From the NCBI RefSeq assembly GCF_055900595.2, contig NZ_CM148325.1: a stretch of DNA of 64,000 nt; one strand, given 5' to 3'. The translations under genes and the position numbers were made by a program. The notes under the pieces are model-generated. The model was given only the letters and a program-made list of their open reading frames with translations. It was not told the origin of the DNA and did not search any database. Of the stretch, positions 1 through 64,000 are shown piece after piece (position 1 is the first letter of the stretch; the number at the start of each line of letters is the position of its first letter).

Positions 1-68
1 CGCTACGGCGTTTCACTTCTGAGTTCGGCATGGGGTCAGGTGGGACCACCGCGCTAAGGCCGCCAGGC
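1..68 (-). rRNA. rrfA: 5S rRNA, 3' portion cut by window edge
   Basis: Reverse complement matches the E. coli 5S rRNA sequence (…GCCGAACTCAGAAGTGAAACGCCGTAGCG…); its 5' end (TGCCTGGCGGCC) lies at about 68. Confidence 0.9.
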
Positions 69-162
69 AAATTCTGTTTCATCAGACCGCTTCTGCGTTC
101 TGATTTAATCTGTATCAGGCTGAAAATCTTCTCTCAATCCGCCAAAACATCTTCGGCGTTGT

Positions 163-3066
<2,904 letters not shown>

Positions 3067-3250
3067 CTCACAACCCGAAGATGTTTCTTTCGATTCATCA
3101 TCGTGTTGCGAAAATTTGAGAGACTCACGAACAACTTTCGTTGTTCAGTGTTTCAATTTTCAGCTTGATCCAGATTTTTAAAGAGCAAAACTTCGCAGTG
3201 AACCTTTGCAGGTACACTCTGAAGTATTTTTTATTTAATCACTACAGAGA

Positions 3251-3326
3251 TGGTGGAGCTATGCGGGATCGAACCGCAGACCTCCTGCGTGCAAAGCAGG
3301 CGCTCTCCCAGCTGAGCTATAGCCCC
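3251..3326 (-). tRNA. alaT: tRNA-Ala (anticodon UGC), spacer tRNA
   Basis: Reverse complement is GGGGCTATAGCTCAGCTGGGAGAGCGCCTGCTTTGCACGCAGGAGGTCTGCGGTTCGATCCCGCATAGCTCCACCA. Confidence 0.95.
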
Positions 3327-3368
3327 ATAACATGTAGTTAAAACCTCTTCAAATTTGCGGTGCAAATT

Positions 3369-3445
<77 letters not shown>

Positions 3446-3513
3446 GTAGAGGTTTTACTGCTCATTCTCATCAGACAATCTGTGTGAGCACTGCAAAGAA
3501 CAGTTCTTTCAGG

Positions 3514-5055
<1,542 letters not shown>

Positions 5056-5236
5056 AAAAGTTTGATGCTCAAAGAATTAAACTTCGTAATGAATTACATG
5101 TTCACTCTTGAGACTTGGTATTCATTTTTCGTCTTGCGACGTTAAGAATCCGTATCTTCGAGTGCCCACACAGATTGTCTGATAAATTGTTAAAGAGCAG
5201 TGCCGCTTCGCTTTTTCTCAGCGGCGCGGGGTGTGC

Positions 5237-5264
5237 ATAATACGCTTTCCCGCTTCAGAGTCAA
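5237..5264 (-). promoter_or_regulatory. rrn P2 promoter (-35 TTGACT, -10 TATTAT, GC-rich discriminator)
   Basis: Minus-strand reading: TTGACTctgaagcgggaaagcgTATTATgcacaccccgcgccgc; a boxA-like antiterminator (TGCTCTTTAACAA) follows in the leader at about 5187-5199. Confidence 0.75.
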
Positions 5265-5354
5265 GCATTTTTTTGCTTTTCTCTGTCGAGATTCTCAGGA
5301 GAATCTCGCTGACCCGGCGGCGTGTTTGCCGTTGTTCCGTGTCAGTGGTGGCGC

Positions 5355-5405
5355 ATTATAGGGAGTTATTCCGGCCTGACAAGAGGAAATTTAAAATAAT
5401 TTTCC
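5355..5405 (-). promoter_or_regulatory. rrn P1 promoter with AT-rich UP element
   Basis: Minus-strand reading: aaaattattttaaatttcctcTTGTCAggccggaataactcccTATAATgcgcc; classic rrn P1 architecture with a GCGC discriminator. Confidence 0.75.
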
Positions 5406-5431
5406 GACCGCGCATTTTTTACTCTTTATGC

Positions 5432-5977
5432 TTATTTCAGCGTCGGTTTGTCGGTTAAATGGGCGATTTCTCGGGCGAAATTCGCCACCTGCTGCCAATC
5501 GGTATAGACAACTTCTTTGCGCGTATCCGTTTCACCGCCTGACATCTTCATAATCAGCTTGATCATAAAGCGGTCGTACCAGCGGTAACGTGGATAACGT
5601 AGCGCCCCGGCAATGACGGCACAGCGATCGGGACGCCATTGTGAACTCATCAGAAACTTCCGCGCGTAGCTGTTGGTCTGTGGAGTACGCTTCTCCGGTT
5701 TACGCGCCACCAGGTTTACGGAGTAAAAGGCGCTCGGCATCGAATTCAGCCGCGTCGCATGCTTTTTGACAAATTCCTGGAACGCAGAGTGGTAGTGACC
5801 ATAGCGAATAGAAGCACCAATGACCACGCGATCGTAGTTTTCCCACTGGGGTTCTTCAATGCGATGCACATTAGCGACATCTGCCTGGATCCCCAGTTCT
5901 TTCAGTTCCGAAGCCAGGTAGGCGGCAATCTCGCGCGTTTGTCCGTCCCTTGTTGAGAAAAGAATTAATGTTTTCAC
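5432..5977 (-). CDS. hemG: protoporphyrinogen IX oxidase, flavodoxin-like
   Basis: 181-aa ORF starting [29 protein letters not shown]…; matches HemG; position immediately upstream of rrnA is conserved. Confidence 0.9.
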
Positions 5978-5988
5978 GTATTACTCCA

Positions 5989-7440
5989 TCATTCACGCCA
6001 GAAAGTCGGGGTAAAGAGCACCAGCAATGTAAAGACCTCGAGACGACCAAACAGCATATTGGCAATCAGGATCCATTTAGCCACCGGGTTCATACTGGTA
6101 AAGTTATCAGCAACCACGCCAAGCCCTGGCCCCAGGTTATTCAATGTCGCAACAACCGAGGCAAAGGCAGAAAAGTCATCCACACCCGTGGCGATAATCG
6201 CCAGCATACTGACGATAAACACCAGGGCATAAGCGGAGAAAAATCCCCAAACAGCTTCGAGGATACGTTCCGGCAGTGCGCGATTCCCCAGCTTAATGCT
6301 GTAAACGGCGTTCGGATGCACCAGTCGTTTCAGCTCACGGTTCCCCTGCTTAAACAGCAGCAGAATGCGGATCACTTTCAGGCCACCGCCCGTAGACCCG
6401 GCGCAACCGCCAATAAATGCTGAACATAAAAGCAGTACCGGCAAAAAGAGCGGCCAGCGGGCAATGCTGTCAGTCGTAAACCCGGCGGTTGTCGCCATCG
6501 ACACCACCTGGAAAAACGCCTGGTTAATTGTCATCAGCGCCGAACTATAGACATTATGAAACCACAGCACGAGGGTACAAATAACCACCAGCGTAAACTG
6601 TACGCCGATAAACATGCGAAATTCCGGATCGCGCCAATAAACCTTCAGACTACGCCCACTTAACAGCGAAAAGTGCAGACCGTAGTTACAGCCGGAGATC
6701 AGCAGGAAGATAGCAATGATAGTGTTAATAGTCGGGCTGTCGAAATAACCGATACTGGCATCATGTGTCGAGAAGCCGCCAATAGCGATAGTCGCAAAGC
6801 TATGGCCGATGGCATCAAAGGCATCCATTCCGGCAAACCACAACGCCAGCGCACAGGCGACGGTCAGCAAGACATAAATCAACCACAGGGTTTTCGCCGT
6901 TTCCGCAATTCGCGGGCGCATTTTGTTATCTTTCAGCGGGCCGGGCATTTCCGCGCGATAGAGCTGCATCCCACCCACGCCGAGGATAGGCAGTATCGCA
7001 ACCGCCAACACGATGATCCCCATCCCGCCAAACCATTGCAGCATCTGGCGATAAAAGAGGATTGCGTGAGGAAGTGTATCCAGTCCCACCAGCGTAGTGG
7101 CCCCCGTGGTAGTCAGACCGGAGAAAGATTCAAAAAACGCATCGGTAATCGTGAGGTTTGGGCTTTCCGAAAAGATAAAAGGGAGCGCACCGACGCTACC
7201 CAACACGGTCCAGAACAGCACCACTATCAGAAACCCTTCACGGGATTTCAGTTCGCCCTTTTCTTTACGGTTCGGCCACCACAGCATAGAACCAATGGCA
7301 AGGGCGACAAAAAAGGTCTGGGTAAAGGCGCGGCCCGCACCATCCCGGTAGATGAGTGCTACCAGCCCAGGGATAATCATGGTCCCTGAAAATAAGATGA
7401 CCAGTAGTCCAACAATTCGGGTAATGGCGCGAAAATGCAT
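5989..7440 (-). CDS. trkH: Trk-system potassium uptake protein
   Basis: 483-aa polytopic membrane ORF starting MHFRAITRIVGLLVILFSG…; synteny with hemG and pepQ. Confidence 0.9.
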   Translation of the reverse strand: MHFRAITRIVGLLVILFSGTMIIPGLVALIYRDGAGRAFTQTFFVALAIGSMLWWPNRKEKGELKSREGFLIVVLFWTVLGSVGALPFIFSESPNLTITDAFFESFSGLTTTGATTLVGLDTLPHAILFYRQMLQWFGGMGIIVLAVAILPILGVGGMQLYRAEMPGPLKDNKMRPRIAETAKTLWLIYVLLTVACALALWFAGMDAFDAIGHSFATIAIGGFSTHDASIGYFDSPTINTIIAIFLLISGCNYGLHFSLLSGRSLKVYWRDPEFRMFIGVQFTLVVICTLVLWFHNVYSSALMTINQAFFQVVSMATTAGFTTDSIARWPLFLPVLLLCSAFIGGCAGSTGGGLKVIRILLLFKQGNRELKRLVHPNAVYSIKLGNRALPERILEAVWGFFSAYALVFIVSMLAIIATGVDDFSAFASVVATLNNLGPGLGVVADNFTSMNPVAKWILIANMLFGRLEVFTLLVLFTPTFWRE

Positions 7441-7478
7441 CTCTGCCGCTTCCTTAGTTCTGCAAAATGAAGTGGGGA

Positions 7479-8096
7479 TTATTCTTCAATCGCTAACAAT
7501 TGCAATGAACCACGGCTAAAATCCGCCAGTTTTGCGGAAAATTCAGCCACTTTCGCCGCCGGAAGCGCCACCCGCAGCAGAACGAATGTCTGATAATCAC
7601 TGTTGATAATTTTGCCGCCACACTGCCCCAGCAATGCTTCAATGCCGGTTAACTGACTATATTCACATTGCAAAGTATATTCGGTTAATGGCGTCTTGCG
7701 TTGGGTCGTTAGCTGGCGCAGTGCCTGATTCACGCCGCCGCCATACGCTTTCACTAACCCACCGGTGCCCAGCAATATGCCGCCGTAGTAGCGCACCACC
7801 ACGGCGGTAATTTCCCCGACGCCGCTGCCCATAAGTTGGGCGAGCATCGGTTTACCTGCCGTTCCCGCGGGTTCCCCGTCATCAGAGAAACCCAGTTGTT
7901 GAGAATCATCCGGTGCGCCAGCTACCCACGCCACGCAATGGTGGCGGGCATCAGGGTGTTCTGCCCGCACCGATTCAACAAACGCTTTCGCCGCCTCGAC
8001 GCCATCGGTATGCGCCAACAGCGTAATGAAGCGGCTTTTTTTGATCTCTTCAACAACCGTGACCGGTGCCGCAGGAATTAACCAGCTTTCCATCAC
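7479..8096 (-). CDS. yigZ: IMPACT-family protein
   Basis: 205-aa ORF; 4-bp overlap with pepQ stop; conserved synteny. Confidence 0.8.
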
Positions 8097-9424
8097 GCCA
8101 GTTTCAGATCCCGGGTCATGTTTTCCACGTTGTTTTCGTGGATCACCACGTTGTCTTCGATACGAATACCGCCGAACGGTTTCAGTGCTTCAATTTTCTG
8201 CCAGTTGAAGTGTTTGCTGAACTGCCCTTCACGCCACGGTGCCAGCAGCGATTCGATGAAGTAGATACCCGGTTCGATGGTTAAGACCATGCCCGGCTGG
8301 AGAATACGGGTGCAGCGCAGGTACGGATATTTTGCCGGTGCCGCGAGGTGCGTACCGCTATCATCCTGCATAAAACCGGCCACGTCATGCACCTGCAGGC
8401 CCAGCGGATGGCCGATACCGTGCGGCATAAACGGTCCGGTAAGATCATTTTCGACCATCGCCTCTTCACTCATATCGGTGATGATTTGATGTTTACGCAG
8501 CAGTTTGGCGATACGCTGATGGAACTGGATGTGGTAATCCACATAGCTGACGCCTGCTTTCATGGTGGCGATCAGCGCCAGTTGTTCATCATTTACGTCT
8601 TTCACCAGCTGTGCATAGTCGTTGTCGCTTTTTGCCGACCAGGTACGAGTCAGGTCAGCCGCATAGCCGTTATATTCGGCCCCGGCATCCAGCAGGAAGC
8701 TGCGCATCTCTTCCGGTGCCTGATGGTCGAGTTTGGTGTAATGCAGTACCGCAGCGTGTTCGTTGAGCGCCACAATGTTGCTGTAAGGCACGTCGGTATC
8801 ACGATGACCGGTCGCGGTCAGATAGGCAATGTTGATATCGAACTCGCTCATGCCAGAACGGAACGCTTCTTCTGCCGCGCGATGACCGTTGACCGCCATT
8901 TTCTGCGCTTCACGCATACAGGCCAGTTCGTACTCGGTTTTGAAGGAGCGGTAGTAATGCAGGTAGTCGATCACCCCTTTCGGGTTGATATTGCTGGCCT
9001 CAATACCCAGTTGCAGCGCACGTTCCGGCACCGGACCGATATAACCGATATTGCCGCGCGCAGCTGGCAACAGGCTACCAATGCCATCGGCTTTCGGCAA
9101 CGCAATTACTTCCACGTCCTCAGTCCAGAAGGAGGTCGGCAGTGGTTCAACGTTGTGCCAGTAATCAACCGGCAGATAAAACCACAGTTTCGGCTTGTTC
9201 ACGCCATCTACCAGCAACCAGCAGTTTGGCACCTGGGTTACCGGCACCCACGCTTTGAATTGCGGGTTCACTTTAAAAGGATAGGGATGATCGTCGAGAA
9301 AAACGTTGAACAGTTCGCCGGAGTGAATAAGTAACGCATCCAGCTTGAAGCGCGCCAGCGCATCGCGAGTCCGTTCCTGTAAGGTAGCTATATGATTTTT
9401 ATAGAGCGAGGCCAGTGATTCCAT
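8093..9424 (-). CDS. pepQ: Xaa-Pro dipeptidase (prolidase)
   Basis: 443-aa ORF starting [26 protein letters not shown]…; M24 metallopeptidase motifs ([13 protein letters not shown]). Confidence 0.92.
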
Positions 9425-9570
9425 TTTTTACCCTTCTGTTTTTTGACCTTAAGTCTCCGCATCTTAGCACAACGTTAATACAGAGCGTGATTTCTGCCGA
9501 GCGTGATCAGATTGGCATTTCTTTAATCTTTTATTTGCATATTTTTAACACAAAATACACACTTCGTCTC

Positions 9571-9587
9571 ATCTGGTACGACCAGAT
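9571..9587 (+). promoter_or_regulatory. FadR operator of fadBA (ATCTGGTACGACCAGAT)
   Basis: Perfect palindrome ATCTGGT-ACG-ACCAGAT, 26 bp upstream of the fadB ATG; corresponds to the known FadR site. Confidence 0.8.
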
Positions 9588-9612
9588 CACCTTGCGGATT
9601 CAGGAGACTGAC

Positions 9613-11802
9613 ATGCTTTACAAAGGCGACACCCTGTACCTTGACTGGCTGGAAGATGGCATTGCCGAACTGGTATTTGATGCCCCAGGTTCAGTTAATA
9701 AACTCGACACTGCGACCGTCGCCAGCCTCGGCGAGGCCATCGGCGTGCTGGAACAGCAATCAGATTTAAAAGGGCTGCTGCTGCGTTCGAATAAAGCAGC
9801 CTTTATCGTCGGTGCTGATATCACCGAATTCTTGTCCCTGTTCCTCGTTCCTGAAGAACAGTTAAGCCAGTGGCTGCATTTTGCCAATAGCGTGTTTAAT
9901 CGCCTGGAAGATCTGCCGGTGCCGACCATTGCTGCCGTCAACGGCTATGCGCTGGGCGGTGGCTGCGAATGTGTGCTGGCGACCGATTATCGTCTGGCGA
10001 CGCCAGATCTGCGCATCGGTCTGCCGGAAACCAAACTGGGCATCATGCCGGGCTTTGGCGGTTCTGTACGTATGCCACGTATGCTCGGTGCTGATAGTGC
10101 GCTGGAAATCATTGCTGCCGGTAAAGATGTCGGCGCGGATCAGGCGCTGAAAATCGGTCTGGTGGATGGCGTAGTCAAAGCAGAAAAACTGGTTGAAGGC
10201 GCGAAGGCGATTTTACGTCAGGCCATTAACGGCGACCTCGACTGGAAAGCGAAACGTCAGCCGAAGCTGGAACCGCTAAAACTGAGCAAGATTGAAGCCA
10301 CCATGAGCTTCACCATCGCTAAAGGAATGGTCGCACAAACAGCAGGGAAACATTACCCCGCGCCCATCACCGCAGTAAAAACCATTGAAGCGGCTGCCCG
10401 TTTTGGTCGTGAAGAAGCATTAAATCTGGAAAACAAAAGTTTTGTCCCGCTGGCGCATACCAACGAAGCTCGCGCACTGGTCGGCATTTTCCTTAACGAT
10501 CAATATGTAAAAGGCAAAGCGAAGAAACTCACCAAAGACGTTGAAACCCCAAAACAGGCCGCTGTGCTGGGCGCAGGCATTATGGGCGGCGGCATTGCTT
10601 ACCAGTCTGCGTGGAAAGGCGTGCCGGTTGTCATGAAAGATATCAATGACAAGTCGTTAACCCTCGGTATGACTGAAGCCGCAAAACTGCTGAACAAGCA
10701 GCTTGAGCGCGGCAAGATCGACGGTCTGAAACTGGCTGGCGTGATCTCCACGATTCATCCAACGCTCGACTACGCCGGGTTTGACCGCGTGGATGTTGTG
10801 GTAGAAGCGGTTGTCGAAAACCCGAAAGTGAAAAAAGCCGTACTGGCAGAAACCGAGCAGAAAGTACGCCCGGATACCGTGCTGGCGTCTAACACTTCAA
10901 CCATTCCTATCAGCGAACTGGCCAACGCGCTGGAACGTCCGGAAAACTTCTGCGGGATGCACTTCTTTAACCCGGTCCACCGGATGCCGTTGGTAGAAAT
11001 AATTCGCGGCGAGAAAAGCTCCGACGAAACCATCGCGAAAGTCGTCGCCTGGGCGAGCAAGATGGGCAAAACGCCGATTGTGGTTAACGACTGCCCCGGC
11101 TTCTTTGTTAACCGCGTGCTGTTCCCCTATTTCGCCGGTTTCAGCCAGCTGCTGCGCGACGGCGCGGATTTTCGCAAGATCGACAAAGTGATGGAAAAAC
11201 AGTTCGGCTGGCCGATGGGTCCGGCATACTTGCTGGATGTCGTGGGCATTGATACCGCGCATCACGCCCAGGCAGTGATGGCAGCAGGTTTCCCGCAGCG
11301 GATGCAGAAAGATTATCGCGATGCCATCGACGCACTGTTTGATGCCAACCGTTTTGGTCAGAAGAACGGCCTTGGTTTCTGGCGTTATAAAGAAGACAGC
11401 AAAGGTAAGCCGAAGAAAGAAGAAGATGCCGCCGTTGACGACCTGCTGGCAGAAGTCAGCCAGCCGAAGCGCGATTTCAGCGAAGAAGAGATTATCGCCC
11501 GCATGATGATCCCGATGGTCAACGAAGTGGTGCGTTGTCTGGAGGAAGGCATTATCGCCACTCCGGCAGAAGCCGATATGGCACTGGTCTACGGCCTGGG
11601 CTTCCCTCCGTTCCACGGCGGCGCGTTCCGCTGGCTGGACACCCTCGGTAGCGCAAAATACCTCGATATGGCACAACAATATCAGCACCTCGGCCCGCTG
11701 TATGAAGTGCCGGAAGGTCTGCGTAATAAAGCGCGTCATAACGAACCGTACTATCCCCTGGTTGAGCCAGCCCGTCCGGTTGGCGACCTGAAAACGGCTT
11801 AA
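9613..11802 (+). CDS. fadB: fatty-acid oxidation complex alpha subunit (enoyl-CoA hydratase / 3-hydroxyacyl-CoA dehydrogenase)
   Basis: Protein from [32 protein letters not shown]…, 729 aa; the ORF track's upstream extension from 9415 is rejected. Confidence 0.93.
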
Positions 11803-12975
<1,173 letters not shown>

Positions 12976-12980
12976 CCACT

Positions 12981-13094
12981 TGCCGGATGCGGCGTAAACG
13001 CCTTATCCGGTCTACCGATCCTGCGCCCATGTGGGCCTGATAAGACGCGCAAGCGTCGCATCAGGCATCGTGTGCCGAATGCCGGATGCGACAT
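12981..13094. repeat. REP/BIME palindromic unit cluster
   Basis: GCCGGATGCGGCGTAAACGCCTTATCCGG…GCCTGATAAGACGCGCAAGCGTCGCATCAGGC…GCCGGATGCG; typical enterobacterial REP sequences between convergent fadA and fre. Confidence 0.8.
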
Positions 13095-13134
13095 AGATCT
13101 AAATGCCACTGTATAAAGTTTTAGTTGCCGTTCT

Positions 13135-13160
13135 TCCCGCCTGTCAGGGGCGGGTTTTTT
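13135..13160 (+). terminator. rho-independent terminator downstream of fadBA
   Basis: CCCGCCTGTCAGGGGCGGG stem-loop followed by TTTTTTAT. Confidence 0.7.
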
Positions 13161-13165
13161 ATATC

Positions 13166-13867
13166 TCAGATAAATGCAAACGCATCGCCAAACAGGCGAT
13201 CTTCCCGCGCATTACGCTCACTGCAAAACAGGTCACGGGCAATTTTCGCCATCTCAAAACGTCCGGCAATATAGATATCATGCTCTGCCAGCGTGCCGTG
13301 ATCCTGCAATACCGCCGTTAACACGGTGCCAGTACGCCCACGCCAACCCGCTTCCGGTTGTTCAACCACCGGCACCACTTGCAGACCAGGATGCTTCAGC
13401 GAAAGCGCCTCAAGCTCGGAGAGATCATAAAGATGCTGCTCTTCACGCCCGCCCCAGTAAATGGTGATATCACGGTTTGGGTTACGCGCCAGCGCCGTCA
13501 GCAAAATCGAGCGCGCATAAGAGAACCCGGTGCCACCCGCAATCAAAATCATCGGACGTTCTTCATCATCGCGCAGCCACGCTTCTCCGTGGGGAATATC
13601 GACCACGATTTGATGATCTTTGAGAATACGGTCCATAACGGCTTTCGCGTAAAGGTTAATTTCAGAAGCGCCAATATGCAGCTCGATGAAACCTTTTTCA
13701 TCCGGCGTCGAGGCCATTGAAAACGGACGTTTGTCGCGCTCATCCATCACTACCATCAAATACTGACCAGCACGAAAAGAAAAGGCCGCGTCTGGTACGA
13801 TTCGGACACGGTATACGGTATCCGTGATAGCTTCTACCGAGGTCACTTTACAGCTTAAGGTTGTCAT
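13166..13867 (-). CDS. fre: NAD(P)H-flavin reductase
   Basis: Protein from [25 protein letters not shown]…, 233 aa; the ORF-track start at 13900 is an 11-codon upstream extension. Confidence 0.9.
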
Positions 13868-13912
13868 GCGCTTTCTCTGTCGGATCGATAAATAGGGCAA
13901 AACAAACGCGCA

Positions 13913-15406
13913 TCAGGCGCTTTTACCGTTGTTAAAGATGGCCAGTTCATCCCAGATGGCGTCAATATGCGCGACAACATCCGGATCTTTTTTGATGGGA
14001 CGTCCCCATTCACGCTGGGTTTCCCCTGGCCATTTATTCGTGGCATCCAGCCCCATTTTTGAACCCAGCCCGGACACAGGCGAGGCAAAATCCAGATAAT
14101 CAATAGGCGTATTTTCTACCAGAACAGTATCCCGCGCCGGGTCCATACGGGTGGTAATCGCCCAAATCACATCGTTCCAGTCGCGTGCGTTGACGTCATC
14201 ATCGCAAACGATCACAAATTTAGTGTACATAAACTGGCGTAAGAACGACCAGACGCCCATCATGACGCGCTTCGCGTGTCCGGCGTACTGTTTTTTGATC
14301 GTCACTACCGCCAGGCGATAAGAGCAGCCTTCCGGCGGCAGGTAAAAATCGACAATTTCCGGGAACTGTTTTTGCAGAATCGGCACAAACACTTCGTTCA
14401 GTGCGACACCCAGCACCGCAGGTTCATCCGGCGGACGCCCGGTATAGGTGGAATGATAAATCGCATCTTCACGCTGGGTAATATGCGTCACAGTAAATAC
14501 CGGGAAACTATCGACTTCGTTATAGTAACCGGTGTGGTCGCCATACGGCCCTTCCGGCGCCGTTTCACCTTGTTCGATATACCCTTCCAGCACAATCTCC
14601 GCACTGGCGGGCACTTCAAGGTCATTGGAGATACACTTCACCACTTCGGTCTTGGTGCCGCGCAGCAATCCGGCAAACGCATATTCTGAAAGTGTATCCG
14701 GAACGGGCGTTACCGCACCGAGAATCGTGGCGGGATCAGCACCCAGCGCCACAGAAACCGGGAAACGTTCGCCCGGATGCGCCGCGCACCACTCCTGATA
14801 ATCCAGCGCGCCGCCGCGATGCGACAGCCAACGCATAATCAGTTTGTTTTTACCAATCAGCTGCTGGCGATAAATACCCAGATTCTGCCGTTCTTTATTC
14901 GGGCCGCGCGTTACGGTCAGCCCCCAGGTAATCAGCGGCGCGGCATCTTCCGGCCAGCAGGTCATAATGGGAATGCGGTTAAGATCGACGTCATCGCCAG
15001 AGACGATTTTTTGTTGGCAGGGCGCACCACGCAGTCGCTTTGTCGGCATGTTCAATACTTGTTTAAACTGCGGCAGTTTATCAAACAGGTCGCGGAAACC
15101 TTTTGGCGGCTCCGGCTCTTTCAGAAAAGCCAATAATTTACCCACTTCACGCAGCGCCGAAACATCTTCCTGCCCCATGCCCATCGCCACGCGCTTCGGC
15201 GTACCGAACAGGTTGCAAAGCACCGGCATTGAGTACCCTTTAGGGTTTTCGAATAACAGCGCAGGCCCACCGGCACGCAAAGTGCGGTCAGCAATTTCAG
15301 TGATTTCCAGATGCGGATCCACCGGGAGCGTGATACGTTTTAGCTCACCCTGCTGTTCAAGCAGCGTCAGGAAGTCGCGTAAATCGTTATATTTCATGGC
15401 ATCCAT
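13913..15406 (-). CDS. ubiD: 3-octaprenyl-4-hydroxybenzoate decarboxylase
   Basis: 497 aa starting [25 protein letters not shown]…. Confidence 0.92.
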
Positions 15407-15527
15407 TGTAGCCTCTTAATCTGCGCCCATTATACGGCGTTCATCTTTGCGATGCTGTAAATTTGTTAAATTAGCGTGAACTCTGACGGTATAACGCAAA
15501 CCGGGGAATATAATTAACTTAGCGTAA

Positions 15528-16852
<1,325 letters not shown>

Positions 16853-16881
16853 ATGACAACCGCCCTGACGGGCGGTTGAAT

Positions 16882-17658
16882 TTATTCTTCAGTTTTTTCG
16901 CTTTCTGCTTCAGCGTCGTTTTCCTCTTCCCGGTTTCGACCCTTACCAACGTAAAAGCGTGAGAAGAAGACACCGATTTCAAACAGGCAGTACATCGGGA
17001 TCGCCAGCAGCGTTTGCGAGAAGACATCCGGCGGCGTCAGCAGCATCCCGACAACAAATGCGCCAACCAGCACATACGGACGTTTTTTGCGTAAGTCTTC
17101 TGGCGAGGTAATTCCCATCCAGCACAGCAACACAATTGCCACCGGCACTTCAAAGGAGACACCAAACGCCATAAACAGCGCCATAACGAAGCTTAAATAG
17201 CTGGCGATGTCGGTGGATACCTGTACCCCTTCCGGCGCGGTATTGGCAAGGAAGCCAAATGCCAGAGGAAAGACCACAAAGTAGGCGAACGCCATGCCGA
17301 TATAAAACAGCAGAGAGCTGGAAACCAGCAGCGGCACCACCAGGCGACGTTCGTGCTTATACAATGCTGGGGCGATAAACGCCCACACCTGATAGAGAAT
17401 CACCGGCGCTGATAGAATCAGCGACACCATAAAGGTTAGCTTGATCGGCGTAAAGAACGGCGAGGCCACGTCAGTGGCGATCATCGTTGAGCCTTGCGGT
17501 AACTGCTTGATCAATGGCGCGGATACCAGGTGATAGATGTCATTGGCGAAATAGACCAGACACAGGAATATCACGATCACCGCGATAATGCAGTTCAGCA
17601 GACGCTTACGCAGCTCAATCAGATGCGTGATAAGCGGTTGAGTATCTTCTACAGACAT
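16882..17658 (-). CDS. tatC: twin-arginine translocase subunit TatC
   Basis: 258 aa starting [23 protein letters not shown]…; six-TM protein. Confidence 0.93.
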
Positions 17659-17660
17659 GT

Positions 17661-18176
17661 TTACGGTTTATCACTCGACGAAGGGGAAGGTGCAGCGGTT
17701 TTCGGTTCAGCGTCCGCAGCAGGTTTTACCACCGGCTCTGGCGTGGTTTCTGGCTTCTGTTCTGGCGAACTGGCCTGCGTTTGTGCAGCGGCAGGCGTTA
17801 CGCCTTCATGCGCAGCTTCATTATCTTTCACCACCGGATTATGGATGGTGTGCGCTTCATCGCTCGCCTTTTCAGGATCGTTTGCAACGTAGGAACGCTT
17901 CATCGACTCCGCGGCCTGGCGTAGTTCATCCATCGACGCTTTCAGTTCGGGCGTCAGGTTAGTGAGGCTCGCCTTTTCAACCTTTTTCAGGCTGTCCTGA
18001 AACTCCTGGAGTTTTAACTCCTGGGTCAGTTCGTTCTGCACCGTTGTCGCCAGTGAACGCAACGCGCGAATCCAGCCCGCTACCGTTTTTACCGCCACAG
18101 GCAGTCGTTGCGGCCCCAGAACGACGAGGCCGATGATGAACACCAATAGCAGTTCGCTAAAACCGATATCAAACAC
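17661..18176 (-). CDS. tatB: twin-arginine translocase subunit TatB
   Basis: 171 aa starting [26 protein letters not shown]…. Confidence 0.93.
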
Positions 18177-18179
18177 GGA

Positions 18180-18449
18180 TTACACCTGCTCTTTATCGTG
18201 GCGCTTTGCGTCTTCTGTTTTAGCCTGTTCCTGATTCGTATCCGCCTGCTTATCGGCGATAGTTTTCGCAGTAAAATCAGCATCCTGACTGGTTTTATCC
18301 TGCTTTGGTTCATCATCGCTCATTGCTTTTTTAAAGCCTTTGATCGACGCACCAAGATCGGAACCGATGGAGCCGAGCTTTTTGGTGCCAAAAAGCAGTA
18401 CAACGATGACGGCAATAATCAATAACTGCCAAATACTGATACCACCCAT
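18180..18449 (-). CDS. tatA: twin-arginine translocase subunit TatA
   Basis: 89 aa from [27 protein letters not shown]…; the ORF-track start at 18491 is an upstream extension. Confidence 0.92.
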
Positions 18450-18527
18450 ACATGTTCCTCTGTGGTAGATGATGATTAAACAAGGCCGCATTATACGTTA
18501 CACGGCCCGCCTTGAGCGATGAAAAAA

Positions 18528-20770
<2,243 letters not shown>

Positions 20771-20783
20771 TTCCGGTCTCCTG

Positions 20784-21539
20784 TCAGAACTTATAACCAC
20801 GATGCAGCGCCACAACCCCTGCCGTCAGGTTGTAATAGTCGACACTTTCGAATCCAGCATCCTGCATCATAGCTTTCAGGGTGTCCTGATCGGGATGCAT
20901 GCGGATAGATTCAGCAAGATAACGGTAGCTGTCAGCGTCGTTCGCGACCAGTGAGCCAATACGCGGCAGCACATGGAAGGAGTAAGCGTCATAGGCCTTA
21001 CTTAACGGCTCGATAATCGGCTTCGAGAACTCAAGCACCAGCAGTCGGCCGCCAGGTTTCAGAACGCGATACATTGAACGCAGAGCTTTATCTTTGTCAG
21101 TGACGTTACGCAGACCAAACGAAATGGTGATGCAATCAAAGGTGTTATCCGGGAACGGCAGCGCCTCAGCGTTCGCCTGAACATACTCAACGTTGCCAAT
21201 CACACCAATATTACGCAGCTTCTCGCGGCCCATTTTGAGCATGGATTCATTGATATCAGCAAGGACCACTTTGCCAGTTTCACCCACCAGGCGGGAGAAT
21301 TTCGCTGTCAGGTCGCCAGTACCGCCTGCCAGATCCAGCACGGTCTGCCCACGGCGTACGCCGCTGCAATCAATCGTGAAGCGTTTCCACAAACGATGTA
21401 TGCCAAAAGACATCAAATCATTCATGACATCGTATTTCGATGCCACGGAATGGAAAACGTGAGCGACCATATCCGCTTTTTGTTCCTTCGCGACGGTCTG
21501 AAAACCAAAGTGCGTCGTTTCTTGTGACTTATCCACCAT
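20784..21539 (-). CDS. ubiE: demethylmenaquinone / 2-methoxy-6-polyprenyl-benzoquinol C-methyltransferase
   Basis: 251 aa starting [30 protein letters not shown]…; SAM-binding motif LDLAGGTGD. Confidence 0.93.
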
Positions 21540-21633
21540 CTCAATGCCTGCTCATCAAAAAATTGTTCCAGAAGTGTAACAGATTGGGCGTCGATGCCCT
21601 AGATTTCTACCCGGCTTAACTACCCCCAATGGG

Positions 21634-23061
21634 CTAGCGCGACTGCTGATTATATTCATCATCGCGTTGATAAGCTTCATCATTCGGCTGCTCCGGAACC
21701 GACCGCAGTCGATACTCTTCATCCTGGCTCACCGCTTGTTCAGCCAAATCCGGATTAATCTCGCGTTTAATTTCTACCCCTAAACCGCGAAACGCTTCTG
21801 CTTGCGCCAGCACATTTCCGCGACCTGAAGAGAGTTTTTTCATTGCCTGACGATAGTTGTCCTGTGCTTTGTCCAGACTTTGACCAATCGCGGACATATC
21901 ATCGACAAACAAGCGCATTTTGTCGTACAACTTGCTGGCGCGATCGGCTATTTTCTGGGCGTTACGACTTTGATGCTCATAGCGCCAGAGGTTGGCGATA
22001 GTGCGCAGCGCCACCAGCAGCGTGGTCGGGCTAACCAGCATGATATTGTTTTTCAACGCTTCGGTGATCAGCTCCGGCTGGCGGTCAAGCGCCAGTAAAA
22101 AAGCGGGTTCAACGGGAATAAACATCAGCACGTAATCCAGGGTTCGCAGCCCCGGCAGCTGTTGATAATCTTTGCGTCCCAGCAAACGGATATGGTTACG
22201 CACCGACGCGATATGTTCCTGTAGCGCGCTTTCGCGGGTGTAGTCGTCTTCTGCGTTGAAATAGCGTTCATAGGCGACCAGCGTCATTTTTGCGTCGATC
22301 ACCACAACTTTGCCCTGCGGCAGCCGCACGATGACATCCGGCTGCATCCGCGAGCGGGCGTCATTTTCGATGCTGACCTGGGTTTCATATTCATACCCTT
22401 CACGCAGACCGGAAGCCTCCAGCACACGCGTCAATACTACCTCGCCCCAGTTGCCCTGGGTTTTATTGTCGCCTTTCAGCGCACGCGTCAGGTTGATCGC
22501 TTCCTGGGCCATTTGCGCGTTGAGCTGCTGGAGATTGCGTATTTCGTGAGTCAGGGTATGGCGTTCTTGTGCTTCTTTACCGAAACTGTCCTGAACCTGA
22601 CGACGAAAACCGTCCAGTTGTTCACGTAGTGGCGACAACAGGCTGTTCAGACTCTGACGGTTTTGCTCATCAACCCGGCGATTGCTGTGCTCGAAAATAC
22701 GGTTGGCGAGGTTTTCAAACTGCTCACTGAGGCGCTGTTCGCTGTTGATCATTTGGCGAATTTTATCGTCAGCATGTTGCTGTACGGCCTCCATTCGCGT
22801 GGTGACCTCACGCAGATCCGCCTCCAGCGAGGTGTTAATGCTTTGCAGACTGCGCACTTCATTATTGAGTAACTCGCACTCAGCACGCCAATGTTCGCTT
22901 TGGGTAATTTGTTGTTTTGCCGCACTTAACTCCGCGACCATCTCTTCACGTTCAGCGAATTGCTCGGCTTTTTGCTGCGCATGCTGATAACTGGCAATCA
23001 GCCAGCCAATCGCCACGCTCACCAACGCAATAACTGCGTAAACCATGATTGAGATATCCAC
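21634..23061 (-). CDS. rmuC: DNA recombination protein RmuC
   Basis: Coiled-coil protein with N-terminal TM segment; start placed at the GTG (VDISIMVYAVIALV…) giving 475 aa; the ORF is open up to 23154. Confidence 0.8.
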   Translation of the reverse strand: MDISIMVYAVIALVSVAIGWLIASYQHAQQKAEQFAEREEMVAELSAAKQQITQSEHWRAECELLNNEVRSLQSINTSLEADLREVTTRMEAVQQHADDKIRQMINSEQRLSEQFENLANRIFEHSNRRVDEQNRQSLNSLLSPLREQLDGFRRQVQDSFGKEAQERHTLTHEIRNLQQLNAQMAQEAINLTRALKGDNKTQGNWGEVVLTRVLEASGLREGYEYETQVSIENDARSRMQPDVIVRLPQGKVVVIDAKMTLVAYERYFNAEDDYTRESALQEHIASVRNHIRLLGRKDYQQLPGLRTLDYVLMFIPVEPAFLLALDRQPELITEALKNNIMLVSPTTLLVALRTIANLWRYEHQSRNAQKIADRASKLYDKMRLFVDDMSAIGQSLDKAQDNYRQAMKKLSSGRGNVLAQAEAFRGLGVEIKREINPDLAEQAVSQDEEYRLRSVPEQPNDEAYQRDDEYNQQSR

Positions 23062-23179
23062 AACGCCTCCAGCCTCATTACTTACCCGCACAAAATAGAA
23101 TTGTGCTGTACAAACGTCCAGTTTGAAAGAAGTTTCCTGCGAGGCGCTACGCAAAACGATCCTTAATTTTTATTATTTT

Positions 23180-23215
23180 ATCCCACAATATGAGACGTAG
23201 TTTATATTGTGGGAT
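23180..23215. promoter_or_regulatory. perfect 12-bp inverted repeat (ATCCCACAATAT-N12-ATATTGTGGGAT), candidate operator
   Basis: Arms at 23180-23191 and 23204-23215 are exact reverse complements; located about 60 bp upstream of the IclR-family regulator ATG. Confidence 0.5.
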
Positions 23216-23276
23216 ATATCACCTTTTCCCCACGTCATTATGTGGAACACTTCAGCAATATCATCAGGAGAAACGT

Positions 23277-24044
23277 ATGGCAGATACCTCTTCAACCACC
23301 GCTGGCGCACAAACGTTATTACGCGGGCTGGCGGTTCTTAATGCTGTTTATAACGGCTGCCATGACCTGAAAAGTATCGGCGAGTTCACCGGCACGACCC
23401 GGAGCACAACCCATCGTTTAGTCACCGTTCTGGTGGAACAACGCTACCTGCGCCACGTCCCAACGCAGGGCTACCAACTGGGCGCCAAACTGATCGAATT
23501 CGGTGCCAGAGCACTGGAAAGCACCTCGCTGTACGAAGTTGCGCTGCCCGTTTTGCAGCGTCTGGCCCGTTACACCCTGGACACCGTGCATCTGGGGATC
23601 GTTGAAGGCGGCGAAGTGCTGTATCTGGAGAAGATCAACAGTCAGCGTGGGCTGGAAATGCGCTCACGCCCAGGCCATCGCATGCCACTGGCAATCACCG
23701 GCATCGGCAAGGCATTGATCCTCAACCGAACAGAAGAAGAGTGGCGCACGCTGTTTAAGACCTGTGGTGATGAAACAAAACTGGGCACATTTATTCAGAA
23801 CATGCGTCGTTATGCCGCCAGTGGTTTTGCTTTTGATCTGGAAGAGAACGAGCCGACTATCCGTTGCGTTGCAGCGCCGGTTTACAACGCCCGGGATGAA
23901 ATTGTGGCGGCTATTTCTGTCGCCAGTACCACTACGTATATGTCACTGGCGCGTCTGGAAGAACTGGCACCTTACGTCAAATCCTGTGCAGAAGAGATAT
24001 CCGCTGAACTGGGCTGGGGTAAGCACGTCCACAAAAATAAATAA
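23277..24044 (+). CDS. IclR-family transcriptional regulator
   Basis: 255 aa from MADTSSTTAGAQTLLRGLAVLNAV…; N-terminal wHTH and C-terminal effector domain pattern of IclR/KdgR-like regulators; RBS AGGAGA upstream of ATG 23277. Confidence 0.75.
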   Translation: MADTSSTTAGAQTLLRGLAVLNAVYNGCHDLKSIGEFTGTTRSTTHRLVTVLVEQRYLRHVPTQGYQLGAKLIEFGARALESTSLYEVALPVLQRLARYTLDTVHLGIVEGGEVLYLEKINSQRGLEMRSRPGHRMPLAITGIGKALILNRTEEEWRTLFKTCGDETKLGTFIQNMRRYAASGFAFDLEENEPTIRCVAAPVYNARDEIVAAISVASTTTYMSLARLEELAPYVKSCAEEISAELGWGKHVHKNK

Positions 24045-24067
24045 ACCATGACTAAAGGAAACGGCTA

Positions 24068-25072
24068 ATGTCGGGAAACACCTCATTTATTGCCCTGGAC
24101 TGGGGAACGTCATCGCTTCGGGCATGGCGTTTTGGCGACTCACCCAATCCACAAGAAAAACGTGAATTCCCGTGGGGGATCATGAAATTACCCTCCCAGG
24201 CAGCAACACGTGAGGACGCTTTCCACGATACGTTTTTACGTGTCTGCGGCGACTGGCTGGCACAATCCCAATGCCCGGTTCTGGCTTGCGGCATGATCGG
24301 CAGTGCGCAAGGGTGGCAACCCGCAGCTTATTTACCTTGCCCGGTCACTCTCGAGGGTCTGGCAAAGCAGTTGACGCCTGTTATCTACCAGCAGCAGACA
24401 ATGCTGCACATCATTCCCGGCGTGATTAAAGAAGGTGAAATGCCCGAAGTGATGCGTGGCGAAGAGACACAAATCTTCGGTGCTATCTCGATGGAACCGG
24501 CCCTGCAAAACGCGATCCGCCAGGGTATGCCTGTGCTGATTGGCTTACCTGGCACACATGCGAAATGGGCGGTAGTTGAAAACAACACCATTACCGATTT
24601 CCGAACCTTTATGACAGGCGAGTTATTTGATGTTTTATCCCGCCATTCGATTCTCGGTGCCACCATGCGTTCGGGAGATGAACCGCACTGGGATGCCTTC
24701 ACCCATGGGCTGAAATCAGCACAAGAGCATCATCAGACCGGATTATTATCGACGCTGTTTTCGACCCGTTCGCGCCTGCTGACCAGTAATCTTACGCCGT
24801 CCTCGCAGGGGGATTACCTTTCAGGATTACTGATAGGCCATGAATTATGCGGTCTGGCATCCAGTTTGCTACGTGATTTACCCGCCACAACACCGATCGC
24901 CTTAATCGGTAGCGCCACTCTGAACAGCCGCTATTCACAAGCATTCAGCCACGTTTTTCCCGACAGACAGCTACACGCCATTCCTAATGCCACTGAACAG
25001 GGGTTATGGCGAATCGCCCACGCTGCCGGGCTACTCTCCACCAACGCCAGGGAATGTACTCATGCCATTTAA
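24068..25072 (+). CDS. 2-dehydro-3-deoxygalactonokinase-like sugar-acid kinase (DgoK family)
   Basis: 334 aa; blocks shared with E. coli DgoK as recalled: IALDWGTSSLRAW, MRGEETQIFGA, PGTHAKWAVV, DFRTFMTGELFDVLSRHSILGA, SGLLIG. Confidence 0.7.
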   Translation: MSGNTSFIALDWGTSSLRAWRFGDSPNPQEKREFPWGIMKLPSQAATREDAFHDTFLRVCGDWLAQSQCPVLACGMIGSAQGWQPAAYLPCPVTLEGLAKQLTPVIYQQQTMLHIIPGVIKEGEMPEVMRGEETQIFGAISMEPALQNAIRQGMPVLIGLPGTHAKWAVVENNTITDFRTFMTGELFDVLSRHSILGATMRSGDEPHWDAFTHGLKSAQEHHQTGLLSTLFSTRSRLLTSNLTPSSQGDYLSGLLIGHELCGLASSLLRDLPATTPIALIGSATLNSRYSQAFSHVFPDRQLHAIPNATEQGLWRIAHAAGLLSTNARECTHAI

Positions 25073-25691
25073 TACGCTTTTGCAAAAAACCGGGTTAGTC
25101 GCCATTTTACGCGGCGTGAAACCGGATGAGATTGTCGCCATCGGTGAAAAGCTGTATGCCGCTGGATTTCGCCTGATTGAGATTCCCATGAACTCGCCGG
25201 AGCCGTTGCAAAGTATCAGTTTACTGCGCGACGCCCTGCCTAAGGACTGCCTGGTCGGAGCCGGAACTGTGCTTTCGGTGGAGCAAGTCGTCGCGGTTAA
25301 AGAGGCTGGAGGCCAGATTATCGTAATGCCGCATTGCGATACTGCGGTGATCCGTCGTGCCCGTGCGCTGGGTATGTATTGTGCGCCTGGCGTCGCTACG
25401 CCCACCGAAGCTTTTGCTGCCATTGAACATGGCGCCAATGCCATCAAGCTGTTCCCGGCTGAACAAATTACGCCTGAAGTCACCAAAGCCTGGCGTGCGG
25501 TTATTCCACAATCCGTTCCGATGTTACCGGTTGGCGGTATCACTCCAGACACAATGGCGCGTTATCTGAGCCACGGCGCAAACGGCTTTGGCCTCGGTTC
25601 TGCGCTATATCGCCCCGGCATGACGCCAGAGCAAGTCTATGAAAATGCAGTACTGTTTATGAACGCATGGAACAATTTAAATAGCAAATAA
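25062..25691 (+). CDS. KDPG/KDPGal-type class I aldolase (DgoA/Eda family)
   Basis: 209 aa from MPFNTLLQKTGLVAILRGVKPDE…; LIEIPMNSP, GAGTVLSVEQV and VGGITPD blocks parallel DgoA; overlaps the kinase stop by 11 bp. Confidence 0.7.
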   Translation: MPFNTLLQKTGLVAILRGVKPDEIVAIGEKLYAAGFRLIEIPMNSPEPLQSISLLRDALPKDCLVGAGTVLSVEQVVAVKEAGGQIIVMPHCDTAVIRRARALGMYCAPGVATPTEAFAAIEHGANAIKLFPAEQITPEVTKAWRAVIPQSVPMLPVGGITPDTMARYLSHGANGFGLGSALYRPGMTPEQVYENAVLFMNAWNNLNSK

Positions 25692-25715
25692 CTGATAAAT
25701 AAGGATATAAAAGCA

Positions 25716-26690
25716 ATGATAAAACATCTTACCTTACCGAAAAAAATGGCTGCAATGGTACTTCTTGCCGGCGCTGCCCTCAGCACTGCGCCTGTGCAGG
25801 CGGCCTCCTGGCCAACCAAACAGATCGAGTTAGTCGTACCCTACGCGGCCGGAGGCGGTACGGATCTGGTTGCCCGTGCCTTTGCTGATGCCGCCAAAAA
25901 CCATTTGCCCGTCAGCATCGGGGTTATCAATAAACCTGGCGGTGGCGGCGCTATCGGCCTGAGTGAAATCGCCGCTGCCCGCCCTAACGGTTACAAAATG
26001 GGTTTAGGCACGGTTGAACTGACCACCCTTCCCAGTCTCGGAATGGTGCGTTTTAAAACCAGCGACTTTAAACCCATTGCCCGTCTGAATGCGGATCCGG
26101 CTGCTATCACCGTCCGTGCCGATGCACCGTGGAATAGCTATGAAGAATTTATGACTTACGCCAAAGCGAATCCCGGAAAAGTACGCATTGGTAACTCAGG
26201 CACCGGAGCAATCTGGCATCTGGCGGCAGCTGCACTGGAAGACAAAACGGGCGTGAAGTTTTCTCATGTCCCATATGACGGCGCAGCCCCTGCCATTACA
26301 GGCCTGTTAGGCGGGCATATTGAAGCGGTTTCCGTAAGCCCAGGTGAAGTTATCAATCATGTGAAAGGCGGCAAGCTGAAGACACTGGTAGTGATGGCGG
26401 ATGAACATATGAAAACCATGCCTGACGTACCGACGTTAAAAGAGAAAGGCGTTGATCTCTCCATCGGCACCTGGCGCGGCCTGATTGTGTCGCAAAAAAC
26501 GCCGCAGGATGTGGTGGATGTTCTGGCAAAGGCAGCAAAAGAGACGGCTGAAGAGCCTGCATTCCAGGATGCGCTGCAAAAGTTGAATCTCAACTATGCA
26601 TGGCTTGATGGTGCCAGCTTCCAGACCCAAATCAACGAGCAGGAAAAGTACTTTGACGAGCTGCTGACTCGCCTGGGCCTGAAAAAATAA
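25716..26690 (+). CDS. tripartite tricarboxylate transporter (TTT) periplasmic substrate-binding protein, TctC/Bug family
   Basis: 324 aa; signal peptide MIKHLTLPKKMAAMVLLAGAALSTAPVQA; family assignment from overall sequence character and the adjacent TctB/TctA-like genes. Confidence 0.7.
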   Translation: MIKHLTLPKKMAAMVLLAGAALSTAPVQAASWPTKQIELVVPYAAGGGTDLVARAFADAAKNHLPVSIGVINKPGGGGAIGLSEIAAARPNGYKMGLGTVELTTLPSLGMVRFKTSDFKPIARLNADPAAITVRADAPWNSYEEFMTYAKANPGKVRIGNSGTGAIWHLAAAALEDKTGVKFSHVPYDGAAPAITGLLGGHIEAVSVSPGEVINHVKGGKLKTLVVMADEHMKTMPDVPTLKEKGVDLSIGTWRGLIVSQKTPQDVVDVLAKAAKETAEEPAFQDALQKLNLNYAWLDGASFQTQINEQEKYFDELLTRLGLKK

Positions 26691-26706
26691 TCCCGAGGTA
26701 CGGTCG

Positions 26707-27213
26707 ATGAACACAAAACAGTCTGTTGCTCAACTCGCCGTACCGCACCGCAAGCGCCTTTCATCCACTGTGGTGGTGGCGCTGTTACTTTGTGTGGTTG
26801 CTGGCGCGGTGATAATTAATGCCGCTGATTTTCCAGCAACTGCCATTGAAACGGATCCCGGTGCAAGTGCCTTCCCTACTTTCTATGCCTGCGCTCTGAT
26901 TGTGCTCGCTGTCTTACTTGTGATACGCGATCTTTTGCTGGCAAAACCAGTCCCTTGCGCCAACGCACAGGAAAAACCGGCATTCAGGAAAACGGCAACA
27001 GGAATTGCGGCAACCGCGTTTTATATCGTGGCAATGAGCTACTGCGGTTATCTCATTACTACTCCTGTTTTCCTCATCGTCATTATGGCATTGATGGGCT
27101 ACAGGCGATGGGTACTCACACCGGGTATTGCGCTGCTGTTAACGGCAATCCTCTGGTTGCTGTTTGTCGAAGCGTTACAGGTGCCATTGCCTGTCGGCAC
27201 ATTTTTCGAATAA
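26707..27213 (+). CDS. TTT small membrane subunit (TctB-like)
   Basis: 168-aa hydrophobic four-TM-type protein between the TctC-like and TctA-like genes. Confidence 0.6.
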   Translation: MNTKQSVAQLAVPHRKRLSSTVVVALLLCVVAGAVIINAADFPATAIETDPGASAFPTFYACALIVLAVLLVIRDLLLAKPVPCANAQEKPAFRKTATGIAATAFYIVAMSYCGYLITTPVFLIVIMALMGYRRWVLTPGIALLLTAILWLLFVEALQVPLPVGTFFE

Positions 27214-27225
27214 CAGGGGCCTGCA

Positions 27226-28716
27226 ATGTTTGAAAGTGAACTTTTAACTCAGGGGTTTTCGACATTACTCAGTAATCCTCAGGCGCTGCTGTTTGCCACG
27301 TTTGGAGTGATGCTGGGTATTATGATTGGCGCTCTGCCTGGCCTGACAGCGACCATGGGTGTGGCGATTTTGCTGCCTTTCACCTACGGCATGGAGCCTG
27401 TTTCTGGCTTGTTGATGATTTGCGGTGTCTTTTTTGGTGGTGTGTATGGTGGTTCTATCACCGCAATTTTGCTCAAAATTCCCGGTACGCCTGCCGCCGC
27501 TGCCACCGCCATTGACGGATATGAGCTGACGAAGCAGGGAAAAGCCGGGCTGGCGTTAAGTGCCGCCACGTTCTCTTCTTTTAGCGGTGGAACGCTCAGC
27601 ATTATCGTATTGATGTTTCTCTCTCCGGTACTTGCCAGTTGGGCGTTGAAATTTAGTGCCTCGGAGTCCTTCGCCCTGGCAACCTTCGGACTGAGCATTA
27701 TTGCCAGTATTTCCGGTGAGTCACTGATTAAAGGGCTGATTGCCGGGGTTGGCGGATTGCTTATCGCAACGATAGGCCTTGATCCAATGGGCGGTTTTCC
27801 ACGCTTTACAGGTGGATTTGTGGAGCTGATGAATGTGCCATTTATCCCGGTGATGATTGGTTTATTTGCTGCTTCAGAAGCATTCCGCTCTATGGAGCAA
27901 AACCAGCAAATTCGTCAGGGGGCGAAGGTGGCTATCGGCAGTCTGTTACTGCCCTGGCAAACACTACGCCGCATCGCATTAACCATTTTGCGCTCATCAG
28001 GATTAGGGGTTTTTATCGGCATGATCCCCGGTGCGGGGGCAGATATTGCAGCTTTTGTTGCCTATAACGAAACTCGTCGTTTCAGTAAGACGCCTGAAAA
28101 CTTTGGTAAGGGTGAGATTAAGGCGGTGGCCTCCTGTGAGGCAGGCGCGAATGGCTGCACCGGTGGCGCATTGTTACCTATGCTGACGTTGGGGATCCCA
28201 GGCGATGCGGTAACTGCCATCATGCTGGGCGCGTTAACGTTACAAGGGATGCAGCCAGGCCCACTTATGTTTACCGACCACGGCGATATGGTTTATACGC
28301 TGTTTGTCGGCATGATCTTTTGTTACTTCATGCTGCTAGTTCTTGGACTGCTCTCTTTGAAAGTCATCGGTAACGTGGTGAAGATCCCCGGCAATATTCT
28401 CACGCCGATGATCCTCGCACTTTGTGTGGTCGGGACTTATGCGCTGAACAATAGCCTGTTTGATGTTGGCATTATGCTGATTGCAGGCGTGGTGGGCTAT
28501 TTCATGCAAAAAGGGGGGTATCCGGCATCACCCGTAGTGCTGGCATTGATTATGGGGCCAATGGCGGAAAGTAATTTTCGCCGTGCGCTGTCGCTTTCTG
28601 GTGGGTCACTCGACTTTCTGTATACCCGACCGATAACCCTGGCATTGCTGACACTGGCAGCCTTTACGCTACTGACGCCAATAATACGCAAAATTATGCG
28701 CTTACGGCGTCAGTAA
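27226..28716 (+). CDS. TTT large permease subunit (TctA-like)
   Basis: 496-aa polytopic membrane protein; glycine-rich blocks typical of TctA. Confidence 0.7.
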   Translation: MFESELLTQGFSTLLSNPQALLFATFGVMLGIMIGALPGLTATMGVAILLPFTYGMEPVSGLLMICGVFFGGVYGGSITAILLKIPGTPAAAATAIDGYELTKQGKAGLALSAATFSSFSGGTLSIIVLMFLSPVLASWALKFSASESFALATFGLSIIASISGESLIKGLIAGVGGLLIATIGLDPMGGFPRFTGGFVELMNVPFIPVMIGLFAASEAFRSMEQNQQIRQGAKVAIGSLLLPWQTLRRIALTILRSSGLGVFIGMIPGAGADIAAFVAYNETRRFSKTPENFGKGEIKAVASCEAGANGCTGGALLPMLTLGIPGDAVTAIMLGALTLQGMQPGPLMFTDHGDMVYTLFVGMIFCYFMLLVLGLLSLKVIGNVVKIPGNILTPMILALCVVGTYALNNSLFDVGIMLIAGVVGYFMQKGGYPASPVVLALIMGPMAESNFRRALSLSGGSLDFLYTRPITLALLTLAAFTLLTPIIRKIMRLRRQ

Positions 28717-28770
28717 TTGATATCGCTCCCCGACGTTGGGGAGTATGAGACTGATGACAAACGCTAAATT

Positions 28771-28868
28771 GCCTGATGCGCTGCGCTTATCAGGCCTACC
28801 ACAGAAATGCAATATATTGAATTTGCATGCTTTTGTAGGCCGGATAAGGCGATCACGCCGCATCCGGC
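28771..28868. repeat. REP palindromic unit pair
   Basis: GCCTGATGCGCTGCGCTTATCAGGCCTAC … GTAGGCCGGATAAGGCGATCACGCCGCATCCGGC. Confidence 0.75.
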
Positions 28869-28895
28869 ATGAACAAAGCACACGTTAACAACAAT

Positions 28896-28930
28896 CGGAA
28901 TGCTCCCCTAAGCCAGGGAGCGTTTTTTAT
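28896..28930 (+). terminator. rho-independent terminator after the transporter operon
   Basis: GCTCCCCtaagccaGGGAGCG followed by TTTTTTATTT. Confidence 0.55.
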
Positions 28931-29691
28931 TTCAGCAGACGACGCGCCGCTTCCACCACGATTTTCACCGCATGGCTTTCGGTTTGTTTCATCGTCTCAG
29001 CATTCGGGATCTCTTGTTGGGTACGATTGACGATAACGCCCGCCACCATACCGGCACGAAGGCCCTGGCTTGCACACATGGTCAGCAGGGTTGCAGATTC
29101 CATTTCATAGTTCATTACGCCCATCGCCTGCCACTCTTCCATAGAACCTTTAAAGTGACGAACTACGCGACCAGAGTAAGTATCGTAACGTTCCTGACCT
29201 GGGTAGAAGGTATCAGAAGAAGCCGTCACGCCAACGTGAGTCGTCGCGCCGATGGATTTCGCAGCCTCAACCAGCGCGGTCGTACATTCGAAATCAGCGA
29301 CAGCCGGGAATTCCAGCGGTGCGAAGTGCAGGCTCGCGCCATCCAGACGAACAGACGCCGTGGTAACCAGGACATCGCCAACATTAATATGCGGCTGAAT
29401 AGCGCCCGTTGTACCGATACGCAGGAAGGTGCGAATGCCCAGCTGTGCCAGCTCTTCAACTGCAATAGAGGTAGACGGGCCGCCGATACCGGTAGAGCAG
29501 ACGATAACAGGTTTACCATCCAGCTCTGCACGCCAGGTGGTGAATTCGCGGTGAGATGCCAGCTTAACCGGCTTATCCATCAGCGCGGCGATCTTTTCCA
29601 CACGATCCGGGTCGCCAGGGACGATGGCAAGCGTAGCCCCTTGTAAATCGTTTTTAGTGAGGCCGAGATGAAAAACATCAGACTTGGACAT
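28927..29691 (-). CDS. udp: uridine phosphorylase
   Basis: 253 aa from [31 protein letters not shown]…; the ORF-track first codon is a TTG two codons upstream. Confidence 0.92.
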
Positions 29692-29952
29692 ATACAACTC
29701 CTCTGTGAATCGGTTTAGTCAGAAGAAGCAAAAAGACACTTTACCGAAGGGTTTAACATTTTTTCGTGACACTCATCACCTTGATGCAAATGCGTTGCAT
29801 AAATTTACCCAGCAAAAGTGATGCGAATCACATAAATCACTCTTCATTCTGCATGACTGCATAAAAGATGAGCCGATTCAGGCAATGTGATTTGTTGCAT
29901 GCTGACTATAGTTAACATTGCGCAACATTTTTATAAGGGTACGGAGAATACC

Positions 29953-30768
29953 ATGGCAACAACACAACAATCTGGATTTGCACCTGCTGCATCACCTCTC
30001 GCTTCGACCATCGTTCAGACCCCGGATGACGCGATTGTAGCAGGCATCACCTCTATCCCTTCACAAGGGGATAACATGCCTGCTTACCATGCCAGACCAA
30101 AGCAGAGCGATGGCCTACTACCAGTGGTCATTGTAGTGCAGGAAATTTTTGGCGTGCATGAACATATCCGCGATATTTGTCGCCGTCTGGCGCTGGAGGG
30201 GTATCTGGCTATCGCACCTGAACTTTACTTCCGCGAAGGCGATCCGAATGATTTTGCCGATATCCCTACGCTGCTTAGCGGTCTGGTAGCAAAAGTGCCT
30301 GACTCGCAGGTGCTGGCCGATCTCGATCATGTCGCCAGTTGGGCGTCACGCAACGGCGGCGATGTTCATCGCTTAATGATCACCGGATTTTGCTGGGGTG
30401 GGCGCATCACCTGGCTGTATGCTGCGCATAATCCACAACTGAAAGCAGCGGTGGCATGGTACGGCAAATTAACCGGCGATAAGACGCTGAATTCACCGAA
30501 ACAACCTGTTGATATCGCAACCGATCTTAACGCTCCGGTTCTCGGCTTATATGGCGGCCAGGATAACAGCATTCCGCAGGAGAGCGTTGAAACCATGCGC
30601 CAGGCGCTGCGGGCTGCTAATGCGAAAGCAGAGATTATCGTCTACCCGGATGCCGGGCATGCATTCAACGCCGATTATCGCCCGAGCTATCATGCCGAAT
30701 CTGCGAAAGATGGCTGGCAGCGAATGCTGGAGTGGTTCAGGCTGTATGGTGGGAAGAAGTCGCTGTAA
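29953..30768 (+). CDS. ysgA: dienelactone hydrolase-family protein
   Basis: 271 aa from [14 protein letters not shown]…; alpha/beta-hydrolase with nucleophile in GFCWGG; RBS ACGGAG. Confidence 0.8.
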
Positions 30769-30776
30769 TGAGAAAA

Positions 30777-30806
30777 GACCGGGTGGTATTACCACCCGGT
30801 TTGGAT
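30777..30806. terminator. bidirectional terminator between convergent ysgA and metE
   Basis: GACCGGGTGGTattACCACCCGGT with T-rich runs on both strands. Confidence 0.6.
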
Positions 30807-30807
30807 T

Positions 30808-33069
30808 TTACCCCCGACGCAAATTCTGCGCCGCCTGCACCATGTTCGCCAGTGCCGCGCGGGTTTCTGGCCAGCCGCGCGTTTTCAGACCACAGTCCGG
30901 GTTGACCCACAGACGCTCTGCCGGAATGCGTTTTGCCGCTTTCTTCAGCAGGGACTCAATCCATTCCACGCTCGGTACGTTTGGCGAGTGAATGTCATAG
31001 ACGCCAGGACCGATTTCATTCGGATAATCAAACTCTTCAAACGACTCCAGCAACTCCATGTCGGAACGCGAGGTTTCGATTGTGATGACGTCAGCATCCA
31101 GCGCCGCAATCGAATCCATGATGTCGTTGAACTCGCAGTAACACATGTGAGTGTGGATTTGCGTGTCATCTTTCGCTACGGCAGCGTTGATACGGAAAGC
31201 CTCCACGCCCCACTGAAGATAGGCATCCCAGTCGCTGCGACGCAGCGGTAAACCTTCGCGTAGCGCCGGTTCATCAATCTGGATGATGCCAATTCCAGCC
31301 GCTTCCAGATCGGCCACTTCATCACGCAGCGCCAGCGCAATTTGTTTGGCGATGGTTTCACGGCTGACATCTTCACGCGGGAACGACCAGCAGAGAATGG
31401 TCACCGGACCAGTCAGCATCCCTTTCACCGGTTTGTCGGTCAGCGATTGCGCATACTTCGCCCACTCCACAGTAATCGGTGCCGGGCGGCTAACGTCACC
31501 AATGACAATCGGTGGCTTCACGCAGCGGGAACCGTAGCTCTGTACCCAACCGTTTTGCGTAAAGACAAAGCCATCCAGGTGCTCGCCAAAGTATTCCACC
31601 ATGTCATTACGCTCGGCCTCACCATGCACCAGCACATCCAGACCCAGACGTTCCTGCTCAACAATGGCCTGCTTGATATGTTCTGCAATGCCCGTACGAT
31701 AGTTGTTGGCGTCGAGATTACCCTTTTTGAAATCCAGACGCAGGGTACGGATTTCTGTGGTTTGCGGGAAAGAGCCAATCGTGGTGGTCGGCCAGGCTGG
31801 CAGTTTAAAACGCGCACGCTGGGCTTCAGCACGCACTTCATAAACGTTCGCACGCTGACTGTCCTGGGCGGTGATCGCCGACAGACGCTTTTCTACTGCC
31901 GGATTATGTACACGAGTAGAGTGACGACGCGCCTGAATCGGAGCGCTCCACCCTGCCAGAGCTGCCGTATCACCACTGTTCAGCGCATCGCGCAGCAATG
32001 CCAGTTCATGACATTTTTGCAGGGCGAAGGCAAACCAGCTTTTCACTTCTGCATCAAGACGCGTTTCCACGCTCAGGTCGATAGGGCTGTGCAGCAATGA
32101 GCAGGAAGATGCCACCCACAAATCACGTTTGCCGACAATGTCCTTAATTTGCGCATATTTCTCGGTAAGATCGGCGCGCCAGACGTTACGACCATTGATA
32201 AGACCAGCAGATAGCAGCCAGTCAGAAGGCAGACGCTTGTGCAGTTCAGCAACGTCATCTTTACCATGTACGAGATCGACATGCAGACCCTGAACAGGCA
32301 GCGCAGTAATGGTGTCGAGATTTGGCGTTACGCCTTCAAAATAGGTAGTCAGCAGCAGTTTCACCTGGCCCTGGAGCGCGTCGTAAGCGGGTTTATAGGC
32401 GTCCAGCCACGCCTGCGGCAGTTCCAGCACCAGCGCGGGTTCGTCGATCTGTACCCACTCAATGCCGCGTTTTGCCAGTTCTGCCAACACTTGCTGATAA
32501 ACCGGCAGAATGTCGTTTAGCAGGCTCAGGCGATCAAACTGTTCACCTTTCACTTTACCCAGCCACAGGTAGGTAACCGGTCCCAGCAGCACGGGCTTGA
32601 CCTTGTGGCCCAGCGCCAGCGCCTCGTCCACTTCCTCCAGCAGTTGCGTCCAGGTCAGTTTGAACTGTTGGCCTTTAACGAACTCCGGCACCATGTAGTG
32701 ATAGTTGGTGTTAAACCATTTGGTCATTTCCGCTGCCGCCGCAGGTTCGCCAGTCGGCGCACGTCCACGACCAATACGGAACAGGGTGTCGATATCTACC
32801 GAACCATCTTTGTTCTGGTGACGCGCCGGAACGTTACCCAGCAGCAGGCTGGTGGTCAGGACATGATCGTACCAGGCAAAATCACCCACCGGCAGCAGGT
32901 CGATACCTGCTTGCTTTTGTTGATCCCAGTGACGAGCACGCAGTTCACGCCCTACCGCCAGCAGTTCTTCACGCGTGGAGTTCCCCGCCCAATAACTCTC
33001 TTGCGCTTTTTTCAGCTCGCGACGCAGGCCAACGCGAGGGAAACCGAGGGTGTGATTAAGAATTGTCAT
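30808..33069 (-). CDS. metE: cobalamin-independent methionine synthase
   Basis: 753 aa starting [30 protein letters not shown]…. Confidence 0.95.
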
Positions 33070-33186
33070 TATATGCCCCTTATGGAATTTTTAGTATTTA
33101 GCCGTCCAGATGTTTACACATCCATAATTGGCGGTTACTGTATATTCCTCAAGCGCAAATTATTCATGCCGAAGTGAAGGACTTTC

Positions 33187-34140
33187 ATGATCGAAGTAAA
33201 ACACCTGAAAACGCTACAAGCGTTGCGGAACTGCGGCTCACTCGCAGCCGCTGCGGCGACGTTGCATCAAACGCAATCCGCCCTGTCTCACCAGTTTAGC
33301 GATCTGGAACAACGCCTTGGCTTCCGGCTATTTGTGCGTAAAAGCCAGCCGCTTCGGTTTACACCGCAGGGAGAAATCCTGTTGCAACTGGCGAATCAGG
33401 TGCTGCCGCAAATCAGCCAGGCACTGCAAGCCTGCAATGAACCGCAGCAGACGCGCCTGCGCATTGCCATTGAGTGCCATAGCTGTATTCAGTGGCTGAC
33501 GCCCGCGTTAGAAAATTTCCATAAGAACTGGCCGCAGGTGGAGATGGATTTTAAATCGGGCGTGACGTTTGACCCGCAGCCCGCGTTGCAGCAGGGTGAG
33601 CTGGATCTGGTGATGACCTCCGATATTCTGCCGCGCAGTGGCCTGCATTATTCGCCGATGTTCGATTATGAAGTGCGTCTGGTGTTGGCACCTGACCATC
33701 CACTGGCGACAAAAACGCGAATCACGCCGGAAGATCTCGCCAGCGAGACGCTGTTAATTTATCCGGTGCAGCGTAGCCGACTGGATGTCTGGCGGCATTT
33801 TCTTCAGCCCGCAGGCGTTAGCCCGTCACTGAAAAGCGTCGATAACACCTTGTTGTTGATTCAGATGGTTGCCGCACGGATGGGCATCGCTGCTCTACCG
33901 CACTGGGTGGTGGAGAGTTTTGAACGCCAGGGTCTGGTGGTCACCAAAACCCTGGGCGAAGGCTTGTGGAGCCGACTGTACGCCGCCGTTCGCGATGGTG
34001 AGCAGCGTCAGCCGATTACGGAAGCGTTTATTCGTTCAGCGCGCAATCACGCCTGCGATCATCTGCCGTTTGTGAAGAGCGCGGAGCGACCCACTTACGA
34101 TGCACCCACAGTGAGGCCAGGATCACCAGCGCGCCTGTAA
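33187..34140 (+). CDS. metR: LysR-family regulator of metE/metH
   Basis: 317 aa starting [37 protein letters not shown]…; divergent from metE. Confidence 0.92.
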
Positions 34141-34927
34141 TAAACGTTGGCCAGTGCGGCTGTTGGTGCCAGATAGCCAGGTTAACCAACAGCCCTGCCG
34201 GAACGTGCATATTATTCATAATGCCCAGCGTTCCGGCGTCCACCTGAGTCGCGCCGTAGTTCCACATAAAGTAGCCAATACCGGAAGCCACCACGCCAAG
34301 AAACACCAGAATGCCCCATTGCAGCGTGGTTTGCGGCATTTTCTGCGCATTTCCCAGCAAGAACCATGCAATCACCGCCACCAGGAACGCGCCAAGATAG
34401 AACCACGCAAAGGCGTTATGCTGCGGCATCGGGCGAGTTTCCATCAGGCGTTTGTAGCCCACCATGCCGATGGCAAAAGTGATATTGGAGAGTTGCACCA
34501 GCAACAGGCCGGTCCAGAAATGGTCAGTGACCTGATCATAGCGAATAATCCCGGCACCAATCACCGCCAACAAGGCGCTAAAAGCATAGCCCCAGCGCAG
34601 ACGGCGCTTACTCATGATGTCATAAATCAGCGTGATGTAGAGCGGCGTCAGTACGGTGAACAGCAACAGTTCGGAGACCGTCAGGTAGAGATAGGCGCGA
34701 AAACTCAGCATATACATCACGCCAAGCTGCATCGCGCCCACCAGCATATACAGACCGACCGTTTTCAGGCTATTGCCACGGGTACGCAGAAACGGCAGAA
34801 ACACGAGTGCCGCCAGGCCAACGCGCACCAGCACTGCAAAATAGCTATCGACGTGCCCCGCAAGGTACTCGCCATAAAAGCTAAAGGAGAAGGCCCACAG
34901 AATCGTGGTGATGATAAGTAGCGCCAC
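34028..34927 (-). CDS. yigM: DMT/EamA-family transporter (biotin uptake, BioP)
   Basis: Ten-TM EamA-type protein; start placed at GTG 34927 ([15 protein letters not shown]…) giving 299 aa; the ORF is open to 35002; 3' end overlaps metR convergently. Confidence 0.75.
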
Positions 34928-35002
34928 AATGGAAAACTCTTTGATTAACGAGTATCCATTGTAGCGAAGTATCAGGTTGACAACTGACCAAATAAAGAAC
35001 AA

Positions 35003-35803
35003 TTACGATAAATAGAGTTTACGCAGATAATGCGGCACCGCGTCGTCGGCATTAGTACCAATCACTTCCAGCTCCGGATGCAGATCTTTCAGACGCTGGT
35101 GCGCACTGCCCATAATGCAGCCTTTACCTGCCATCGACAGCATTTCGGCGTCGTTCATCCCGTCACCAAAGGCAATACAATCTTTCAGACTGTAGCCCAG
35201 TTTCTTCGCTACCGCTTCCAGGGCATGGCCTTTTGAAACGCCACCCGCCATCACTTCCAGACAAGTTAGGGTAGAGAAGCTGACGTTGACGCGATCGCCC
35301 CAACGAGCGTTGATTGCCTGCTCCAGCGGCAGCAGTTGCTCATGGGAATCGCAGGTGAAGAACACTTTGCTGACGCCTTCCGGCTCCAGTAATCCTGGCT
35401 CATACAGCGCATATTTGAACACCGCTTCTTTAAAAAAGCGCATCTCTTCCGGGCGGTGGCGATTCATAAACCATTCGTCGTCGCGATAAACGTTAGTAAT
35501 GATGTCCGGGTTGTCGTTGACCACGCCAAACAGATCGCTGGCAATGTCGCGATCCAGGTTATGAGCAAAAATCAGATTGCCATCCAGATCGTGAACACGC
35601 GCGCCATTGGAGGTAATCATGTAAGACTTAATCTCCAGATTATCGCGAATTTGCCCTACATCAACGTGGTGGCGACCGGTCGCAAACACAAAGTTAATGC
35701 CGCGCGCGGTGAGCAGCTTCAGAGTTTCTTTGGCGTAAGGGGATAACGTATGGTCGGGAGAAAGTAACGTGCCATCTAAATCAGACGCAACAACCTGGTA
35801 CAT
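35003..35803 (-). CDS. yigL: HAD-superfamily sugar/pyridoxal phosphate phosphatase (Cof-type)
   Basis: 266 aa from MYQVVASDLDGTLLSPDHTLSPYAKETLKLL…; HAD motif DLDGTLL. Confidence 0.88.
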   Translation of the reverse strand: MYQVVASDLDGTLLSPDHTLSPYAKETLKLLTARGINFVFATGRHHVDVGQIRDNLEIKSYMITSNGARVHDLDGNLIFAHNLDRDIASDLFGVVNDNPDIITNVYRDDEWFMNRHRPEEMRFFKEAVFKYALYEPGLLEPEGVSKVFFTCDSHEQLLPLEQAINARWGDRVNVSFSTLTCLEVMAGGVSKGHALEAVAKKLGYSLKDCIAFGDGMNDAEMLSMAGKGCIMGSAHQRLKDLHPELEVIGTNADDAVPHYLRKLYLS

Positions 35804-35810
35804 AAGAAAT

Positions 35811-36833
35811 TTAAACCTCTGTAGAGCGGTTTCCGCTGGGTGAGTTATGCCTGTTGAAAAAATCAACAATGGCGTGGAGCGCGACTGAGCGCATTGCGTC
35901 CTTTTCAAAAAGGATCTCATGGTACGCACCTTTAATTACCAGCGGTCGTCCCCCTTCGACAGGATGGCCCGCAGCGGTGCGGAGTTCACAAAAACGGTCG
36001 TGCATGCGGTTATCCACCACGCGTTCCTCTTCAGCCTGCAAGAGAAGCGTTGGCGTGGCGTCATCACCCGCACCGGCTAACACCTGTTCGCCAGCCAGAA
36101 TACTTTCGCGTACCCAATGGTAGGTCGGCCCACCGACGCGAATCGTTGGGTCATCAGCATAGAAGCGTAAGTTACGTCGATATCGCTGTCTGCTGTGGGT
36201 CAGTACGTTGATAGCAAACGGCAACGCGCGCCAGCGCCCGGTGCCTATTGCATAGCCATCACGGAAACGGGGATGCGCTTCGGCCCAGTTAAGGATCTGC
36301 CGCGCCATAAATGACGGCATACGAATCACGATCCCAAACATTGGCGCAGTTAGCGCAATGGCGTCACATACACCTGGATGGCGTTGCAGAAATAACGTGG
36401 AGATCGCACCGCCCATCGAATGTGCCAGTATATAGCGCTTACGCCACGGACCGGGCTGGACCTCCTGTTGCCAGAATGCCGCCAGATCATCAACATAATC
36501 ATTAAAGCGATTAACATGCCCAAGATGCGGATCGGCTAACAGGCGACCGGAACGTCCCTGCCCGCGATGGTCGATGATTAAGACATCAAACCCCAAATGG
36601 AACAGGTCGTAGGCCAGTTCCGCATATTTTACGTAGCTCTCAATACGCCCCGGGCAGATGACTATCACCCGGTCATGGTGCTGTGCGCGAAAACGGACAA
36701 AGCGCACCGGAATGTCATCTACACCAGTAAACTCTGCTTCATCACGCTGACGCCAGAAATCAGTCAGCGGTCCCATGGTAAAAGCAGCAAACGCGTTTTC
36801 TCTTGTTTCCCAGTCTTTTTGCTGCTGAAACAT
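35811..36833 (-). CDS. pldB: lysophospholipase L2
   Basis: 340 aa; alpha/beta hydrolase with HSMGG nucleophile motif. Confidence 0.9.
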   Translation of the reverse strand: MFQQQKDWETRENAFAAFTMGPLTDFWRQRDEAEFTGVDDIPVRFVRFRAQHHDRVIVICPGRIESYVKYAELAYDLFHLGFDVLIIDHRGQGRSGRLLADPHLGHVNRFNDYVDDLAAFWQQEVQPGPWRKRYILAHSMGGAISTLFLQRHPGVCDAIALTAPMFGIVIRMPSFMARQILNWAEAHPRFRDGYAIGTGRWRALPFAINVLTHSRQRYRRNLRFYADDPTIRVGGPTYHWVRESILAGEQVLAGAGDDATPTLLLQAEEERVVDNRMHDRFCELRTAAGHPVEGGRPLVIKGAYHEILFEKDAMRSVALHAIVDFFNRHNSPSGNRSTEV

Positions 36834-36943
36834 CGGGTAATCTGCCTCTTAAACCACGTAAAATCGTTTTTTTAAGCGTGTCTGACACAACGCTGCGACA
36901 GTAGCGTATTGTGGCACAAAAATAGACACACCGGGAGTTCATC

Positions 36944-37564
36944 ATGACCTTAGAATGGTGGTTTGCCTACCTGCTAACATCAATCATTTTAAGCCTGTCG
37001 CCAGGCTCTGGTGCAATCAACACCATGACCACCTCGCTCAACCACGGTTATCGTGGTGCGATGGCGTCTATTGCTGGGCTTCAGACCGGACTGGCGATTC
37101 ATATTGTGCTGGTTGGTGTGGGGTTGGGTACGCTATTCTCCCGCTCAGTGATTGCGTTTGAAGTGTTGAAGTGGGCAGGAGCAGCTTATTTGATTTGGCT
37201 GGGTATCCAGCAGTGGCGTGCTGCTGGCGCAATTGATCTTAAATCGCTGGCCTCTACTCAATCGCGCCGACATTTGTTCCAACGCGCAGTGTTTGTGAAT
37301 CTCACCAATCCCAAAAGTATTGTGTTTCTGGCGGCGCTCTTTCCGCAATTCATCATGCTGCAGCAGCCGCAACTGATGCAGTATATCGTGCTCGGCGTCA
37401 CCACTATTGTGGTCGATATTATTGTGATGATCGGTTACGCCACCCTCGCCCAACGGATCGCATTATGGATAAAAGGGCCAAAACAGATGAAGGCATTGAA
37501 TAAGATTTTCGGCTCGTTGTTTATGCTGGTAGGAGCGTTGTTGGCATCGGCGAGGCATGCGTGA
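36944..37564 (+). CDS. rhtB: LysE/RhtB-family homoserine / homoserine-lactone exporter
   Basis: 206 aa starting [27 protein letters not shown]…. Confidence 0.9.
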
Positions 37565-37572
37565 AAAATAAT

Positions 37573-37602
37573 GTCGGATGCGGCGTAAACGCCTTATCCG
37601 AC
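37573..37602. repeat. REP palindromic unit
   Basis: GTCGGATGCGGCGTAAACGCCTTATCCGAC between convergent rhtB and rhtC. Confidence 0.7.
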
Positions 37603-37625
37603 TTACTCTGATGACGCGTCTGGCA

Positions 37626-38246
37626 TCAACGCGAAATAATCAAATGAATACCAAATCCGGCAAATAACGCCCCGGCAAAACCATCAATCCACTTCGCCAG
37701 ACGTTGATAACCACGGCGCATTTGCGGCAGGGCAAACAGGCTGGCAACGACGGTAAACCACGCCAGTGTTTCGATAATAATCAACGCGAAAATGCCCCAG
37801 CGCTCAGTGGTGCCGACGTTATCGCCGACAAACAGCGAGAATACCGAACCAAAGTAGATAATCGCTTTCGGATTGGCGAGATTGGTCAGTAAGCCTTTCA
37901 GGAAACTGCGCCCGCTTTTTGCCAGTTCTACCTGTGGCGCAGGCGCAGAAACGACCTCTTTTTTCAGTGCGCTACGCAGCATCTGATAACCCATCCAGCA
38001 GAGATACAGGCCACCGCCCACCATAATCAGCGTATGCAGCCAGGCCATTTTTTCGATAATCAAATGCAGGCCAAGCAACGCGATCCCTGCCCAGACCATT
38101 ACGCCGCAGGTAATGCCCAGCACGCCCATCATCGCTTCTTTGCGCGAACGGCTAACGGCAGTCTGGGAGACAAAAAAGAAATCGGGACCGGGGCTCATAA
38201 GCGCCACGATATGAACCATGGCGACGGTGAGGAATAACATCAACAT
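37626..38246 (-). CDS. rhtC: LysE/RhtB-family threonine exporter
   Basis: 206 aa starting MLMLFLTVAMVHIVALMSPGPDFFFV…. Confidence 0.9.
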   Translation of the reverse strand: MLMLFLTVAMVHIVALMSPGPDFFFVSQTAVSRSRKEAMMGVLGITCGVMVWAGIALLGLHLIIEKMAWLHTLIMVGGGLYLCWMGYQMLRSALKKEVVSAPAPQVELAKSGRSFLKGLLTNLANPKAIIYFGSVFSLFVGDNVGTTERWGIFALIIIETLAWFTVVASLFALPQMRRGYQRLAKWIDGFAGALFAGFGIHLIISR

Positions 38247-38309
38247 ACAATTGACTCGCGGGGAAATCGTTTACGGAGTCTTCATCCTGGCACTTTTTTA
38301 TGCCGCTGA

Positions 38310-40139
38310 CTACTCTTCGTCGTCGCCATCGACATGCGCACGGATAAGTGCCATAAACGGTTTGCCAAAGCGCTCCAGTTTGCGCATCCCAACGCCGTTA
38401 ACGCTGAGCATTTCGCTGGCGGTGATTGGCATCTGTTCCGCCATCTCAATCAGGGTCGCGTCGTTAAACACCACATACGGCGGGACATTACTTTCATCAG
38501 CAATGGATTTACGCAGTTTGCGTAATTTGGCGAACAGTTTGCGATCGTAATTGCCACCGAACGATTTCTGCATCGCTTTCGGTTTGAGCGCCACAATACG
38601 CGGCACGGCAAGTTGTAAAGAGGATTCGCCGCGCAACACCGGGCGCGCGGCCTCTGTCAGTTGTAGGGCAGAATGCTGCGCAATATTTTGCGTCACCAGG
38701 CCGAGGTGAATCAGCTGGCGGATCACGCTGACCCAATGTTCATGGCTTTTATCGCGACCCATGCCGTAGACTTTCAGTTTGTCATGACCATAGTCGCGGA
38801 TTCGCTGGTTATTGGCGCCGCGAATCACTTCCACTACATAGCCCATACCAAAACGCTGATTCACACGACCAATGGTGGAAAGCGCAATCTGCGCATCGGT
38901 TGAACCATCGTACTGTTTCGGCGGATCGAGGCAGATATCGCAGTTCCCGCACGGCTCCTGCCGCCCTTCGCCAAAATAGTTCAGCAGCACCAGACGACGG
39001 CAAGTTTGCGCTTCGGCAAACGCGCCCATCGCATTGAGTTTATGACGTTCGATATCCTGCAACTGCCCCTGCGGCTTCTCTTCCAGGCAACGGCGCAGCC
39101 ACGCCATATCCGCTGGATCGTAAAACAGCATCGCTTCCGCGGGCAGGCCATCACGCCCGGCGCGTCCGGTTTCCTGATAATAGGATTCGATATTGCGCGG
39201 AATATCAAAGTGGACCACGAAGCGGACGTTTGGTTTATTGATGCCCATGCCGAACGCCACCGTCGCCACCACAATTTGCAGGTCATCGCGCTGGAATTTT
39301 TCCTGCACGTCCGCACGGACATCGTTTTCAAGCCCGGCGTGATAAGCCGCTGCGCTGATACCCTTGCTTTGCAGACGCGCTGCGGTGTCTTCTACTTTCG
39401 CACGACTATTACAGTAAATAATCCCCGACTTACCGCGTTGTTCCTGCACGTAGCGCATCAGCTGATCGAGAGGTTTGAACTTCTCCATCAGCATGTAGCG
39501 AATATTCGGGCGATCAAAACTGCTGATTTGAATCAGCGGATCGTTCAGCCCCAGCAGGCGCACGATATCCTGCCGCGTGGTGTCGTCGGCGGTGGCGGTT
39601 AGCGCCATAAACGGCAGAGTAGGAAAACGCTGACGCAGCTGACCGAGCGCGGCGTATTCCGGGCGGAAATCGTGCCCCCATTGGGAGATACAGTGCGCTT
39701 CATCAACGGCTAATAACACTGGATTCCAGTGCGCCAGATGCTCAAGGAAGTTATCCAGCATCAGGCGTTCCGGCGCGATATACAGCAGGCGGATTTGCCC
39801 GGTGCGGCAGCCTGTCATTACTTCAAGCTGCTGCTCGCGGGTTTGCGTCGAGTTAAGGCACGCCGCCGCCACGCCGTTGGCCTGTAGCTGATCCACCTGA
39901 TCTTTCATCAACGAAATCAGTGGTGAAACAACCACGGTAAGACCGTTTAGCAGTAAGGCAGGAATTTGATAGCAAAGGGATTTTCCGCCACCAGTGGGCA
40001 TGACGACCAGGCAATCGCGACCGGAAAGTACGGTGTCGATAATCTCTTCCTGGCCGGGGCGAAACTGTTGGTAGCCAAAGGTTTCTTGTAAAACCTGTTT
40101 AGCCCCGGACTCCAGATTCAACACTTCCGCCTGCGCCAC
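38310..40139 (-). CDS. recQ: ATP-dependent DNA helicase RecQ
   Basis: 609 aa; helicase motifs ([15 protein letters not shown], zinc-binding CGNCDIC), RQC and HRDC regions. Confidence 0.95.
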
Positions 40140-40270
40140 ATTAACCCCGATTGCCTGAAATAAAAACAGGCGCTATTTTCAGCGCCTGCGCGAGAAACTG
40201 CAATGCTTTTAGTCTCTGAGAGGGTAATCCTGGATGCTGGATTCCAGTTTTGCCTTTCAATCAACTCACA

Positions 40271-41140
40271 TTAGAACAAGTCGTTTAGCATAACCCCCAC
40301 ACCCACACGGGTCTGGTTAAAGTTATAGTCGATGAGCGATTCGCCATAACCGCTGTAAACCTGGGTATAAAGGCGCACATGCCTGGTGATCGGGTAACTT
40401 AAGCCTAACTCCGCACCACCGTAACCGGTGTTCCAGTTGTACTGTCCTTTCGCACTCAGCACCGCATCACCCAGGTGATAGCCGATTTTAAGCTGGTAGT
40501 AACCCATATATTTGGTGATATCTGGGTTATCGTCAGTATTCCCCACCACATACCACGGCTTCACCTCTACCAGCCAGTTACCGTTTTCTGCCATCAGACG
40601 GGTATAAAGGCGGTTCCAGCTGCGGGAAGTCGGGTCTGAACGCCCGTTAGAGTCGTGGTTATAACCCATCTCCACATCGCGCAGCGTCCAGCCAGCAAAG
40701 CGGTAATCTGTGGCAAAACCAAGGAACAATTGCGGTTCGTAGTTGGTTTCACGAAACGGTGAAGACTCTTCGCTATTGGACAGTTGCCACCAGGATTTTT
40801 GCGTGTAAGAAGCTCCCAACACCGAATTTGGCCCCAATATTCCGCGCCACAGCGGAAATGCCAGACTCAACTGGAATTTCACTTCATCCTTACGCGCATT
40901 TTCCGCCCAGTCATAACTGGCAATCGCTTCTTTATTCAGATCGCTGGTTTGGGTGTAGATGAGGTAGTTGGTGTCATAAGGATAGAGCGTGAAAGGATTG
41001 TCATGCTCCTGCAGCATATTCGCAATAATACTGCCACGCACCGCAGGCGCGTCATGCACCTCTTTTACCGTTGCCTCTTGCGCATACACTGCCATTGGCA
41101 ACATAAACACCGGCAACAACCAGCCCTGCAGAGTCCGCAT
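40271..41140 (-). CDS. pldA: outer-membrane phospholipase A
   Basis: 289 aa with signal peptide MRTLQGWLLPVFMLPMAVYA; beta-barrel OMPLA. Confidence 0.92.
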   Translation of the reverse strand: MRTLQGWLLPVFMLPMAVYAQEATVKEVHDAPAVRGSIIANMLQEHDNPFTLYPYDTNYLIYTQTSDLNKEAIASYDWAENARKDEVKFQLSLAFPLWRGILGPNSVLGASYTQKSWWQLSNSEESSPFRETNYEPQLFLGFATDYRFAGWTLRDVEMGYNHDSNGRSDPTSRSWNRLYTRLMAENGNWLVEVKPWYVVGNTDDNPDITKYMGYYQLKIGYHLGDAVLSAKGQYNWNTGYGGAELGLSYPITRHVRLYTQVYSGYGESLIDYNFNQTRVGVGVMLNDLF

Positions 41141-41304
41141 CGGTCGTGTTCTCCGTAACGAATTATTGATTAGATGAATATTTTTCTGCGGGCTATTTTA
41201 CATACTTAACTCCTTTGCCGTTAGTTATCCCTTCCTAAAGTAGAAACCAACAAAAAAGAAGCATAAAATCAACATTTCATTAACCAATAAAGTGTAAGGA
41301 TGAT

Positions 41305-41772
41305 ATGTCTGCCGTACTGACCGCTGAACAAGCCCTGAAATTAGTGGGTGAGATGTTTGTTTATCACATGCCATTTAACCGTGCGTTAGGGATGGAACTG
41401 GAGCGTTACGAAAAAGAGTTCGCACAGCTGGCCTTTAAAAATCAGCCAATGATGGTGGGTAACTGGGCGCAAAGCATTTTGCACGGCGGGGTCATTGCGT
41501 CGGCGCTGGATGTCGCCGCAGGTCTGGTGTGCGTGGGAAGTACCTTAACCCGCCACGAAACCATCAGTGAAGATGAACTGCGCCAGCGGCTATCGCGGAT
41601 GGGGACCATTGATCTTCGCGTCGATTATCTGCGCCCAGGCAGAGGCGAGCGTTTTACTGCTACCAGTAGCCTGTTGCGGGCAGGCAATAAAGTCGCCGTC
41701 GCCCGCGTTGAATTACACAATGAAGAACAGCTTTATATTGCCAGCGCTACAGCCACCTATATGGTAGGTTGA
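41305..41772 (+). CDS. yigI: hotdog-fold acyl-CoA thioesterase (PaaI-like)
   Basis: 155 aa; conserved position between pldA and rarD. Confidence 0.85.
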
Positions 41773-41823
41773 TAACGTAAAAGCAGGTAAACTGCTTTTA
41801 CCAATAAAAAATGAGTTTTGCCA

Positions 41824-42714
41824 ATGGACACCAAACAAACGCGGCAGGGCGTATTACTCGCTCTTGCCGCTTATTTTATTTGGGGTATTGCGCCAGCGTA
41901 CTTCAAGCTGATTTACTACGTGCCCGCCGATGAGATCCTGACGCATCGCGTGATCTGGTCGTTTTTCTTTATGGTGGTGCTGATGAGCATCTGCCGCCAG
42001 TGGTCTTATTTAAAAACGCTGATTCAGACGCCACAGAAAATTTTTATGCTGGCCGTCTCTGCCGTACTGATTGGCGGCAACTGGCTACTGTTTATCTGGG
42101 CGGTGAACAATCACCATATGCTGGAAGCGAGCCTCGGTTATTTTATTAACCCACTGGTGAATATAGTGCTGGGAATGATTTTCCTCGGCGAGCGATTCCG
42201 CCGGATGCAATGGCTGGCGGTGATTCTGGCGATATGTGGTGTGTTGGTTCAGTTGTGGACTTTTGGTTCACTGCCGATTATCGCGCTGGGGCTGGCGTTT
42301 AGTTTTGCCTTCTACGGCCTGGTACGCAAGAAGATTGCTGTTGAAGCGCAAACCGGCATGTTAATCGAAACTATGTGGCTGCTGCCCGTGGCGGCGATTT
42401 ACCTGTTTGCTATTGCCGACAGCTCAACCAGCCATCTGGGGCAAAACCCGATGTCGCTGAATTTACTGCTGATCGCCGCCGGTATTGTCACTACCGTACC
42501 GCTGTTGTGTTTTACTGCGGCTGCGACACGCCTGCGTCTCTCAACGTTAGGCTTTTTTCAGTATATTGGCCCGACGCTGATGTTCCTGCTGGCTGTGACG
42601 TTTTATGGTGAAAAACCGGGTGCCGATAAGATGGTGACCTTCGCCTTTATTTGGGTGGCGCTGGCAATTTTTGTGATGGATGCGATTTATACGCAGCGTA
42701 GAACGTCCAAATAA
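41824..42714 (+). CDS. rarD: DMT-superfamily permease RarD
   Basis: 296 aa from MDTKQTRQGVLLALAAYFIWG…; the ORF-track start at 41818 is a TTG two codons upstream. Confidence 0.9.
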   Translation: MDTKQTRQGVLLALAAYFIWGIAPAYFKLIYYVPADEILTHRVIWSFFFMVVLMSICRQWSYLKTLIQTPQKIFMLAVSAVLIGGNWLLFIWAVNNHHMLEASLGYFINPLVNIVLGMIFLGERFRRMQWLAVILAICGVLVQLWTFGSLPIIALGLAFSFAFYGLVRKKIAVEAQTGMLIETMWLLPVAAIYLFAIADSSTSHLGQNPMSLNLLLIAAGIVTTVPLLCFTAAATRLRLSTLGFFQYIGPTLMFLLAVTFYGEKPGADKMVTFAFIWVALAIFVMDAIYTQRRTSK

Positions 42715-42801
42715 ATATATTCTGAAAAAATATGCCGACTCTTGCATGAGAGTGGGCATATTGTCATGCTGACAGGAGACTCACACAAGGATGTAAAATT
42801 T

Positions 42802-43182
42802 ATGTTGCGTATATTTATCCCAACATCTAACGGTAAGATTTCCAGACGTCGTTATATATTTTCATTTATTTTAATAAATTTCATTTTTGCCTTTCTTATT
42901 ATCTTTTTTAACGATGGGGACGCAGGTTTTCTTGTTATTGTCTCTACCATCGCACTCCATTATCTCGTCATCAACATGAATTGCCAACGACTCCGTGATA
43001 GTGGTTTCATATATATAAAAACTTATGTTTTTGGTACATTAGCAGTATATATCATCTCTATCATCACAATGATAGCCGAACATTTTGATTGTTCAGGCAA
43101 TGGTTCGATGATTTTTTTGATTTGTTATTTTTCTACTTTCAGTATGCTAATGCTTGCACCTACTGATTCATCAAAACAATAG
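42802..43182 (+). CDS. yigG: small inner-membrane protein of unknown function
   Basis: 126 aa from [20 protein letters not shown]…; RBS AAGGA upstream of ATG 42802; conspicuously AT-rich. Confidence 0.75.
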
Positions 43183-43195
43183 TTATGGAGTATTT

Positions 43196-43576
43196 ATGAG
43201 TAAGGAATATATGAACGATGGTTCATTAAGTGAAAAATGGAAATATCGCTTTAGTTTTTATGATCAACATGGCTTTCCTGGATTCTGGGGGGCAACACCA
43301 GAATATAAAGCAGCATTTAAAGCATTAAAAGTAAGACAACGATTAACTATTCAAATTAATTTCATTGCTTTCTTCTGTTCCTGGATCTATCTATTTGTTC
43401 TGGGTTTATGGAAAAAAGCAATTATAGTTCTATTACTTTGCATTCTATCTCTATTTGTTGGTGCACTAATTGGCGTTAACATTTTGGGAATTGCCGTAGC
43501 AGCCTATGTTGCTGTTAACACGAACAAATGGTTTTATGAGAAAGAGGTAAAAGGGTTAAATACCTGGAGCCTTTGA
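43196..43576 (+). CDS. yigF: small inner-membrane protein of unknown function
   Basis: 126 aa from MSKEYMNDGSLSEKWKYRFSFYDQHGFPGFWG…; RBS GGAG upstream of ATG 43196; AT-rich. Confidence 0.75.
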   Translation: MSKEYMNDGSLSEKWKYRFSFYDQHGFPGFWGATPEYKAAFKALKVRQRLTIQINFIAFFCSWIYLFVLGLWKKAIIVLLLCILSLFVGALIGVNILGIAVAAYVAVNTNKWFYEKEVKGLNTWSL

Positions 43577-43618
43577 ATAACTGGTGGCTTAGCCGGGCTA
43601 AACCACCACTCTCGTTTT

Positions 43619-44569
43619 TTACAACCAGTTCTTCCGTTTAAAGTACAGATACGGTGCCAGGCCCGCGAGGATCATAAAGATAATCGCGCCTGGGTAGCCG
43701 AAGCTCCACTTCAGTTCCGGCATAAACTCAAAGTTCATCCCGTAGCTGGAAGCGACCAGCGTCGGTGGCAGGAACACCACGGATACCACCGAGAAGATTT
43801 TGATGATGCGGTTCTGCTCGATATTGATAAAGCCCATCGCCGCCTGCATCAGGAAGTTCACCTTCTGGAACAGGGATTCGTTATGCGGCAGCAGGGATTC
43901 GATATCTCGCAGGATTTCACGCGCCTGTTCCAGTTGCCCACCCGGTAAGCGTGCTTTACGTACCAGGAAGTTGAGCGCGCGCTGGGTATCCATCAGACAC
44001 AGGCGAACTTTCCAGCCGATATCTTCCAGTTCCGCCAGCGTGGAGAGCGCCTCGTCGTACTCATCGCCCTGATGCCCTTCCATAATTACCCGGCTCAACT
44101 GCTCCAGGTCGCTGTAGATATTTTCAATTTCATCTGCCAACTGTTCGATTTTGGTTTCGAACAGATCCAGCAGCAGCTCGTAGGCGTTACCGTCCACCAT
44201 TGACTGGCTACGGGCACGCATACGATACAGACGAAAAGCGGGCAGTTCACGCTCACGCAGAGTAAACAGACGACCATCACGGATGGTAAATGCCACAGTG
44301 GAGTTACCGGCGTGATCTTCCGCATCTTCAAAGAAGAAGAAGGAGTGAATATGCAGGCCGTCATCGTCTTCAAAGAAACGTGCCGATGCTTCGATGTCTT
44401 CCAGTTCCGGGCGGGTTGCCAGGCTCTGCCCAAGTTCAGATTGTACGCGCAGTCGCTCGTCGTCATCCGGTTCGACAAGATCAATCCATACTGCATTTAC
44501 AAGGGGTTGTGACTCTTCGACTTCCAGCCGGGTCAGTCGGTTATTTTCCAGTTGAAATGCGCTCAGCAT
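43619..44569 (-). CDS. corA: magnesium/cobalt transport protein CorA
   Basis: 316 aa from [31 protein letters not shown]…; C-terminal YGMNF motif. Confidence 0.95.
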
Positions 44570-44938
44570 GACCGGGACTCCCAATGCTTAAAATATCGGA
44601 CAGTTCGGTGGGCACACAGAAACAAATTGGGTTTCAGACCATTAAACAGCCTGACTCAGCGCGACGGGAAAAATTGAGGTCGCTGACAACCGCTAAGGCT
44701 ATCAGCAAAAAGGGATAGCCTTAGGAGTTGATCCTGGATGACAGGATAATGAGCCAGTATCTACTGGGTGTGTCCAAGGCGAATGTCCTCTTAGAGTGAT
44801 CGTGCGCGCATGTTACGCCAGCAAAATTTTGCCGTCAACACGCAACAGAACACCACAGAACAATAGTTGAACTTCGCGCTTTTTGGTACTCGTCAAGGTC
44901 GCTAACAGGATAAAAAAATCCCACATCCAGGACCTATA

Positions 44939-45703
44939 ATGGCGCATCGGCTACTCATTGGTAAAGGAATGATCACCTTGAATCTCAAACGGATTTTTCT
45001 CGCCCTCACCTTACTTCCCTTGTTTGCTGTTGCCGCTGATGATTGCGCACTATCAGATCCGACACTGACCGTACAGGCGTATACCGTTAATCCTCAAACA
45101 GAGCGGGTGAAAATGTACTGGCAAAAAGCCAATGGCGAAGCGTGGGAAACGTTACATGCGCTGCTGACGGATATTAATAGTCAGGGTCAGGTGCAAATGG
45201 CGATGAACGGCAGCATATATGATGAAAGCTATGCGCCGCTCGGTTTGTACATCGAAAACGGTCAGCAGAAGGTGGCGTTAAATCTCGCTTCAGGTGAAGG
45301 GAATTTCTTTATCCGTCCTGGCGGTGTGTTTTATGTCGCGGGAGATAAAGTCGGCATCGTTCGTCTGGATGCCTTTAAAACCAGTAAAGAGATTCAGTTC
45401 GCGGTGCAGTCAGGGCCAATGTTGATGGAAAACGGCGTCATTAATCCGCGTATTCATCCCAACGTCGCCTCACGCAAAATTCGTAACGGTGTTGGGATTA
45501 ATAAACAAGGGAACGCCGTGTTTTTGTTGAGCCAGCAGGTGACAAATTTTTATGATTTTGCCTGTTATGCCAAAACGAAACTGAACGTTGAGCAACTGCT
45601 TTATCTTGATGGCACGATTTCACATATGTATGTGAAAGGCGGGGCAATCCCGTGGCAACGCTATCCTTTTGTTACCATGATTTCCGTCGAGCAGAAAAGT
45701 TAA
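44939..45703 (+). CDS. yigE: secreted protein of unknown function
   Basis: 254 aa; N-terminal signal-like segment (MITLNLKRIFLALTLLPLFAVAA); conserved position between corA and uvrD; true start may be the internal Met. Confidence 0.7.
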   Translation: MAHRLLIGKGMITLNLKRIFLALTLLPLFAVAADDCALSDPTLTVQAYTVNPQTERVKMYWQKANGEAWETLHALLTDINSQGQVQMAMNGSIYDESYAPLGLYIENGQQKVALNLASGEGNFFIRPGGVFYVAGDKVGIVRLDAFKTSKEIQFAVQSGPMLMENGVINPRIHPNVASRKIRNGVGINKQGNAVFLLSQQVTNFYDFACYAKTKLNVEQLLYLDGTISHMYVKGGAIPWQRYPFVTMISVEQKS

Positions 45704-45736
45704 AACAACCGTTTTGTGTCACTGAATATGGTGCAG

Positions 45737-45841
45737 ATGCCGGATGCGGCGTAAACGCCTTACCCGGCCTACATGACATTGCAATTTATTGAATCTACAT
45801 GATTTTGTAGGCCGGATAAGGTGCGCAGCACCGCATCCGGC
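45737..45841. repeat. REP palindromic unit pair (BIME-like)
   Basis: GCCGGATGCGGCGTAAACGCCTTACCCGGCCTAC … GTAGGCCGGATAAGGTGCGCAGCACCGCATCCGGC in inverted orientation. Confidence 0.8.
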
Positions 45842-45845
45842 AACG

Positions 45846-48008
45846 TTATACCGTCTCCAGCCGGGCGTAAGCCGCCACCAGCCATTTAATACCCTGGCCC
45901 TGAAATGCCACCTGCAAACGACTATGTTCGCCGCTGCCTTCCATATTGACGATAGTCCCTTCACCAAACTTGGCGTGTCGTACGCGCTGGCCGAGTTTGT
46001 AACCGCTGTCGTTCTCAACCATCGGCGTACCCATACGCTGATGGCTGACCGGGCGGCTTACCGTAGCGCGTAAACGCACCTCTTCCACACACTCTTCCGG
46101 CAACTCGCCAATAAAACGCGACGGGCGATGGTAAACCTCTTTGCCATACAGACGCCGGGTTTCCGCGTAGGTCAGCGTCAGTTTCTGCATCGCGCGGGTT
46201 ACGCCAACGTAGGCCAGACGGCGTTCTTCTTCCAGACGCCCGCCTTCATCCAGCGACATCTGGCTTGGGAACATGCCCTCTTCCATACCGACAATAAACA
46301 CCTGCGGGAATTCCAGACCTTTCGCCGAGTGTAGCGTCATCAGCTGTACCGCATCCTGCCAGGTATCCGCCTGCCCTTCACCTGCTTCCAGTGCCGCATG
46401 GGAGAGGAACGCCTGCAGCGGCATTAAATCTTCGTCTTCTTCGTTGTAGCTGAACTGGCGCGTTGCCGTCACCAGTTCCTCTAAGTTTTCGATACGCGTC
46501 TGGCCTTTTTCGCCCTTCTCTTGCTCGTACATGGTGCGCAGGCCGGAGTCTTTAATTACCCGATCAGTCTGTACATGCAGCGGCATATCGGCAGTTTCTT
46601 GCGCTAAGGCGTCGATCAGTTCCATAAACCGTTGCAAAGCGCTGGCAGCACGTCCGGCGAGGGCTTTTTCCTGCAACAGTTCACGACATGCCTGCCAGAG
46701 TGTTAACTGGCGATCGCGCGATGTCTGACGTACCACGTCCAGCGTCCGGTCACCAATACCCCGCGTTGGCGTATTCACCACGCGCTCAAAGGCCGCGTCG
46801 TCGTTACGGTTGGCAATCAGGCGCAGATACGAGAGCGCATCTTTGATTTCCTGGCGTTCGAAGAAGCGCATCCCGCCATAAATACGGTACGGCATACTGG
46901 CTTGTAATAACGCCTCTTCCAGTACACGCGACTGGGCATTGCTACGATAGAGAATGGCGCACTCGGCGAGCGCCCCGCCGTTGTCCTGCCAGGTCTTGAT
47001 GCGGTTAACAACAAAACGCGCTTCGTCGAGTTCGTTAAAAGCGCAATAGAGGGAAATCGGCTCACCGTCCGCGCCATCGGTCCACAACTTTTTACCCAAA
47101 CGCCCGTTGTTGTTTTCAATCAAGGCGTTCGCCGCGCTCAGGATATTGCTAGTGGAGCGGTAGTTTTGCTCCAGACGGATAGTTTCGGCACCGGGGAAAT
47201 CATTGAGGAAACGCTGAATATTCTCCACCTGCGCCCCGCGCCAGCCGTAGATTGACTGGTCGTCATCGCCAACAATCATCACTTTGCCAGTATCGCCCGC
47301 CAGCAGGCGGATCCACGCGTACTGAATGTTGTTGGTATCCTGGAATTCGTCTACCAGGATATTGGTAAAACGTTCGCGGTAGTGTTGCAGGATATGCGGC
47401 TTGTTAAGCCACAGTTCGTGGGCGCGTAGCAGTAGTTCAGCGAAGTCTACCAGGCCCGCGCGGTCGCACGCTTCCTGATACGCCTGGTACACCTTCTGCC
47501 AGGTCTGCTCCACCGGATTACCGTAGCTTTGAATATGATGCGGACGCAGCCCTTCATCTTTCTGGCTGTTGATGTACCACATTGCCTGGCGCGGCGGCCA
47601 CTGCTTCTCGTCGAGGTTCATGGCTTTGATCAGACGCTTAAGCAGGCGCAGCTGGTCTTCGCTGTCGAGGATCTGGAAATCCTGCGGCAGGTTGGCGTCC
47701 ATATGGTGCGCACGCAGCAGACGGTGTGCCAGCCCGTGGAAAGTGCCGACCCATATACCGCCCTGGCTGGTACCCATCAGTTGCCCGATACGATGGCGCA
47801 TTTCCGCCGCCGCTTTGTTGGTAAATGTCACCGCCATAATCGAGTACGGCGAGCAGTTTTCCACGCTCATCAGCCAGGCGATACGATGCACCAGTACGCG
47901 CGTCTTACCACTGCCCGCGCCCGCCAGCACCAGAAGGTTGCTGCGTGGCGCGGCCACCGCTTCGCGCTGTTTGTCATTAAGGCTGTCGAGCAGGTAAGAA
48001 ACGTCCAT
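45846..48008 (-). CDS. uvrD: DNA helicase II (UvrD)
   Basis: 720 aa from MDVSYLLDSLNDKQREAVAAPRSNLLVLAGAGSGKTRVL…; the ORF-track start at 48194 is a 62-codon upstream extension running across the SOS box. Confidence 0.95.
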   Translation of the reverse strand: MDVSYLLDSLNDKQREAVAAPRSNLLVLAGAGSGKTRVLVHRIAWLMSVENCSPYSIMAVTFTNKAAAEMRHRIGQLMGTSQGGIWVGTFHGLAHRLLRAHHMDANLPQDFQILDSEDQLRLLKRLIKAMNLDEKQWPPRQAMWYINSQKDEGLRPHHIQSYGNPVEQTWQKVYQAYQEACDRAGLVDFAELLLRAHELWLNKPHILQHYRERFTNILVDEFQDTNNIQYAWIRLLAGDTGKVMIVGDDDQSIYGWRGAQVENIQRFLNDFPGAETIRLEQNYRSTSNILSAANALIENNNGRLGKKLWTDGADGEPISLYCAFNELDEARFVVNRIKTWQDNGGALAECAILYRSNAQSRVLEEALLQASMPYRIYGGMRFFERQEIKDALSYLRLIANRNDDAAFERVVNTPTRGIGDRTLDVVRQTSRDRQLTLWQACRELLQEKALAGRAASALQRFMELIDALAQETADMPLHVQTDRVIKDSGLRTMYEQEKGEKGQTRIENLEELVTATRQFSYNEEDEDLMPLQAFLSHAALEAGEGQADTWQDAVQLMTLHSAKGLEFPQVFIVGMEEGMFPSQMSLDEGGRLEEERRLAYVGVTRAMQKLTLTYAETRRLYGKEVYHRPSRFIGELPEECVEEVRLRATVSRPVSHQRMGTPMVENDSGYKLGQRVRHAKFGEGTIVNMEGSGEHSRLQVAFQGQGIKWLVAAYARLETV

Positions 48009-48066
48009 TGGCACCGCCGCGTAAAAATAGGTTGGGCGGAGAAGCGCAACGCCCTCCGCCAAAAAG

Positions 48067-48082
48067 CTGGGTATATATACAG
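48067..48082 (-). promoter_or_regulatory. LexA (SOS) box of the uvrD promoter
   Basis: CTGGGTATATATACAG fits CTG-N10-CAG with an alternating TA core; 59 bp upstream of the uvrD ATG. Confidence 0.75.
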
Positions 48083-48091
48083 ATTTGCTGA

Positions 48092-48808
48092 TTATATCAG
48101 CGAGGTCAGAGATGCCAACCGGGAAATTTCCAGATGCGGGAGTAAACGGCTGTCCCAGGTTTGCATCAGATCGCCATTTTCCGGTCTGATCCAACAGGCC
48201 TGCATTCCGCTGCGAATTGCCCCACCCACGTCAGTGGTGAGATCGTCCCCGACATGTAAGATCTCACCGATCGGCACGTTGAGTTTTTCCGCCGCCAGGA
48301 AGTACATATCGCTGAACGGTTTCGAGCGCCCGTGCGGACCAGCGCGCAGCACAAACTCAAAATAATGCCCCAAACCAAACAGCTCCGGCTGGGCGTTACC
48401 GTTGGTGATCGCCACCAGCGGCCATTTCTTCGCCAGCTGTTTTAAGGTGTCGTGCGTTTGCTGCGGAACGTCGATCCGGCTACGCCATTTGGCAAAGTTG
48501 ATCATTGCCGCGTGTGCGCCTGCACTGGCCTCTTCCGCGCTCAGCCCGGCATCAAGCATCGCTTGTTCTATTGAGCGAAAACGCCAGCGCGTCACATCAT
48601 GATAAATCTCGGGTTCCGCTTCCCGTACCGCCTGACGCAGACGTTGCAGATCTTCATTCTGGAAGCTGCGCAGCGCCGGATGGTAATTTTGCACAAAGGT
48701 AAGCGCCTCCTGCTCAGTGCGCAAAATCACCGGACGGTTATCGTAAAGGGTATCATCCAGGTCAAAGGTGAGCGCCGAGATGCGCCCCAAAGGCCGGTAA
48801 AAACGCAT
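48092..48808 (-). CDS. yigB: HAD-family phosphatase (FMN / 5-amino-6-ribitylamino-uracil phosphate phosphatase)
   Basis: 238 aa; HAD motif [12 protein letters not shown]. Confidence 0.88.
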
Positions 48809-49704
48809 TATTTCCCCCGTTTGGCGCGTGGATGCGCCGCATCGTACACCGAGGCAAGGTGTTGAAAATCAAGATGAGTATAGATTTGCGTGGTAGAAAG
48901 GTTGGCATGACCCAGCAGCTCCTGTACACCACGAAGATCACCGCTCGACTCCAGCATATGCGTAGCGAACGAGTGACGTAATTTATGCGGGTGAACGTGA
49001 TTATTCAGCCCTTGTTTTATGCCCCATTCGGCAAAGCGTTTCTGCACATTACGCGCGGAGATACGCTTGCCCAGTTTCGACAGAAAAAGCGCGTCGTCTT
49101 CGCTACCAAACAGGTCGCGCAAATCAAGCCAGTGCTCAATCCACGCCACGGCGTTGCGACCAATCGGCAGGCGGCGCTCTTTGCTGCCTTTCCCCATCAC
49201 CCACACTTCACCGGACTCCAGGTCGAGGTGTTTGATATCGAGCCCCACCAGTTCGGAAAGACGCAGACCCGCACCGTACATTACTTCCAGCATTGCCCGA
49301 TCGCGCACGGCGAGGGGATCGTTGATATCAATATCCAGCAGCCGATTTATATCATCGACGTCGATATTTTTCGGCAGATGACGCGGCGCTTTCGGTGCCG
49401 AAACACCTTTCGCCGGGTTGGCTTTAAGTTCGTTCTGGCTGACCAACCAGTCAAAAAAGCTACGTAGCGCAGAGAGGCGTAATGCGAGGCTTGCCGCGCC
49501 CAGCCCTTTACGGCGACTGCGTACAGCGAAATTGCGCACCATCGCCGCATCACATTGCTGCCAGCTTTGCAGGCCGTTTTCGCTGGCAAAATTGATGATC
49601 GCCTCAAGTTGGCGCTGGTAGTTAAGCAGGGTTATCGGGCTAAGCTGACGCTCCACGCTCAGATAACGTAGGTAGCGTTCTACATCGGTGTGTAAATCGG
49701 TCAT
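48808..49704 (-). CDS. xerC: tyrosine site-specific recombinase XerC
   Basis: 298 aa starting [29 protein letters not shown]…; catalytic R…HxxR…Y ([27 protein letters not shown]). Confidence 0.95.
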
Positions 49705-50408
49705 ACGCGTTCAATCCAACGCTCCAGAAGCTCCGGCAACATCAGCGCAATTTCATGAAGTAACTGCGTTCCCTGCCCTTGTTGATAGTGACTGGCATCG
49801 CGGCTGGTGAACAGCACGACACCCAAATCAGCATCGCTTCCCAGCATCGACATCGCCACCGATCCCACCGCTTTCGCTTCCGGTAGCACCACCAGCAGCT
49901 CCGGTCCGTTAAGCGGCCCAAGATAGTGCTGTTCCTGCCCCAGACGCTGAATACGCAGCGGTTCGAAAGACTGACGGCTTAATGCGAGATGAGTGTGGTT
50001 CGACGGCGCACCTAAGCGCCAGCGATCCGGAAACAGGCGCAGACTCGCACCTGCCAGGCCGAGATCGCGCGCCCAGCGGTGAAAACGCATCAGCATATCG
50101 TCGAGACTGCTGGCGGCTGTGAGACTACGCTGCAGGTAAAGTAAGCGATAGAACAAGCCTTCGTTGGCGATAGCCTGTTCCATCAACAGCGCCATGTTCT
50201 CTTCCAGAACATGAATATGATGACGTGCGCGGGCCATGTGCCACTCGACCAACGAAACGGTGCCGCGTACCGGATGCGGCACACGTATCGCTTCTACTGC
50301 GCGCGCATTGCGGATAAAAAACTCAGGATTTTTAATCAGATAATCGACAACCGCCCGGTCATCTAGCTCCGTGAGTGTTTCCTGTAGTTCTTCCCCTGGT
50401 TGCTTCAT
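49701..50408 (-). CDS. yigA: DUF484-family protein
   Basis: 235 aa; 4-bp overlaps with dapF and xerC; conserved dapF-yigA-xerC-yigB operon. Confidence 0.85.
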
Positions 50409-51229
50409 AGATGAATAAATCCGTCGTAGACATGTACCGCCGGCCCCGTCATATATAAGGGGTGACCCGGACCTTTCCAGGCGATATCAAGACGACCGCC
50501 GGGGAGTTCCACACGTACTTCTTCGGCCAGCAAACCTTGCTGAATCCCTACCGCCACCGCCGCACACGCGCCGCTGCCGCAGGCCTGGGTTTCTCCTGCC
50601 CCACGCTCATAAACGCGTAAACGAATATGCTCGCGCTTAACCACTTGCATAAAACCGATATTAGCGCGCTCCGGAAAACGTTCGTGGCTTTCCAGAACAG
50701 GACCAAGCGTTTCTACCGCCGCAGTATCGACATCATCAACCTGAATCACGCAGTGCGGATTTCCCATCGACACCACGCCGCATAAGATTGTCTGCTCGGC
50801 GGCGCGCATAATATAGGTCTTTTCCGCTTTGTTAGCGCGAAATGGCACGGCAGAAGGTTCGAAGTTGGGTTCGCCCATATTGACGCGCACCAGATCGTCA
50901 TCGGTGACGGTCAGAACCATCCGCCCGTTGGCAGTGCTGACGCGGATATCGCGCTTATTGGTCAGCCCTTTCAGGCGCACAAAGCGGGCAAAGCAGCGCG
51001 CGCCGTTGCCGCACTGCGTCACTTCACTGCCATCAGCATTGAAAATGCGATAGTGAAAATCCAGTTCCGGATCATACGGTGGCTCAACCACCAGCAGTTG
51101 GTCAAACCCTATCCCCAGGTGCCGATCCGCCAGGCGACGAATCAGTTCTGGTGAAAAAAAGACATTCTGCGTTACCGCGTCGACGACCATAAAATCGTTG
51201 CCAAGGCCATGCATTTTCGAGAACTGCAT
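50405..51229 (-). CDS. dapF: diaminopimelate epimerase
   Basis: 274 aa from [25 protein letters not shown]…; catalytic cysteines in GNGARC and GSGACA. Confidence 0.95.
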
Positions 51230-51265
51230 CATTTACTCCAATCACGCGGGTACAGAAACTGACTT

Positions 51266-51469
51266 TTAGTAATTCACCTGGGATGGGCCATCGCCAGTGG
51301 CGCGGTCGTTTTTATCCGGCACCGTGGATTGCGTTTGCGTCTCTACCGGTTTGGTCGGTGGCGGTGCGTTTTTATCTGCAGGCGGGAAATAGAGCGGACC
51401 TTTCAGACCGCAGCCCGTCAGGCTGAAGAGAGTAAGTAATACAGTGAGTGCCTTAAACACGTTTTTCAT
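51266..51469 (-). CDS. yifL: small lipoprotein
   Basis: 67 aa; lipobox LTGC (MKNVFKALTVLLTLFSLTGCGLKGP…). Confidence 0.85.
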   Translation of the reverse strand: MKNVFKALTVLLTLFSLTGCGLKGPLYFPPADKNAPPPTKPVETQTQSTVPDKNDRATGDGPSQVNY

Positions 51470-51602
51470 TATGGATTGCCTGTAAAGTTCATCGCTTTCT
51501 GCTTTCTATCATCGCAGGAGAAGACGTAAAAGCAAGCGTTTAGCGACTCTTTATGAAGTCTGAACCGCCCCGGGTTTCCTGGAGAGTGTTTTATCTGTGA
51601 AC

Positions 51603-52493
51603 TCAGGCTGCCAGATCATCGTTTCCGATGGAAGCATAATAAGCTTTTTCTGCTTCTGCCGGAGGAGTATGGCCCAGCCTTCCCAGCAATCGTCGATTGT
51701 TATACCAGTCCACCCACGTTAGTGTGGCCAGTTCCACTTCTGCACGGTTTTTCCAGCTCTTACGGTGTATTACCTCCGCTTTGTAAAGACCATTGATGCT
51801 CTCAGCCATCGCGTTGTCATACGAGTCGCCTGTACTCCCTGTTGATGCCAGTAATCCGGCTTCTTTTAGTCGCTCCGTATAGGCCAGTGACACATACTGA
51901 GAGCCTTTATCGCTGTGATGGATGGTGCCAGACGGACGACGGGCCCACAACGCCTGCTCCAGCGCATCCAGCACGAATGTCGTTTCCATAGACGATGAGA
52001 CCCGCCACCCCACGATGTATCCGGCAAACACATCAATGATAAACGCCACATAGACGAAGCCCTGCCATGTGCTGACGTAAGTAAAATCAGCCACCCACAG
52101 CTGGTCAGGTCGTTCTGCCACGAACTGACGGTTTACGCGGTCGCCTGCGGCAACGGCTTTCCGGCTGATGGTCGTACGGACCTTTTTACCCCGGAGAACA
52201 CCGGCAAGTCCCATAACCGCCATGAGACGTGCCACTGTACATCTGGCCACCCTGATTCCTTCCCGTAACAACTGACGCCAGACTTTACGCACACCGTACA
52301 CCTGATGATTTTCATCGTATACGCGCTGTATCTCTCTCTTCAGCCAGTCGTCGTGCTGCGCACGGGCACTGCGTTTATCCGGATGATGTCGCTGTTGCTG
52401 ACAATGGTAATACGTTGACGGGGCAATATGCAGTTCGCTGCATACCGGTCCGACCCCGTACTGCTCACGCAGCTTATCCAGCAGTGGCATCAT
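51603..52493 (-). CDS. IS3-family transposase OrfB (DDE integrase core)
   Basis: 296 aa; rve-type catalytic region (…[24 protein letters not shown]…[10 protein letters not shown]…); 4-bp overlap with orfA consistent with programmed -1 frameshifting. Confidence 0.88.
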
Positions 52494-52816
52494 TTTTTCC
52501 AGAGGCGGTCGAACTCCGCCTTCGCAAAATAAGCGGAAGCCTGGCGAAGGATATCGTTACTGCGGCGCAGTTCACGATTTTCACGTTCCAGCTCTTTCAG
52601 ACGCTGACGTTCAGCGCTGGTGAGCCCACCATCACCGCCCCCGGTATCCCGCTCATGCTGGCGAACCCAGACACGCAGAGTCTCCGGCGTACAGCCAATC
52701 TTTGGAGCAATGGAACAAATTGCCGCCCACTGTGAGTCATATTCATCCTGACTTTCCAGAACCATACGAATCGCCCGCTGACGGACTTCGGGGGAAAAAC
52801 GAGTATTTTTAGTCAT
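52490..52816 (-). CDS. IS3-family transposase OrfA (HTH)
   Basis: 108 aa [61 protein letters not shown]…; matches the IS629 OrfA sequence as I recall it. Confidence 0.88.
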
Positions 52817-52970
52817 CCTGTTTACCTCTTTCTCAGGGAGTTTAGTCTCCAGGATTTCCGGGGCGGTTCAGTCTGAAAAATGAGGAATTGCTGCGAGTAT
52901 AACGCTTACACGTGGGGATTTATGTTTTGCTGGTAGTTTCGTGATCGGCACCTCGCGCCAGGATGGCTTT

Positions 52971-54449
52971 ATGCACTATCGCAATGTGGTTTGTTTGTTG
53001 TCTTGTTCGTTATTCTTATCCCCGGCATGGGGATGTCGGCTTTCCGCGCCTGAACATAATATTTACCAGAAACAGGGAAAAGGCGTGGTGTACCTGCGCC
53101 CTTATAAAGAAACAAATCTTTCTCTACCTGACGTGAATTACAAGAGTTTGCGTCGTTTACCTAATTTATTAATAGACGCAACAACACAAGATGAATGGAA
53201 TAAAGAACCACCTCTGACTGATCTAACAACTGACAACCTCTATGAGGGCGCACAAGCCTGGTATCCCCATTACTCCTGGCATAGCGATGGTCGCTATATC
53301 CTCTACGCGGGTGAAGTAGTGCAAAATCCTCACGACGCACCACCCGTCGATATCGCCTCATTCAAGGCATGGGGAGATTTTGCCGCGGATAAACACAGTC
53401 TCTATTTTGAAGGCAAGCGCACCGATAACAATGGCGGGGGAAATAGCTTAGATATCAAAACACTGCATCAGGTGGAATTCCGGCCTCCCTGGGATCCTGA
53501 CTTACTGGGGCTGATATTACGTGACGCTAATTTCTTGTATATCAATGGGCATCGCCTCGCAGATCCCGATAGTTTCCGTGTGCTGGCACAAAAGTCATGG
53601 GATCAGCGAGGAAAGTTTTCTACCGCGTTTAATCCCTGTGTGGCTATGCCATTTGGCCCCTGGGATACCCTGGCTCGTACACGGACCAAAATCCTGATCA
53701 ACGGCGAACAGCTTGATGCCGACCCGGACACCTTTTCCGTCGTGCGCTGGATGCCCGGCTCACTCTTGACCTGGCGTGATAAAAACGGGCTACAGCGTAA
53801 AGTCCTCGACAAGGAAAATCTGGCGTGGGATGAAGATTTAACAAAGCACTGTCTGGATTTTTCTCTGCTGGAAAAGAAAGTGTTCTGGCGTAAAGGGCCT
53901 GCTTGTAAACAGGAAGAATTACCGGGGCTCGATCCTGAACAGTTCCACCCCATCAGTGATGCTGTCGCCCAGTATCAGGATTCGCTTTATACCATCATCG
54001 AAACAGAGTCTGGTGACCGCAAGCTGGAGATCGTAAAACTTGATGATCCCAATCTTATTATCAACAAACGTTTCAACGCCGGGAAACGCCATGGCTATTT
54101 ACTTACGCGTGCCGAAGGGTGGCCAAACCATTCCGGTTTACACGTGTTTGAATCTGACGGACCGCTGATCTTACTGGATAACCACTCTCCGGATGAACGC
54201 GAAGCCCATCTTGATGACCATCCCTTTTTGCGCAGATGGTATGCCCGCGATAACCGCTACGTTTACAGCTTTGATGGCGCGCAGCTCTGGCGATACCGCA
54301 CTGCGGATCCGAAACAAGTTCGCTTAATCTGGAAGGAACAACATTCGGGATATGGCTACGGGGTAAATTACAAAACGGGATATCTGGACGGAAAAATTAC
54401 CGATGACGGCGAATTTATTCCTGCCCCGCGCAATGAGGCGACAAAATGA
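52971..54449 (+). CDS. secreted repeat protein, DKNYY-like, paralog 1
   Basis: About 492 aa from ATG 52971 (MHYRNVVCLLSCSLFLSPAWGC…); an in-frame GTG at 52941 is an alternative start; repeated D-x-x-x-LY-x-x-G blocks (DKHSLYFEGKRT, DANFLYINGHRLADPDSF, GEQLDADPDTFSVV, DNRYVYSFDG). Confidence 0.7.
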   Translation: MHYRNVVCLLSCSLFLSPAWGCRLSAPEHNIYQKQGKGVVYLRPYKETNLSLPDVNYKSLRRLPNLLIDATTQDEWNKEPPLTDLTTDNLYEGAQAWYPHYSWHSDGRYILYAGEVVQNPHDAPPVDIASFKAWGDFAADKHSLYFEGKRTDNNGGGNSLDIKTLHQVEFRPPWDPDLLGLILRDANFLYINGHRLADPDSFRVLAQKSWDQRGKFSTAFNPCVAMPFGPWDTLARTRTKILINGEQLDADPDTFSVVRWMPGSLLTWRDKNGLQRKVLDKENLAWDEDLTKHCLDFSLLEKKVFWRKGPACKQEELPGLDPEQFHPISDAVAQYQDSLYTIIETESGDRKLEIVKLDDPNLIINKRFNAGKRHGYLLTRAEGWPNHSGLHVFESDGPLILLDNHSPDEREAHLDDHPFLRRWYARDNRYVYSFDGAQLWRYRTADPKQVRLIWKEQHSGYGYGVNYKTGYLDGKITDDGEFIPAPRNEATK

Positions 54450-55774
54450 AAGGTCAAATAATCACTGTTGCACTCATCCTGTTGGGGCACATATTTCTGA
54501 CGCCTGCTGTACAGGCCATAGGGTTCGACTATTACAATGATCACGGTGTTATGTCTTACGGTAAAGGTTATGGGGAGGATGAGAAAATCATTGCCCAATT
54601 TCCGAAGATGAACAGAGCCGATTTACGCCTTGTGACAAATATATCCAGGGAGCGGGAGTTGGTGGAAGGCTATATACCCACCGATGAAATAAGCATAAAA
54701 AATGAGGAATACCACTGGGTGACAGACGGCCGCGTTATTCTCTGGCGTGGCAAAATCGTTAGCAATCCACCGGGAACACCCACTGTCGATATTGCCAGCT
54801 TTCAGGCTATGGGCCGCTTCGCGGTCGATAAATATAGCCTCTATTTTGACGGACAGCGCACCGAAAGTAATAGCGGCGCGTCACGTGTTGATCTGGCGAC
54901 ACTAAAAGCTATCGAAGGTAACTCTACCACGCTGGTGGATAGTAAAAATCTCTATTTGTCCGGTCGACGTCAGGGGAGCAGCAGTAATGTTACTGTATTA
55001 GAAAAAAGATGGTGGGGTATTAATCCACGTCTTATGAGTGTAAACAGAAATTTGTATTCCAATGATCTGCTTATCCGCAGTGGGCAGAATATTTATTTAA
55101 ATGGCGTTCACCTTACGGCGAATGCAGACTCATTTGAGATAATTCGCTGGATACCTCATTCACTGCTGGTTTTTCGCGACAATAAGGGTATGCATCGTTA
55201 TCCCTTTGGGCAATTGTCTGGCAAAGCGATACCCGTAGATGATGACGTCTCTTTTGAAGTAGGGGAAAGTCGCGTTCGCTGGCGTAAACAGCTCACGTCC
55301 GACCGTCAGTGGAGCCAGTGGATAGACCTACCAGGTATTGAACCTGAACAATTTCATCTGATTACTGACAATATTGCGCAGTATAAAGATCGGCTGTATG
55401 TAACAAAATTATCGACTTTTGGTGAAGACCAGCTTGAAATAATCCCGCTGGATTTGCCAGACCTGGTCATTGATCACTCATTTAATCGCGGCAAACAGCA
55501 TGCTTACTTTATCCACCAATTACGGTCACGCAAGAGCGTGCAAATTATTCCAGTTAACGGCCCGCTAACTAAAAACGATCGCTTTGCTTATGACGATCGC
55601 AATGTTTATACATGGACCGATACAGAGGTAAGGATTACACCCTCCCCCTGCCCAGCGAAAACATACGTCAGAGAAAAGAATGTCCGTGAAATTCATAATA
55701 GCGACATTATTATTCCGGTGACGGAGGAATCGTGCCGGAACGCAGCAGCAGACGGGCAAACTTTGAAGCCCTGA
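54446..55774 (+). CDS. secreted repeat protein, DKNYY-like, paralog 2
   Basis: 442 aa; signal peptide MKGQIITVALILLGHIFLTPAVQA; start overlaps upstream stop (ATGA); collinear with paralog 1 (PTVDIASFQAMGRFAVDKYSLYFDGQRT vs PPVDIASFKAWGDFAADKHSLYFEGKRT; PEQFHLITDNIAQYKDRLY vs PEQFHPISDAVAQYQDSLY). Confidence 0.7.
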   Translation: MKGQIITVALILLGHIFLTPAVQAIGFDYYNDHGVMSYGKGYGEDEKIIAQFPKMNRADLRLVTNISRERELVEGYIPTDEISIKNEEYHWVTDGRVILWRGKIVSNPPGTPTVDIASFQAMGRFAVDKYSLYFDGQRTESNSGASRVDLATLKAIEGNSTTLVDSKNLYLSGRRQGSSSNVTVLEKRWWGINPRLMSVNRNLYSNDLLIRSGQNIYLNGVHLTANADSFEIIRWIPHSLLVFRDNKGMHRYPFGQLSGKAIPVDDDVSFEVGESRVRWRKQLTSDRQWSQWIDLPGIEPEQFHLITDNIAQYKDRLYVTKLSTFGEDQLEIIPLDLPDLVIDHSFNRGKQHAYFIHQLRSRKSVQIIPVNGPLTKNDRFAYDDRNVYTWTDTEVRITPSPCPAKTYVREKNVREIHNSDIIIPVTEESCRNAAADGQTLKP

Positions 55775-55821
55775 CACCATGCCGCTATACTGCCGCCATC
55801 ACCTAAAAACAGGAAACAACA

Positions 55822-56142
55822 ATGAACGACAGTGAATTTCATCGCCTGGCCGATACCCTGTGGCTGACCATTGAAGAACGTCTGGATGACTGGGATGGCG
55901 ACAGCGATATCGACTGCGAAATCAACGGCGGTGTGCTGACCATTACCTTTGAAAATGGCAGCAAAATCATTATCAACCGTCAGGAACCGCTGCACCAGGT
56001 TTGGCTGGCAACCAAACAGGGCGGCTACCATTTTGATCTGAAAGGCGACGAATGGATTTGCGACCGTAGCGGCGAAACCTTCTGGGATTTGCTGGAACAG
56101 GCGGCAACGCAGCAAGCGGGTGAAACAGTCAGTTTCCGCTAA
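55822..56142 (+). CDS. cyaY: frataxin homolog CyaY (iron-sulfur cluster assembly)
   Basis: 106 aa [73 protein letters not shown]…. Confidence 0.95.
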
Positions 56143-56181
56143 GATTGCATGCCGGATAAGCCTCGCTTTCCGGCACGCTCA

Positions 56182-58728
56182 TCACGAAAAATACTGCTGT
56201 AATAGCGGCGTGTCGTGATCCTGATTGGCAGGCGGCATGTTGCCGATAGATTTGGTGCGGAACGGAATCACCTGTTCACGACCATCAACCTTCACAATTT
56301 GATAGAACTGCGGCAGGTTGAAGTTGATGAAGCTTGAGCCGTAGGTGAAACGGTCGTGCGAAGACGAGTAGAAGCGACTGACGTCACGCACCAGTTCCTC
56401 TTTGCTGCCTTCGCAGTGGTGATACACCTCAACCCGGTTGCTTTCGTCGAGAATGTAGATATTAAAGCCATTCTCGTCTTGCGTTTCTTCGAAGAAGAAC
56501 TGGATGATCCCTTCGCTGGCAAAGCCGTCCACCACCGCCGGTAATTTGACGTGATTGGTTTCAACCTGCACTGACAGGCCGTGCAGTTTGTTATGCGAAA
56601 TAGCGCCATAAAACTCGATGGCATTTTCCAGTTTCTGTACCGATACATTCAGGCGTTCGAAGAATAAGCCCCAAGTTTGACCAGAAACGCGCAGCGCCTT
56701 GAAGCGCCCGGTTTCCTGGCGGGTGCTGGAAAGACGCAGTTCAATGCACTCAGAAACCAGTTGCTGCACGCGAGTACGGATTAAGCCGCGCAGATGCTGG
56801 CTGTAGCAGAAGACTTCCACGCTATCTGGCGGTGCGGCGTCCTGATGCATTTTGCCGAGAATGGTTTTCAGGGCTTCGATCATCGACTGCTCGCCGTTGA
56901 AGTGCAGCGTACGCACTTCGTTCCACGAGTTGCGGTACAGCAGGTCAACGCTACCTACCAGGCAATTTTGGTTTTCGCCAAAGCTGAAGACGTCCAGCTT
57001 ACGGAAATCAAAATGCACCACCTGATTGCGGAACGCAGCTGTCGGGTCATATTCCAGGTTAACGATAATCGCCAGATGGCGAATTTCACACGGGCTGTAG
57101 AGCGCTTTTGGCGTCGGTGCAGGCAGGCGCAGCGGGAAATGGTGCGACACATCGGCGACCATCTCCTGCAACTTAGGCAAATCGACAATGCCGTTGCCTT
57201 TAATATACAAGCGGGTGCGCGAGGTCAGCAGGCCGTTAAACCATGCCCACGCCACCAGTTTATTCAGGTAACGGTTATATTCCAGCGGCTGATGGCTGAT
57301 GATCGACTCAATATTTGGCGCGCGGTTATACAGATACCAACCTGAACGGTTAGCCCGGCCCGGCGGCACATAAATAAAGGTCAGATTCGGTTCCGAGAGA
57401 TCGGGCGAAATCTGCGGGTTTACCAGCGTCACTTTACCTGGCAATGCTTCAAACGCGGCGTACAGTTTACGCGTCAGAACACCGATATCCTGTGGGCTGG
57501 CGGAGACGCTAAGGTTATTGCGACGCGCAAAGCGGATCAGATTACGGTAGCTCTGCATCATTGCATCGAGCAGCTCGTTGTGCGCCTCACGCACCTGATC
57601 AATCTTCCAGTTAGCGCGGTTATCGAGCATTGCAAGACGACCATCGTCCCATTCCCACTCTTTCACTAACTGGGTTAGCACTTCACGACGCCAGCCTACA
57701 CAGGCGCGTTCACGGCTGAGTTTTTCGCACACTTTTAAATAGAAGCAGCGACGCACTAAATCCAGACGGGTGAAATCTTCAATCGCCGTCAGGTATTCAG
57801 TAACACGCTCCAGCATCATGCAGTACGGATCGAGACCAAACGATACAATCTCGCCGTCGTGCAAACGCTGTTTGATATCTTTCGCCAGCAGACGTGGGTT
57901 CGGGTATTCCCAGGAATAGGCTTCCAGCAGCAGTGTTTTCAGTACCGCTTTGTATGGGGAATCGATACTCTTGTAGAGCTGCCAAAGGCTGGCACCAAAG
58001 TACTCTTCAGCAGAAAGCGAGCTTAAGCCACCGAGATCCAGCCATTCATTTGGCGTCAGCACGCCCTGCGCGTAAAGCGTCATCACATAGTCATCGTAAT
58101 GCTCTTCTTCGTCACACGGCACCATATTCCACAGAATACGCTTACCGGCGAGACGCACGGCGGTACGATAAAATTCGTCAAGCAGCAGTATATGCTGGGT
58201 GGAGCCACAATCTTCGCCCCCCAGGCTGCCGCTTTCATTATGACGGAAGCGATTTTCATCAATCAGGAAGAAGCTAACTTCCACGCCCAGCGAGGCGGCC
58301 CAGCTTTCCAGCAGGCTGCATTTACGTTGTAGTAACTGGCGCTCTTCGCTATCAAGCCAGGATTGATGACAGACCCAGATATCCAGGTCAGAGGAACAAC
58401 TTTGCCCTACGGACGAGGTGCTGCCCATGGTGTATACACCAGTAATTGGAAGCTCACCTTTCGGCGGATCCTGTACTGACATTCCACGATACAGTTCAAG
58501 CTCGTTCAGGTAGTGGCGTTGAGTTTCATCAGGCGTGTAAAGGCAAATGCCTTTGGGAACGTTACCATCAAGGTAACCCGGCATTAGCGGATGGTGATAG
58601 TGCAACAATGTCGGCAGTAGACTGTAGACCTGTTGGAATGCAGGCCCCATAGCAGCAAGCGCGCGATCCACGCGCAATTGATTTATGGCATCCAGTCTCT
58701 GTTTCAGAGTCTCAATATAGAGGTACAA
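56182..58728 (-). CDS. cyaA: adenylate cyclase (class I)
   Basis: 848 aa starting [33 protein letters not shown]…; the initiation codon read on the minus strand is TTG (58726-58728). Confidence 0.95.
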
Positions 58729-59114
58729 GACGTATCGCCTGATTTGCTACCCGTCATGACTGTGATTCCGCCAACATCAACGGTAACACGCGGCATTCGG
58801 GATATTTCGTATGTCAAAGGTAACCGTTACCACTTTTCGCGCCTGGTTTTTTTAGTTTCACGACGAAAAAATGGTCTAAAACGTGATCAATTTAACACCT
58901 TGCTGATTGACCGTAAAGAAAGATGCGCTACATACAAGTGTAGCACCGTTTATTCTCTGTAAATTCCTTATTACGACGGCGTGAAACGCCTGTCAGGATC
59001 CACTGCCAGACCTCATTTTACGGTTTGCGCAGGCGTCTACGTTTCACCACAACACTGACATCGCTCTGGCAAGGATGTTAGGATGGACCACGGATGATAA
59101 TGACGGTAACAAGC

Positions 59115-60056
59115 ATGTTAGACAATGTTTTAAGAATTGCCACACGCCAAAGCCCACTTGCACTCTGGCAGGCACACTATGTCAAAGACAAGTTAATGGC
59201 GAGCCATCCGGGTCTGGTCGTTGAACTGGTACCGATGGTGACGCGCGGCGATGTGATTCTTGATACGCCGCTGGCGAAAGTAGGCGGAAAAGGTTTATTT
59301 GTTAAAGAGCTGGAAGTCGCGCTCCTGGAGAATCGCGCCGATATCGCCGTACATTCAATGAAAGATGTGCCGGTTGAATTCCCGCAAGGTCTGGGGCTGG
59401 TCACCATTTGCGAGCGTGAAGATCCTCGCGATGCCTTTGTGTCCAATAACTATGACAGTCTGGATGCGTTACCTGCAGGCAGTATCGTCGGGACGTCCAG
59501 TTTACGTCGCCAGTGCCAACTGGCTGAACGCCGCCCGGATCTGATTATCCGCTCCCTGCGCGGCAACGTCGGCACTCGCCTGAGCAAACTGGATAACGGC
59601 GAATACGATGCCATCATTCTTGCCGTAGCCGGACTAAAACGTTTAGGTCTGGAGTCACGCATTCGCGCCGCGTTGCCACCCGAGATTTCTCTTCCGGCGG
59701 TAGGACAAGGTGCGGTCGGTATTGAATGCCGCCTTAATGATACTCGCACTCGCGAGCTGCTTGCCGCGCTGAATCACCACGAAACTGCACTGCGTGTTAC
59801 CGCAGAACGCGCCATGAATACCCGTCTCGAAGGCGGATGTCAGGTGCCAATTGGTAGCTACGCCGAGCTTATTGATGGCGAAATCTGGCTGCGTGCGCTG
59901 GTCGGCGCGCCGGACGGTTCGCAGATTATTCGCGGTGAACGCCGCGGTGCGCCGCAAGATGCCGAACAAATGGGGATTTCGCTGGCAGAAGAGCTACTGA
60001 ATAACGGCGCGCGCGAGATCCTTGCTGAAGTCTATAACGGAGACGCCCCGGCATGA
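59115..60056 (+). CDS. hemC: porphobilinogen deaminase (hydroxymethylbilane synthase)
   Basis: 313 aa from [27 protein letters not shown]…; the ORF-track start at 59094 is a seven-codon extension. Confidence 0.95.
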
Positions 60057-60793
60057 GTATCCTGGTCACCCGCCCGTCTCCCGCTGGAGAAGAGTTAGTG
60101 AGCCGTCTGCGCACACTGGGGCAGGTGGCCTGGCATTTTCCGCTGATTAAGTTTTCTCCGGGTCGACAATTACCGCAACTTGCTGATCAACTGGCAGCGC
60201 TGGGGGAGAGGGATCTGTTGTTTGCCCTCTCGCAACACGCGGTTGCTTTTGCCCAATCACAGCTGCATCAGCAAGATCGTAAATGGCCCCGACTACCTGA
60301 TTATTTTGCCATTGGACGGACCACCGCACTGGCGCTACATACCGTAAGCGGACAGAAGATTCTCTACCCGCAGGATCGGGAAATCAGCGAAGTCTTGCTA
60401 CAATTACCTGAATTACAAAATATTGCGGGCAAACGTGCGTTGATATTGCGTGGCAATGGCGGTCGTGAGCTGATTGGGGATACCCTGACGGCGCGCGGTG
60501 CTGAGGTCACTTTTTGTGAATGTTATCAACGATGCGCAATCCATTACGATGGTGCAGAAGAAGCGATGCGCTGGCAATCCCGCGAGGTGACGACGGTCGT
60601 TGTTACCAGCGGTGAAATGTTGCAGCAACTCTGGTCGCTGATCCCACAATGGTATCGTGAGCACTGGTTACTACGCTGTCGACTATTGGTCGTCAGTGAG
60701 CGTTTGGCGAAACTCGCCCGGGAACTGGGCTGGCAAGACATTAAGGTCGCCGATAACGCTGACAACGATGCGCTTTTACGGGCATTACAATAA
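60053..60793 (+). CDS. hemD: uroporphyrinogen-III synthase
   Basis: 246 aa starting [32 protein letters not shown]…; 4-bp overlap with hemC. Confidence 0.93.
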
Positions 60794-60814
60794 CTCTCAT
60801 AACAGGAAGCCATA

Positions 60815-62020
60815 ATGACGGAACAAGAAAAAACCTCCGCCGTGGTTGAAGAGACCAGGGAGGCCGTGGACACCACGTCACAACCTGTCGCAACAGAAAA
60901 AAAGAGTAAGAACAATACCGCATTGATTCTCAGCGCGGTGGCTATCGCTATTGCTCTGGCGGCGGGCGTCGGTTTGTATGGCTGGGGTAAACAACAGGCC
61001 GTCAATCAGACTGCCACCAGCGATGCCCTGGCTAACCAACTTACGGCACTGCAAAAAGCCCAGGAGAGCCAAAAAGCCGAGCTGGAAGGCATTATCAAGC
61101 AACAAGCTGTACAGCTTGAGCAAGCGAATCGTCAGCAAGAAACGCTGGCAAAACAGCTGGATGAAGTCCAACAAAAGGTCGCGACTATTTCCGGCAGCGA
61201 TGCTAAAACCTGGCTGCTGGCTCAGGCTGATTTCCTGGTGAAACTCGCCGGAAGGAAGCTGTGGAGCGATCAGGACGTCACGACCGCTGCAGCGTTGCTG
61301 AAAAGTGCAGATGCCAGCCTGGCGGATATGAATGACCCGAGTCTGATTACCGTTCGTCGGGCAATTACCGATGATATCGCCAGCCTTTCTGCGGTATCGC
61401 AGGTGGATTATGACGGCATCATCCTTAAGCTGAACCAGCTTTCTAATCAGGTAGATAACCTGCGTCTGGCCGATAATGACAGCGATGGTTCACCAATGGA
61501 TTCCGACGGTGAAGAGCTTTCCAGTTCCCTCAGCGAATGGCGTATCAATCTACAAAAAAGCTGGCAGAACTTTATGGACAACTTCATTACGATTCGCCGT
61601 CGTGATGACACCGCCGTACCACTGTTAGCACCGAATCAGGATATCTATCTGCGCGAAAATATTCGCTCCCGCCTGCTGGTCGCGGCACAAGCCGTACCGC
61701 GTCATCAGGAAGAGACTTACCGCCAGGCGCTGGAGAATGTCTCCACCTGGGTACGTGCTTACTACGATACTGATGATGCCACCACCAAAGCGTTCCTCGA
61801 CGAGGTGGACCAGTTAAGTCAGCAAAATATCTCGATGGATCTCCCGGAAACCCTGCAAAGCCAGGCGATGCTGGAAAAACTGATGCAGACCCGCGTGCGT
61901 AACCTGCTGGCACAACCGGCAGCAGGGACAACGGAAGCTAAACCTGCACCTGCACCTGCACCTGCACCTGCACCTGCACCGCAAGCTGATACTCCGGCAG
62001 CCGCGCCGCAAGGAGAATAA
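60815..62020 (+). CDS. hemX: HemX (uroporphyrinogen-III C-methyltransferase-like membrane protein)
   Basis: 401 aa starting [24 protein letters not shown]…; single TM segment, coiled-coil, C-terminal (PA)n tract. Confidence 0.9.
61943..61972 (+). repeat. tandem hexanucleotide repeat (CCTGCA)x5 inside hemX
   Basis: Five perfect CCTGCA units plus one degenerate unit (CCGCAA), encoding the Pro-Ala tract [13 protein letters not shown]. Confidence 0.9.
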
Positions 62021-62022
62021 CC

Positions 62023-63219
62023 ATGCTAAAAGTGTTATTGCTCTTTGTGTTGCTGATTGCGGGGATCGTGGTCGGCCCGATGATTGCCGGTCATCAGGGG
62101 TACGTGCTGATCCAGACCGATACCTACAATATCGAAACCAGCGTCACGGGCCTGGCGATCATTTTGATTCTGGCGATGGTAGTGCTGTTTGCCATTGAGT
62201 GGCTACTGCGGCGGATCTTCCGCACAGGCGCACACACCCGTGGGTGGTTTGTCGGACGTAAGCGTCGCCGTGCCCGTAAGCAGACCGAACAGGCGCTGCT
62301 GAAACTAGCGGAAGGCGATTATCAGCAAGTTGAAAAGCTGATGGCGAAAAATGCCGATCACGCTGAACAACCGGTGGTGAACTATCTGCTGGCTGCCGAA
62401 GCCGCGCAACAACGCGGTGATGAAGCACGCGCCAACCAACATCTGGAACGCGCAGCGGAGCTGGCCGGCAACGACACAATTCCGGTAGAAATCACCCGTG
62501 TACGTCTGCAACTGGCCCGTAATGAAAACCATGCAGCACGTCACGGCGTTGATAAGCTGCTGGAAGTTACGCCACGCCATCCGGAAGTATTACGTCTGGC
62601 GGAACAGGCGTATATCCGCACCGGTGCATGGAGTTCGCTGCTGGATATCATCCCATCAATGGCAAAAGCCCACGTTGGCGATGAAGAGCATCGTGCAATG
62701 CTGGAACAACAGGCATGGATTGGCCTGATGGATCAGGCGCGTGCCGATAACGGTAGCGAAGGTTTGCGTAACTGGTGGAAAAACCAAAGCCGGAAAACGC
62801 GTCATCAGGTGGCGTTACAGGTGGCAATGGCGGAACATCTTATTGAATGTGACGATCATGATACTGCCCAGCAAATTATCATCGACGGCCTGAAACGCCA
62901 GTATGACGATCGCCTGCTGCTGCCGATCCCGCGTCTGAAAACCAATAACCCGGAACAGCTGGAAAAAGTGCTGCGCCAACAGATCAAAAACGTGGGCGAT
63001 CGCCCGTTGTTGTGGAGCACACTGGGTCAGTCGCTGATGAAGCACGGCGAATGGCAGGAAGCATCGCTCGCCTTCCGCGCGGCGCTGAAACAACGTCCGG
63101 ACGCCTACGATTACGCATGGCTTGCCGACGCGCTGGACAGACTGCACAAGCCGGAAGAAGCCGCAGCGATGCGTCGCGATGGCTTGATGCTAACCTTACA
63201 GAATAACCCGTCACAGTAA
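62023..63219 (+). CDS. hemY: HemY (TPR-containing heme biosynthesis-associated membrane protein)
   Basis: 398 aa starting MLKVLLLFVLLIAGIVVGPMIAGHQGYVLIQTD…. Confidence 0.92.
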   Translation: MLKVLLLFVLLIAGIVVGPMIAGHQGYVLIQTDTYNIETSVTGLAIILILAMVVLFAIEWLLRRIFRTGAHTRGWFVGRKRRRARKQTEQALLKLAEGDYQQVEKLMAKNADHAEQPVVNYLLAAEAAQQRGDEARANQHLERAAELAGNDTIPVEITRVRLQLARNENHAARHGVDKLLEVTPRHPEVLRLAEQAYIRTGAWSSLLDIIPSMAKAHVGDEEHRAMLEQQAWIGLMDQARADNGSEGLRNWWKNQSRKTRHQVALQVAMAEHLIECDDHDTAQQIIIDGLKRQYDDRLLLPIPRLKTNNPEQLEKVLRQQIKNVGDRPLLWSTLGQSLMKHGEWQEASLAFRAALKQRPDAYDYAWLADALDRLHKPEEAAAMRRDGLMLTLQNNPSQ

Positions 63220-63223
63220 TCTA

Positions 63224-63252
63224 TATCGCCTCGTTCAGAGGCGATATTTTTT
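63224..63252 (+). terminator. rho-independent terminator of the hemCDXY operon
   Basis: TATCGCCtcgttcagaGGCGATA followed by TTTTTT, immediately after the hemY stop. Confidence 0.7.
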
Positions 63253-63258
63253 ACCAGG

Positions 63259-63858
63259 ATGTCAAAATTGCGCACGCCGTCCCGCTATCTTTTCCGCTTG
63301 CCATCGCATGAAATTACTCCTTTTCGGGCAACGCTCTTTTTAATCTTGTTGATATGTGCCGCTCTGGCTGGCGTAAGTTGGCTGATTATTTCCTTTGTGC
63401 GTACGGGCAATACATTCATCTTCTGGTTAACACTTTTTATTGGGTATCTGATAGCTGCGGCGAAGCAGGAAAAAATCAAGCTCCTCAAGAAGTACCGAAT
63501 CATGGCAGATAAACGTCGGGTACGCTCCATTTGCCAGTTCGCCCGCGAATTTGACACCTACACCGTAGATACATGGGTGATTCGTGCGGTGTGGGATACC
63601 TTGCAAGGAAACGGCTATATCGATTACCCACTGCCACTGAAAGCCGATGATATACTGGACGATGATCTGGATTTGGTGCGCGACGCAGTCGAGTTAGAAG
63701 AGCTGGTTGAAGATACCGCTGCTCGTTGCGGGCGCGATCTATGCGGAATAGAAGAGAATCCGTTTCTTCCCATCGTCACGGTAGGCTCTCTTGTAAGAGT
63801 TTTAAACGCGCAACCGATGACCCAGGAGCGACGTAACCAGTTCTTTATTCGGTCATAA
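63259..63858 (+). CDS. hypothetical membrane-anchored protein with acidic C-terminal domain
   Basis: 199-codon ORF; predicted two TM helices (ATLFLILLICAALAGVSWLIISF; FIFWLTLFIGYLIAAA) then an acidic region (DDILDDDLDLVRDAVELEELVED); weak or absent RBS at the first ATG, so the real start is uncertain. Confidence 0.4.
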   Translation: MSKLRTPSRYLFRLPSHEITPFRATLFLILLICAALAGVSWLIISFVRTGNTFIFWLTLFIGYLIAAAKQEKIKLLKKYRIMADKRRVRSICQFAREFDTYTVDTWVIRAVWDTLQGNGYIDYPLPLKADDILDDDLDLVRDAVELEELVEDTAARCGRDLCGIEENPFLPIVTVGSLVRVLNAQPMTQERRNQFFIRS

Positions 63859-64000
63859 AAAAACGCCTGCTCTTATTACGGAGCAGGCGTTAAAACAGGT
63901 CTGTATGACAACAAGTGGGTGCTTCACTCAACGTTGTGTCCATGGTGTCTGATGAGGCATAAGCGACATCTGTCAGTGGACGATAAGCACCGTAAACGGC
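63859..64000 (-). ncRNA. glmZ: small RNA GlmZ (3' portion; 5' end beyond window)
   Basis: Reverse complement of the window end matches my recollection of the GlmZ 3' half, including the terminator AACGCCTGCTCCGTAATAAGAGCAGGCGTTTTTT; location next to hemY agrees with the known hemY-aslA intergenic position. Confidence 0.75.

Follow-up and report, generated by a model that had tools for sequence, protein, structure and literature searches.

A single FadR operator at the fadBA promoter in a 64 kb segment of an Escherichia coli chromosome

Genes and features of the pepQ-fadBA region

The sequence analysed here, termed the window, is a 64,000 nt stretch of an E. coli chromosome. Window positions 9300–9800 match 5425 of 5426 complete E. 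coli genomes, and pepQ and fadB are annotated at the matching loci. The intergenic region between pepQ and the divergent fadBA operon is 188 nt long and contains a FadR operator. The features discussed are listed in Table 1.

Table 1. Features of the pepQ-fadBA region, in window coordinates
Feature	Position	Strand	Basis or remark
pepQ	8093–9424	-	divergent from fadB
Probable -35 hexamer, TTGCAT	9535–9540	+	conserved TTGCA(T/A) block 17 bp upstream of CACACT
Putative FIS site, TTGCATATTTTTAACACAA	9535–9553	+	published as -36 to -18 (PMC3460868); exact match in the window
Probable -10 hexamer, CACACT	9558–9563	+	weak, 3/6 to TATAAT; conserved block and spacing
Inferred fadBA transcription start (+1)	9571	+	FIS site numbering in PMC3460868 and position of the -10
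FadR operator (OB) of the fadBA promoter, ATCTGGT-ACG-ACCAGAT	9571–9587	.	sequence, identity with the published operator, conservation
Shine-Dalgarno sequence, AGGAG	9601–9605	+	7 nt before the ATG; TCAGGAGA block conserved across orthologues
fadB (729 aa), first gene controlled by the operator	9613–11802	+	open reading frame trimmed to the RefSeq start
fadA (387 aa), downstream gene of the operon	11812–12975	+	open reading frame and RefSeq
Intrinsic terminator closing the fadBA transcript, CCCGCCTGTCAGGGGCGGG then TTTTTT	13136–13164	+	terminator scan

The open reading frame list extends fadB upstream to a GTG at 9415, which gives a 66-codon N-terminal extension. The RefSeq start of fadB is equivalent to 9613, and the same start is annotated in seven other strains. 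FadB orthologues with 66–99% aa identity all align from residue 1, and each of the 80 orthologous loci has an in-frame stop 1–70 codons ahead of the fadB ATG, mostly at a distance of no more than 30 codons. Since the orthologous loci have in-frame stops, the 75 open codons upstream of the ATG in the window are an accident. The extension is therefore rejected on the basis of the RefSeq start, the conserved AGGAG and the orthologue stops, and the first-pass annotation, which had corrected the start to 9613, was right on this point. It had also held that the operator itself helps to reject the extension. This holds only in that a transcription start at about 9571 would leave GTG 9415 outside of the transcript; the argument is indirect and the other evidence is stronger.

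At the 3′ end of the operon, a strong intrinsic terminator hairpin (13136–13154) is followed by a T-run. FadZ is a 3′UTR-derived sRNA known from Salmonella and also detected in E. coli (PMC10703908), and the terminator at 13136–13164 is likely to form the 3′ end of this sRNA. An Rfam scan of positions 9300–13400 gave nothing at the operator; the only matches were sub-threshold REP-like naRNA4 matches after fadA, situated in the fadA 3′UTR at 12968–13012 and 13034–13107.

The operator sequence and its identity with the published fadB site

The fadB operator has been footprinted and crystallised with its repressor, and is widely reused as a fatty-acid biosensor part. In the window, positions 9571–9587 read ATCTGGTACGACCAGAT, and a palindrome scan shows this to be a perfect 7-3-7 inverted repeat (ATCTGGT / ACG / ACCAGAT), in agreement with the first-pass annotation. 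The operator begins 42 nt upstream of the fadB ATG, with 25 nt between its end and the ATG, so that its earlier placement just upstream of the 9613 start is borne out by the RefSeq start.

The first-pass annotation had matched the sequence with the fadB FadR operator and proposed a comparison with the published operator and transcription start. The identity is exact. The published 17-mer, printed as 'fadO', is letter for letter the sequence at 9571–9587. The fadBA gel-shift probe ACTTCGACTCATCTGGTACGACCAGATCACCTTGCGG contains the same 17-mer and is bound by wild-type FadR but not by the W60G mutant (PMC4259882). A crystal complex of FadR with DNA was made with the duplex 'operator FadB (CATCTGGTACGACCAGATC)', in which base contacts are mainly with the TGG of each half-site (PMC3592433), and window positions 9570–9588 are identical to this crystallised 19-mer. 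Among FadR sites, that of fadB shows the highest affinity, owing to a more precise dyad around TGGTN3ACCA (PMC2602784). The window 17-mer is thus the same sequence for which FadR binding has been published (core of the gel-shift probe, crystal duplex and 'fadO'), the binding itself being known from the literature.

The published FadR consensus is aaCTGGTCnGACC(T/A)Gtt (PMC9329746). The operator agrees with it at 13 of 16 specified positions, with a perfect TGGT-N3-ACCA core and a weighted score of 12/14, and it is the sole 17-mer in the 64 kb that scores 11.5/14 or better. There is one exact copy of ATCTGGTACGACCAGAT in the window, that at 9571–9587. Allowing up to three mismatches gives three matches where 0.13 are expected, one of them being the other strand of the operator itself. 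Two weak FadR-like 17-mers are situated elsewhere: AACAGGCCGGTCCAGAA at 34503–34519, with a score of 11/14, and ATCCGGTTCGACAAGAT at 44465–44481, with three mismatches to the operator. Both are found inside long open reading frames and have degenerate cores; they are rejected as FadR sites and are probably chance matches.

Palindromy on its own is not significant. The window contains eight perfect 7-3-7 palindromes, compared with 3.8 ± 2.0 (maximum 10) in mononucleotide shuffles. Such palindromes are common, and palindromy is therefore rejected as evidence for the operator, the significance of which comes from the motif match and conservation.

Conservation within E. coli

From the operator through the ATG, the sequence is invariant in eight E. 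coli alleles whose intergenic identity ranges from 93.7 to 100%. On a larger scale, positions 9570–9612 are 100% identical in 5413 of the 5419 E. coli genomes with a match, and for the 50 nt upstream of the operator (9520–9569) complete identity is limited to 2649 of 5339. A rare operator variant, GTCTGGTACGACCAGAT, has an A to G change at the outermost first base (the inferred +1) and no other change in the operator. It is present in E. coli SCU-125 (L092, 60–76) and, independently, in a soil metagenome-assembled genome (L028).

The pepQ-fadB intergenic allele of the window (9425–9612) is itself rare, with 99% or greater identity in 17 of 5425 E. coli genomes; most genomes show 95–97%. It carries three A substitutions within 9 bp (9472, 9477 and 9480) that are absent from the seven other aligned alleles, and relative to these alleles its T-run near 9439–9444 is one base shorter. 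A hotspot of polymorphism is found at positions 9567–9569, after the putative -10 and just ahead of the operator (TCT, ACT or ATG among the eight alleles), with invariant flanks. The pepQ-fadB promoter region is found in up to three copies in some E. coli genomes, once on a plasmid; a few strains thus carry duplicated or mobilised copies of it.

The fadR gene lies outside of the window. The K-12 fadR sequence has a match in 5422 of 5426 complete E. coli genomes, and with these genomes taken as a proxy, the gene is almost certainly present in the source strain as well.

Conservation across genera

The cross-genus sample consisted of 80 loci with FadB orthologues (66–99% identical) from Enterobacterales and Vibrionaceae, 72 of them from Enterobacterales. 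The best FadR-like 17-mer within 300 nt upstream of fadB was taken from each locus, and windows inside fadB served as controls. The best upstream site scores 11–13/14 in 80 of 80 loci, and the maximum for the controls inside fadB is 10.5–11. In the 72 Enterobacterales loci the site is situated 39–45 nt from the fadB ATG, and 65 of these loci have the arms ATCTGGT/ACCAGAT. The information content over 69 distinct orthologous promoters is 1.98 and 1.91 bits per position in the two operator arms, 0.81 bits in the central triplet and 0.50 bits downstream of the operator.

The central triplet (9578–9580 in the window) takes two forms. A-N-G (ACG, ATG, AAG) is found in Escherichia, Citrobacter, Enterobacter, Klebsiella, Erwinia and Pantoea. 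C-N-T (CAT, CGT), which is the reverse complement of A-N-G, is found in Serratia, Yersinia, Rahnella, Hafnia, Xenorhabdus, Photorhabdus, Providencia and Proteus (loci L009–L084, approximately positions 1455–1475 in each). The first group represents Enterobacteriaceae and Erwiniaceae, and the second Yersiniaceae, Hafniaceae and Morganellaceae.

Positions 8 and 10 of the site are unpaired in all 14 distinct site variants from the 80 loci, and a perfect 8-1-8 palindrome, TGGTC-N-GACCA, never occurs. Enterobacterales operators always combine one TGGTA half with one TGGTC half. This asymmetry might be functional, through selection against maximal FadR affinity that keeps the operon inducible or through a second role of the site as a 5′ mRNA hairpin, but we consider such a function unlikely. 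The comparative data as a whole only re-document the tight conservation of the operator and add nothing biologically new.

Promoter and transcription start

In the fadBA promoter, Feng and Cronan numbered the putative FIS site TTGCATATTTTTAACACAA -36 to -18 (PMC3460868). Since this site corresponds to window positions 9535–9553, by their numbering +1 falls at 9571, equivalent to position 4031013 on the minus strand of MG1655 (NC_000913.3), and the operator at +1 to +17. On this numbering, the comparison with the published transcription start proposed in the first-pass annotation gives the same position as the start of the operator. A review also places the fadBA FadR site over the transcription start (PMC9329746). 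By the published numbering and the predicted start, the operator belongs to the promoter of a gene for fatty-acid degradation and overlaps the -10/+1 region.

When the 69 distinct orthologous promoters are anchored on the operator, a TTGCA(T/A) block at 9535–9540 shows 1.33 bits per position, a CACACT/CACAAT block at 9558–9563, separated from it by 17 bp, shows 1.17 bits, and the variable 7 nt stretch ahead of the operator (9564–9570) shows 0.66 bits. These would represent the -35, the -10 and the discriminator, respectively. The assignment is made from conservation and spacing because the promoter is non-consensus: a generic sigma-70 consensus promoter scan of 9350–9700 gave no match. The empty scan fits a weak, activator-dependent fadBA promoter. 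Genome-wide start-site supplements (Kim 2012, Conway 2014, Ettwiller 2016) yielded no usable fadB entry.

A TTAACA block in the promoter spacer (9546–9551), inside the putative FIS site, is likewise conserved in Enterobacterales (1.35 bits). On the opposite strand the block reads TGTTAA, which is similar to an ArcA half-site. Binding of ArcA to the fadBA promoter has been reported (PMC3460868). The operon is ArcA-repressed in addition to its control by FadR, and shows a CRP dependence that is perhaps indirect through FIS; no CRP site is known in the fadBA promoter (PMC3460868, PMC9329746).

Function of the operator and alternative explanations

There is very little doubt that positions 9571–9587 represent OB, the one FadR operator in the fadBA promoter of E. 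coli, acting by steric repression over approximately +1 to +17, and no observation speaks against this reading. The operator is real, was correctly identified and is already known as a textbook FadR site. FadR binding, the crystal contacts, release by acyl-CoA and the fold derepression are taken from the literature; the sequence identity, genomic context, uniqueness and conservation come from the present analysis.

In the mechanism established for FadR (PMC3460868, PMC9329746, PMC3592433), a FadR homodimer (GntR family, winged helix-turn-helix) reads the TGG of each CTGGT-N3-ACCAG half-site. In the window, the operator would extend over approximately +1 to +17 of a weak sigma-70 promoter with a probable -35 (TTGCAT) and a probable -10 (CACACT). 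Because the operator covers the transcription start region, bound FadR would block a productive RNA polymerase complex and thus switch off fadB-fadA and the 3′UTR sRNA FadZ. Once long-chain fatty acids have been taken up and activated, the resulting long-chain acyl-CoA (C14 or longer) binds the C-terminal domain of FadR and moves the two recognition helices apart, upon which FadR leaves the DNA and fadBA is derepressed 5- to 10-fold. In keeping with this scheme, fadBA expression is 5- to 10-fold higher when fadR is deleted (PMC3460868), and relief of FadR repression by acyl-CoA is known for K-12 (PMC3460868, PMC9329746).

A palindrome at the very start of a transcript could also act mainly in the RNA, as a 5′-terminal stem-loop of the fadBA mRNA that affects stability or translation, with protein binding secondary. 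The first 17 nt of the inferred transcript do form a 6 bp hairpin with a 3 nt loop in both the minimum-energy and the centroid structure, and within the palindrome only the loop triplet varies freely. However, the fold of 9571–9640 is not unusual (z = −1.15), an equally good fold being reached by 29 of 200 shuffles. Across taxa it is the sequence of the arms that is conserved, without compensatory changes, and where they vary pairing is lost: 4 of the 14 distinct sites have A/A at pair 4/14, and pairs 1 and 2 are Watson-Crick in only 64%. This pattern argues for base-specific recognition by a protein, and the invariant letters are exactly the TGGT/ACCA contacted by FadR. A hairpin as the main function of the operator is therefore rejected as very improbable, the fold being unremarkable and the pairing not maintained.

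E. coli has several FadR-subfamily paralogues, and a different regulator of the GntR family might in principle recognise the palindrome in place of FadR. The operator does agree with the general GntR signature, 5′-(N)yGT(N)xAC(N)y-3′ (PMC3592433). Against this, FadR binds the exact operator sequence by gel shift and in the co-crystal (PMC4259882, PMC3592433), fadBA responds 5- to 10-fold to deletion of fadR (PMC3460868), and the literature cited here reports no other regulator for this palindrome, which makes another GntR regulator extremely improbable. A functionless chance palindrome, suggested by the frequency of perfect 7-3-7 palindromes (eight against 3.8 ± 2.0 in shuffles), is refuted by the published binding data, the exact match to a characterised operator and the conservation in 72 orthologous promoters, where the site keeps its position and its arms carry about 2 bits per position at FadB identities down to 66%.

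As a FadR site, the operator marks the fadBA operon as FadR-regulated in the source strain. Its value for annotation is that it anchors the fadBA promoter and confirms 9613, rather than GTG 9415, as the start of the fadB coding sequence.

Comparison with known FadR sites

The closest known system is the OB operator of E. coli K-12, the site of DiRusso et al. 1992 and of crystal structures 1H9T and 1HW2. Its 17-mer and the flanking bases C...C are identical to the window, and the sequence from the operator to the ATG, the 42 nt distance to the ATG and the neighboring genes pepQ, fadB and fadA are all alike. Differences are found upstream of the operator only: at 9567, four bases 5′ of the operator, the window has T and K-12 has A, and further upstream the three rare substitutions and the shorter T-run described above set the window apart from K-12.

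The fadB operators of other Enterobacterales are like that of the window in arms and position but differ in the central triplet (ATG, AAG, CAT, CGT). Those of Vibrionaceae share the CTGGT...ACCAG core, but their outer bases are AAC.../...GTT and the site lies 56–74 nt from the ATG.

Other repressor sites of the fad regulon (fadL sites 1 and 2, fadD sites 1 and 2, fadE, fadH, fadM and fadIJ) share with fadB the 17 bp consensus, the overlap with -10/+1 and the release of FadR on acyl-CoA. They are only pseudo-palindromic, e.g. fadD site 2 with the sequence AGCTGGTATGATGAGTT, whereas the fadBA site is a near-perfect dyad. In addition, fadL and fadD have two sites each and show 2- to 3-fold repression, in contrast to the one site and 5- to 10-fold repression of fadBA.

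The activator sites of fabA and fabB also bind FadR through a related 17-mer, AACTGATCGGACTTGTT. In these sites CTGAT replaces CTGGT and the right half is degenerate. They are situated upstream of the promoter and activate transcription, whereas the fadB site is positioned at or just after the transcription start and represses it.

Follow-up and report, generated by a model that had tools for sequence, protein, structure and literature searches.

The REP repeats of Escherichia coli (Higgins, Gilson, Bachellier) are extragenic hairpin units that occur in many copies. Three types are distinguished, y (35 nt), z1 (29 nt) and z2 (37 nt), each with a GTAG tetranucleotide in front and an AA/GC bulge (PMC8266576, PMC3333891). 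In BIME-1 (also RIB or RIP), a y and a z1 unit are joined by a long L linker, often with an IHF site, and the element occurs as a single copy; in BIME-2, y and z2 units stand in tandem with short linkers. Every other combination is classed as atypical (PMC8266576, PMC3333891, PMC1187871). The length of BIME-2 varies between strains (PMC3333891, PMC1187871), and the presence or absence of BIME-1 among isolates is also on record (PMC1187871; Bachellier et al., 1997, as reported in PMC1187871). Genome-wide, about 60% of REPs lie at convergent and 1% at divergent junctions (bioRxiv 10.64898/2026.03.23.713779). The REP and BIME types, the preference for convergent junctions and both kinds of variation have been described since the 1990s.

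The related REPIN-RAYT system (Bertels and Rainey, PMC3116915; TnpA_REP, PMC3333891) has two inverted REPs and a spacer, which form a long hairpin, and shows long vertical inheritance with occasional gain or loss. TnpA_REP needs the GTAG and the bulge and cleaves at CT dinucleotides (PMC8266576, PMC3333891); its locus is single in most E. coli (PMC3333891). From this literature, REPs would be non-autonomous repeats, spread and reshaped by a single-copy TnpA_REP (RAYT) and by recombination between copies. Here, four REP sites in the chromosome of a divergent E. coli strain are compared with these systems.

Results

The Window and Its REP Units

The window, a stretch of 64,000 nt (contig NZ_CM148325.1 of assembly GCF_055900595.2), is part of an E. 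coli chromosome of a divergent lineage. Its core genes share ~95%–97% identity with those of K-12 and other mainstream E. coli; identities of 99% or more are reached by only eight genomes in the collection. According to Rfam and the annotation of a matching record, the order begins rrnA, hemG, trkH, pepQ, fadBA, fre, ubiD, tatABCD, ubiBJE and rmuC; a six-gene insert, udp, metE, rhtB/rhtC, recQ, corA and yigE/uvrD follow, and the window continues with xerC, dapF, cyaA, hemCDXY and glmZ. The gene names come from the annotation of a record that is 100% identical over the queried parts.

An earlier note had placed near-identical REP units at four intergenic junctions of this stretch. This claim is borne out by motif, Hamming and nhmmer matches and by the annotation, which confirms the neighbors as fadA/fre (site 1), a TctA-type permease gene/udp (site 2), rhtB/rhtC (site 3) and yigE/uvrD (site 4). 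The 34-nt motif of the note matches at 12982–13015 (plus strand, one mismatch), 28835–28868 (minus, two), 37573–37606 (plus, three) and 45739–45772 (plus, one), four sites against an expectation of zero, with no match in shuffled sequence. The REP scan that the note had proposed, a Hamming comparison with y, z1 and z2 consensus forms, detected six full units in the window and none in each of 50 shuffles, and the lengths fit the published types. nhmmer adds an indel-bearing partner unit at 45807–45842, which brings the full units to seven with zero to four mismatches to their type consensus, and a truncated unit at 13081–13094. Since the z1 consensus was typed from the z1 unit of site 2 itself, the match of that unit is not independent; independent support is given by its length and by its identity to the z1 unit of the BIME-1 between fdhE and yiiF.

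No REP site beyond the four was found in the window by the same scan. In the syntenic 50 kb of K-12, the Hamming scan located REPs solely at the three sites common to both, so that three of the four window sites are syntenic with K-12 REPs; these were called by the window's own scan, as the feature table of NC_000913.3 lists no curated REP features. Rfam at its gathering threshold gave no match at the REP sites, and the window holds no RAYT (TnpA_REP) gene. The sequence CATCAGGC at 13911, in the fre-ubiD spacer, was considered as a REP fragment and rejected, as it has no palindrome and no further match.

All units are intergenic and fold as bulged hairpins (−13 to −22 kcal/mol, z −3.3 to −7.2). 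When the GTAG strand is folded, the AA/GC bulge appears as a 2 × 2 internal loop in the y and z2 units. In their lengths (35, 29–30 and 37 nt), GTAG, bulge, extragenic position and many copies the units resemble the described y, z1 and z2 REPs; they differ in a 36-nt y variant at site 4 and in two mutated GTAG tetranucleotides. GTAG is intact in five of the seven full units and reads GTGG at 13031–13034 (z2 of site 1) and GTAA at 37603–37606 on the minus strand (site 3). These two are decayed members of the family, and could no longer be substrates of TnpA_REP because it requires GTAG (PMC8266576).

The four sites are ordinary, canonical E. coli REP/BIME repeats. Every site lies at gene 3′ ends, where hairpins are expected, and the matches could in principle be unrelated G+C-rich terminator palindromes that are alike by chance. 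The probability of this is negligible and the data already contradict it: 34-nt matches with at most three mismatches occur where none is expected, megablast with the site-1 query hits a median of 17 places per genome, and no REP hairpin is followed by a T-run, separate terminators being present.

Several other differences from related genomes were observed in or near the window. At the fre-ubiD spacer (13868–13912), 49 nt of the window are absent from the best-matching record, NZ_CM128605.1, in which the two genes are annotated as overlapping. Because K-12 also has a spacer there (45 nt), it is NZ_CM128605.1 that looks deviant, through a deletion or an assembly error. A 1,310-bp insertion sequence of the IS3 family (51561–52870) separates lptM from the gene that follows, and the otherwise identical NZ_CM128605.1 does not have it. 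The element carries rve and HTH_Tnp_1 ORFs, an ALIL frameshift pseudoknot, terminal inverted repeats of ~25 nt starting TGAACCGCCCCGGG and a 3-bp target duplication, GTC; a REP-targeted insertion was rejected here, with no REP nearby. Between lptM and cyaY, the window has two adjacent hypothetical genes (52941–55774; 502 and 442 aa) that K-12 lacks and that have only marginal Pfam matches to the DKNYY family, under the cut-off. In N96, 2013C-4282, WL297 and MFDS1019527, relatives of the window strain, an insertion of ~2 kb that the window does not have lies between ysgA and metE and carries a small hypothetical gene and a tssD (Hcp) gene, which in N96 contains an internal stop.

Site 1 Is a BIME-2 between fadA and fre

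The 190-nt spacer between fadA and fre occupies exactly 12976–13165, and REP sequence covers only 12981–13094 of it. A 35-nt y unit (12981–13015; minus strand, the strand reading 5′-GTAG; two mismatches to y) begins 6 nt past the fadA stop codon and forms a hairpin of −19.6 kcal/mol (z −4.1). After a 15-nt linker, a 37-nt z2 unit follows in inverted orientation (13031–13067, plus strand; two mismatches to z2; −21.9 kcal/mol, z −4.95). The head of a truncated y unit, GCCGGATGCGACA (13081–13094, minus strand, detected by nhmmer), forms the fre-proximal edge and has a degenerate counterpart in K-12. The predicted intrinsic terminator of fadBA, CCCGCCTGTCAGGGGCGGG with its T-run (13136–13162, plus strand; hairpin 13136–13154), lies downstream of the REPs, which therefore belong to the fadBA 3′ UTR.

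Site 1 is a BIME-2 of one y/z2 pair and a truncated y unit, with alternating y and z2 units, short linkers and a copy number that varies between strains. In K-12 the spacer is 380 nt long and contains three y/z2 pairs, as against one pair in 190 nt here, and in a sample spread over 5,450 records the site falls into length classes of ~580–590 nt, ~670–680 nt and the K-12 type. Compared with the described BIME-2 elements, site 1 has only one complete pair besides the truncated y. Under permissive settings, the y and z2 units also match the model of naRNA4/REP325 (RF02564) with 41 and 36 bits (E 3e-6 and 5e-5), scores that fall below the gathering score of 59.5. Site 1 differs from naRNA4/REP325 in being another locus, with one pair rather than a 12-unit array.

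Sites 3 and 4 Are Shared with K-12

Site 3 is a single y unit with GTAA in place of GTAG (37572–37606, minus strand; hairpin z −7.2), which lies 8 nt beyond the stop codon of rhtB; K-12 has the identical unit. Its stem contains the compensatory pair GTCGGAT…ATCCGAC, in which a double substitution keeps the pairing. Site 4 consists of a y unit (45738–45772, minus strand), an L-like linker (45773–45806) with ATTCAATAAATTG at 45782–45794 on the minus strand, and a y-like variant of 36 nt found by nhmmer (45807–45842, plus strand), which ends 3 nt from the uvrD stop codon. Because both units are of the y type, site 4 is classed as an atypical y-L-y BIME and not as BIME-1. It is kept in K-12, and sites 3 and 4 are conserved between lineages that are ~4%–5% apart.

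Site 2 Is a Complete BIME-1 between Two Terminator Hairpin Copies

At site 2, a complete BIME-1 of 158 nt (28744–28901, plus strand) is composed of a left flank, z1, L, y and a right flank. The z1 unit (28770–28799, minus strand) measures 29–30 nt, in keeping with the published length (PMC8266576). The 35-nt L linker (28800–28834), as defined in PMC3333891, contains ATTCAATATATTG at 28810–28822 on the minus strand, which resembles the IHF consensus with one mismatch, and the y unit (28835–28869, plus strand) is 35 nt long with one mismatch to y. The conserved outer flanks measure ~27 and ~32 nt. The L linkers of sites 2 and 4 match WATCAANNNNTTR at 12 of 13 positions and at a homologous position, against a background of 0.8 such matches per kb.

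With a y unit and an inverted z1 joined by a long L linker in a single copy, site 2 is a canonical BIME-1. Over z1, L, y and the flanks, it can be aligned along its whole length with the fdhE-yiiF BIME-1, and like BIME-1 elsewhere it is a single element of ~158 nt that is present or absent among isolates. Unlike the fdhE-yiiF element, site 2 sits between two copies of a host terminator hairpin. Copy 1, GCTCCCCGACGTTGGGGAG (28725–28743, plus strand), is cut off from the T-run by the BIME-1. Copy 2, GCTCCCCTAAGCCAGGGAG (28902–28928, plus strand, including CG and the T-run), is 74% identical to copy 1; it alone adjoins the T-run and is the sole terminator predicted in the tctA-udp spacer.

The 3′ end of udp (28927–28934) is one codon longer in cluster-bearing strains (…CTG CTG AAA TAA) than in K-12 (…CTG CTG TAA), and its stop codon sits in an A-run complementary to the T-run of the tct terminator. 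As the udp stop lies inside this A-run, the K-12 breakpoint falls in the last udp codons.

The rmuC-udp Cluster Is Old and Is Not Marked by REPs

The segment absent from K-12 extends from ~23157 to ~28930. Its six genes (23157–28716) encode an IclR regulator, a 2-dehydro-3-deoxygalactonokinase-like protein, a KDPGal-aldolase-like protein and a TctC/TctB/TctA tripartite transporter, and look like a unit for the uptake and catabolism of an acidic sugar derivative. The cluster is present in single copy in 1,452 of 5,426 complete E. coli genomes, with ~96.3% identity to the window, and 73% of the genomes are without it. Its divergence equals that of the flanking udp-metE core DNA (~96.2% identical). 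In a scan of species-representative genomes, the six genes also turned up in E. whittamii, Buttiauxella warmboldiae, Klebsiella spallanzanii and K. indica, again with rmuC on one side and udp on the other; in Phytobacter massiliensis, where the rmuC probe found nothing, their neighbors are ubiE and udp. The cluster is thus syntenic in five other species of four genera, and protein identities drop with phylogenetic distance. Synteny across species and a divergence like that of the core indicate that the cluster is an old syntenic block and that K-12 has lost it.

The aldolase gene of the cluster is a pseudogene in IAI39. E. coli HS-02 has an unannotated 1.4-kb remnant of the cluster (2593–4003 of L011) between rmuC and a C-terminally truncated udp; it is 74%–79% identical to the iclR and kinase genes, compared with 93% for the E. 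whittamii copy, and represents either a pseudogene tract in decay or an allele from another source.

The earlier note had proposed that the cluster has been resident long enough to acquire host REPs, or else that the REPs mark its junction. Synteny and divergence uphold the long residence, while a REP taken alone says little about time. For the second proposal, that the REPs are the target or the scar of integration or deletion of the cluster, one can point to the position of the BIME-1 close to udp, at the end of the segment missing from K-12, and to the enrichment of BIMEs in strain-specific “loops” (PMC1187871). A marker of the att type would show a repeat at both edges or at the empty site, and neither is seen: there is no REP at the rmuC-proximal edge, and comparison of the junction with K-12, which lacks the cluster, revealed none in its udp-rmuC spacer. 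Furthermore, the BIME-1 itself lies within the strain-specific segment, ~1,435 of the 1,452 cluster-bearing genomes are REP-free at the udp edge, and the cluster holds the same position in other genera, where the tctA-udp spacer is a short terminator without REPs. The data already contradict a junction marker, which is very improbable.

Filled and Empty Alleles at tctA-udp

Presence/absence variation of the BIME-1 is found at tctA-udp. Of the 1,452 E. coli genomes with the cluster, 17 carry the element, and ~1,435 with the same flanking genes do not. The empty allele is a clean empty site, a spacer of 33–34 nt that consists of one hairpin, GCTCCCCGAAGTTGGGGAGCG, and the T-run. A BIME-1 with exactly the same left junction occurs in E. 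whittamii. Its sequence is 92% identical to the window copy, closer than any of the E. coli paralogs (at most 88.8%), and the flanking genes are 90.5%–97.4% identical to those of the window (about 93%). The shared junction and this pattern of identity indicate that the E. whittamii and window copies are orthologous and that the insertion took place before the species split. As the E. whittamii copy is truncated on the right, it does not show the original right junction.

The two hairpin copies bracket the element in the filled alleles, and in two genomes they form a perfect 19/19 repeat. Copy 2 of the window keeps the ancestral AAG, while copy 1 has a lineage-specific change, indicating that the duplication of the hairpin is older than this change. 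The empty site of N96, a close relative, shows the hairpin loop specific to the lineage, and udp of N96 is identical to udp of the perfect-repeat strain. Deletion between the hairpin repeats would leave an allele of this kind.

The filled spacer (28717–28926) is identical between the window and 2017-02-2CC (L012) except for one extra T. The tctA and udp flanks of these two strains differ by 4.2%, and 8.9 differences would be expected in the spacer, where none is observed (p = 1.4e-4). An identical spacer between diverged flanks suggests either a recent exchange of a short tract or constraint. No donor for the right flank of the BIME-1 and the variant hairpin was found in E. coli; both are unique to tctA-udp in the same 17 genomes. 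At fdhE-yiiF, filled and empty alleles differ by a replacement of ~20 nt beside a T-run, with no direct repeat, and target duplication as a general signature of BIME-1 was rejected on this basis.

The preferred reading of the tctA-udp alleles is an old insertion followed by repeat-mediated losses. The BIME-1 would have entered a terminator that the old, syntenic cluster already had, at a time before E. coli and E. whittamii separated, and most E. coli would then have lost it, probably through deletion between the flanking hairpin copies. As to polarity, the empty sites of mainstream E. coli could instead represent the ancestral state, and recombination would then have moved the filled allele. 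In its full form, this alternative makes the BIME-1 a comparatively recent insertion with a target duplication of ~19 nt, spread by homologous recombination, also to or from E. whittamii. The perfect hairpin repeats of two genomes, the matching empty site of N96, the identical spacer between diverged flanks and the REP-free spacers of distant genera would all suit such an event. It is nevertheless considered unlikely. The E. whittamii copy has diverged by 8%, like the flanking genes, so any transfer must be ancient; the hairpin duplication predates the change in copy 1; the fdhE-yiiF pair shows no target duplication; and the IS200/IS605-type chemistry proposed for REPs leaves no target repeats (PMC3333891).

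The duplication of the hairpin around the BIME-1 is the sole detail left unexplained. The alleles form a series, from the empty terminator through perfect 19-nt repeats and diverged repeats to the right-truncated ortholog of E. whittamii. That this series records entry of the BIME-1 between the stem and the T-run, with duplication of the whole hairpin, and exit by precise excision through slippage between the two copies is a speculative and quite improbable proposal. Duplication of a target hairpin falls outside the current TnpA_REP model.

Discussion

In the window, REPs occupy 4 of 10 convergent junctions and none of 53 tandem or divergent junctions (Fisher p = 3.5e-4), in agreement with the published genome-wide pattern. 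At such junctions, the REPs would be transcribed into the 3′ ends of both converging mRNAs, where G+C-rich bulged hairpins may block 3′-to-5′ exonucleases. The same hairpins may act as leaky terminators and dampen read-through of the converging transcripts. Units lie within 15 nt of the stop codons of fadA (6 nt), rhtB (8 nt) and uvrD (3 nt), and a REP at most 15 nt from a stop codon is reported to stall terminating ribosomes (Liang et al., 2015, as described in PMC12306157); stalling may likewise occur at these three genes. As for the DNA itself, the y/z2 array is a candidate gyrase site, by analogy with the y/z2 arrays described as targets of DNA gyrase (Espeli and Boccard, 1997, as described in PMC8266576), and the L linker is a candidate IHF site. 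These putative roles in stabilization, termination, stalling and gyrase or IHF binding are inferred from the literature on other REP loci, where effects on neighboring transcripts have been published (bioRxiv 10.64898/2026.03.23.713779) and, as recent work emphasizes, vary with context.

The elements might also be purely selfish, REPIN-type repeats lodged in harmless spots, with no regulatory role for fadA, fre, udp, rhtB, rhtC, yigE or uvrD. Sites 2 and 4, each with two inverted REPs that fold into a long hairpin, have the REPIN form; the loss of the BIME-1 from ~99% of cluster-bearing genomes indicates that it is dispensable, and the copy number at site 1 drifts. Like REPIN-RAYT systems, the elements show long vertical inheritance with occasional gain or loss; unlike them, the window has no RAYT gene and its sole inferred event is ancient. 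A purely selfish nature is conceivable, though somewhat improbable, given the conservation of sites 3 and 4 across the two lineages, the identity of site 3 despite its dead GTAG and with pairing kept through a double substitution, and the published effects of other REPs on their neighbors. Taken as a whole, an account that combines the REP/BIME identity of the four sites, functions drawn from the literature and an old BIME-1 insertion with later losses is very probably correct.

The significance of these sites beyond correct annotation is small. It would be a mistake to take the REPs for a sign of where the rmuC-udp cluster ends, or the cluster for a recent island, since it is an ancient syntenic block that was lost in K-12-like strains. 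The tctA-udp spacer offers matched filled and empty natural alleles, which could be used to study the effect of a BIME-1 on two converging transcripts and the repeat-mediated excision of such an element.

What the first reader, a model, noticed from the sequence alone, without database searches (positions are those of the whole stretch)
23046..23154. rmuC start codon ambiguity (GTG versus upstream extension)
The rmuC reading frame stays open about 31 codons upstream of the GTG that gives the 475-aa product I recall for K-12. The extension would run into the divergent promoter region of the IclR-type regulator, so the start choice affects how that region is interpreted.
Basis: inference. Interest (0 to 1): 0.15.

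Follow-up and report, generated by a model that had tools for sequence, protein, structure and literature searches.

The report
rmuC starts at the annotated GTG
The open reading frame upstream of the rmuC start codon is a chance by-product of a one-base length difference in this strain's untranslated leader, and it lies over the gene's known DNA-damage (LexA) control region, so the standard 475-residue protein is correct and the finding is ordinary.

Summary
On the minus strand the rmuC frame stays open for 36 codons upstream of the GTG at 23061, with an in-frame TTG at 23154 (31 codons, 506 aa). The extension is not coding.

- **Allele difference:** K-12 and 4953 of 5426 complete E. coli genomes carry an allele one base longer, which puts a TAA in frame 8 codons upstream of the GTG. 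Only 352 genomes share the window's short allele.
- **Cross-species frame:** Among 80 Enterobacteriaceae species plus K-12 and the window, 60 of 82 have a stop within 8 codons upstream. Three species have a stop directly before an ATG.
- **Start column:** The aligned start is always a start-type codon (GTG 73, ATG 5, TTG 3), and GGAGG/GGGGG lies 4 nt upstream in 68 of 82.
- **Frame instability:** Indels that are not multiples of three shift the frame between species.
- **No coding signature:** The 93 bases are more conserved than the coding 5' end and show no codon periodicity.
- **What the region holds:** a LexA box (23121-23106), promoter-like hexamers, a short leader and the ribosome-binding site. 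rmuC/yigN is a published SOS gene.
- **Chance level:** An open run this long is expected about 10-23% of the time, and 18% was observed.

RefSeq uses the GTG in every genome I checked. This is ordinary and already known.

The parts
21634..23061 (-). rmuC coding sequence, 475 aa, GTG start at 23061-23059, stop codon included
   Evidence: ORF. The RefSeq CDS in the identical strain Z0117EC0005 starts at this GTG. Pfam RmuC PF02646, E 7e-109. Residues about 3-25 are strongly hydrophobic and form the N-terminal membrane anchor.
23059..23061 (-). True start codon (GTG)
   Evidence: The aligned column is GTG in 73, ATG in 5 and TTG in 3 of 82 loci. One further locus, L075, was misregistered. Three Superficieibacter-type loci have TGA immediately upstream of an ATG at this position.
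23066..23070 (-). Shine-Dalgarno GGAGG, 4 nt before the GTG
   Evidence: GGAGG or GGGGG at a spacing of 4 nt in 68 of 82 loci. Coordinates.
23071..23080 (-). Variable leader block TAATGAGGCT (short allele). The major E. coli allele TGTTGCGTCA plus one extra T is 1 nt longer.
   Evidence: Window versus K-12 alignment. The short allele is in 352 of 5426 genomes and the long allele in 4953 of 5426. The long allele puts TAA in frame 8 codons upstream of the GTG.
23092..23097 (-). Candidate -10 hexamer TATTTT. An alternative is CACAAT at 23105-23100.
   Evidence: Read from the sequence. Conserved at >=90% column identity. These are 8/12 matches, below the 9/12 threshold of the scan. Inferred, not mapped.
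23106..23121 (-). LexA (SOS) box CTGGACGTTTGTACAG, overlapping the candidate -35 TGGACG (23120-23115)
   Evidence: CTGGACGTTT[A/G]TACAG is present in 76 of 82 loci, with near variants in 4 more. rmuC/yigN is listed in the E. coli LexA regulon (PMC6590174). In Salmonella yigN is induced 19.5-fold and has one SOS box 44 bp from the start (PMC8072944). In Vibrio cholerae rmuC is induced 19.7-fold (PMC5963079).
23134..23156 (-). Conserved upstream element TTTTGCGTAGCGCCTCGCAGGAA of unknown role. It contains the TTG (23154-23152) that would start the 506-aa ORF.
   Evidence: The arms are nearly invariant and the centre is variable across the 80 species, whatever the upstream neighbour. There is no significant RNA fold (z -0.73) and no Rfam match.
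23062..23154 (-). The putative 31-codon N-terminal extension. It is non-coding: rmuC promoter/operator and 5' leader.
   Evidence: In-frame stops in most relatives, indels that are not multiples of three, and no codon periodicity. No Pfam match for the 31-aa peptide.

Best explanation
rmuC is translated from the annotated GTG at 23061, which is served by the GGAGG 4 nt upstream, and gives the 475-aa membrane-anchored protein. The 93 bases upstream are rmuC's SOS-regulated control region and short leader. In order they hold a conserved upstream element, a LexA operator overlapping the -35 or spacer of a sigma-70-type promoter, a -10 hexamer, a leader of roughly 25-30 nt and the ribosome-binding site. 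LexA bound at the box represses transcription until DNA damage occurs. The frame happens to be open in this strain because its leader carries a minority allele one base shorter than the common one. That shift takes the leader's two TAA triplets out of frame and brings a TTG inside the conserved upstream element into frame. The predicted transcription start (about 23084-23094) lies downstream of that TTG, so the SOS transcript would not contain it. Status of the steps: the start-codon column, SD, stops, indels, allele frequencies and box conservation are shown here. LexA regulation is taken from the literature. The promoter hexamers and the transcription start are inferred.
For: **K-12 comparison.** K-12 has one extra base in the leader and an in-frame TAA 8 codons upstream of the same GTG.

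**E. coli population.** The long allele occurs in 4953 and the short allele in 352 of 5426 complete genomes. RefSeq annotates the GTG (a 1428-nt CDS) in all 9 genomes inspected, including 5 with the short allele.

**Cross-species frame.** Over 82 loci the nearest in-frame stop is within 8 codons in 60 and 9-30 codons in 7. The frame is open for >=31 codons in 15, which is scattered across genera and at chance level.

**Start column and SD.** The start column is GTG 73, ATG 5, TTG 3. The SD sits at a 4-nt spacing in 68 of 82.

**Frame instability.** The distance from the LexA box to the start is 38-66 nt, with residues mod 3 of 0:50, 2:16 and 1:14. The conserved upstream blocks therefore fall in different frames in different species.

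**No coding signature.** Column identity in the extension is 0.91/0.88/0.85 by phase (no periodicity). In the first 19 codons of the CDS it is 0.75/0.84/0.60.

**Alternative ATG.** The ATG at codon 6 is I/L/V/M in other species and ATA in one E. coli, so it is not a conserved alternative start.

**Literature.** rmuC/yigN is a LexA-regulon member with a box about 44 bp from the start.
Against: There is no direct experimental evidence for the start. Neither N-terminomics supplement I could search lists rmuC or yigN, and I found no mapped transcription start. In this particular window the TTG is preceded by AAGGA at a 5-nt spacing, which is island-specific sequence. A 9/12 promoter-like site on the minus strand at 23264-23237 could in principle give a transcript that includes the TTG. 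That site is what the shuffles predict by chance (1 found, mean 0.9 expected). The SD-to-GTG spacing of 4 nt is at the short end of the usual range.
Confidence: 0.95

Rival explanations
1. In strains with the short leader allele, a minor N-terminally extended RmuC proteoform (506 aa) is made from the TTG at 23154. It would be translated from read-through or upstream-initiated transcripts and would add 31 residues ahead of the membrane anchor.
For: The frame is open and the TTG is in frame in the window and in the other short-allele strains. In the window AAGGA lies 5 nt before the TTG. There is a promoter-like site on the minus strand at 23264-23237. One database protein (P0010) was called with a similar extension.
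Against: The extension is absent in at least 91% of E. coli and closed within 8 codons in 60 of 82 loci. The peptide has no family match. The similarity seen in P0010 is what translating conserved non-coding DNA in the same frame produces, and the other extended database calls are frameshifted fragments. The AAGGA is not present where udp is the upstream neighbour (L083). LexA bound at the box would sit inside such a transcript's coding region. RefSeq never uses the TTG in the genomes I checked.
Confidence: 0.03
2. Translation actually starts at the ATG six codons downstream (23046-23044), giving a 470-aa protein, and the GTG is not used.
For: ATG is the stronger start codon, and it is present in the window and in K-12.
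Against: That codon is ATA in an E. coli strain (L086) and encodes I, L or V in most other genera. The conserved SD would be 19 nt away from it. The GTG column switches only among GTG, TTG and ATG, the signature of a start codon. Starting at codon 6 would also remove the conserved residues 1-5 (V/M-D-I-S-I).
Confidence: 0.02

Closest known systems
E. coli K-12 rmuC (yigN, b3832) and its LexA-regulated promoter region
   Same: Same gene, same GTG start, same GGAGGCGTT-GTG ribosome-binding site, and identical LexA box CTGGACGTTTGTACAG and flanking promoter-like sequence. Same downstream neighbours ubiE and ubiJ.
   Different: The window's leader is 1 nt shorter and carries a 10-nt block substitution, which opens the upstream frame. 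The upstream neighbour is an IclR / sugar-acid / tripartite-transporter island instead of udp. The RmuC protein differs at a few residues, for example Ile3 instead of Phe3.
Salmonella enterica yigN (STM14_4775) SOS gene
   Same: It has one SOS box about 44 bp from the start and is strongly induced by DNA damage (PMC8072944). The S. enterica subsp. diarizonae locus L034 has the same box, SD and GTG.
   Different: In L034 the upstream frame is also open by chance (63 codons), with a different box-to-start distance of 47 nt. The leader sequence differs.
Spurious N-terminal extensions from longest-ORF gene calling
   Same: An upstream in-frame TTG or GTG with no conserved frame. It is a typical source of mis-called starts, and a few database entries do carry such an extension.
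   Different: The covered DNA here is unusually well conserved because it is regulatory. A naive protein alignment among same-frame taxa could therefore look like N-terminal conservation.

Membership tests
RmuC family (Pfam PF02646) protein-coding gene | Match to the RmuC family profile above the curated threshold | tested here: met
   PF02646, E 7.2e-109, 363.8 bits against a cut-off of 26, residues 136-432.
RmuC family (Pfam PF02646) protein-coding gene | Orthology and synteny with K-12 rmuC (upstream of ubiE-ubiJ) | tested here: met
   RefSeq annotation of the identical strain and of K-12. 97-99% identity to other Escherichia loci.
Genuine N-terminal coding extension | Reading frame maintained across orthologues (no in-frame stops, indels in multiples of three) | tested here: not met
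   Stop within 8 codons in 60 of 82 loci. Box-to-start distances are spread over all three residues mod 3. K-12 has TAA at -8.
Genuine N-terminal coding extension | Codon-position pattern of substitution (third positions most variable) | tested here: not met
   Identity by phase is 0.91/0.88/0.85 in the extension, against 0.75/0.84/0.60 in the CDS.
Genuine N-terminal coding extension | Conserved start codon with a ribosome-binding site at the extended start | tested here: not met
   The TTG belongs to a conserved non-coding element and is in frame only when the spacing is 44 or 47 nt. The AAGGA upstream of it is specific to the island junction.
Genuine N-terminal coding extension | Direct evidence of translation initiation or an N-terminal peptide | not testable with these tools
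   The searchable N-terminomics supplements have no rmuC or yigN entry.
LexA (SOS) regulon promoter | LexA box of the form CTG-N10-CAG close to the promoter or start | tested here: met
   CTGGACGTTTGTACAG at 23121-23106, 44 nt before the GTG, matching the 20-nt consensus at 13 of 20 positions. Conserved in 80 of 82 loci counting near variants.
LexA (SOS) regulon promoter | LexA-dependent induction by DNA damage | not testable with these tools
   Taken from the literature only: the E. coli regulon table (PMC6590174), 19.5-fold in Salmonella (PMC8072944) and 19.7-fold in V. cholerae (PMC5963079).
LexA (SOS) regulon promoter | Mapped transcription start downstream of or overlapping the box | not tested
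   Only candidate hexamers were found (TGGACG-17-TATTTT or TTCAAA-16-CACAAT, each 8/12), below the scan threshold. I found no TSS data.

The most novel reading that the evidence does not exclude
The nearly invariant 23-nt element TTTTGCGTAGCGCCTCGCAGGAA (23156-23134) sits just upstream of the LexA box and supplies the in-frame TTG. It may be the binding site of a second, so far undescribed regulator of rmuC, or an upstream promoter element. In that case rmuC expression would be controlled by more than LexA. I could not check RegulonDB or EcoCyc, so the element may already be annotated there.
Probability: 0.3. Interest if true: 0.3.

Novelty: already known. Interest (0 to 1): 0.05.

Why it matters
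It matters little beyond annotation hygiene. The result confirms that the RefSeq start for rmuC is right in this strain. It also shows why a longest-ORF caller would over-extend the gene in about 6.5% of E. coli genomes and in some Salmonella, Klebsiella and Citrobacter lineages. One caution follows from it. The upstream DNA is conserved because it is regulatory, so a protein-level alignment among taxa that share the frame could be mistaken for a conserved N-terminus. The DNA-level checks (stops, indel phase, codon periodicity) avoid that trap. The region between rmuC and the IclR gene should be read as two separate control regions: rmuC's SOS promoter (23062-23156) and the island's own regulatory DNA (23157-23276).

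Tried and rejected
- **Experimental start-site evidence.** I searched the supplements of two N-terminomics/riboproteogenomics papers for rmuC and yigN and found nothing. A text search combining rmuC with start-codon and retapamulin terms returned no paper that mentions rmuC.
- **Transcription start data.** The dRNA-seq paper I recalled is not held. A search for rmuC plus 'transcription start sites' gave nothing usable.
- **Exact LexA-box string in papers.** No hits. The heterology index of about 9.3 that I recall for E. coli yigN therefore rests on memory only.
- **Structured RNA in the intergenic region.** Rfam gave only two chance-level matches, both well below their gathering scores. Folding the conserved element and the leader gave z-scores of -0.73 and +0.89, so I rejected a riboswitch, attenuator or terminator reading. 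The 'terminator-like' site at 23156-23135 is the conserved element and is not followed by a proper T-run in K-12.
- **Protein database search with the extended N-terminus.** It returned mostly fragments. The few 'extended' entries were frameshifted calls or same-frame translations of the conserved DNA, so this is not evidence for the extension.
- **ATG at codon 6 as the real start.** Rejected because the codon is not conserved.

Full report
**What is in the sequence.** rmuC lies on the minus strand. The mechanical ORF is 21634..23154 (-) and gives 506 aa from a TTG. The GTG at 23061-23059 gives 475 aa. The frame upstream of that GTG is open for 36 codons, with in-frame start-type codons at -10 (GTG, 23091) and -31 (TTG, 23154). 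The window is an E. coli chromosome. A 501-nt query across the rmuC/IclR junction matches 14 listed complete genomes at 100% (17 genomes at >=99%). RefSeq annotates rmuC in the identical strain Z0117EC0005 as a 1428-nt CDS starting at this GTG, with the IclR regulator starting at window 23277. K-12 rmuC (b3832) is also 1428 nt from the homologous GTG.

**Is the open frame more than chance?** It is not. With the local base composition, 9.7% of shuffles of the upstream 120 nt keep 31 or more codons open, and the uniform-composition expectation is 23%. Among 82 related loci, 15 (18%) have a frame at least that open.

**Comparison with K-12 and the E. coli population.**
- Aligning the window with K-12 shows near-identity from about window 23156 down into the gene.
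- The exception is a 10-11-nt block in the leader: window GTAAG-TAATGAGGCT, K-12 GTAAGTTGTTGCGTCA. K-12 is one base longer.
- In K-12 the frame reads ...ILCG*VVASGGV-VDFSIM, with a TAA 8 codons upstream of the GTG.
- In the window the missing base moves the leader's TAA triplets out of frame.
- A 36-nt probe specific for the short allele matches 352 of 5426 complete genomes. The K-12-type probe matches 4953.
- RefSeq uses the same GTG in all nine genomes inspected, five of them with the short allele.
- In short-allele strains without the island, the frame runs open for 58 codons into the 3' end of udp (L083, L003). That is plainly not coding.

**Comparison across species.** One scan of species-representative genomes returned 80 Enterobacteriaceae loci with flanks.
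- **Start column:** at the column aligned to residue 1 the codon is GTG in 73, ATG in 5 and TTG in 3. One locus, L075, was misregistered. Interchange among exactly these three codons is what a start codon shows.
- **Ribosome-binding site:** GGAGG or GGGGG lies 4 nt upstream in 68 of 82.
- **Upstream stops:** the nearest in-frame stop is within 8 codons in 60 loci. In three Superficieibacter-type loci a TGA directly abuts an ATG at this position.
- **Frame instability:** the distance from the conserved upstream box to the start ranges from 38 to 66 nt, with residues mod 3 of 0 (50 loci), 2 (16) and 1 (14). The conserved upstream blocks therefore fall in different frames in different species.
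- **Periodicity:** column identity in the 93 nt is 0.91/0.88/0.85 by phase, with no periodicity and higher than in the gene. The first 19 codons of the CDS show 0.75/0.84/0.60, with the expected third-position relaxation.
- **Codon 6 ATG:** it is I, L or V elsewhere and ATA in one E. coli, so it is not a conserved alternative start.
- **Extension peptide:** the 31-aa peptide has no Pfam match, whereas the 475-aa protein matches RmuC at E 7e-109.
- **Membrane anchor:** the hydrophobic anchor begins within a few residues of the GTG-encoded N-terminus.
- **Database proteins:** a database search with the extended N-terminus found mostly entries beginning MD(I/F/L)S. The few extended entries are frameshifted fragments, plus one same-frame translation of the conserved DNA.

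**What the 93 bases are.** Reading the minus strand from 23156 to 23062 (coordinates):
- a conserved element TTTTGCGTAGCGCCTCGCAGGAA (23156-23134), which contains the TTG;
- a LexA box CTGGACGTTTGTACAG (23121-23106);
- two overlapping candidate sigma-70 promoters, TGGACG-17-TATTTT (-10 at 23097-23092) and TTCAAA-16-CACAAT (-10 at 23105-23100), each 8/12 and so just under the threshold of the scan;
- the variable leader block (23080-23071);
- GGAGG (23070-23066), then CGTT, then the GTG.

The box is present as CTGGACGTTT[A/G]TACAG in 76 of 82 loci, with near variants in four more.

The literature lists rmuC (yigN) in the E. coli LexA regulon (PMC6590174). It reports Salmonella yigN as induced 19.5-fold, with one SOS box 44 bp from the start and a heterology index of 8.71 (PMC8072944). 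It reports V. cholerae rmuC as induced 19.7-fold by mitomycin C (PMC5963079). In the window the box ends 44 nt before the GTG.

Either candidate promoter puts the transcription start at about 23084-23094. That is downstream of the TTG, so the SOS transcript would not contain the extended start. This last step is inference, because I found no mapped 5' end.

**The IclR side.** Homology with K-12 stops at about 23156. In K-12 the udp terminator abuts the conserved element. In the window, island DNA does. The extension therefore does not intrude into IclR-specific DNA. That DNA (23157-23276) has its own perfect 13-nt inverted repeat at 23179-23191 / 23204-23216, which is plausibly the regulator's operator. 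The start choice does not change how the IclR promoter region is read.

**Residual doubts.**
- There is no direct initiation or N-terminal peptide evidence.
- In this window the TTG has an AAGGA 5 nt upstream, and a chance-level promoter-like site (23264-23237, minus strand) could give a transcript that includes it. I put a minor extended proteoform at about 3%.
- The role of the conserved 23-nt element is unexplained. It does not fold better than shuffles and has no Rfam match. A protein-binding site is the most likely reading.

**Verdict.** The upstream open frame is a chance consequence of a leader length polymorphism lying over a known SOS promoter/operator. This is ordinary and already known.

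Noticed in passing
window 23134-23156 (minus strand): A 23-nt element TTTTGCGTAGCGCCTCGCAGGAA lies just upstream of the rmuC LexA box. Its arms are nearly invariant and its centre is variable across the 80 Enterobacteriaceae species, and it is kept whether the upstream neighbour is udp or the IclR island. No significant RNA fold and no Rfam match. It may be an unrecognised regulator site.
   Followed up: partly
window about 23157-28900: An island lies between rmuC and udp. It encodes an IclR regulator, a 2-dehydro-3-deoxygalactonokinase-like kinase, a KDPGal-aldolase-like enzyme and a Bug/TctC-TctB-TctA tripartite transporter, followed by REP-like repeats (about 28770-28870) and a udp 3' end and terminator that differ from K-12. 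The junction is covered in 1456 of 5425 complete E. coli genomes and is absent from K-12.
   Followed up: partly
window 23179-23191 and 23204-23216: A perfect 13-nt inverted repeat TATCCCACAATAT / ATATTGTGGGATA with a 12-nt spacer, about 60 bp upstream of the IclR-family gene's ATG. It is probably that regulator's operator.
   Followed up: no
window 23071-23080; L002:1817-1827: The rmuC leader exists as two discrete alleles in E. coli that differ by a block substitution plus 1 nt (352 versus 4953 of 5426 genomes). The short allele occurs mostly next to udp. Its combination with the island, as in this window, is rare (17-18 genomes at >=99% in the two junction queries).
   Followed up: yes
L034, L061, L022, L043, L073 (upstream of position 2501): The same spurious open upstream frame occurs by chance in S. 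enterica subsp. diarizonae (63 codons), K. pneumoniae (45), some Citrobacter species (47) and Klebsiella indica (43). Longest-ORF callers could over-extend rmuC there too.
   Followed up: partly

Follow-up and report, generated by a model that had tools for sequence, protein, structure and literature searches.

A six-gene cluster between rmuC and udp of Escherichia coli predicted to take up and cleave a 2-keto-3-deoxy sugar acid

Between rmuC and udp of the E. coli window analyzed here (64,000 nucleotides of contig NZ_CM148325.1, RefSeq assembly GCF_055900595.2) we identified six plus-strand genes (Table 1) that, judging from sequence comparisons, probably serve to import a 2-keto-3-deoxy sugar acid and to cleave it, with pyruvate and glyceraldehyde-3-phosphate as the products. 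As a single explanation for all six genes, we regard one operon scavenging an acidic sugar as the best available and give it an even chance of being correct. A preliminary description, made from the DNA letters alone, had likewise proposed that a 2-keto-3-deoxy sugar acid or a related acidic sugar is taken up and catabolized, its identity not being readable from the sequence, and the comparative genomics reported below supports that proposal. Our literature search found no experimental paper on this cluster. The cluster does not constitute a new kind of system: every part comes from a known family, the chemistry is textbook, and the whole is a modest variation on established sugar-acid operons that could easily be put to the test. 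The RefSeq annotation already carries family names for the cluster genes.

Gene families and candidate operator

The open reading frame (ORF) listing and the RefSeq annotation of strain E200086, which is 100% identical, agree on the layout, with gaps between consecutive genes of 23, -11, 24, 16, and 12 bp. Together with the profile matches they confirmed the six plus-strand genes, gaps, and family assignments given in the preliminary description. The terminator-like hairpin adjoins the udp stop codon, and the REP/BIME-like repeat that precedes it has no part in operon function: nearly every E. coli genome has 5–10 megablast matches to this stretch alone. Between tctA and udp, E. whittamii also carries the repeat; B2 strains and BL21 lack it and have the two genes ~34 bp apart.

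Table 1. Features of the rmuC–udp interval (window coordinates)
Feature	Coordinates	Strand	Basis
rmuC	21634–23061	-	ORF listing; RefSeq annotation of E200086
Left part of rmuC–udp spacer (upstream region of rmuC), common to K-12	23062–23156		By-eye alignment
K-12-absent segment, ~5.78 kb, containing the entire operon	23157–28932	+	Comparison with K-12, megablast
Candidate operator, double palindrome	23181–23214	+	Motif scan of window; cross-genus comparison
IclR-family transcriptional regulator, 255 aa	23277–24044	+	NCBIfam, PDB matches
DgoK-family kinase, 334 aa, predicted 2-dehydro-3-deoxygalactonokinase	24068–25072	+	Pfam, PDB, BLASTP
DgoA-type class I aldolase, 209 aa, predicted KDPGal aldolase	25062–25691	+	NCBIfam, PDB, active-site residues
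TctC/Bug-family periplasmic binding protein, 324 aa, signal peptide	25716–26690	+	Pfam TctC
TctB small membrane subunit, 168 aa, four hydrophobic segments	26707–27213	+	Pfam TctB, hydropathy scan
TctA large permease subunit, 496 aa	27226–28716	+	Pfam TctA, hydropathy scan
REP/BIME-like multi-copy repeat, tctA–udp interval	28743–28902		Megablast matches
Intrinsic-terminator-like hairpin and T-run closing the operon	28897–28926	+	11-pair stem, then TTTTTTATTT
udp	from 28927	-	ORF listing; RefSeq annotation of E200086

The two enzymes had been described as a DgoK-like kinase and a DgoA-like aldolase, and proper alignment upheld both as true members of these families. The kinase matched Pfam DGOK over its full length (2e-89; model positions 1–281 of 281), had only the DgoK structures 3r1x and 3t69 as PDB matches, and was 35% identical to K-12 DgoK (BLASTP E-value 2e-44) and 44–47% identical to kinases adjoining true DgoD in Bordetella and Kerstersia; it matched none of the NCBIfam models. 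Family membership is established, and we predict the protein to be a 2-dehydro-3-deoxygalactonokinase acting on 2-keto-3-deoxygalactonate (KDGal). The aldolase scored 322.9 bits against the NCBIfam KDPGal aldolase model PRK09140 (cutoff 207) and below the cutoffs of the Eda models, was 46% identical to K-12 DgoA, and found its best PDB match in E. coli KDPGal aldolase (2v81; 172 bits), with KDPG aldolases reaching at most 111 bits. KDPGal aldolase relies on a Schiff-base Lys and a catalytic Glu, with Val154 in strand 7 and Ala11-Ile12 in strand 1 as stereoselectivity sites (PMC4915726); the window aldolase carries K129, E40, V157, and the A-I of VAILRG, respectively, and so has the residues which set KDPGal over KDPG stereochemistry (PMC4915726). 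It is a predicted KDPGal aldolase that would release pyruvate and glyceraldehyde-3-phosphate.

The remaining three genes, previously described as a TctCBA-type tripartite transporter (TTT), form a complete system with Pfam matches to TctC (3e-54; residues 52–321), TctB (2e-20), and TctA (2e-151), the last with at least ten hydrophobic segments. The N-terminus of the binding protein, as read from the ORF translation (MIKHLTLPKKMAAMVLLAGAALSTAPVQA/AS), is a typical signal peptide ending VQA/AS. Among its 11 TctC-family PDB matches the closest was 4x9t from Polaromonas (336 bits), followed by 25hk, a Vibrio TTT-C protein (219 bits) that binds unsaturated alginate oligosaccharides (PMC13390454). 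Eight of the 11 ligand-contact positions of 25hk are identical in the window protein, including the proposed specificity residues G24, G183, and T225; the three that differ are F19 (Tyr in the window protein), G20 (Ala), and S164/E165 (Ala/Pro). All of these pocket positions are taken over from docking and mutagenesis work on a protein that is only ~40% identical (PMC13390454).

The regulator is an IclR-family member by its sequence and matches no equivalog above cutoff: its NCBIfam scores were 140.8 bits for BhcR (cutoff 350) and 123.5 bits for KdgR (NF011671; cutoff 275, by which a KdgR equivalog was rejected), the matches to PcaR and IclR were likewise below their cutoffs, and its PDB matches were IclR (1mkm) and the KdgR effector domain (1ysp). 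About 60–95 bp upstream of its start codon lies a candidate operator, TCCCACAATAT-N12-ATATTGTGGGA, consisting of two neighboring TCCCA...TGGGA-type boxes; the pattern occurs once in the window, with 0 occurrences expected by chance. Counterparts of this double box precede the corresponding regulator genes of Brenneria, Enterobacter, Citrobacter, Lelliottia, Phytobacter, Buttiauxella, two Klebsiella species, E. whittamii, and B2 E. coli; the site is conserved across genera despite coding identity of only ~65–80%. We infer that the regulator is a repressor binding this conserved palindrome pair. In the mechanism we propose, the repressor would be released from the double palindrome by the substrate or its phosphate, the periplasmic TctC protein would capture the substrate and pass it to the TctB/TctA secondary transporter, the kinase would phosphorylate it at C6, and the aldolase would cleave the resulting KDPGal into pyruvate and D-glyceraldehyde-3-phosphate; transport and both enzymatic steps are predicted at the level of protein families.

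Distribution and age of the cluster

As stated in the preliminary description, rmuC and udp are neighbors in the K-12 gene order: in MG1655 udp adjoins rmuC across a 140-bp spacer, and K-12 does not have the six genes there. K-12 homology of the left spacer ends after ...CTACGCAAAA, which by eye sets the left junction of the K-12-absent segment, and in place of that segment K-12 has 44 bp with the udp terminator hairpin. The preliminary description called TctCBA-type transporters uncommon in E. coli, a view that does not stand for the species as a whole: of 5,426 complete E. coli genomes, 1,456 (27%) carry the cluster between rmuC and udp, among them BL21, UTI89, NU14, ST131, and NRG 857C. By megablast, 1,452 genomes cover at least 80% of the interval, and the remaining genomes match only the repeat at its 3' end. 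Many of the carriers are urinary-tract strains.

The same site is occupied in E. whittamii, Buttiauxella, two Klebsiella species, and Phytobacter, and across these genera and B2 E. coli the identity of the cluster parallels that of its flanks. The GC content of the cluster (0.50–0.57) is similar to that of the flanks, and neither the ORF listing nor the RefSeq annotation places mobility genes in it. With divergence in step with the flanking core genes, normal GC, and no mobility genes, a recent foreign genomic island was ruled out; from these comparisons the cluster looks like an old Enterobacteriaceae resident of the rmuC/udp site that was lost from K-12, rather than an insertion. By this account the B2, F, and B strains, E. 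whittamii, and the lineage of the window would have retained it, and K-12 and many other Escherichia would have lost it.

Absence from most E. coli implies that the cluster has been lost repeatedly, and disruptions occur occasionally (an IS1 within tctC in one genome, a partial copy in another), as would be expected of a decaying remnant without current function. We nonetheless consider a remnant highly improbable: dN/dS values of 0.01–0.27 across all six genes (0.012 for tctA; 0.15 for the regulator against the B2 allele) indicate purifying selection, the ORFs are all intact in the window, B2, and BL21, the binding-protein gene is essentially complete in 1,455 of the 1,456 copies, and the regulatory site is conserved.

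Comparison with known systems

In the E. coli dgoRKADT operon, too, the gene of a DgoA-family aldolase follows and overlaps that of a DgoK-family kinase, and the end products, pyruvate and glyceraldehyde-3-phosphate, are the same. A canonical dgo operon was nevertheless rejected: the cluster has an IclR-family regulator instead of the GntR-family DgoR and TctCBA instead of the MFS symporter DgoT, its two enzymes are only 35% (DgoK) and 46% (DgoA) identical to their counterparts, and the ORF listing, annotation, and a homologue search revealed no DgoD homologue within it, K-12 DgoD being encoded elsewhere. The KdgR/KdgT/KdgK/Eda system for free 2-keto-3-deoxygluconate (KDG) resembles the cluster in that a dehydrated 2-keto-3-deoxy-hexonate is taken up, phosphorylated, and cleaved under an IclR-family repressor, and KdgR was the second-best NCBIfam match of the cluster regulator. 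In contrast to that system, the cluster kinase is an ASKHA-type DgoK and not a PfkB protein, its aldolase has the opposite stereochemical type at C4, a TTT system takes the place of KdgT, and all genes lie in one operon.

On the transport side, the Salmonella TctCBA citrate transporter and the Bordetella Bug proteins share the three-component architecture and Pfam families; the cluster, however, has no TctDE two-component regulator, its transporter genes are embedded with sugar-acid enzymes, and BugD (165 bits) and BugE are only distant relatives of its binding protein. The locus of the Vibrio sp. C42 TTT-C protein (25HK; PMC13390454), like the cluster, ends in a 2-keto-3-deoxy-hexonate kinase and aldolase, and the first-loop motif of the binding protein is common to both; the second loop differs (NSGTGAIWH in the window protein vs. 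STAAPN-FY), and the E. coli cluster has neither lyases nor KdgF and DehR, with enzymes of the DgoK/DgoA type instead of KdgK/Eda. The closest solved structure, Polaromonas Bpro_3516 TctC (4X9T), is an apo form without an assigned ligand, and its second loop (NGGNGSTWH) differs from that of the window protein, suggesting that it is probably a near paralogue and not an orthologue. According to a citing article, a TctABC system of Halomonas serves galactarate/glucarate (Leyn et al. 2017, cited in PMC5812351); as described there, it resembles the cluster in devoting a TTT system to a sugar acid and differs in its dicarboxylic aldarate substrates and other downstream enzymes.

Related cassettes and candidate substrates

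Many Proteobacteria have a cassette of IclR regulator, DgoK-type kinase, DgoA-type aldolase, and TctCBA, in nearly all cases lacking a dehydratase; the order of all six genes is preserved in, among many others, Phytobacter, Brenneria, Enterobacter, Rhodoferax, and Azospirillum. Among ~86 loci with orthologous binding proteins, an aldolase was present in 75, an IclR gene in 75, a DgoK-family kinase in 58, and a DgoD dehydratase within 9–10 kb in only 4. Bacilli combine this group of binding proteins with an Eda-type aldolase and a PfkB kinase (best match the KDG/KDGal kinase family, below cutoff), which makes a 2-keto-3-deoxy-hexonate kinase plus an aldolase the common theme. Bacillus-type loci have identical pocket columns yet Eda-type (KDG-type) aldolases, and clostridial loci have KduI/KduD together with a Val-type aldolase; from these sequences, either the binding protein would be blind to C4 epimers or the stereochemical inference is imperfect.

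We tentatively suggest, as a possibility that we would not yet favor over its negation, that the cassette is a previously unrecognised cross-phylum salvage route for free 2-keto-3-deoxy-hexonates, with KDGal as the substrate in Proteobacteria and the gluco form in Bacilli. The salvaged acids may come from neighboring microbes engaged in the breakdown of galactonate, idonate, or red-algal and pectic polymers. If scavenging by the cluster is true, about a quarter of E. coli, including the production strain BL21 and the main extraintestinal pathogenic lineages (ST131, ST95, and ST73-like B2), would take up a sugar-acid intermediate that K-12 cannot import by this route; this would add a reaction set absent from K-12-based metabolic models, identify a substrate for the first time both for an E. 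coli TTT system and for a large, unassigned clade of Bug/TctC binding proteins, and furnish a simple example of cross-feeding on pathway intermediates. Should the salvage route itself hold, it would be the first physiological role for an E. coli TTT transporter, would assign a ligand class to the clade of the orphan structure 4X9T, and might be a niche-fitness trait of B2/ExPEC lineages.

The main alternative is that the transporter imports D-galactonate as a high-affinity TTT counterpart of DgoT, with the core-genome DgoD making KDGal and the cluster enzymes duplicating DgoK/DgoA. E. coli does encode dgoD elsewhere in its genome, and in the four related loci with DgoD (Bordetella genomosp. 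4, Kerstersia, Martelella, and Sinirhodobacter) the dehydratase, 60–63% identical to K-12 DgoD, directly adjoins the orthologous TctCBA, one locus also having a DgoR-like GntR regulator. Moreover, ~50 related loci have an SDR and 19 an SMP-30-like lactonase beside the cassette, which suggests a route from sugar to lactone to aldonate that needs a dehydratase encoded elsewhere; in Azospirillum and Rhodoferax these neighbors fit a galactose-to-galactonate route, and if it holds, the transported molecule could be D-galactonate. We consider this rather unlikely for E. coli, since at least 50 cassettes have no dehydratase, bare ones in Enterobacterales included, and the four DgoD-linked binding proteins are a variant group unlike all others, the E. 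coli protein among them, at the pocket-candidate positions (Thr for Tyr/Phe43 and an altered NSGTGAIWH loop), consistent with a different ligand there (D-galactonate) than in the dehydratase-less cassettes. As is established for DgoR, D-galactonate would also induce the full dgo operon, so that a second kinase and aldolase would be redundant.

Action of the cassette enzymes on a gluco-configured acid appears distinctly unlikely. The retained specificity residues of 25hk and the KdgF, DehR, KdgK, and Eda encoded at its locus point that way, as do the clostridial loci with true KduI and KduD, one Azospirillum locus with KduI, an SDR, and KdgT nearby, the enzyme pair of the Bacilli, and the resemblance of the regulator to KdgR (124 bits). 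Yet the Val and Ala-Ile of the window aldolase are of the KDPGal type and its score exceeds the curated KDPGal aldolase cutoff, the clostridial kinases are only 23–27% identical to the window kinase, E. coli already possesses KdgT, KdgK, and Eda, and the cluster includes no lyase, KduI, KduD, or reductase. Family names may also mislead on specificity, and the substrate would then be a different acid, such as KDO, DAH, or KDN among other 2-keto-3-deoxy acids, or an unrelated carboxylate. Only 35% identity of the kinase to characterised DgoK with no NCBIfam match, the otherwise unaccounted-for SDR/SGL neighbors, and the diverse substrates of known TTT systems are compatible with this reading, which we hold to be very unlikely: none of the ~86 locus contexts contained a pointer to KDO, DAH, or sialic-acid metabolism, the aldolase lies above its curated family threshold, and the kinase–aldolase pair tracks the true dgoD-linked pairs.

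The rmuC–udp interval

The spacing between the start of rmuC and the stop codon of udp (23062-28926) was exactly filled by the interval in which the preliminary description had placed a six-gene cluster, and both our ORF listing and the RefSeq annotation matched its claim of six ORFs with gaps of 23, -11, 24, 16, and 12 bp. Escherichia coli E200086, isolated from human stool in Mali, was 100% identical to the window across this interval, and its RefSeq product names read IclR-family regulator, 2-dehydro-3-deoxygalactonokinase, 2-dehydro-3-deoxy-6-phosphogalactonate aldolase, Bug-family tripartite tricarboxylate transporter (TTT) binding protein, TctB, and TTT permease. As the preliminary description stated, rmuC and udp are neighbors in K-12, where the MG1655 spacer is 140 bp long and the cluster genes are absent. 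With the junctions aligned by eye, K-12 homology reached position 23156 on the left and resumed from about 28933 on the right, and the K-12 counterpart of the ~5.78 kb segment was 44 bp. The C-terminus of Udp (28927-28935) reads RRLLK in cluster-bearing Escherichia (the window, phylogroup B2 strains, BL21, and E. whittamii) vs. RRLL in K-12, which places the right junction at the udp stop codon. This extra lysine is missing in cluster-bearing Klebsiella and Phytobacter (ending RRLL) and Buttiauxella (ending RRLI). Between tctA and udp, at 28743-28902, lies a REP/BIME-like repeat that nearly all E. coli genomes match at 5–10 places; at this position it is present in the window and E. whittamii and absent in B2 strains and BL21 (tctA-udp distance ~34 bp).

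Features of the rmuC–udp interval (window coordinates)
Feature	Position	Strand	Basis
rmuC	21634-23061	minus	ORF listing, RefSeq annotation
IclR-family regulator	23277-24044	plus	ORF listing, RefSeq annotation of E200086
DgoK-type kinase	24068-25072	plus	ORF listing, RefSeq annotation of E200086
DgoA-type aldolase	25062-25691	plus	ORF listing, RefSeq annotation of E200086
TctC-type binding protein	25716-26690	plus	ORF listing, RefSeq annotation of E200086
TctB	26707-27213	plus	ORF listing, RefSeq annotation of E200086
TctA permease	27226-28716	plus	ORF listing, RefSeq annotation of E200086
Hairpin and T-run (end of operon)	28897-28926
udp	from 28927	minus	stop codon bounds cluster interval

The components belong to known families, their chemistry is textbook material and the RefSeq names were already in place. 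In the openly accessible full-text literature we found no experimental paper on the cluster, and it is not mentioned in the BL21 genome and metabolic-model papers that we searched; one paper (PMC4464170) only lists tctA among genes with altered expression in an EPEC isolate. Our literature search also found no description of the module as such (a DgoK/DgoA pair lacking DgoD, the D-galactonate dehydratase, with an IclR regulator and fed by a TTT system), of its wide conservation, or of the fact that BL21 and ExPEC lineages carry it.

Protein families, binding pocket, and regulatory signals

The family assignments made from sequence alone were all upheld by profile searches. The kinase gave a full-length match to Pfam DGOK (2e-89) and was 35% identical to K-12 DgoK, and its only matches among solved structures were the two DgoK entries. 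The aldolase, 46% identical to K-12 DgoA, scored 323 bits against the NCBIfam KDPGal (2-keto-3-deoxy-6-phosphogalactonate) aldolase model (cutoff 207), while NCBIfam Eda models scored under their cutoffs; its top solved match was the E. coli KDPGal aldolase (2v81; 172 bits), with aldolases for the gluco epimer, KDPG, at ≤111 bits. Residue alignment revealed that it retains the Schiff-base lysine and catalytic glutamate as well as the strand-7 Val and strand-1 Ala-Ile, sites that mutagenesis has identified as separating KDPGal from KDPG stereoselectivity (PMC4915726). The transporter genes matched Pfam TctC (3e-54), TctB (2e-20), and TctA (2e-151); the binding protein carries a signal peptide, and a hydropathy scan revealed four hydrophobic segments in TctB and at least ten in TctA. 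The regulator is a member of the IclR family whose best curated NCBIfam matches, BhcR and KdgR, both fell well under threshold.

The closest solved relatives of the binding protein were a Polaromonas TctC (4x9t), which is an apo structure without an assigned ligand, and a Vibrio TTT-C (25hk), which binds unsaturated alginate oligosaccharides. We mapped the eleven contact residues of 25hk, a docking-based list, together with the second binding loop onto the clade, and these pocket columns were almost invariant (Y/F-A/S-G-T-D-P; NSGTGAIWH; A/N-P-A/G-T-R). The exceptions were four DgoD-linked binding proteins with Thr in place of Tyr/Phe43 (Tyr43 in the window) and an altered second loop. This pattern would fit binding of D-galactonate at the loci with DgoD and of a 3-deoxy-2-keto acid at the others. 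At the four loci concerned (Bordetella genomosp. 4, Kerstersia, Martelella, and Sinirhodobacter; L055, L057, L070, and L077), the TctCBA orthologue adjoins true DgoD and a 2-hydroxyacid dehydrogenase.

A pattern search located the double box TCCCACAATAT-N12-ATATTGTGGGA at 23181-23214, 5' of the regulator gene and unique in the window. In all Enterobacterales cassettes examined, even at ~65–80% coding identity, an equivalent TCCCA...TGGGA-type box pair precedes the IclR gene, and the double box is likely an operator. A consensus scan upstream of the regulator yielded no convincing plus-strand sigma-70 promoter, and an Rfam search of the interval returned no RNA family.

Related cassettes and the candidate substrate

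Orthologues of the binding protein are widespread, and we clustered the ORFs around 86 loci that carry one (48–99% identity). TctA was encoded at 84 and TctB at 83 of these loci, an Eda/DgoA-fold aldolase and an IclR gene at 75 each, a DgoK-family kinase at 58, and a PfkB kinase, whose top match is the KDG/KDGal (2-keto-3-deoxy-gluconate/-galactonate) kinase family at a score below cutoff, at 15. Less constant partners were a short-chain dehydrogenase (SDR; ~50 loci), an SMP-30-like lactonase (19), KduI (6), and an iron alcohol dehydrogenase (5); true DgoD (60–63% identity to that of K-12) was found at only 4 of the 86. From these counts, the constant theme is a transporter with a 2-keto-3-deoxy-hexonate kinase and an aldolase, and dehydratases are exceptional. 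Every DgoK-linked aldolase has the KDPGal-type Val, and every PfkB-linked aldolase the Eda-type Thr. Brenneria and Phytobacter likewise have the bare six-gene cassette seen in E. coli, which implies that the kinase acts directly on the imported molecule. The window kinase shares 44–47% identity with the Bordetella and Kerstersia kinases linked to DgoD vs. 35% with K-12 DgoK, which supports KDGal kinase activity; clostridial KduI-linked kinases and enterobacterial paralogues linked to iron alcohol dehydrogenase share 23–27% identity with it.

Several variants of the cassette were also observed. Enterobacter hormaechei, Citrobacter amalonaticus, and Lelliottia (L005, L016, and L019) carry a second type at another chromosomal site, with a binding protein ~61–62% identical to that of the window in full-length alignment, a divergently transcribed iron alcohol dehydrogenase, a distant DgoK paralogue (23–26% identity), and a second IclR gene downstream; upstream of its first IclR gene is a ATATTTCCA-N12-TGGAAATAT palindrome, perfect in Enterobacter and Citrobacter and imperfect in Lelliottia. 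Spirabiliibacterium spp. and Photobacterium pectinilyticum (L045, L049, and L054) have the order IclR-SDR-TctCBA-(SMP-30-like)-DgoK-aldolase with no dehydratase nearby, and the operon of Spirabiliibacterium (Pasteurellaceae) is directly upstream of housekeeping tsaE, amiB, and mutL. Five clostridial loci (L067, L075, L080, L081, and L083) combine the cassette with KduI and an SDR; their DgoK-family kinase is very distant and their aldolase is of the Val type. In L083 alone, KduI was confirmed by a score over the NCBIfam cutoff and the SDR was confirmed to be KduD. The stereochemistry at these loci conflicts, KduI/KduD pointing to gluco and the aldolase type to galacto. Bacillus loci have Eda-type aldolases despite pocket columns that are the same as in the rest of the clade. 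A dehydratase or glycosidase beside the alphaproteobacterial cassettes was sought and not found; the conserved neighbors (c-di-GMP phosphodiesterase, ClpB, two-component proteins, and an ABC ATPase) are unrelated.

Taken as a general scheme, the cluster very probably mediates uptake of a sugar acid that feeds DgoK/DgoA-type cleavage; that the acid is specifically KDGal is, judging from sequence comparison, an evenly balanced proposition. We infer that TctC would bind free KDGal in the periplasm and TctB/TctA would carry it across the membrane, the kinase would convert it to KDPGal, and the aldolase would split KDPGal into pyruvate and glyceraldehyde-3-phosphate, and the IclR protein, acting at the conserved double box, would presumably keep the operon repressed until levels of the acid or its phosphate rise. 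D-galactonate could be imported instead and dehydrated by core DgoD, as the four DgoD-linked loci and the SDR and lactonase neighbors suggest, but this is unlikely given the many cassettes without a dehydratase, the pocket differences of the DgoD-linked binding proteins, and the redundancy that it would create with the inducible dgo operon.

Kinship with 25hk, the clostridial KduI/KduD loci, and the PfkB/Eda loci of Bacillus speak for KDG or a uronate-derived precursor; with a KDPGal-type aldolase in the window and no KduI, KduD, or reductase gene in the E. coli cluster, this substrate is quite improbable. Some different acid is a minor alternative, and KDO, DAH, and KDN have no contextual support. 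That the cluster is a decaying remnant is likewise a minor alternative, contradicted by the intactness of the genes and by dN/dS values between window and B2 alleles of 0.01–0.27 in all six genes, which indicate purifying selection; dS was close to the values for rmuC, ubiE, and udp.

Distribution and history at the site

Among 5,426 complete E. coli genomes, 1,456 carry the binding-protein gene, nearly always complete and in one copy. Carriers include UTI89, NU14, an O25b:H4-ST131 strain, NRG 857C, and the B strains BL21 and NEBExpress; near-identical proteins were also recorded from IAI39, REL606/BL21(DE3)-type accessions, and some E. fergusonii, E. albertii, and Shigella sonnei isolates, with no gene name on the records from the listed sources. 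One genome has an IS1 insertion in the gene and one a partial copy (E. coli matches H60 and H80), and one match is on a plasmid record. BL21 carries the cluster intact at the same site, which makes the finding, real though not greatly surprising to a specialist, cheap to test.

The cluster allele of the window was ≥99% identical in only 8 of the 5,426 genomes, the remaining carriers being 95–97% identical. Its core flanks (ubiB to metE, 18528-33069) were 94–98% identical to K-12 and B2 alike (rmuC: 95.4% to K-12, 94.4% to a B2 strain; ysgA: 94.7% and 94.1%). Since the flanks are as divergent as the cluster allele, the window derives from an unusually divergent E. coli lineage rather than from a strain with a foreign allele.

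The synteny comparison suggested in the preliminary description, conducted with one genome per species, placed the six genes between ubiE/rmuC and udp/ysgA in E. whittamii, Buttiauxella warmboldiae, Klebsiella spallanzanii, K. indica, and Phytobacter massiliensis. In P. massiliensis (L004/L051, ~6301-6591) the cassette directly follows ubiE, with no rmuC at the usual position. Nucleotide identity dropped in parallel in cluster and flanks across these species (E. whittamii: cluster 93–97%, flanks 90–95%; the other genera: 64–79% and 70–87%). The cluster has ordinary GC content, and no mobility genes were found in the interval. We rejected a horizontally acquired island, as composition is normal and divergence is in step with the flanks; the simplest reading is long residence at this site with repeated losses, K-12 among them. 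Homologous recombination also appears to shift the cluster within E. coli; in BL21 the stretch between the left spacer and ysgA, both included, resembles B2, but rmuC resembles K-12. A second islet, absent from the window and K-12, follows ysgA (toward metE) in BL21 (L092, 9627-9975), where only the first gene fell inside the stretch examined, and in the B2 strain NRG 857C (L091, 15783-21683), where it encodes a cysteine hydrolase, DUF2877, fdrA, DUF1116, carbamate kinase, and an allophanate-hydrolase-related gene.

What the first reader, a model, noticed from the sequence alone, without database searches (positions are those of the whole stretch)
23180..23215. Perfect 12-bp inverted repeat upstream of the IclR-family regulator gene
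ATCCCACAATAT (23180-23191) and ATATTGTGGGAT (23204-23215) are exact reverse complements separated by 12 bp, in the rmuC / regulator intergenic region about 60 bp upstream of the regulator ATG. IclR-family proteins bind palindromic operators as dimers or tetramers, so this is a strong candidate auto-regulatory or operon operator.
Basis: seen in the sequence. Interest (0 to 1): 0.5.

Follow-up and report, generated by a model that had tools for sequence, protein, structure and literature searches.

The report
Operator of an accessory IclR regulator
The inverted repeat is real and is very probably the DNA site where the neighbouring IclR-type regulator binds to control its own six-gene sugar-acid uptake and breakdown operon in some E. 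coli strains; this is an ordinary kind of switch, not described before for this operon.

Summary
Observation confirmed. There is a perfect 13-nt inverted repeat (23179-23191 / 23204-23216, 12-nt spacer). It is the only one of its kind in the window, and simulated windows contain one about 2.5% of the time.

The window is E. coli. The repeat lies 23 bp inside the left edge of a six-gene accessory island (IclR regulator, dgoK-like, dgoA-like, tctCBA) between rmuC and udp. The island is present in 1456 of 5426 complete genomes.

Comparing orthologous loci supports the operator reading and refines it. The conserved unit is two 15-bp boxes of the type TCCCA-N5-TGGGA:
- box 1 at 23181-23195
- a variable 4-bp linker
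- box 2 at 23200-23214

The same motif lies in the promoter region next to the regulator or its operon in Klebsiella, Phytobacter, Brenneria, a Citrobacter-type locus, a myxobacterium, Sphingomonas, gammaproteobacterial MAGs and Bifidobacterium. No dinucleotide shuffle (0 of 300) matched it. A second box sits 19-20 bp from the first in 10 of 10 lineages, and the recognition helix RSTTHRL is conserved.

A conserved CRP-like site follows box 2. In Escherichia a 10-bp gap makes it overlap box 2. I infer a tetrameric repressor that blocks CRP-dependent transcription until a keto-deoxy sugar acid releases it.

This is a new member of a known kind. Binding has not been tested.

The parts
23179..23191 (.). 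Left arm of the perfect 13-nt inverted repeat (TATCCCACAATAT)
23204..23216 (.). Right arm of the inverted repeat (ATATTGTGGGATA)
23181..23195 (.). Box 1, TCCCACAATATGAGA. One mismatch to TCCCA-N5-TGGGA. Predicted site for one regulator dimer.
   Evidence: Near-invariant block in six Escherichia sequences, with single changes in AVS0747 and SCPM-O-B-8794 inside the N5. Top-ranked motif across lineages. Orthologous boxes.
23196..23199 (.). Variable 4-bp linker between the boxes (CGTA here; TGGA, TGAA, CTGT, CTGA, CAGA in other Escherichia)
23200..23214 (.). Box 2, GTTTATATTGTGGGA. Strong outer half TGGGA, degenerate inner half. Predicted site for the second dimer, 19 bp from box 1.
   Evidence: Invariant in Escherichia. 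The best second-box offset is 19-20 bp in 10 of 10 lineages.
23208..23223 (.). CRP-like site TGTGGGATATATCACC (8 of 10 half-site positions), overlapping box 2 by 7 bp
   Evidence: not significant on its own. Half-sites conserved, N6 variable, and centre 60.5-62.5 bp before the ATG in Escherichia, L029, Phytobacter and Klebsiella.
23243..23251 (+). Inferred extended -10 element (TGG AACACT) of a class II CRP-dependent promoter. Predicted start of transcription near 23257.
   Evidence: Inference from position relative to the CRP-like site. A TGn plus A-rich hexamer ending in T sits at the same distance in 7 of 9 enteric sequences. The consensus promoter scan did not call it.
23266..23270 (+). 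Shine-Dalgarno AGGAG of the regulator gene
   Evidence: read from the sequence
23277..24044 (+). IclR-family regulator gene (255 aa; HTH_IclR plus IclR_C). Recognition helix T-R-S-T-T-H-R-L.
24068..25072 (+). 2-dehydro-3-deoxygalactonokinase-like gene (dgoK-like)
   Evidence: RefSeq annotation; Pfam DGOK in orthologous loci
25062..25691 (+). 2-dehydro-3-deoxy-6-phosphogalactonate aldolase gene (dgoA-like)
   Evidence: NCBIfam NF006600, 322.9 bits against a cutoff of 207
25716..28716 (+). tctC, tctB and tctA: tripartite tricarboxylate-type transporter (binding protein 25716-26690, TctB 26707-27213, TctA 27226-28716)
   Evidence: RefSeq annotation; Pfam TctC/TctB/TctA in orthologous loci
23156..23157 (.). 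Left junction of the accessory island. Homology to K-12 and other island-free E. coli stops here.

Best explanation
The inverted repeat is the visible part of the operator of the adjacent IclR-family regulator.

Anatomy. The operator is two 15-bp pseudo-palindromic boxes of the type TCCCA-N5-TGGGA: box 1 at 23181-23195 and box 2 at 23200-23214, with centres 19 bp apart. The long perfect repeat arises because the two strong outer half-sites, plus their AT-rich centres, face each other.

Mechanism (inferred). One regulator dimer binds each box and the two dimers form a tetramer, as in other IclR-family proteins. The operator lies just upstream of, and in Escherichia overlaps, a CRP-like site (23208-23223). 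That site is placed to drive a class II promoter (extended -10 at 23243-23251, start near 23257) for the operon regulator-dgoK-dgoA-tctCBA. The bound regulator would therefore keep CRP and RNA polymerase off the promoter. That would repress both its own gene and the catabolic and transport genes. A pathway intermediate, most likely 2-keto-3-deoxy-galactonate or a close relative, would release it.

Shown here: the repeat, the two conserved boxes, their spacing, and their association with this regulator subfamily.

Inferred: binding itself, tetramer formation, the direction of control (repressor), the role of CRP, the transcription start, and the effector.
For: 1. The neighbouring protein has IclR_C (1.1e-36) and HTH_IclR (9e-08) domains.

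2. Within Escherichia (six sequences), box 1 is near-invariant and box 2 invariant. The 4-bp linker and the 3 bp after box 2 are hypervariable.

3. I enumerated every 5-mer / gap 0-11 / reverse-complement pattern over the regulator-upstream 200 bp of five lineages. TCCCA-N5-TGGGA ranked first, with 5 mismatches in total against 9 for the best unrelated pattern. None of 300 dinucleotide-shuffled sets reached the observed score.

4. In each orthologous locus the best match lies in the promoter region next to the regulator or its operon:
- Klebsiella: TCCCATATATAGGGA
- Phytobacter: TCCCACATATTGGGA
- Brenneria: TCCCTATATGTGGGA
- Vitiosangium: TCCCATATTGTGGGA
- Sphingomonas: TCTCACTTTATGGGA
- Bifidobacterium: TCCCACATATGGGGA

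5. A second box is the best, or tied for best, of 32 offsets tested at 19-20 bp in 10 of 10 lineages. Brenneria has the strong halves on the inside, which fits two dimer sites rather than one long hairpin.

6. The recognition helix (T/K)-R/K-S-T-T/A-H-R-L is conserved in all these orthologues. It differs in K-12 YfaX, which is 31% identical and has no such box upstream.

7. Operator and regulator co-occur as a single copy in exactly the same 1456 E. coli genomes.

8. A CRP-like site with conserved half-sites and a variable N6 lies 60.5-62.5 bp before the ATG in four enteric genera (Escherichia, L029, Phytobacter, Klebsiella). A TGn plus -10-like hexamer sits at the class II distance in 7 of 9 enteric sequences. 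Escherichia has a 10-bp gap that fuses box 2 to the CRP site.

9. Gene gaps of 12-24 bp, or overlaps, after the regulator gene fit one operon.

10. IclR-family proteins bind DNA as dimers or tetramers (preprint 10.1101/2023.07.27.550818, read).
Against: - No binding, expression or transcription-start data exist for this locus. I found no paper on it.
- Box 2 is a poor palindrome: 4 of 10 core positions mismatch. Its support comes from conservation and spacing, not from symmetry.
- The CRP-like match (2 mismatches) is at the chance level in a single sequence: 16 found in the window against 25 expected.
- The consensus promoter scan found no plus-strand sigma-70 promoter.
- A -10-like hexamer (TATATT, 23203-23208) lies inside box 2 and is conserved at the same box position in other enterics. 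It offers a different promoter placement.
- Some IclR-family members are activators, and operator centres near -51 and -70 would also suit an activator.
- Burkholderia and Pseudomonas members of the subfamily showed no TCCCA-N5-TGGGA match at 2 mismatches or fewer near the regulator.
- The Citrobacter amalonaticus regulator, which is encoded at the end of the operon, has none directly upstream.
Confidence: 0.78

Rival explanations
1. The site is the regulator's operator, but the regulator works as an activator. Bound upstream of the core promoter, it would recruit RNA polymerase or help CRP when the effector is present, as described for some IclR-family members.
For: The predicted box centres lie upstream of the core promoter: about -51 and -70 in E. 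coli, and about -59 and -78 in L029, Klebsiella and Phytobacter (calculated). No good -35 element is present. The family includes activators (preprint read). The best NCBIfam similarity is to BhcR, which I recall is an activator.
Against: In Escherichia, box 2 and the CRP-like site share 7 bp (23208-23214), so both proteins can hardly be bound together. From my own knowledge, the characterised sugar-acid IclR regulators of E. coli (KdgR, YiaJ, XynR) are repressors. The positions depend on an unmapped transcription start.
Confidence: 0.15
2. The repeat acts as a nucleic-acid hairpin: an RNA stem-loop in a leader or antisense transcript, a terminator, or a DNA cruciform. It would not be a protein-binding site.
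For: The E. coli sequence folds into a strong hairpin: -20.3 kcal/mol on the plus strand (z -6.2) and -16.1 on the minus strand (z -4.0). The C->T variant in the left arm would still allow a G-U pair in plus-strand RNA.
Against: - No run of T follows the stem on either strand, and the terminator scan does not call it.
- Both flanking genes point away from it.
- With the inferred start near 23257 it is not transcribed on the plus strand.
- The long hairpin is not conserved: L029 gives z -1.1 and Phytobacter z +0.3 with a different fold, while the boxes are conserved.
- The A->T change in strain SCPM-O-B-8794 breaks a pair with no compensating change.
- Brenneria has the arms everted.
- No Rfam family comes near its threshold.
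Confidence: 0.04
3. The repeat is a leftover of how the island arrived: a terminal inverted repeat or recombination site of a mobile element, given that it lies 23 bp from the island's left junction.
For: It lies 23 bp inside the left junction. The island is present in only 27% of E. coli genomes.
Against: - There is no second copy of the arm sequence anywhere in the window, including the right end of the island.
- The island carries no transposase or integrase.
- The same motif occurs next to orthologous regulators in unrelated genomic contexts: Vitiosangium, Sphingomonas, Bifidobacterium, Brenneria.
Confidence: 0.02
4. The repeat is a chance palindrome in AT-rich intergenic DNA and has no function.
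For: A 12-nt perfect repeat turns up in 9% of simulated windows and a 13-nt one in 2.5%. The half-site has no other copies in the window.
Against: The arms are conserved against a variable linker within Escherichia. The core motif and its 19-20 bp pairing recur across phyla.
Confidence: 0.02

Closest known systems
BlcR operator of Agrobacterium tumefaciens (IclR family): two inverted repeats a few bases apart, bound by two dimers that form a tetramer. Recalled from my own knowledge, not checked here.
   Same: Two pseudo-palindromic sites about two helical turns apart (here 19-20 bp centre to centre), upstream of the regulated catabolic operon, next to an IclR-family regulator gene.
   Different: A different motif, effector and pathway. 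Binding and tetramer formation are shown for BlcR and only inferred here.
TtgV and IclR operators. TtgV binds its operator as a tetramer; IclR is active as a tetramer (preprint 10.1101/2023.07.27.550818).
   Same: A family-typical extended operator that would be covered by a tetramer, with release by a small-molecule effector.
   Different: TtgV and IclR cover the core promoter. The site here appears to lie upstream of the core promoter and to overlap a CRP-like site. The sequence motifs are unrelated.
PcaU/PobR-type operators: a palindrome plus a third repeat about 10 bp away. Recalled from my own knowledge.
   Same: E. coli has three good half-sites (TCCCA, TGAGA, TGGGA) and one degenerate half-site, so the four halves are used unequally.
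   Different: Those regulators are activators of aromatic-compound catabolism, and their repeat length and spacing differ.
Predicted IclR-family 'GalR' clustered with dgoK and a TTT-family transporter in Salinivirga fredricksonii HL-109 (PMC5507952)
   Same: The same gene combination (IclR regulator, dgoK, TTT transporter) and the same proposed role in galactonate-type sugar-acid use.
   Different: That is an alphaproteobacterium. The passages I read give no operator motif, and I did not test orthology to the E. coli protein.
E. coli K-12 DgoR (GntR family), regulator of dgoRKADT
   Same: A functional analogue: the regulator is the first gene of an operon that also encodes a KDGal kinase and a KDPGal aldolase.
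   Different: A different protein family and operator. The K-12 operon includes a dehydratase and an MFS transporter, whereas the island has neither and carries a TTT transporter instead.
E. coli K-12 YfaX/RhmR (IclR family, rhamnonate operon)
   Same: An IclR-family sugar-acid regulator. More distant homologues of the window's regulator sit beside L-rhamnonate dehydratase genes.
   Different: Only 31% identical, with a different recognition helix and no TCCCA-N5-TGGGA box upstream.

Membership tests
Operator of an IclR-family transcription factor | An adjacent gene encodes a protein with an HTH_IclR DNA-binding domain and an IclR_C effector domain | tested here: met
   Pfam IclR_C 1.1e-36 and HTH_IclR 9e-08
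Operator of an IclR-family transcription factor | Palindromic or pseudo-palindromic site or sites in the promoter region of the regulator gene or its operon | tested here: met
   13-nt perfect inverted repeat, and two 15-bp boxes 62-96 bp before the ATG
Operator of an IclR-family transcription factor | The site co-evolves with the regulator: the same motif lies next to orthologues, and the recognition helix is conserved | tested here: met
   Motif ranks first of all patterns tested and no shuffle (0 of 300) reaches it. Sites in 10 lineages. Helix RSTTHRL conserved.
Operator of an IclR-family transcription factor | Physical binding by the regulator, and release or altered binding with an effector | not testable with these tools
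   Needs EMSA, footprinting or ChIP
Equivalog of a named E. coli IclR-family regulator (KdgR, IclR, AllR, or BhcR of Paracoccus) | Score above the curated NCBIfam cutoff | tested here: not met
   BhcR 140 bits against a cutoff of 350; KdgR 123.5 against 275; IclR 90 against 380; AllR 75 against 406
Class II CRP-dependent promoter | CRP site matching TGTGA-N6-TCACA, centred about 41.5 bp upstream of the transcription start | tested here: inconclusive
   An 8 of 10 match at 23208-23223, at the chance level alone. Half-sites and distance to the ATG are conserved in four enteric genera, with a -10-like element at the expected distance in 7 of 9 enteric sequences. The start is not mapped.
Intrinsic (Rho-independent) terminator | G+C-rich stem followed by a run of T | tested here: not met
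   AT-rich stem and no T-run on either strand. Not called by the scan, which found only a weak site at 23135-23156.
Known structured RNA (Rfam) | Match above a family's gathering score | tested here: not met
   The best matches are 27.4 bits against 88 and 18.7 against 69, with E about 0.45
Terminal inverted repeat of a mobile element | Matching repeat at the other end of the element, and a transposase or integrase gene | tested here: not met
   No other copy in the window. The right end has only a hairpin and REP-like units. No mobility gene is annotated.

The most novel reading that the evidence does not exclude
A whole subfamily of IclR regulators, found from Actinobacteria to Proteobacteria and attached to different keto-deoxy sugar-acid pathways (galactonate type and rhamnonate type), shares one operator design: two TCCCA-N5-TGGGA boxes 19-20 bp apart. 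In Escherichia, a 10-bp gap relative to other enterics has fused this operator to the CRP site. Regulator and CRP would then compete for the same 7 bp, giving a compact 'sugar acid present AND glucose absent' switch for an island carried mainly by extra-intestinal lineages such as ST131.
Probability: 0.35. Interest if true: 0.4.

Novelty: new member of a known kind. Interest (0 to 1): 0.3.

Why it matters
It gives a concrete, testable operator (three strong half-sites, a linker that should tolerate mutation, and an overlapping CRP-like site) for an uncharacterised regulator.

That regulator controls an accessory sugar-acid uptake and catabolism operon carried by about a quarter of complete E. 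coli genomes, including ST131 and APEC strains.

The shared motif also allows regulon prediction for many related regulators in Burkholderiales, Enterobacterales, Bifidobacterium and others, and could supply a sugar-acid-responsive biosensor part.

It does not change what is known about how IclR-family regulators work.

Tried and rejected
- **Further copies of the 12-mer in the window.** Only chance-level 2-mismatch hits turned up. In 1456 E. coli genomes the 61-bp region occurs exactly once per genome.
- **Consensus sigma-70 scan.** It found no plus-strand promoter and only a weak minus-strand match (ATGATA / CATAAT, 23264-23237) at the chance level. I did not use it.
- **A -10 element inside box 2 (TATATT, 23203-23208).** I considered it as the promoter, which would mean classical occlusion. 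I rank it below the CRP class II model, because the conserved CRP-like site would then sit at +1.
- **K-12 YfaX/RhmR as a reference for the motif.** Rejected: 31% identity, a different recognition helix and a different upstream palindrome.
- **Salmonella SL1344_3500 (PMC12445098).** This is a different locus (between glgP and glpD), not this regulator.
- **The 'RhmR' of Rodionova et al. (PMC3870299).** It is a LacI-family protein and unrelated.
- **Literature searches** by gene neighbours and by RefSeq protein accessions found nothing on this island.
- **Burkholderia ubonensis and Pseudomonas loci.** No match at 2 mismatches or fewer. For Pseudomonas the operon's upstream region lay outside the fetched DNA.
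- **Citrobacter amalonaticus L009.** The operon's upstream region was outside the locus. A related locus (L030) supplied it.
- **Strain HS-02.** Its copy is full of small indels, possibly assembly errors, and I ignored it.
- **Azotobacter dgo paper (PMC11256883).** It shows galactose induction of a dgoR-dgoK cluster, but I could not establish that its dgoR belongs to this family, so I did not use it as evidence.

Full report
**1. Observation**

The repeat finder extends them to 13 nt: 23179-23191 and 23204-23216, with 12 nt between the arms.

It is the only perfect inverted repeat of 12 nt or more with a spacer of 40 or less in the 64-kb window. In 200 first-order Markov simulations of the window, such a 13-nt repeat appeared in 2.5% of runs and a 12-nt one in 9%. 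So the repeat is unusual, but on its own it is not overwhelming evidence. The 12-mer has no further good copy in the window.

**2. Context**

The window is Escherichia coli. Homology to K-12 and the other island-free genomes stops at 23156. From 23157 to about 28900 lies an accessory island inserted between rmuC and udp. It contains:
- an IclR-family regulator gene (23277-24044)
- a 2-dehydro-3-deoxygalactonokinase-like gene (24068-25072)
- a 2-dehydro-3-deoxy-6-phosphogalactonate aldolase gene (25062-25691; NCBIfam NF006600, 323 bits against a cutoff of 207)
- the three genes of a tripartite tricarboxylate-type transporter, tctC, tctB and tctA (25716-28716)

The genes are separated by 12-24 bp or overlap, so they probably form one operon headed by the regulator gene.

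The island is present in 1456 of 5426 complete E. coli genomes, including ST131 and APEC O18. The regulator gene and the 61-bp repeat region occur in exactly the same 1456 genomes, once each.

The repeat lies 23 bp inside the left junction. It sits in the 215-bp divergent region between rmuC (GTG start at 23061) and the regulator gene, and ends 61 bp before the ATG.

The regulator has IclR_C and HTH_IclR domains. It does not reach the curated cutoff of any named regulator, including BhcR, KdgR, IclR and AllR.

**3. What is conserved within Escherichia**

I aligned six Escherichia sequences: three E. coli types, strain SCPM-O-B-8794, E. whittamii and Escherichia sp. E1V33. The pattern, read left to right, is:
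- ATCCCACAATATGAGA is conserved, with two single changes in the centre.
- The next four bases (23196-23199) differ in almost every sequence: CGTA, TGGA, TGAA, CTGT, CTGA, CAGA.
- GTTTATATTGTGGGA is invariant.
- The next three bases (23215-23217) vary again.
- ATCACC is invariant.

Its outer four bases on each side are fixed, and only the middle four vary. The last base or two of the right arm are not conserved.

The conserved units are two 15-bp boxes: box 1, TCCCACAATATGAGA (23181-23195), and box 2, GTTTATATTGTGGGA (23200-23214).

The ST131 type carries C->T at 23186, inside the N5 of box 1. The long repeat is therefore imperfect in that lineage, and probably in the other genomes in the same identity band (about 589), while the box half-sites stay intact.

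**4. Comparison across orthologues**

A scan of one genome per species returned 18 loci encoding relatives of the regulator. Protein-based look-ups added seven more.

*Gene context.* The regulator travels with dgoK and dgoA in Klebsiella spallanzanii and K. indica (same position beside rmuC), Phytobacter, an unnamed enteric contig (L029), a Citrobacter-type locus, Brenneria, Burkholderia, Pseudomonas and the myxobacterium Vitiosangium. More distant relatives (45-48% identity) sit beside L-rhamnonate dehydratase genes. These are found in Sphingomonas, gammaproteobacterial MAGs and Bifidobacterium.

*Motif search.* To avoid choosing a motif by eye, I enumerated every pattern made of a 5-mer, a gap of 0-11 and its reverse complement. 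I scored each over the 200 bp upstream of the regulator in five lineages.
- TCCCA-N5-TGGGA ranked first, with 5 mismatches in total.
- The same motif in a shifted register ranked second.
- The best unrelated pattern had 9 mismatches.
- None of 300 dinucleotide-shuffled sets reached the observed score; the best shuffle scored 8 against an observed 6.

*Where the matches lie.* In the loci where a match was found, the best one lies in the promoter region next to the regulator or its operon:
- Klebsiella: TCCCATATATAGGGA
- L029: TCCCACATATAGGGA
- Phytobacter: TCCCACATATTGGGA (perfect)
- Brenneria: TCCCTATATGTGGGA
- Vitiosangium: TCCCATATTGTGGGA (perfect)
- Sphingomonas: TCTCACTTTATGGGA
- Bifidobacterium: TCCCACATATGGGGA, in the divergent region in front of the operon whose last gene is the regulator

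*Second box.* I took the best box in each of ten lineages and asked which of 32 offsets (plus or minus 15-30 bp) gave the best second box. The answer was 19 or 20 bp in all ten, with a tie at another offset in three of them.

Brenneria has the strong half-sites on the inside (…TGTGGGA CGATC TCCCACA…), whereas E. coli has them on the outside. That is what two independent dimer sites would allow, and it is not what a single long hairpin would need.

*Protein side.* The recognition helix (T-R-S-T-T-H-R-L) is conserved in all these proteins. It differs in K-12 YfaX/RhmR, which is 31% identical and has a different palindrome upstream.

**5. The promoter (inferred)**

Directly after box 2, the enteric sequences carry TGTGc-N6-TCACC, a CRP-like site. 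Its half-sites are conserved and its N6 is variable. Its centre lies 60.5-62.5 bp before the ATG in Escherichia, L029, Phytobacter and Klebsiella.

Escherichia has a 10-bp gap here relative to the other genera. As a result, the TGTGG of box 2 itself serves as the left half of the site (TGTGGGATATATCACC, 23208-23223).

On its own this 8 of 10 match is at the chance level: 16 such matches in the window against 25 expected. The argument rests on the conserved position. As a sanity check, the same scan also picks up CRP-like matches in the udp upstream region.

At the distance expected for a class II CRP promoter, 7 of 9 enteric sequences show TGn followed by an A-rich hexamer ending in T. In E. 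coli this is TGG AACACT at 23243-23251. That predicts a start near 23257 and a leader of about 20 nt with AGGAG at 23266-23270.

The consensus promoter scan found no plus-strand promoter. That fits an activator-dependent promoter, but it also means this part is inference.

An alternative -10 (TATATT, 23203-23208) lies inside box 2. If it were the real one, the regulator would occlude the core promoter directly.

**6. Mechanism**

Most likely, one regulator dimer binds each box and the two form a tetramer, as IclR-family proteins do (family behaviour as summarised in the preprint read). The complex would cover about 23178-23217.

In E. coli this overlaps the CRP-like site by 7 bp. A bound regulator should therefore exclude CRP and shut off the operon, including its own gene. 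A pathway intermediate would then release it. The island encodes only a kinase, an aldolase and a transporter, with no dehydratase. That points to a 2-keto-3-deoxy sugar acid such as KDGal as both substrate and effector.

Repression, CRP competition and the effector are all inferences. An activator role remains possible; I put it at about 0.15.

**7. Rivals**

- *RNA or DNA hairpin.* The E. coli sequence folds strongly (-20.3 kcal/mol, z -6.2). But the long hairpin is not conserved in L029 or Phytobacter, no T-run follows it, a change in strain SCPM-O-B-8794 breaks a pair without compensation, and nothing in Rfam matches.
- *Mobile-element end.* There is no second copy and no mobility gene, and the motif occurs in unrelated contexts.
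- *Chance.* Excluded by the conservation results.

**8. Comparison with what is known**

The design works like the operators of IclR-family tetramers (BlcR, TtgV, IclR itself). The locus resembles the IclR plus dgoK plus TTT-transporter cluster predicted in Salinivirga (PMC5507952). I found no publication on this E. coli island or its regulator.

It is a new member of a known kind. Interest is modest: a solid and testable operator prediction, with a small evolutionary twist in the fusion of operator and CRP site in Escherichia.

Noticed in passing
window 23157-28900: A six-gene accessory island (IclR regulator, dgoK-like, dgoA-like, tctCBA) lies between rmuC and udp. It is present in 1456 of 5426 complete E. 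coli genomes, including ST131 and APEC O18. The window's allele is a rare one: only 10-17 genomes are 99% identical or better. Klebsiella spallanzanii and K. indica carry a diverged version with the same left junction after ...ACGCAAA. That suggests either an old insertion with many losses or exchange through the flanking genes.
   Followed up: partly
window 28717-28925: The right end of the island has a hairpin (CTCCCCGACGTTGGGGAG), two REP-like palindromic units, and a udp terminator (GCTCCCCTAAGCCAGGGAGC plus a T-run) that differs from the K-12 one. udp is one codon longer than in K-12.
   Followed up: no
window 23186: ST131 strain 4433 and strain AVS0747 have T instead of C here, as probably do the roughly 589 island-bearing genomes at the same identity level. 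The 'perfect' repeat is therefore lineage-specific. The change lies in the N5 of box 1, not in a half-site.
   Followed up: yes
window 23215-23223, compared with L029 2931-2948: Escherichia has a 10-bp gap relative to other enterics between box 2 and the TCACC half of the CRP-like site. This roughly preserves the helical phase and fuses the two sites.
   Followed up: partly
L030 1311-7765: A Citrobacter-type locus has two IclR-family genes flanking the dgoK-dgoA-tctCBA operon. The two-box site lies upstream of the first one, and there is none upstream of the second.
   Followed up: partly
L015 1535-1571: In Bifidobacterium biavatii the box sits at the centre of a much longer palindrome with 15-nt arms (ATGGAACGCCGTCCC ACATAT GGGGACGGCGTTCCAT). 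It lies between a divergent SDR gene and an L-rhamnonate dehydratase / aldolase / regulator operon.
   Followed up: partly
L010 3938-3952; L013 3921-3935: In the gammaproteobacterial MAGs the second box overlaps the only start codon in frame. In Sphingomonas it overlaps the start codon I judged most plausible. This hints at a leaderless or very short-leader mRNA.
   Followed up: no
L023 10800-10830 (K-12 yfaX upstream): The K-12 rhamnonate regulator gene yfaX has its own perfect palindrome, CACAAATTTGTG, upstream. It may be that regulator's operator.
   Followed up: no
window 23095-23125: The core (non-island) part of the rmuC upstream region, AATAGAATTGTGCTGTACAAACGTCCAGTTT, is nearly identical in Escherichia and Klebsiella. 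It probably holds the rmuC promoter (TGGACG, 17 bp, TATTTT on the minus strand, read by eye).
   Followed up: no
window 29765-29832: Two CRP-like matches lie upstream of udp; 29817-29832 (AGTGATGCGAATCACA) has one mismatch. This agrees with the CRP control of udp that I recall from the literature.
   Followed up: no

What the first reader, a model, noticed from the sequence alone, without database searches (positions are those of the whole stretch)
24068..25691. Kinase and aldolase genes overlap by 11 bp and no dehydratase is present in the cluster
The aldolase ATG at 25062 lies inside the kinase 3' end (stop at 25070-25072), indicating tight translational coupling. The canonical dgo operon encodes a dehydratase (DgoD) that makes the 2-keto-3-deoxy acid from the aldonate. 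Here there is none, so either the imported substrate is already a 2-keto-3-deoxy acid or a dehydratase is encoded elsewhere.
Basis: inference. Interest (0 to 1): 0.5.

Follow-up and report, generated by a model that had tools for sequence, protein, structure and literature searches.

The report
Keto-deoxy sugar acid salvage islet
This is a six-gene accessory operon found in about a quarter of E. coli strains (including BL21 and B2 pathogens, but not K-12); it pairs a high-affinity acid transporter with a kinase and an aldolase, and most likely lets the cell scavenge an already-dehydrated sugar acid, so the missing dehydratase is by design.

Summary
The aldolase ATG at 25062 lies 11 bp inside the kinase gene (stop at 25070-25072), and none of the six genes encodes a dehydratase.

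- **The overlap is ordinary.** K-12 dgoK and dgoA overlap by 17 bp.
- **The locus.** It is a 5.8-kb islet (23157-28928) between rmuC and udp: iclR, a DGOK-family kinase, a KDPGal-type aldolase and tctCBA. It occurs in 1456 of 5426 complete E. coli genomes and is under purifying selection.
- **A dehydratase exists elsewhere.** The same genome carries an intact dgoRKADT operon, with its own kinase and aldolase.
- **The same module is widespread and never includes a dehydratase.** It sits at rmuC/udp in Buttiauxella, Klebsiella and Phytobacter, and elsewhere in Brenneria, Enterobacter and alpha- and beta-proteobacteria. A six-frame search with seven dehydratases found none in 28 such loci. D-galactonate operons that use an MFS transporter do carry dgoD.
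- **Context of relatives.** Proteobacterial relatives add a reductase 65-83% identical to the alginate DEH reductase A1-R. Firmicute relatives of the binding protein sit next to KdgK/Eda or KduI.

Best reading (about 0.55): the transporter imports a ready-made 2-keto-3-deoxy-hexonate, probably KDGal, which is phosphorylated and cleaved. This would be an analogue of kdgT-kdgK-eda. The main rival (about 0.25) is D-galactonate uptake with DgoD acting in trans. The substrate has not been tested.

The parts
23157..28928 (+). Whole accessory islet between rmuC and udp. It replaces a 43-bp segment of K-12.
   Evidence: blastn of the K-12 rmuC-udp region against the window. Homology stops at 23156 and resumes at 28929. 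GC content of 51-54% matches the flanks. No flanking repeats or mobility genes were found.
23179..23216 (.). Putative operator of the islet's IclR regulator: perfect 13-bp inverted repeat TATCCCACAATAT / ATATTGTGGGATA with a 12-bp spacer.
   Evidence: Inverted-repeat scan. Related TCCCAC-ATnTGGGA palindromes lie upstream of the orthologous iclR in Buttiauxella, Klebsiella, Phytobacter, Brenneria, Enterobacter, Rhodoferax, Azospirillum, Skermanella, Spirabiliibacterium, Achromobacter and Burkholderia. Binding has not been tested.
23277..24044 (+). IclR-family transcriptional regulator, 255 aa (RefSeq start; the longest ORF starts at 23190).
   Evidence: RefSeq annotation. NCBIfam matches to BhcR, KdgR, PcaR and IclR are all below their cut-offs. 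The orthologue carries Pfam HTH_IclR + IclR_C. dN/dS 0.16-0.17.
24068..25072 (+). DGOK-family sugar-acid kinase, 334 aa.
   Evidence: Pfam PF05035, E 2.2e-89, residues 11-316. 35% identical to K-12 DgoK and 47-49% to Burkholderia and Achromobacter DgoK. PDB 3R1X and 3T69 match at E 1e-36. dN/dS 0.26-0.27.
25049..25053 (+). Shine-Dalgarno-like AGGGA for the aldolase, inside the kinase coding sequence.
   Evidence: Read directly from the sequence; 8 nt upstream of the ATG at 25062.
25062..25072 (+). 11-bp kinase/aldolase overlap (ATG at 25062 to TAA at 25070-25072).
   Evidence: The same overlap is annotated in BL21(DE3), NC101 and Buttiauxella.
25062..25691 (+). KDPGal-type class I aldolase, 209 aa.
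   Evidence: NCBIfam NF006600 at 322.9 bits against a cut-off of 207. 46% identical to K-12 DgoA, with the E37, K126 and A11-I12 equivalents conserved. Val at the DgoA-V154 stereoselectivity position (PMC4915726). dN/dS 0.04-0.06.
25716..26690 (+). TctC/Bug periplasmic solute-binding protein, 324 aa, with an N-terminal signal peptide (..APVQA|AS).
   Evidence: PDB 4X9T at E 3e-99. PDB 25HK at E 1e-63; this is the Vibrio TTT-C that binds unsaturated alginate oligosaccharides (PMC13390454). 82-87% identical in Buttiauxella, Phytobacter and Klebsiella, and 57-66% in alpha- and beta-proteobacteria and Brevibacillus.
26707..27213 (+). TctB small membrane subunit, 168 aa.
   Evidence: RefSeq annotation. 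The orthologue carries Pfam PF07331.
27226..28716 (+). TctA large permease subunit, 496 aa.
   Evidence: RefSeq annotation. The orthologue carries Pfam PF01970. dN/dS 0.01.
28897..28926 (+). Terminator-like hairpin followed by a T-run, between the convergent tctA and udp genes.
   Evidence: Consensus scan: 11-pair stem, 5 G-C pairs, T-rich tail.

Best explanation
The islet is one autoregulated operon: iclR, kinase, aldolase, tctC, tctB, tctA. It works as a self-contained salvage module for a sugar acid that is already at the 2-keto-3-deoxy level.

**Proposed mechanism**
1. The periplasmic TctC protein captures the acid, and TctAB imports it.
2. The DGOK-family kinase phosphorylates it at C6.
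3. The KDPGal-type aldolase splits the product into pyruvate and glyceraldehyde 3-phosphate.
4. The IclR repressor, bound at the palindrome 23179-23216, is released by the substrate or its phosphate.

The most likely substrate is 2-keto-3-deoxy-D-galactonate (KDGal). A closely related keto-deoxy or 4-deoxy-5-keto-uronate is possible.

No dehydratase is needed. This mirrors kdgT-kdgK-eda under KdgR, which needs none for exogenous KDG (established knowledge).

The start/stop overlap keeps aldolase synthesis tied to kinase synthesis, which limits build-up of the toxic phosphorylated intermediate.

**Shown versus inferred.** Shown: gene content, family assignments, conservation, selection, and absence of a dehydratase. 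Inferred: the substrate, the effector, the operator function and the coupling.
For: 1. **Family assignments.** The kinase is DGOK family. The aldolase exceeds the KDPGal-aldolase cut-off and carries both stereoselectivity determinants of DgoA: A-I in strand beta-1 and Val at V154 (PMC4915726).
2. **Conserved six-gene module.** The same genes sit between rmuC and udp in Buttiauxella, Klebsiella spallanzanii and Phytobacter, with kinase identity of only 49-59%. They also occur elsewhere in Brenneria and Enterobacter.
3. **No dehydratase in relatives.** Six-frame tblastn with seven dehydratases from the four known sugar-acid dehydratase families found none in 9 Enterobacterales, 14 alpha/beta-proteobacterial, 2 Pasteurellaceae/Vibrionaceae and 3 clostridial loci.
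4. **Contrast with galactonate operons.** Clusters that clearly start from D-galactonate carry dgoD plus an MFS transporter: K-12 dgoRKADT and Achromobacter iclR | dgoK-dgoA-dgoD-MFS.
5. **Context of related binding proteins.** Binding proteins 50-66% identical sit in Firmicute modules made only of TctCBA, a PfkB KDG/KDGal-like kinase and an Eda-type aldolase, or in modules with KduI. The nearest ligand-characterised relative binds unsaturated uronate oligosaccharides and not citrate.
6. **Reductase in proteobacterial relatives.** These add a co-regulated reductase 65-83% identical to DEH reductase A1-R, which makes a 2-keto-3-deoxy-hexonate by reduction rather than dehydration.
7. **Redundancy argument.** The same genome has a complete dgoRKADT, whose repressor responds specifically to D-galactonate (PMC11705089). 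A second kinase, aldolase and regulator therefore make sense only for a substrate that does not induce dgo.
8. **The genes are functional.** All six are intact, with dN/dS of 0.01-0.27 between divergent E. coli alleles.
Against: - No ligand, enzyme activity or phenotype is known for any member of this module.
- Burkholderia galactose clusters with a closely related IclR-DgoK-DgoA trio also lack a dehydratase locally and must use one in trans. Absence from a cluster is therefore not proof.
- One TTT locus, in Robertmurraya (binding protein 47% identical), does carry dgoD.
- A published reconstruction predicted D-galactonate as the substrate of an IclR-DgoK-TTT locus (PMC5507952).
- The residues predicted to line the binding pocket do not separate the dgoD-linked locus from the others.
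- A1-R chemistry would yield KDG (4S), whereas the aldolases look KDPGal-type (4R). This mismatch is unexplained.
- A natural source of free KDGal in the gut is not established.
Confidence: 0.55

Rival explanations
1. The TTT system is a high-affinity D-galactonate importer. Dehydration is done in trans by the core DgoD, and the islet kinase and aldolase duplicate DgoK and DgoA.
For: - dgoD is present in the same genome and in nearly all E. coli (5424 of 5426 genomes match).
- Burkholderia De Ley-Doudoroff clusters with the closest IclR-DgoK-DgoA relatives lack a local dehydratase.
- Leyn et al. predicted D-galactonate uptake for an IclR-DgoK-TTT locus (PMC5507952).
- The Robertmurraya locus links a 47%-identical TTT to dgoD.
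- The kinase and aldolase are galactonate-pathway types.
Against: - D-galactonate would induce dgoKAD through DgoR anyway. A second kinase, aldolase and regulator would then be redundant, yet they are kept intact under purifying selection and across genera.
- None of 25 proteobacterial TTT-linked loci carries dgoD, whereas the MFS-linked galactonate operons do.
- Relatives of the binding protein associate with keto-deoxy and unsaturated-uronate metabolism.
Confidence: 0.25
2. The imported compound is a 4-deoxy-5-hexosulose uronate (DEH- or DKI-like) or an unsaturated uronate released by polysaccharide lyases of other gut microbes. It is reduced by an unlinked E. coli reductase before the kinase acts.
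For: - In alpha-, beta- and gamma-proteobacterial relatives the module includes a reductase 65-83% identical to A1-R, under the same operator.
- In Enterobacter a divergent Fe-ADH-type aldehyde reductase and a second DGOK gene flank the module.
- In Viridibacterium the A1-R-like gene lies next to two PL1 pectate lyases.
- The Vibrio TTT-C binds unsaturated alginate products.
Against: - The E. coli, Buttiauxella, Klebsiella, Phytobacter and Brenneria modules lack any reductase.
- Stereochemistry (my derivation): reduction of DEH gives KDG, and reduction of DKI gives L-KDGal. Neither is the D-KDGal expected for a DgoK/DgoA-type pair.
- E. coli already has KduI and KduD for DKI (established knowledge).
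Confidence: 0.12
3. The cluster is a decaying or chimeric remnant. Either it is a dgo-like operon that lost its dehydratase, or it is a tricarboxylate transporter that merely sits next to an unrelated kinase-aldolase pair.
For: - The islet is absent from about 73% of E. coli genomes.
- The kinase is the least constrained gene (dN/dS 0.27).
Against: - All six genes are intact in three divergent alleles, with dN/dS well below 1.
- The same gene set and order are kept from E. coli to Rhodoferax and Azospirillum, together with a conserved operator.
- Intergenic gaps of 12-24 nt indicate a single operon.
Confidence: 0.04

Closest known systems
E. coli dgoRKADT operon (D-galactonate catabolism, lower De Ley-Doudoroff pathway)
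   Same: A DGOK-family kinase is followed by an overlapping KDPGal-type aldolase (17-bp overlap in K-12, 11 bp here). The end products would be the same, pyruvate and glyceraldehyde 3-phosphate.
   Different: - Only 35% (kinase) and 46% (aldolase) identity.
- No DgoD.
- A TTT transporter instead of the MFS DgoT.
- An IclR-type regulator instead of the GntR/FadR-type DgoR.
- A strain-variable islet rather than a core operon.
KdgR regulon kdgT-kdgK-eda of E. coli and Dickeya, and B. subtilis kdgRKAT (direct uptake of 2-keto-3-deoxygluconate)
   Same: The logic is the same: transporter, kinase and aldolase under a repressor, with no dehydratase, for an exogenous keto-deoxy acid. KdgR is also IclR-family.
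   Different: - Different protein families throughout: TTT versus KdgT, DGOK versus PfkB kinase, a Val-type versus a Thr-type aldolase.
- The regulator scores only 123 bits against the KdgR model, whose cut-off is 275.
Vibrio sp. C42 TTT for unsaturated alginate oligosaccharides (PDB 25HK; PMC13390454)
   Same: It is the nearest ligand-characterised relative of the binding protein (E 1e-63). The Gly24-Thr25-Asp26, Pro104, Thr225 and Arg227 equivalents are conserved.
   Different: - It lies in an alginate utilisation locus with lyases, KdgF, DehR, KdgK and Eda.
- Ser164 and Glu165 are Ala and Pro in E. coli.
- E. coli has no lyase or reductase in the islet.
IclR(GalR)-DgoK-TTT locus predicted in Salinivirga fredricksonii HL-109 (PMC5507952)
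   Same: The same combination of an IclR regulator, DgoK and a TTT transporter.
   Different: That work predicted D-galactonate as substrate from context alone. Nothing was tested, and the E. coli islet was not discussed.
IclR-dgoK-dgoA clusters of Burkholderia, Pararobbsia and Achromobacter
   Same: These are the closest relatives of the regulator (53-57%), kinase (47-49%) and aldolase (58-61%), with a similar operator motif.
   Different: They are coupled to an ABC sugar transporter plus sugar dehydrogenase and lactonase (Burkholderia), or to dgoD plus an MFS transporter (Achromobacter). None is coupled to a TTT.

Membership tests
Canonical dgo operon (DgoR-K-A-D-T) | DGOK-family 2-dehydro-3-deoxygalactonokinase | tested here: met
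   Pfam PF05035, E 2.2e-89, full-length match. 35% identical to K-12 DgoK.
Canonical dgo operon (DgoR-K-A-D-T) | KDPGal aldolase with the Schiff-base Lys, the Glu, and the DgoA-type stereoselectivity residues | tested here: met
   NF006600 at 322.9 bits against a cut-off of 207. The E37, K126, A11-I12 and V154 equivalents are present.
Canonical dgo operon (DgoR-K-A-D-T) | D-galactonate dehydratase DgoD (enolase superfamily) in the operon | tested here: not met
   No hit to DgoD, ManD or five other dehydratases in window 13001-39000. There is no spare domain in any of the six proteins.
Canonical dgo operon (DgoR-K-A-D-T) | MFS transporter DgoT and GntR/FadR repressor DgoR | tested here: not met
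   The transporter is TctCBA and the regulator is IclR-family.
KdgR-type keto-deoxy-acid salvage (kdgT-kdgK-eda) | KdgR orthologue, KdgT permease, PfkB-family KdgK, and Eda with Thr161 | tested here: not met
   The KdgR model scores 123 bits against a cut-off of 275. The kinase is DGOK, not PfkB. The aldolase has Val at the Thr161 position.
KdgR-type keto-deoxy-acid salvage (kdgT-kdgK-eda) | Direct uptake and use of an exogenous 2-keto-3-deoxy acid | not testable with these tools
   This needs growth, binding and enzyme assays.
Tripartite tricarboxylate transporter (TTT, TctCBA) | Periplasmic TctC/Bug binding protein together with TctB and TctA membrane subunits encoded side by side | tested here: met
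   TctC matches PDB 4X9T at E 3e-99 and other Bug proteins. The close E. coli homologue P0121 carries PF03401. The Buttiauxella orthologues carry PF03401, PF07331 and PF01970. RefSeq names all three subunits.
Tripartite tricarboxylate transporter (TTT, TctCBA) | Tricarboxylate (citrate) substrate | not testable with these tools
   The context and the nearest characterised relative argue against citrate: Vibrio TTT-C did not bind citrate.
DEH-reductase-linked uronate module (A1-R type) | A1-R-like SDR reductase in the cluster | tested here: not met
   It is present in alpha-, beta- and gamma-proteobacterial relatives. It is absent from the E. coli, Buttiauxella, Klebsiella, Phytobacter and Brenneria modules.

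The most novel reading that the evidence does not exclude
The E. coli islet is the stripped-down form of an unrecognised, widespread pathway. In that pathway a TTT transporter takes up keto-deoxy or 4-deoxy-5-keto sugar acids released by other microbes' polysaccharide lyases or galactan degraders. The acids are fed, in many proteobacteria through an A1-R-type reductase, into a DgoK/DgoA-type lower pathway instead of KdgK/Eda.

This would imply one of two things. Either there is an unknown stereochemical route, or DGOK kinases and 'KDPGal-type' aldolases are misassigned as galactonate-specific.

It would also make the islet a cross-feeding niche determinant that separates B2/ExPEC and B-lineage E. 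coli from K-12-like strains.
Probability: 0.2. Interest if true: 0.65.

Novelty: new variant of a known kind. Interest (0 to 1): 0.42.

Why it matters
- **An unexplained E. coli TTT transporter.** TTT transporters are rare in E. coli and this one has no known substrate. In the searchable literature the islet has been noted only as '6 ORFs with unknown functions' between udp and rmuC (PMC3349570).
- **Strain distribution.** It separates BL21(DE3), NC101, ST131 and APEC strains from K-12. It could therefore explain strain-specific carbon-source use in the gut or in fermenters.
- **Easy to test.** The prediction can be checked with standard laboratory strains.
- **Caution for annotation.** The comparative data show that the labels 'galactonokinase' and 'KDPGal aldolase' co-occur with uronate-type reductases. 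Their assumed specificity may need revisiting.

Tried and rejected
- **Fused or hidden dehydratase.** Rejected. Domain coverage leaves no room, and six-frame tblastn was negative.
- **Recent horizontal acquisition or mobile element.** No support. GC content equals the flanks. There are no flanking repeats or integrase. dS of the islet genes is similar to that of rmuC, ubiE and udp. The same insertion site is used in other genera.
- **Regulatory RNA.** Rfam found only EsrE, inside ubiJ.
- **Promoter.** The consensus scan gave no + strand promoter upstream of iclR, and fewer hits than shuffled sequence. The promoter remains unmapped.
- **Binding-pocket residues.** I compared the positions mapped in Vibrio TTT-C. 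An Asn164 variant tracks many but not all reductase-containing loci. E. coli shares the Ala164/Gly224 variant with the Firmicute loci and with the dgoD-linked locus, so this does not discriminate substrates.
- **Genomic context of A1-R itself.** The PDB sequence has no contig on record. Its 83% relative has an uninformative context.
- **PDB 4X9T.** It belongs to a different 'orphan Bug' context group.
- **Literature.** Searches for the islet, for TTT with keto-deoxy acids, and for fitness data found no characterisation. Cooper 1978, on 2-oxo-3-deoxygalactonate use by K-12, is cited by others but is not held.
- **An apparent 'enolase-like' ORF cluster (c15).** It turned out to be ABC ATPases.
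Full report
**1. Observation**

The kinase ORF runs from 24068 to 25072 and ends with TAA at 25070-25072. The aldolase ATG is at 25062 in a different frame, so the two genes overlap by 11 bp. An AGGGA motif lies 8 nt upstream of that ATG.

RefSeq annotates the same coordinates in a 100% identical genome, strain E200086. It does the same in BL21(DE3) and NC101. The longer ORF from 24987 adds 25 residues that have no counterpart in K-12 DgoA.

The overlap is real but ordinary. In K-12, dgoK and dgoA overlap by 17 bp, and dgoR/dgoK and dgoA/dgoD by 4 bp each. Among orthologous modules the junction varies from an 11-bp or 8-bp overlap to gaps of 6-41 nt.

**2. What the locus is**

The window is E. 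coli chromosome. The genes form a 5.77-kb islet, 23157-28928, inserted between rmuC and udp, where K-12 has 43 bp. Its content is:

- an IclR-family regulator (23277-24044);
- a DGOK-family kinase (Pfam E 2e-89);
- an aldolase that passes NCBI's KDPGal-aldolase model (323 bits against a cut-off of 207);
- TctC, TctB and TctA of a tripartite tricarboxylate transporter.

The gaps between the genes are 23, -11, 24, 16 and 12 nt. A terminator-like hairpin follows tctA. I infer a single operon from this.

The islet is present in 1456 of 5426 complete E. coli genomes, including BL21(DE3), NC101, an ST131 strain and APEC strains, but not K-12. It was noted once before, as 'a small islet of 6 ORFs with unknown functions' (PMC3349570).

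Several features argue that it is old and functional:

- GC content equals the flanks.
- There are no mobility signatures.
- Synonymous divergence resembles that of the flanking core genes, and dN/dS is 0.01-0.27 for all six genes.

**3. Is there a dehydratase?**

There is none in the islet. Domain matches fill the proteins. Six-frame tblastn with UxaA, GarD, UxuA, Edd, an IlvD/EDD protein, ManD and DgoD is negative.

One is encoded elsewhere. The same genome carries an intact dgoRKADT operon, and that operon is in 5424 of 5426 genomes. The islet is therefore a second, divergent kinase/aldolase pair (35% and 46% identity to DgoK and DgoA). It is not a truncated copy of the only pathway.

**4. 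Comparative genomics**

I examined kinase and binding-protein homologues, their contigs and 80 loci from a species-level genome scan. I mapped these with my own ORF/BLAST pipeline. The loci fall into the following groups.

| Group | Taxa | Binding-protein identity to E. coli | Gene content |
|---|---|---|---|
| A | Buttiauxella, Klebsiella spallanzanii, Phytobacter (at rmuC/udp) | 82-87% | The same six genes |
| A' | Brenneria, Enterobacter (other sites) | 62-64% | The same six genes |
| B | Rhodoferax, Azospirillum, Skermanella, Acetobacteraceae, Aquincola and others | 57-66% | The six genes, usually with a divergent SDR gene and/or an SMP-30/lactonase-like gene |
| C | Spirabiliibacterium, Photobacterium pectinilyticum | 56% | The same parts, rearranged |
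| D | Firmicutes | 52-66% | IclR-TctCBA, a PfkB KDG/KDGal-like kinase and an Eda-type aldolase |
| E | Clostridia | about 50% | An aldolase, TctCBA, a DGOK-like kinase, an SDR and a bona fide KduI (395 bits against a cut-off of 250) |

None of the group A, B, C or E loci has a dehydratase within the available flanks.

The clusters that clearly start from D-galactonate do carry dgoD together with an MFS transporter. These are K-12 dgo and Achromobacter iclR | dgoK-dgoA-dgoD-MFS. One Bacillaceae TTT locus, with a binding protein 47% identical, also has dgoD. Burkholderia galactose clusters, whose regulator, kinase and aldolase are the closest relatives of the islet's, lack a local dehydratase.

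**5. Extra clues**

- **The reductase.** The SDR of groups B and C is about 67% identical over its full length to Sphingomonas A1-R and A1-R', the DEH reductases of alginate catabolism (E 1e-105). A1-R's nearest database relatives (65-83%) come from exactly the taxa that carry the module. In Viridibacterium the A1-R-like gene lies beside two pectate lyases.
- **The binding protein.** Its second-best PDB match is Vibrio TTT-C, which binds unsaturated alginate products and not citrate.
- **Kinase-aldolase pairing.** Every aldolase paired with a DGOK kinase has Val at the DgoA-V154 position. Every aldolase paired with a PfkB kinase has Thr, as in Eda-T161. This site affects stereoselectivity (PMC4915726).
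- **A conserved operator.** A palindrome related to TCCCACnATnTGGGA lies upstream of iclR in E. coli (23179-23216) and in Buttiauxella, Klebsiella, Phytobacter, Brenneria, Enterobacter, Rhodoferax, Azospirillum, Skermanella, Spirabiliibacterium, Achromobacter and Burkholderia. This suggests an orthologous regulator with a shared effector, plausibly the common intermediate.

**6. Mechanism**

The best-supported reading is a salvage module for a sugar acid that is already dehydrated. TctC captures it, TctAB imports it, the kinase phosphorylates it, and the aldolase yields pyruvate and glyceraldehyde 3-phosphate. The IclR repressor would be released by the substrate or its phosphate.

KDGal is the most likely substrate on enzyme homology.

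The design explains why a second regulator, kinase and aldolase are kept alongside dgo. DgoR responds specifically to D-galactonate (PMC11705089). From memory of Cooper 1978 (cited, not readable here), K-12 needs regulatory mutations to use exogenous 2-oxo-3-deoxygalactonate.

The start/stop overlap fits the need to avoid KDPGal build-up, which is growth-inhibitory in a dgoA mutant.

**7. Rivals and open problem**

The main rival is D-galactonate uptake with DgoD acting in trans. The Burkholderia precedent, the Robertmurraya locus and a published prediction (PMC5507952) keep it alive. A third option is uptake of a DEH- or DKI-like uronate that is reduced by an unlinked enzyme.

One problem remains unexplained. 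By my stereochemical derivation, A1-R chemistry gives KDG (4S) from DEH, or L-KDGal from DKI. Yet the group B and C aldolases score as KDPGal-type (290 and 241 bits against a cut-off of 207) and carry Val. One of three things must hold:

- these enzyme families are less galactonate-specific than their names imply;
- the reductase has another substrate;
- an unknown step exists.

**8. Verdict**

The 11-bp overlap is routine. The missing dehydratase is a conserved design feature of an uncharacterised accessory operon. Its function is predicted, not shown. It is a new variant of known keto-deoxy-acid salvage and dgo systems, of moderate interest, and easy to test in BL21 versus K-12.

Noticed in passing
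window 23179-23216; L003 9103-9142; L010 about 7340-7385; L017 5668 and 5590; L008 about 9830-9880: A conserved palindromic motif (TCCCACnATnTGGGA-like, often in two copies) lies upstream of the IclR gene in every lineage of the module. In alpha- and beta-proteobacteria it abuts a TTGACA -35 box. It is probably the operator of an orthologous regulator.
   Followed up: partly
L010 6512-7288, L011 6411-7187, L022 9192-9968, L027 7734-8522: The SDR gene attached to the module in proteobacteria is 65-83% identical to Sphingomonas A1 DEH reductase A1-R, yet it is paired with KDPGal-type aldolases. This stereochemical mismatch is unexplained.
   Followed up: partly
window 28717-28896: About 210 bp of REP/BIME-like palindromic elements lie between tctA and the udp terminator. 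They are absent from BL21(DE3) and NC101, where tctA and udp are 33-34 bp apart.
   Followed up: partly
window 20784-23061 (ubiE, rmuC) compared with L096 and L097: Core genes flanking the islet differ by about 5% in nucleotides (dS 0.20-0.27) from BL21 and NC101, which is high for within-species comparisons. Only 13 of 5426 genomes carry a kinase-aldolase allele at least 99% identical to the window. The window strain belongs to a divergent lineage, or the region is recombinant.
   Followed up: no
L096 3710-9149 (BL21(DE3)): The common laboratory strain BL21(DE3) carries the intact islet, while K-12 lacks it. This gives a ready-made experimental pair.
   Followed up: partly
L012 5079-7258: In Enterobacter hormaechei a second, very divergent DGOK-family gene and an Fe-dependent alcohol dehydrogenase lie divergently next to the module, and a second IclR gene follows tctA.
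   Followed up: no
L099 6999-12842: In Viridibacterium curvum an A1-R-like SDR sits between an IlvD/EDD-family dehydratase and two PL1 pectate lyases. This suggests the reductase family also acts on pectin-derived unsaturated uronates.
   Followed up: no
window 20165-20416 (- strand): The EsrE small RNA (Rfam RF02757, 307 bits) lies within the 3' part of ubiJ, as in K-12.
   Followed up: no
window 23190-23276: The longest iclR ORF starts 87 nt upstream of the RefSeq start and would run across the putative operator and promoter region. The RefSeq start at 23277, preceded by GGAGAA, is the more plausible.
   Followed up: partly
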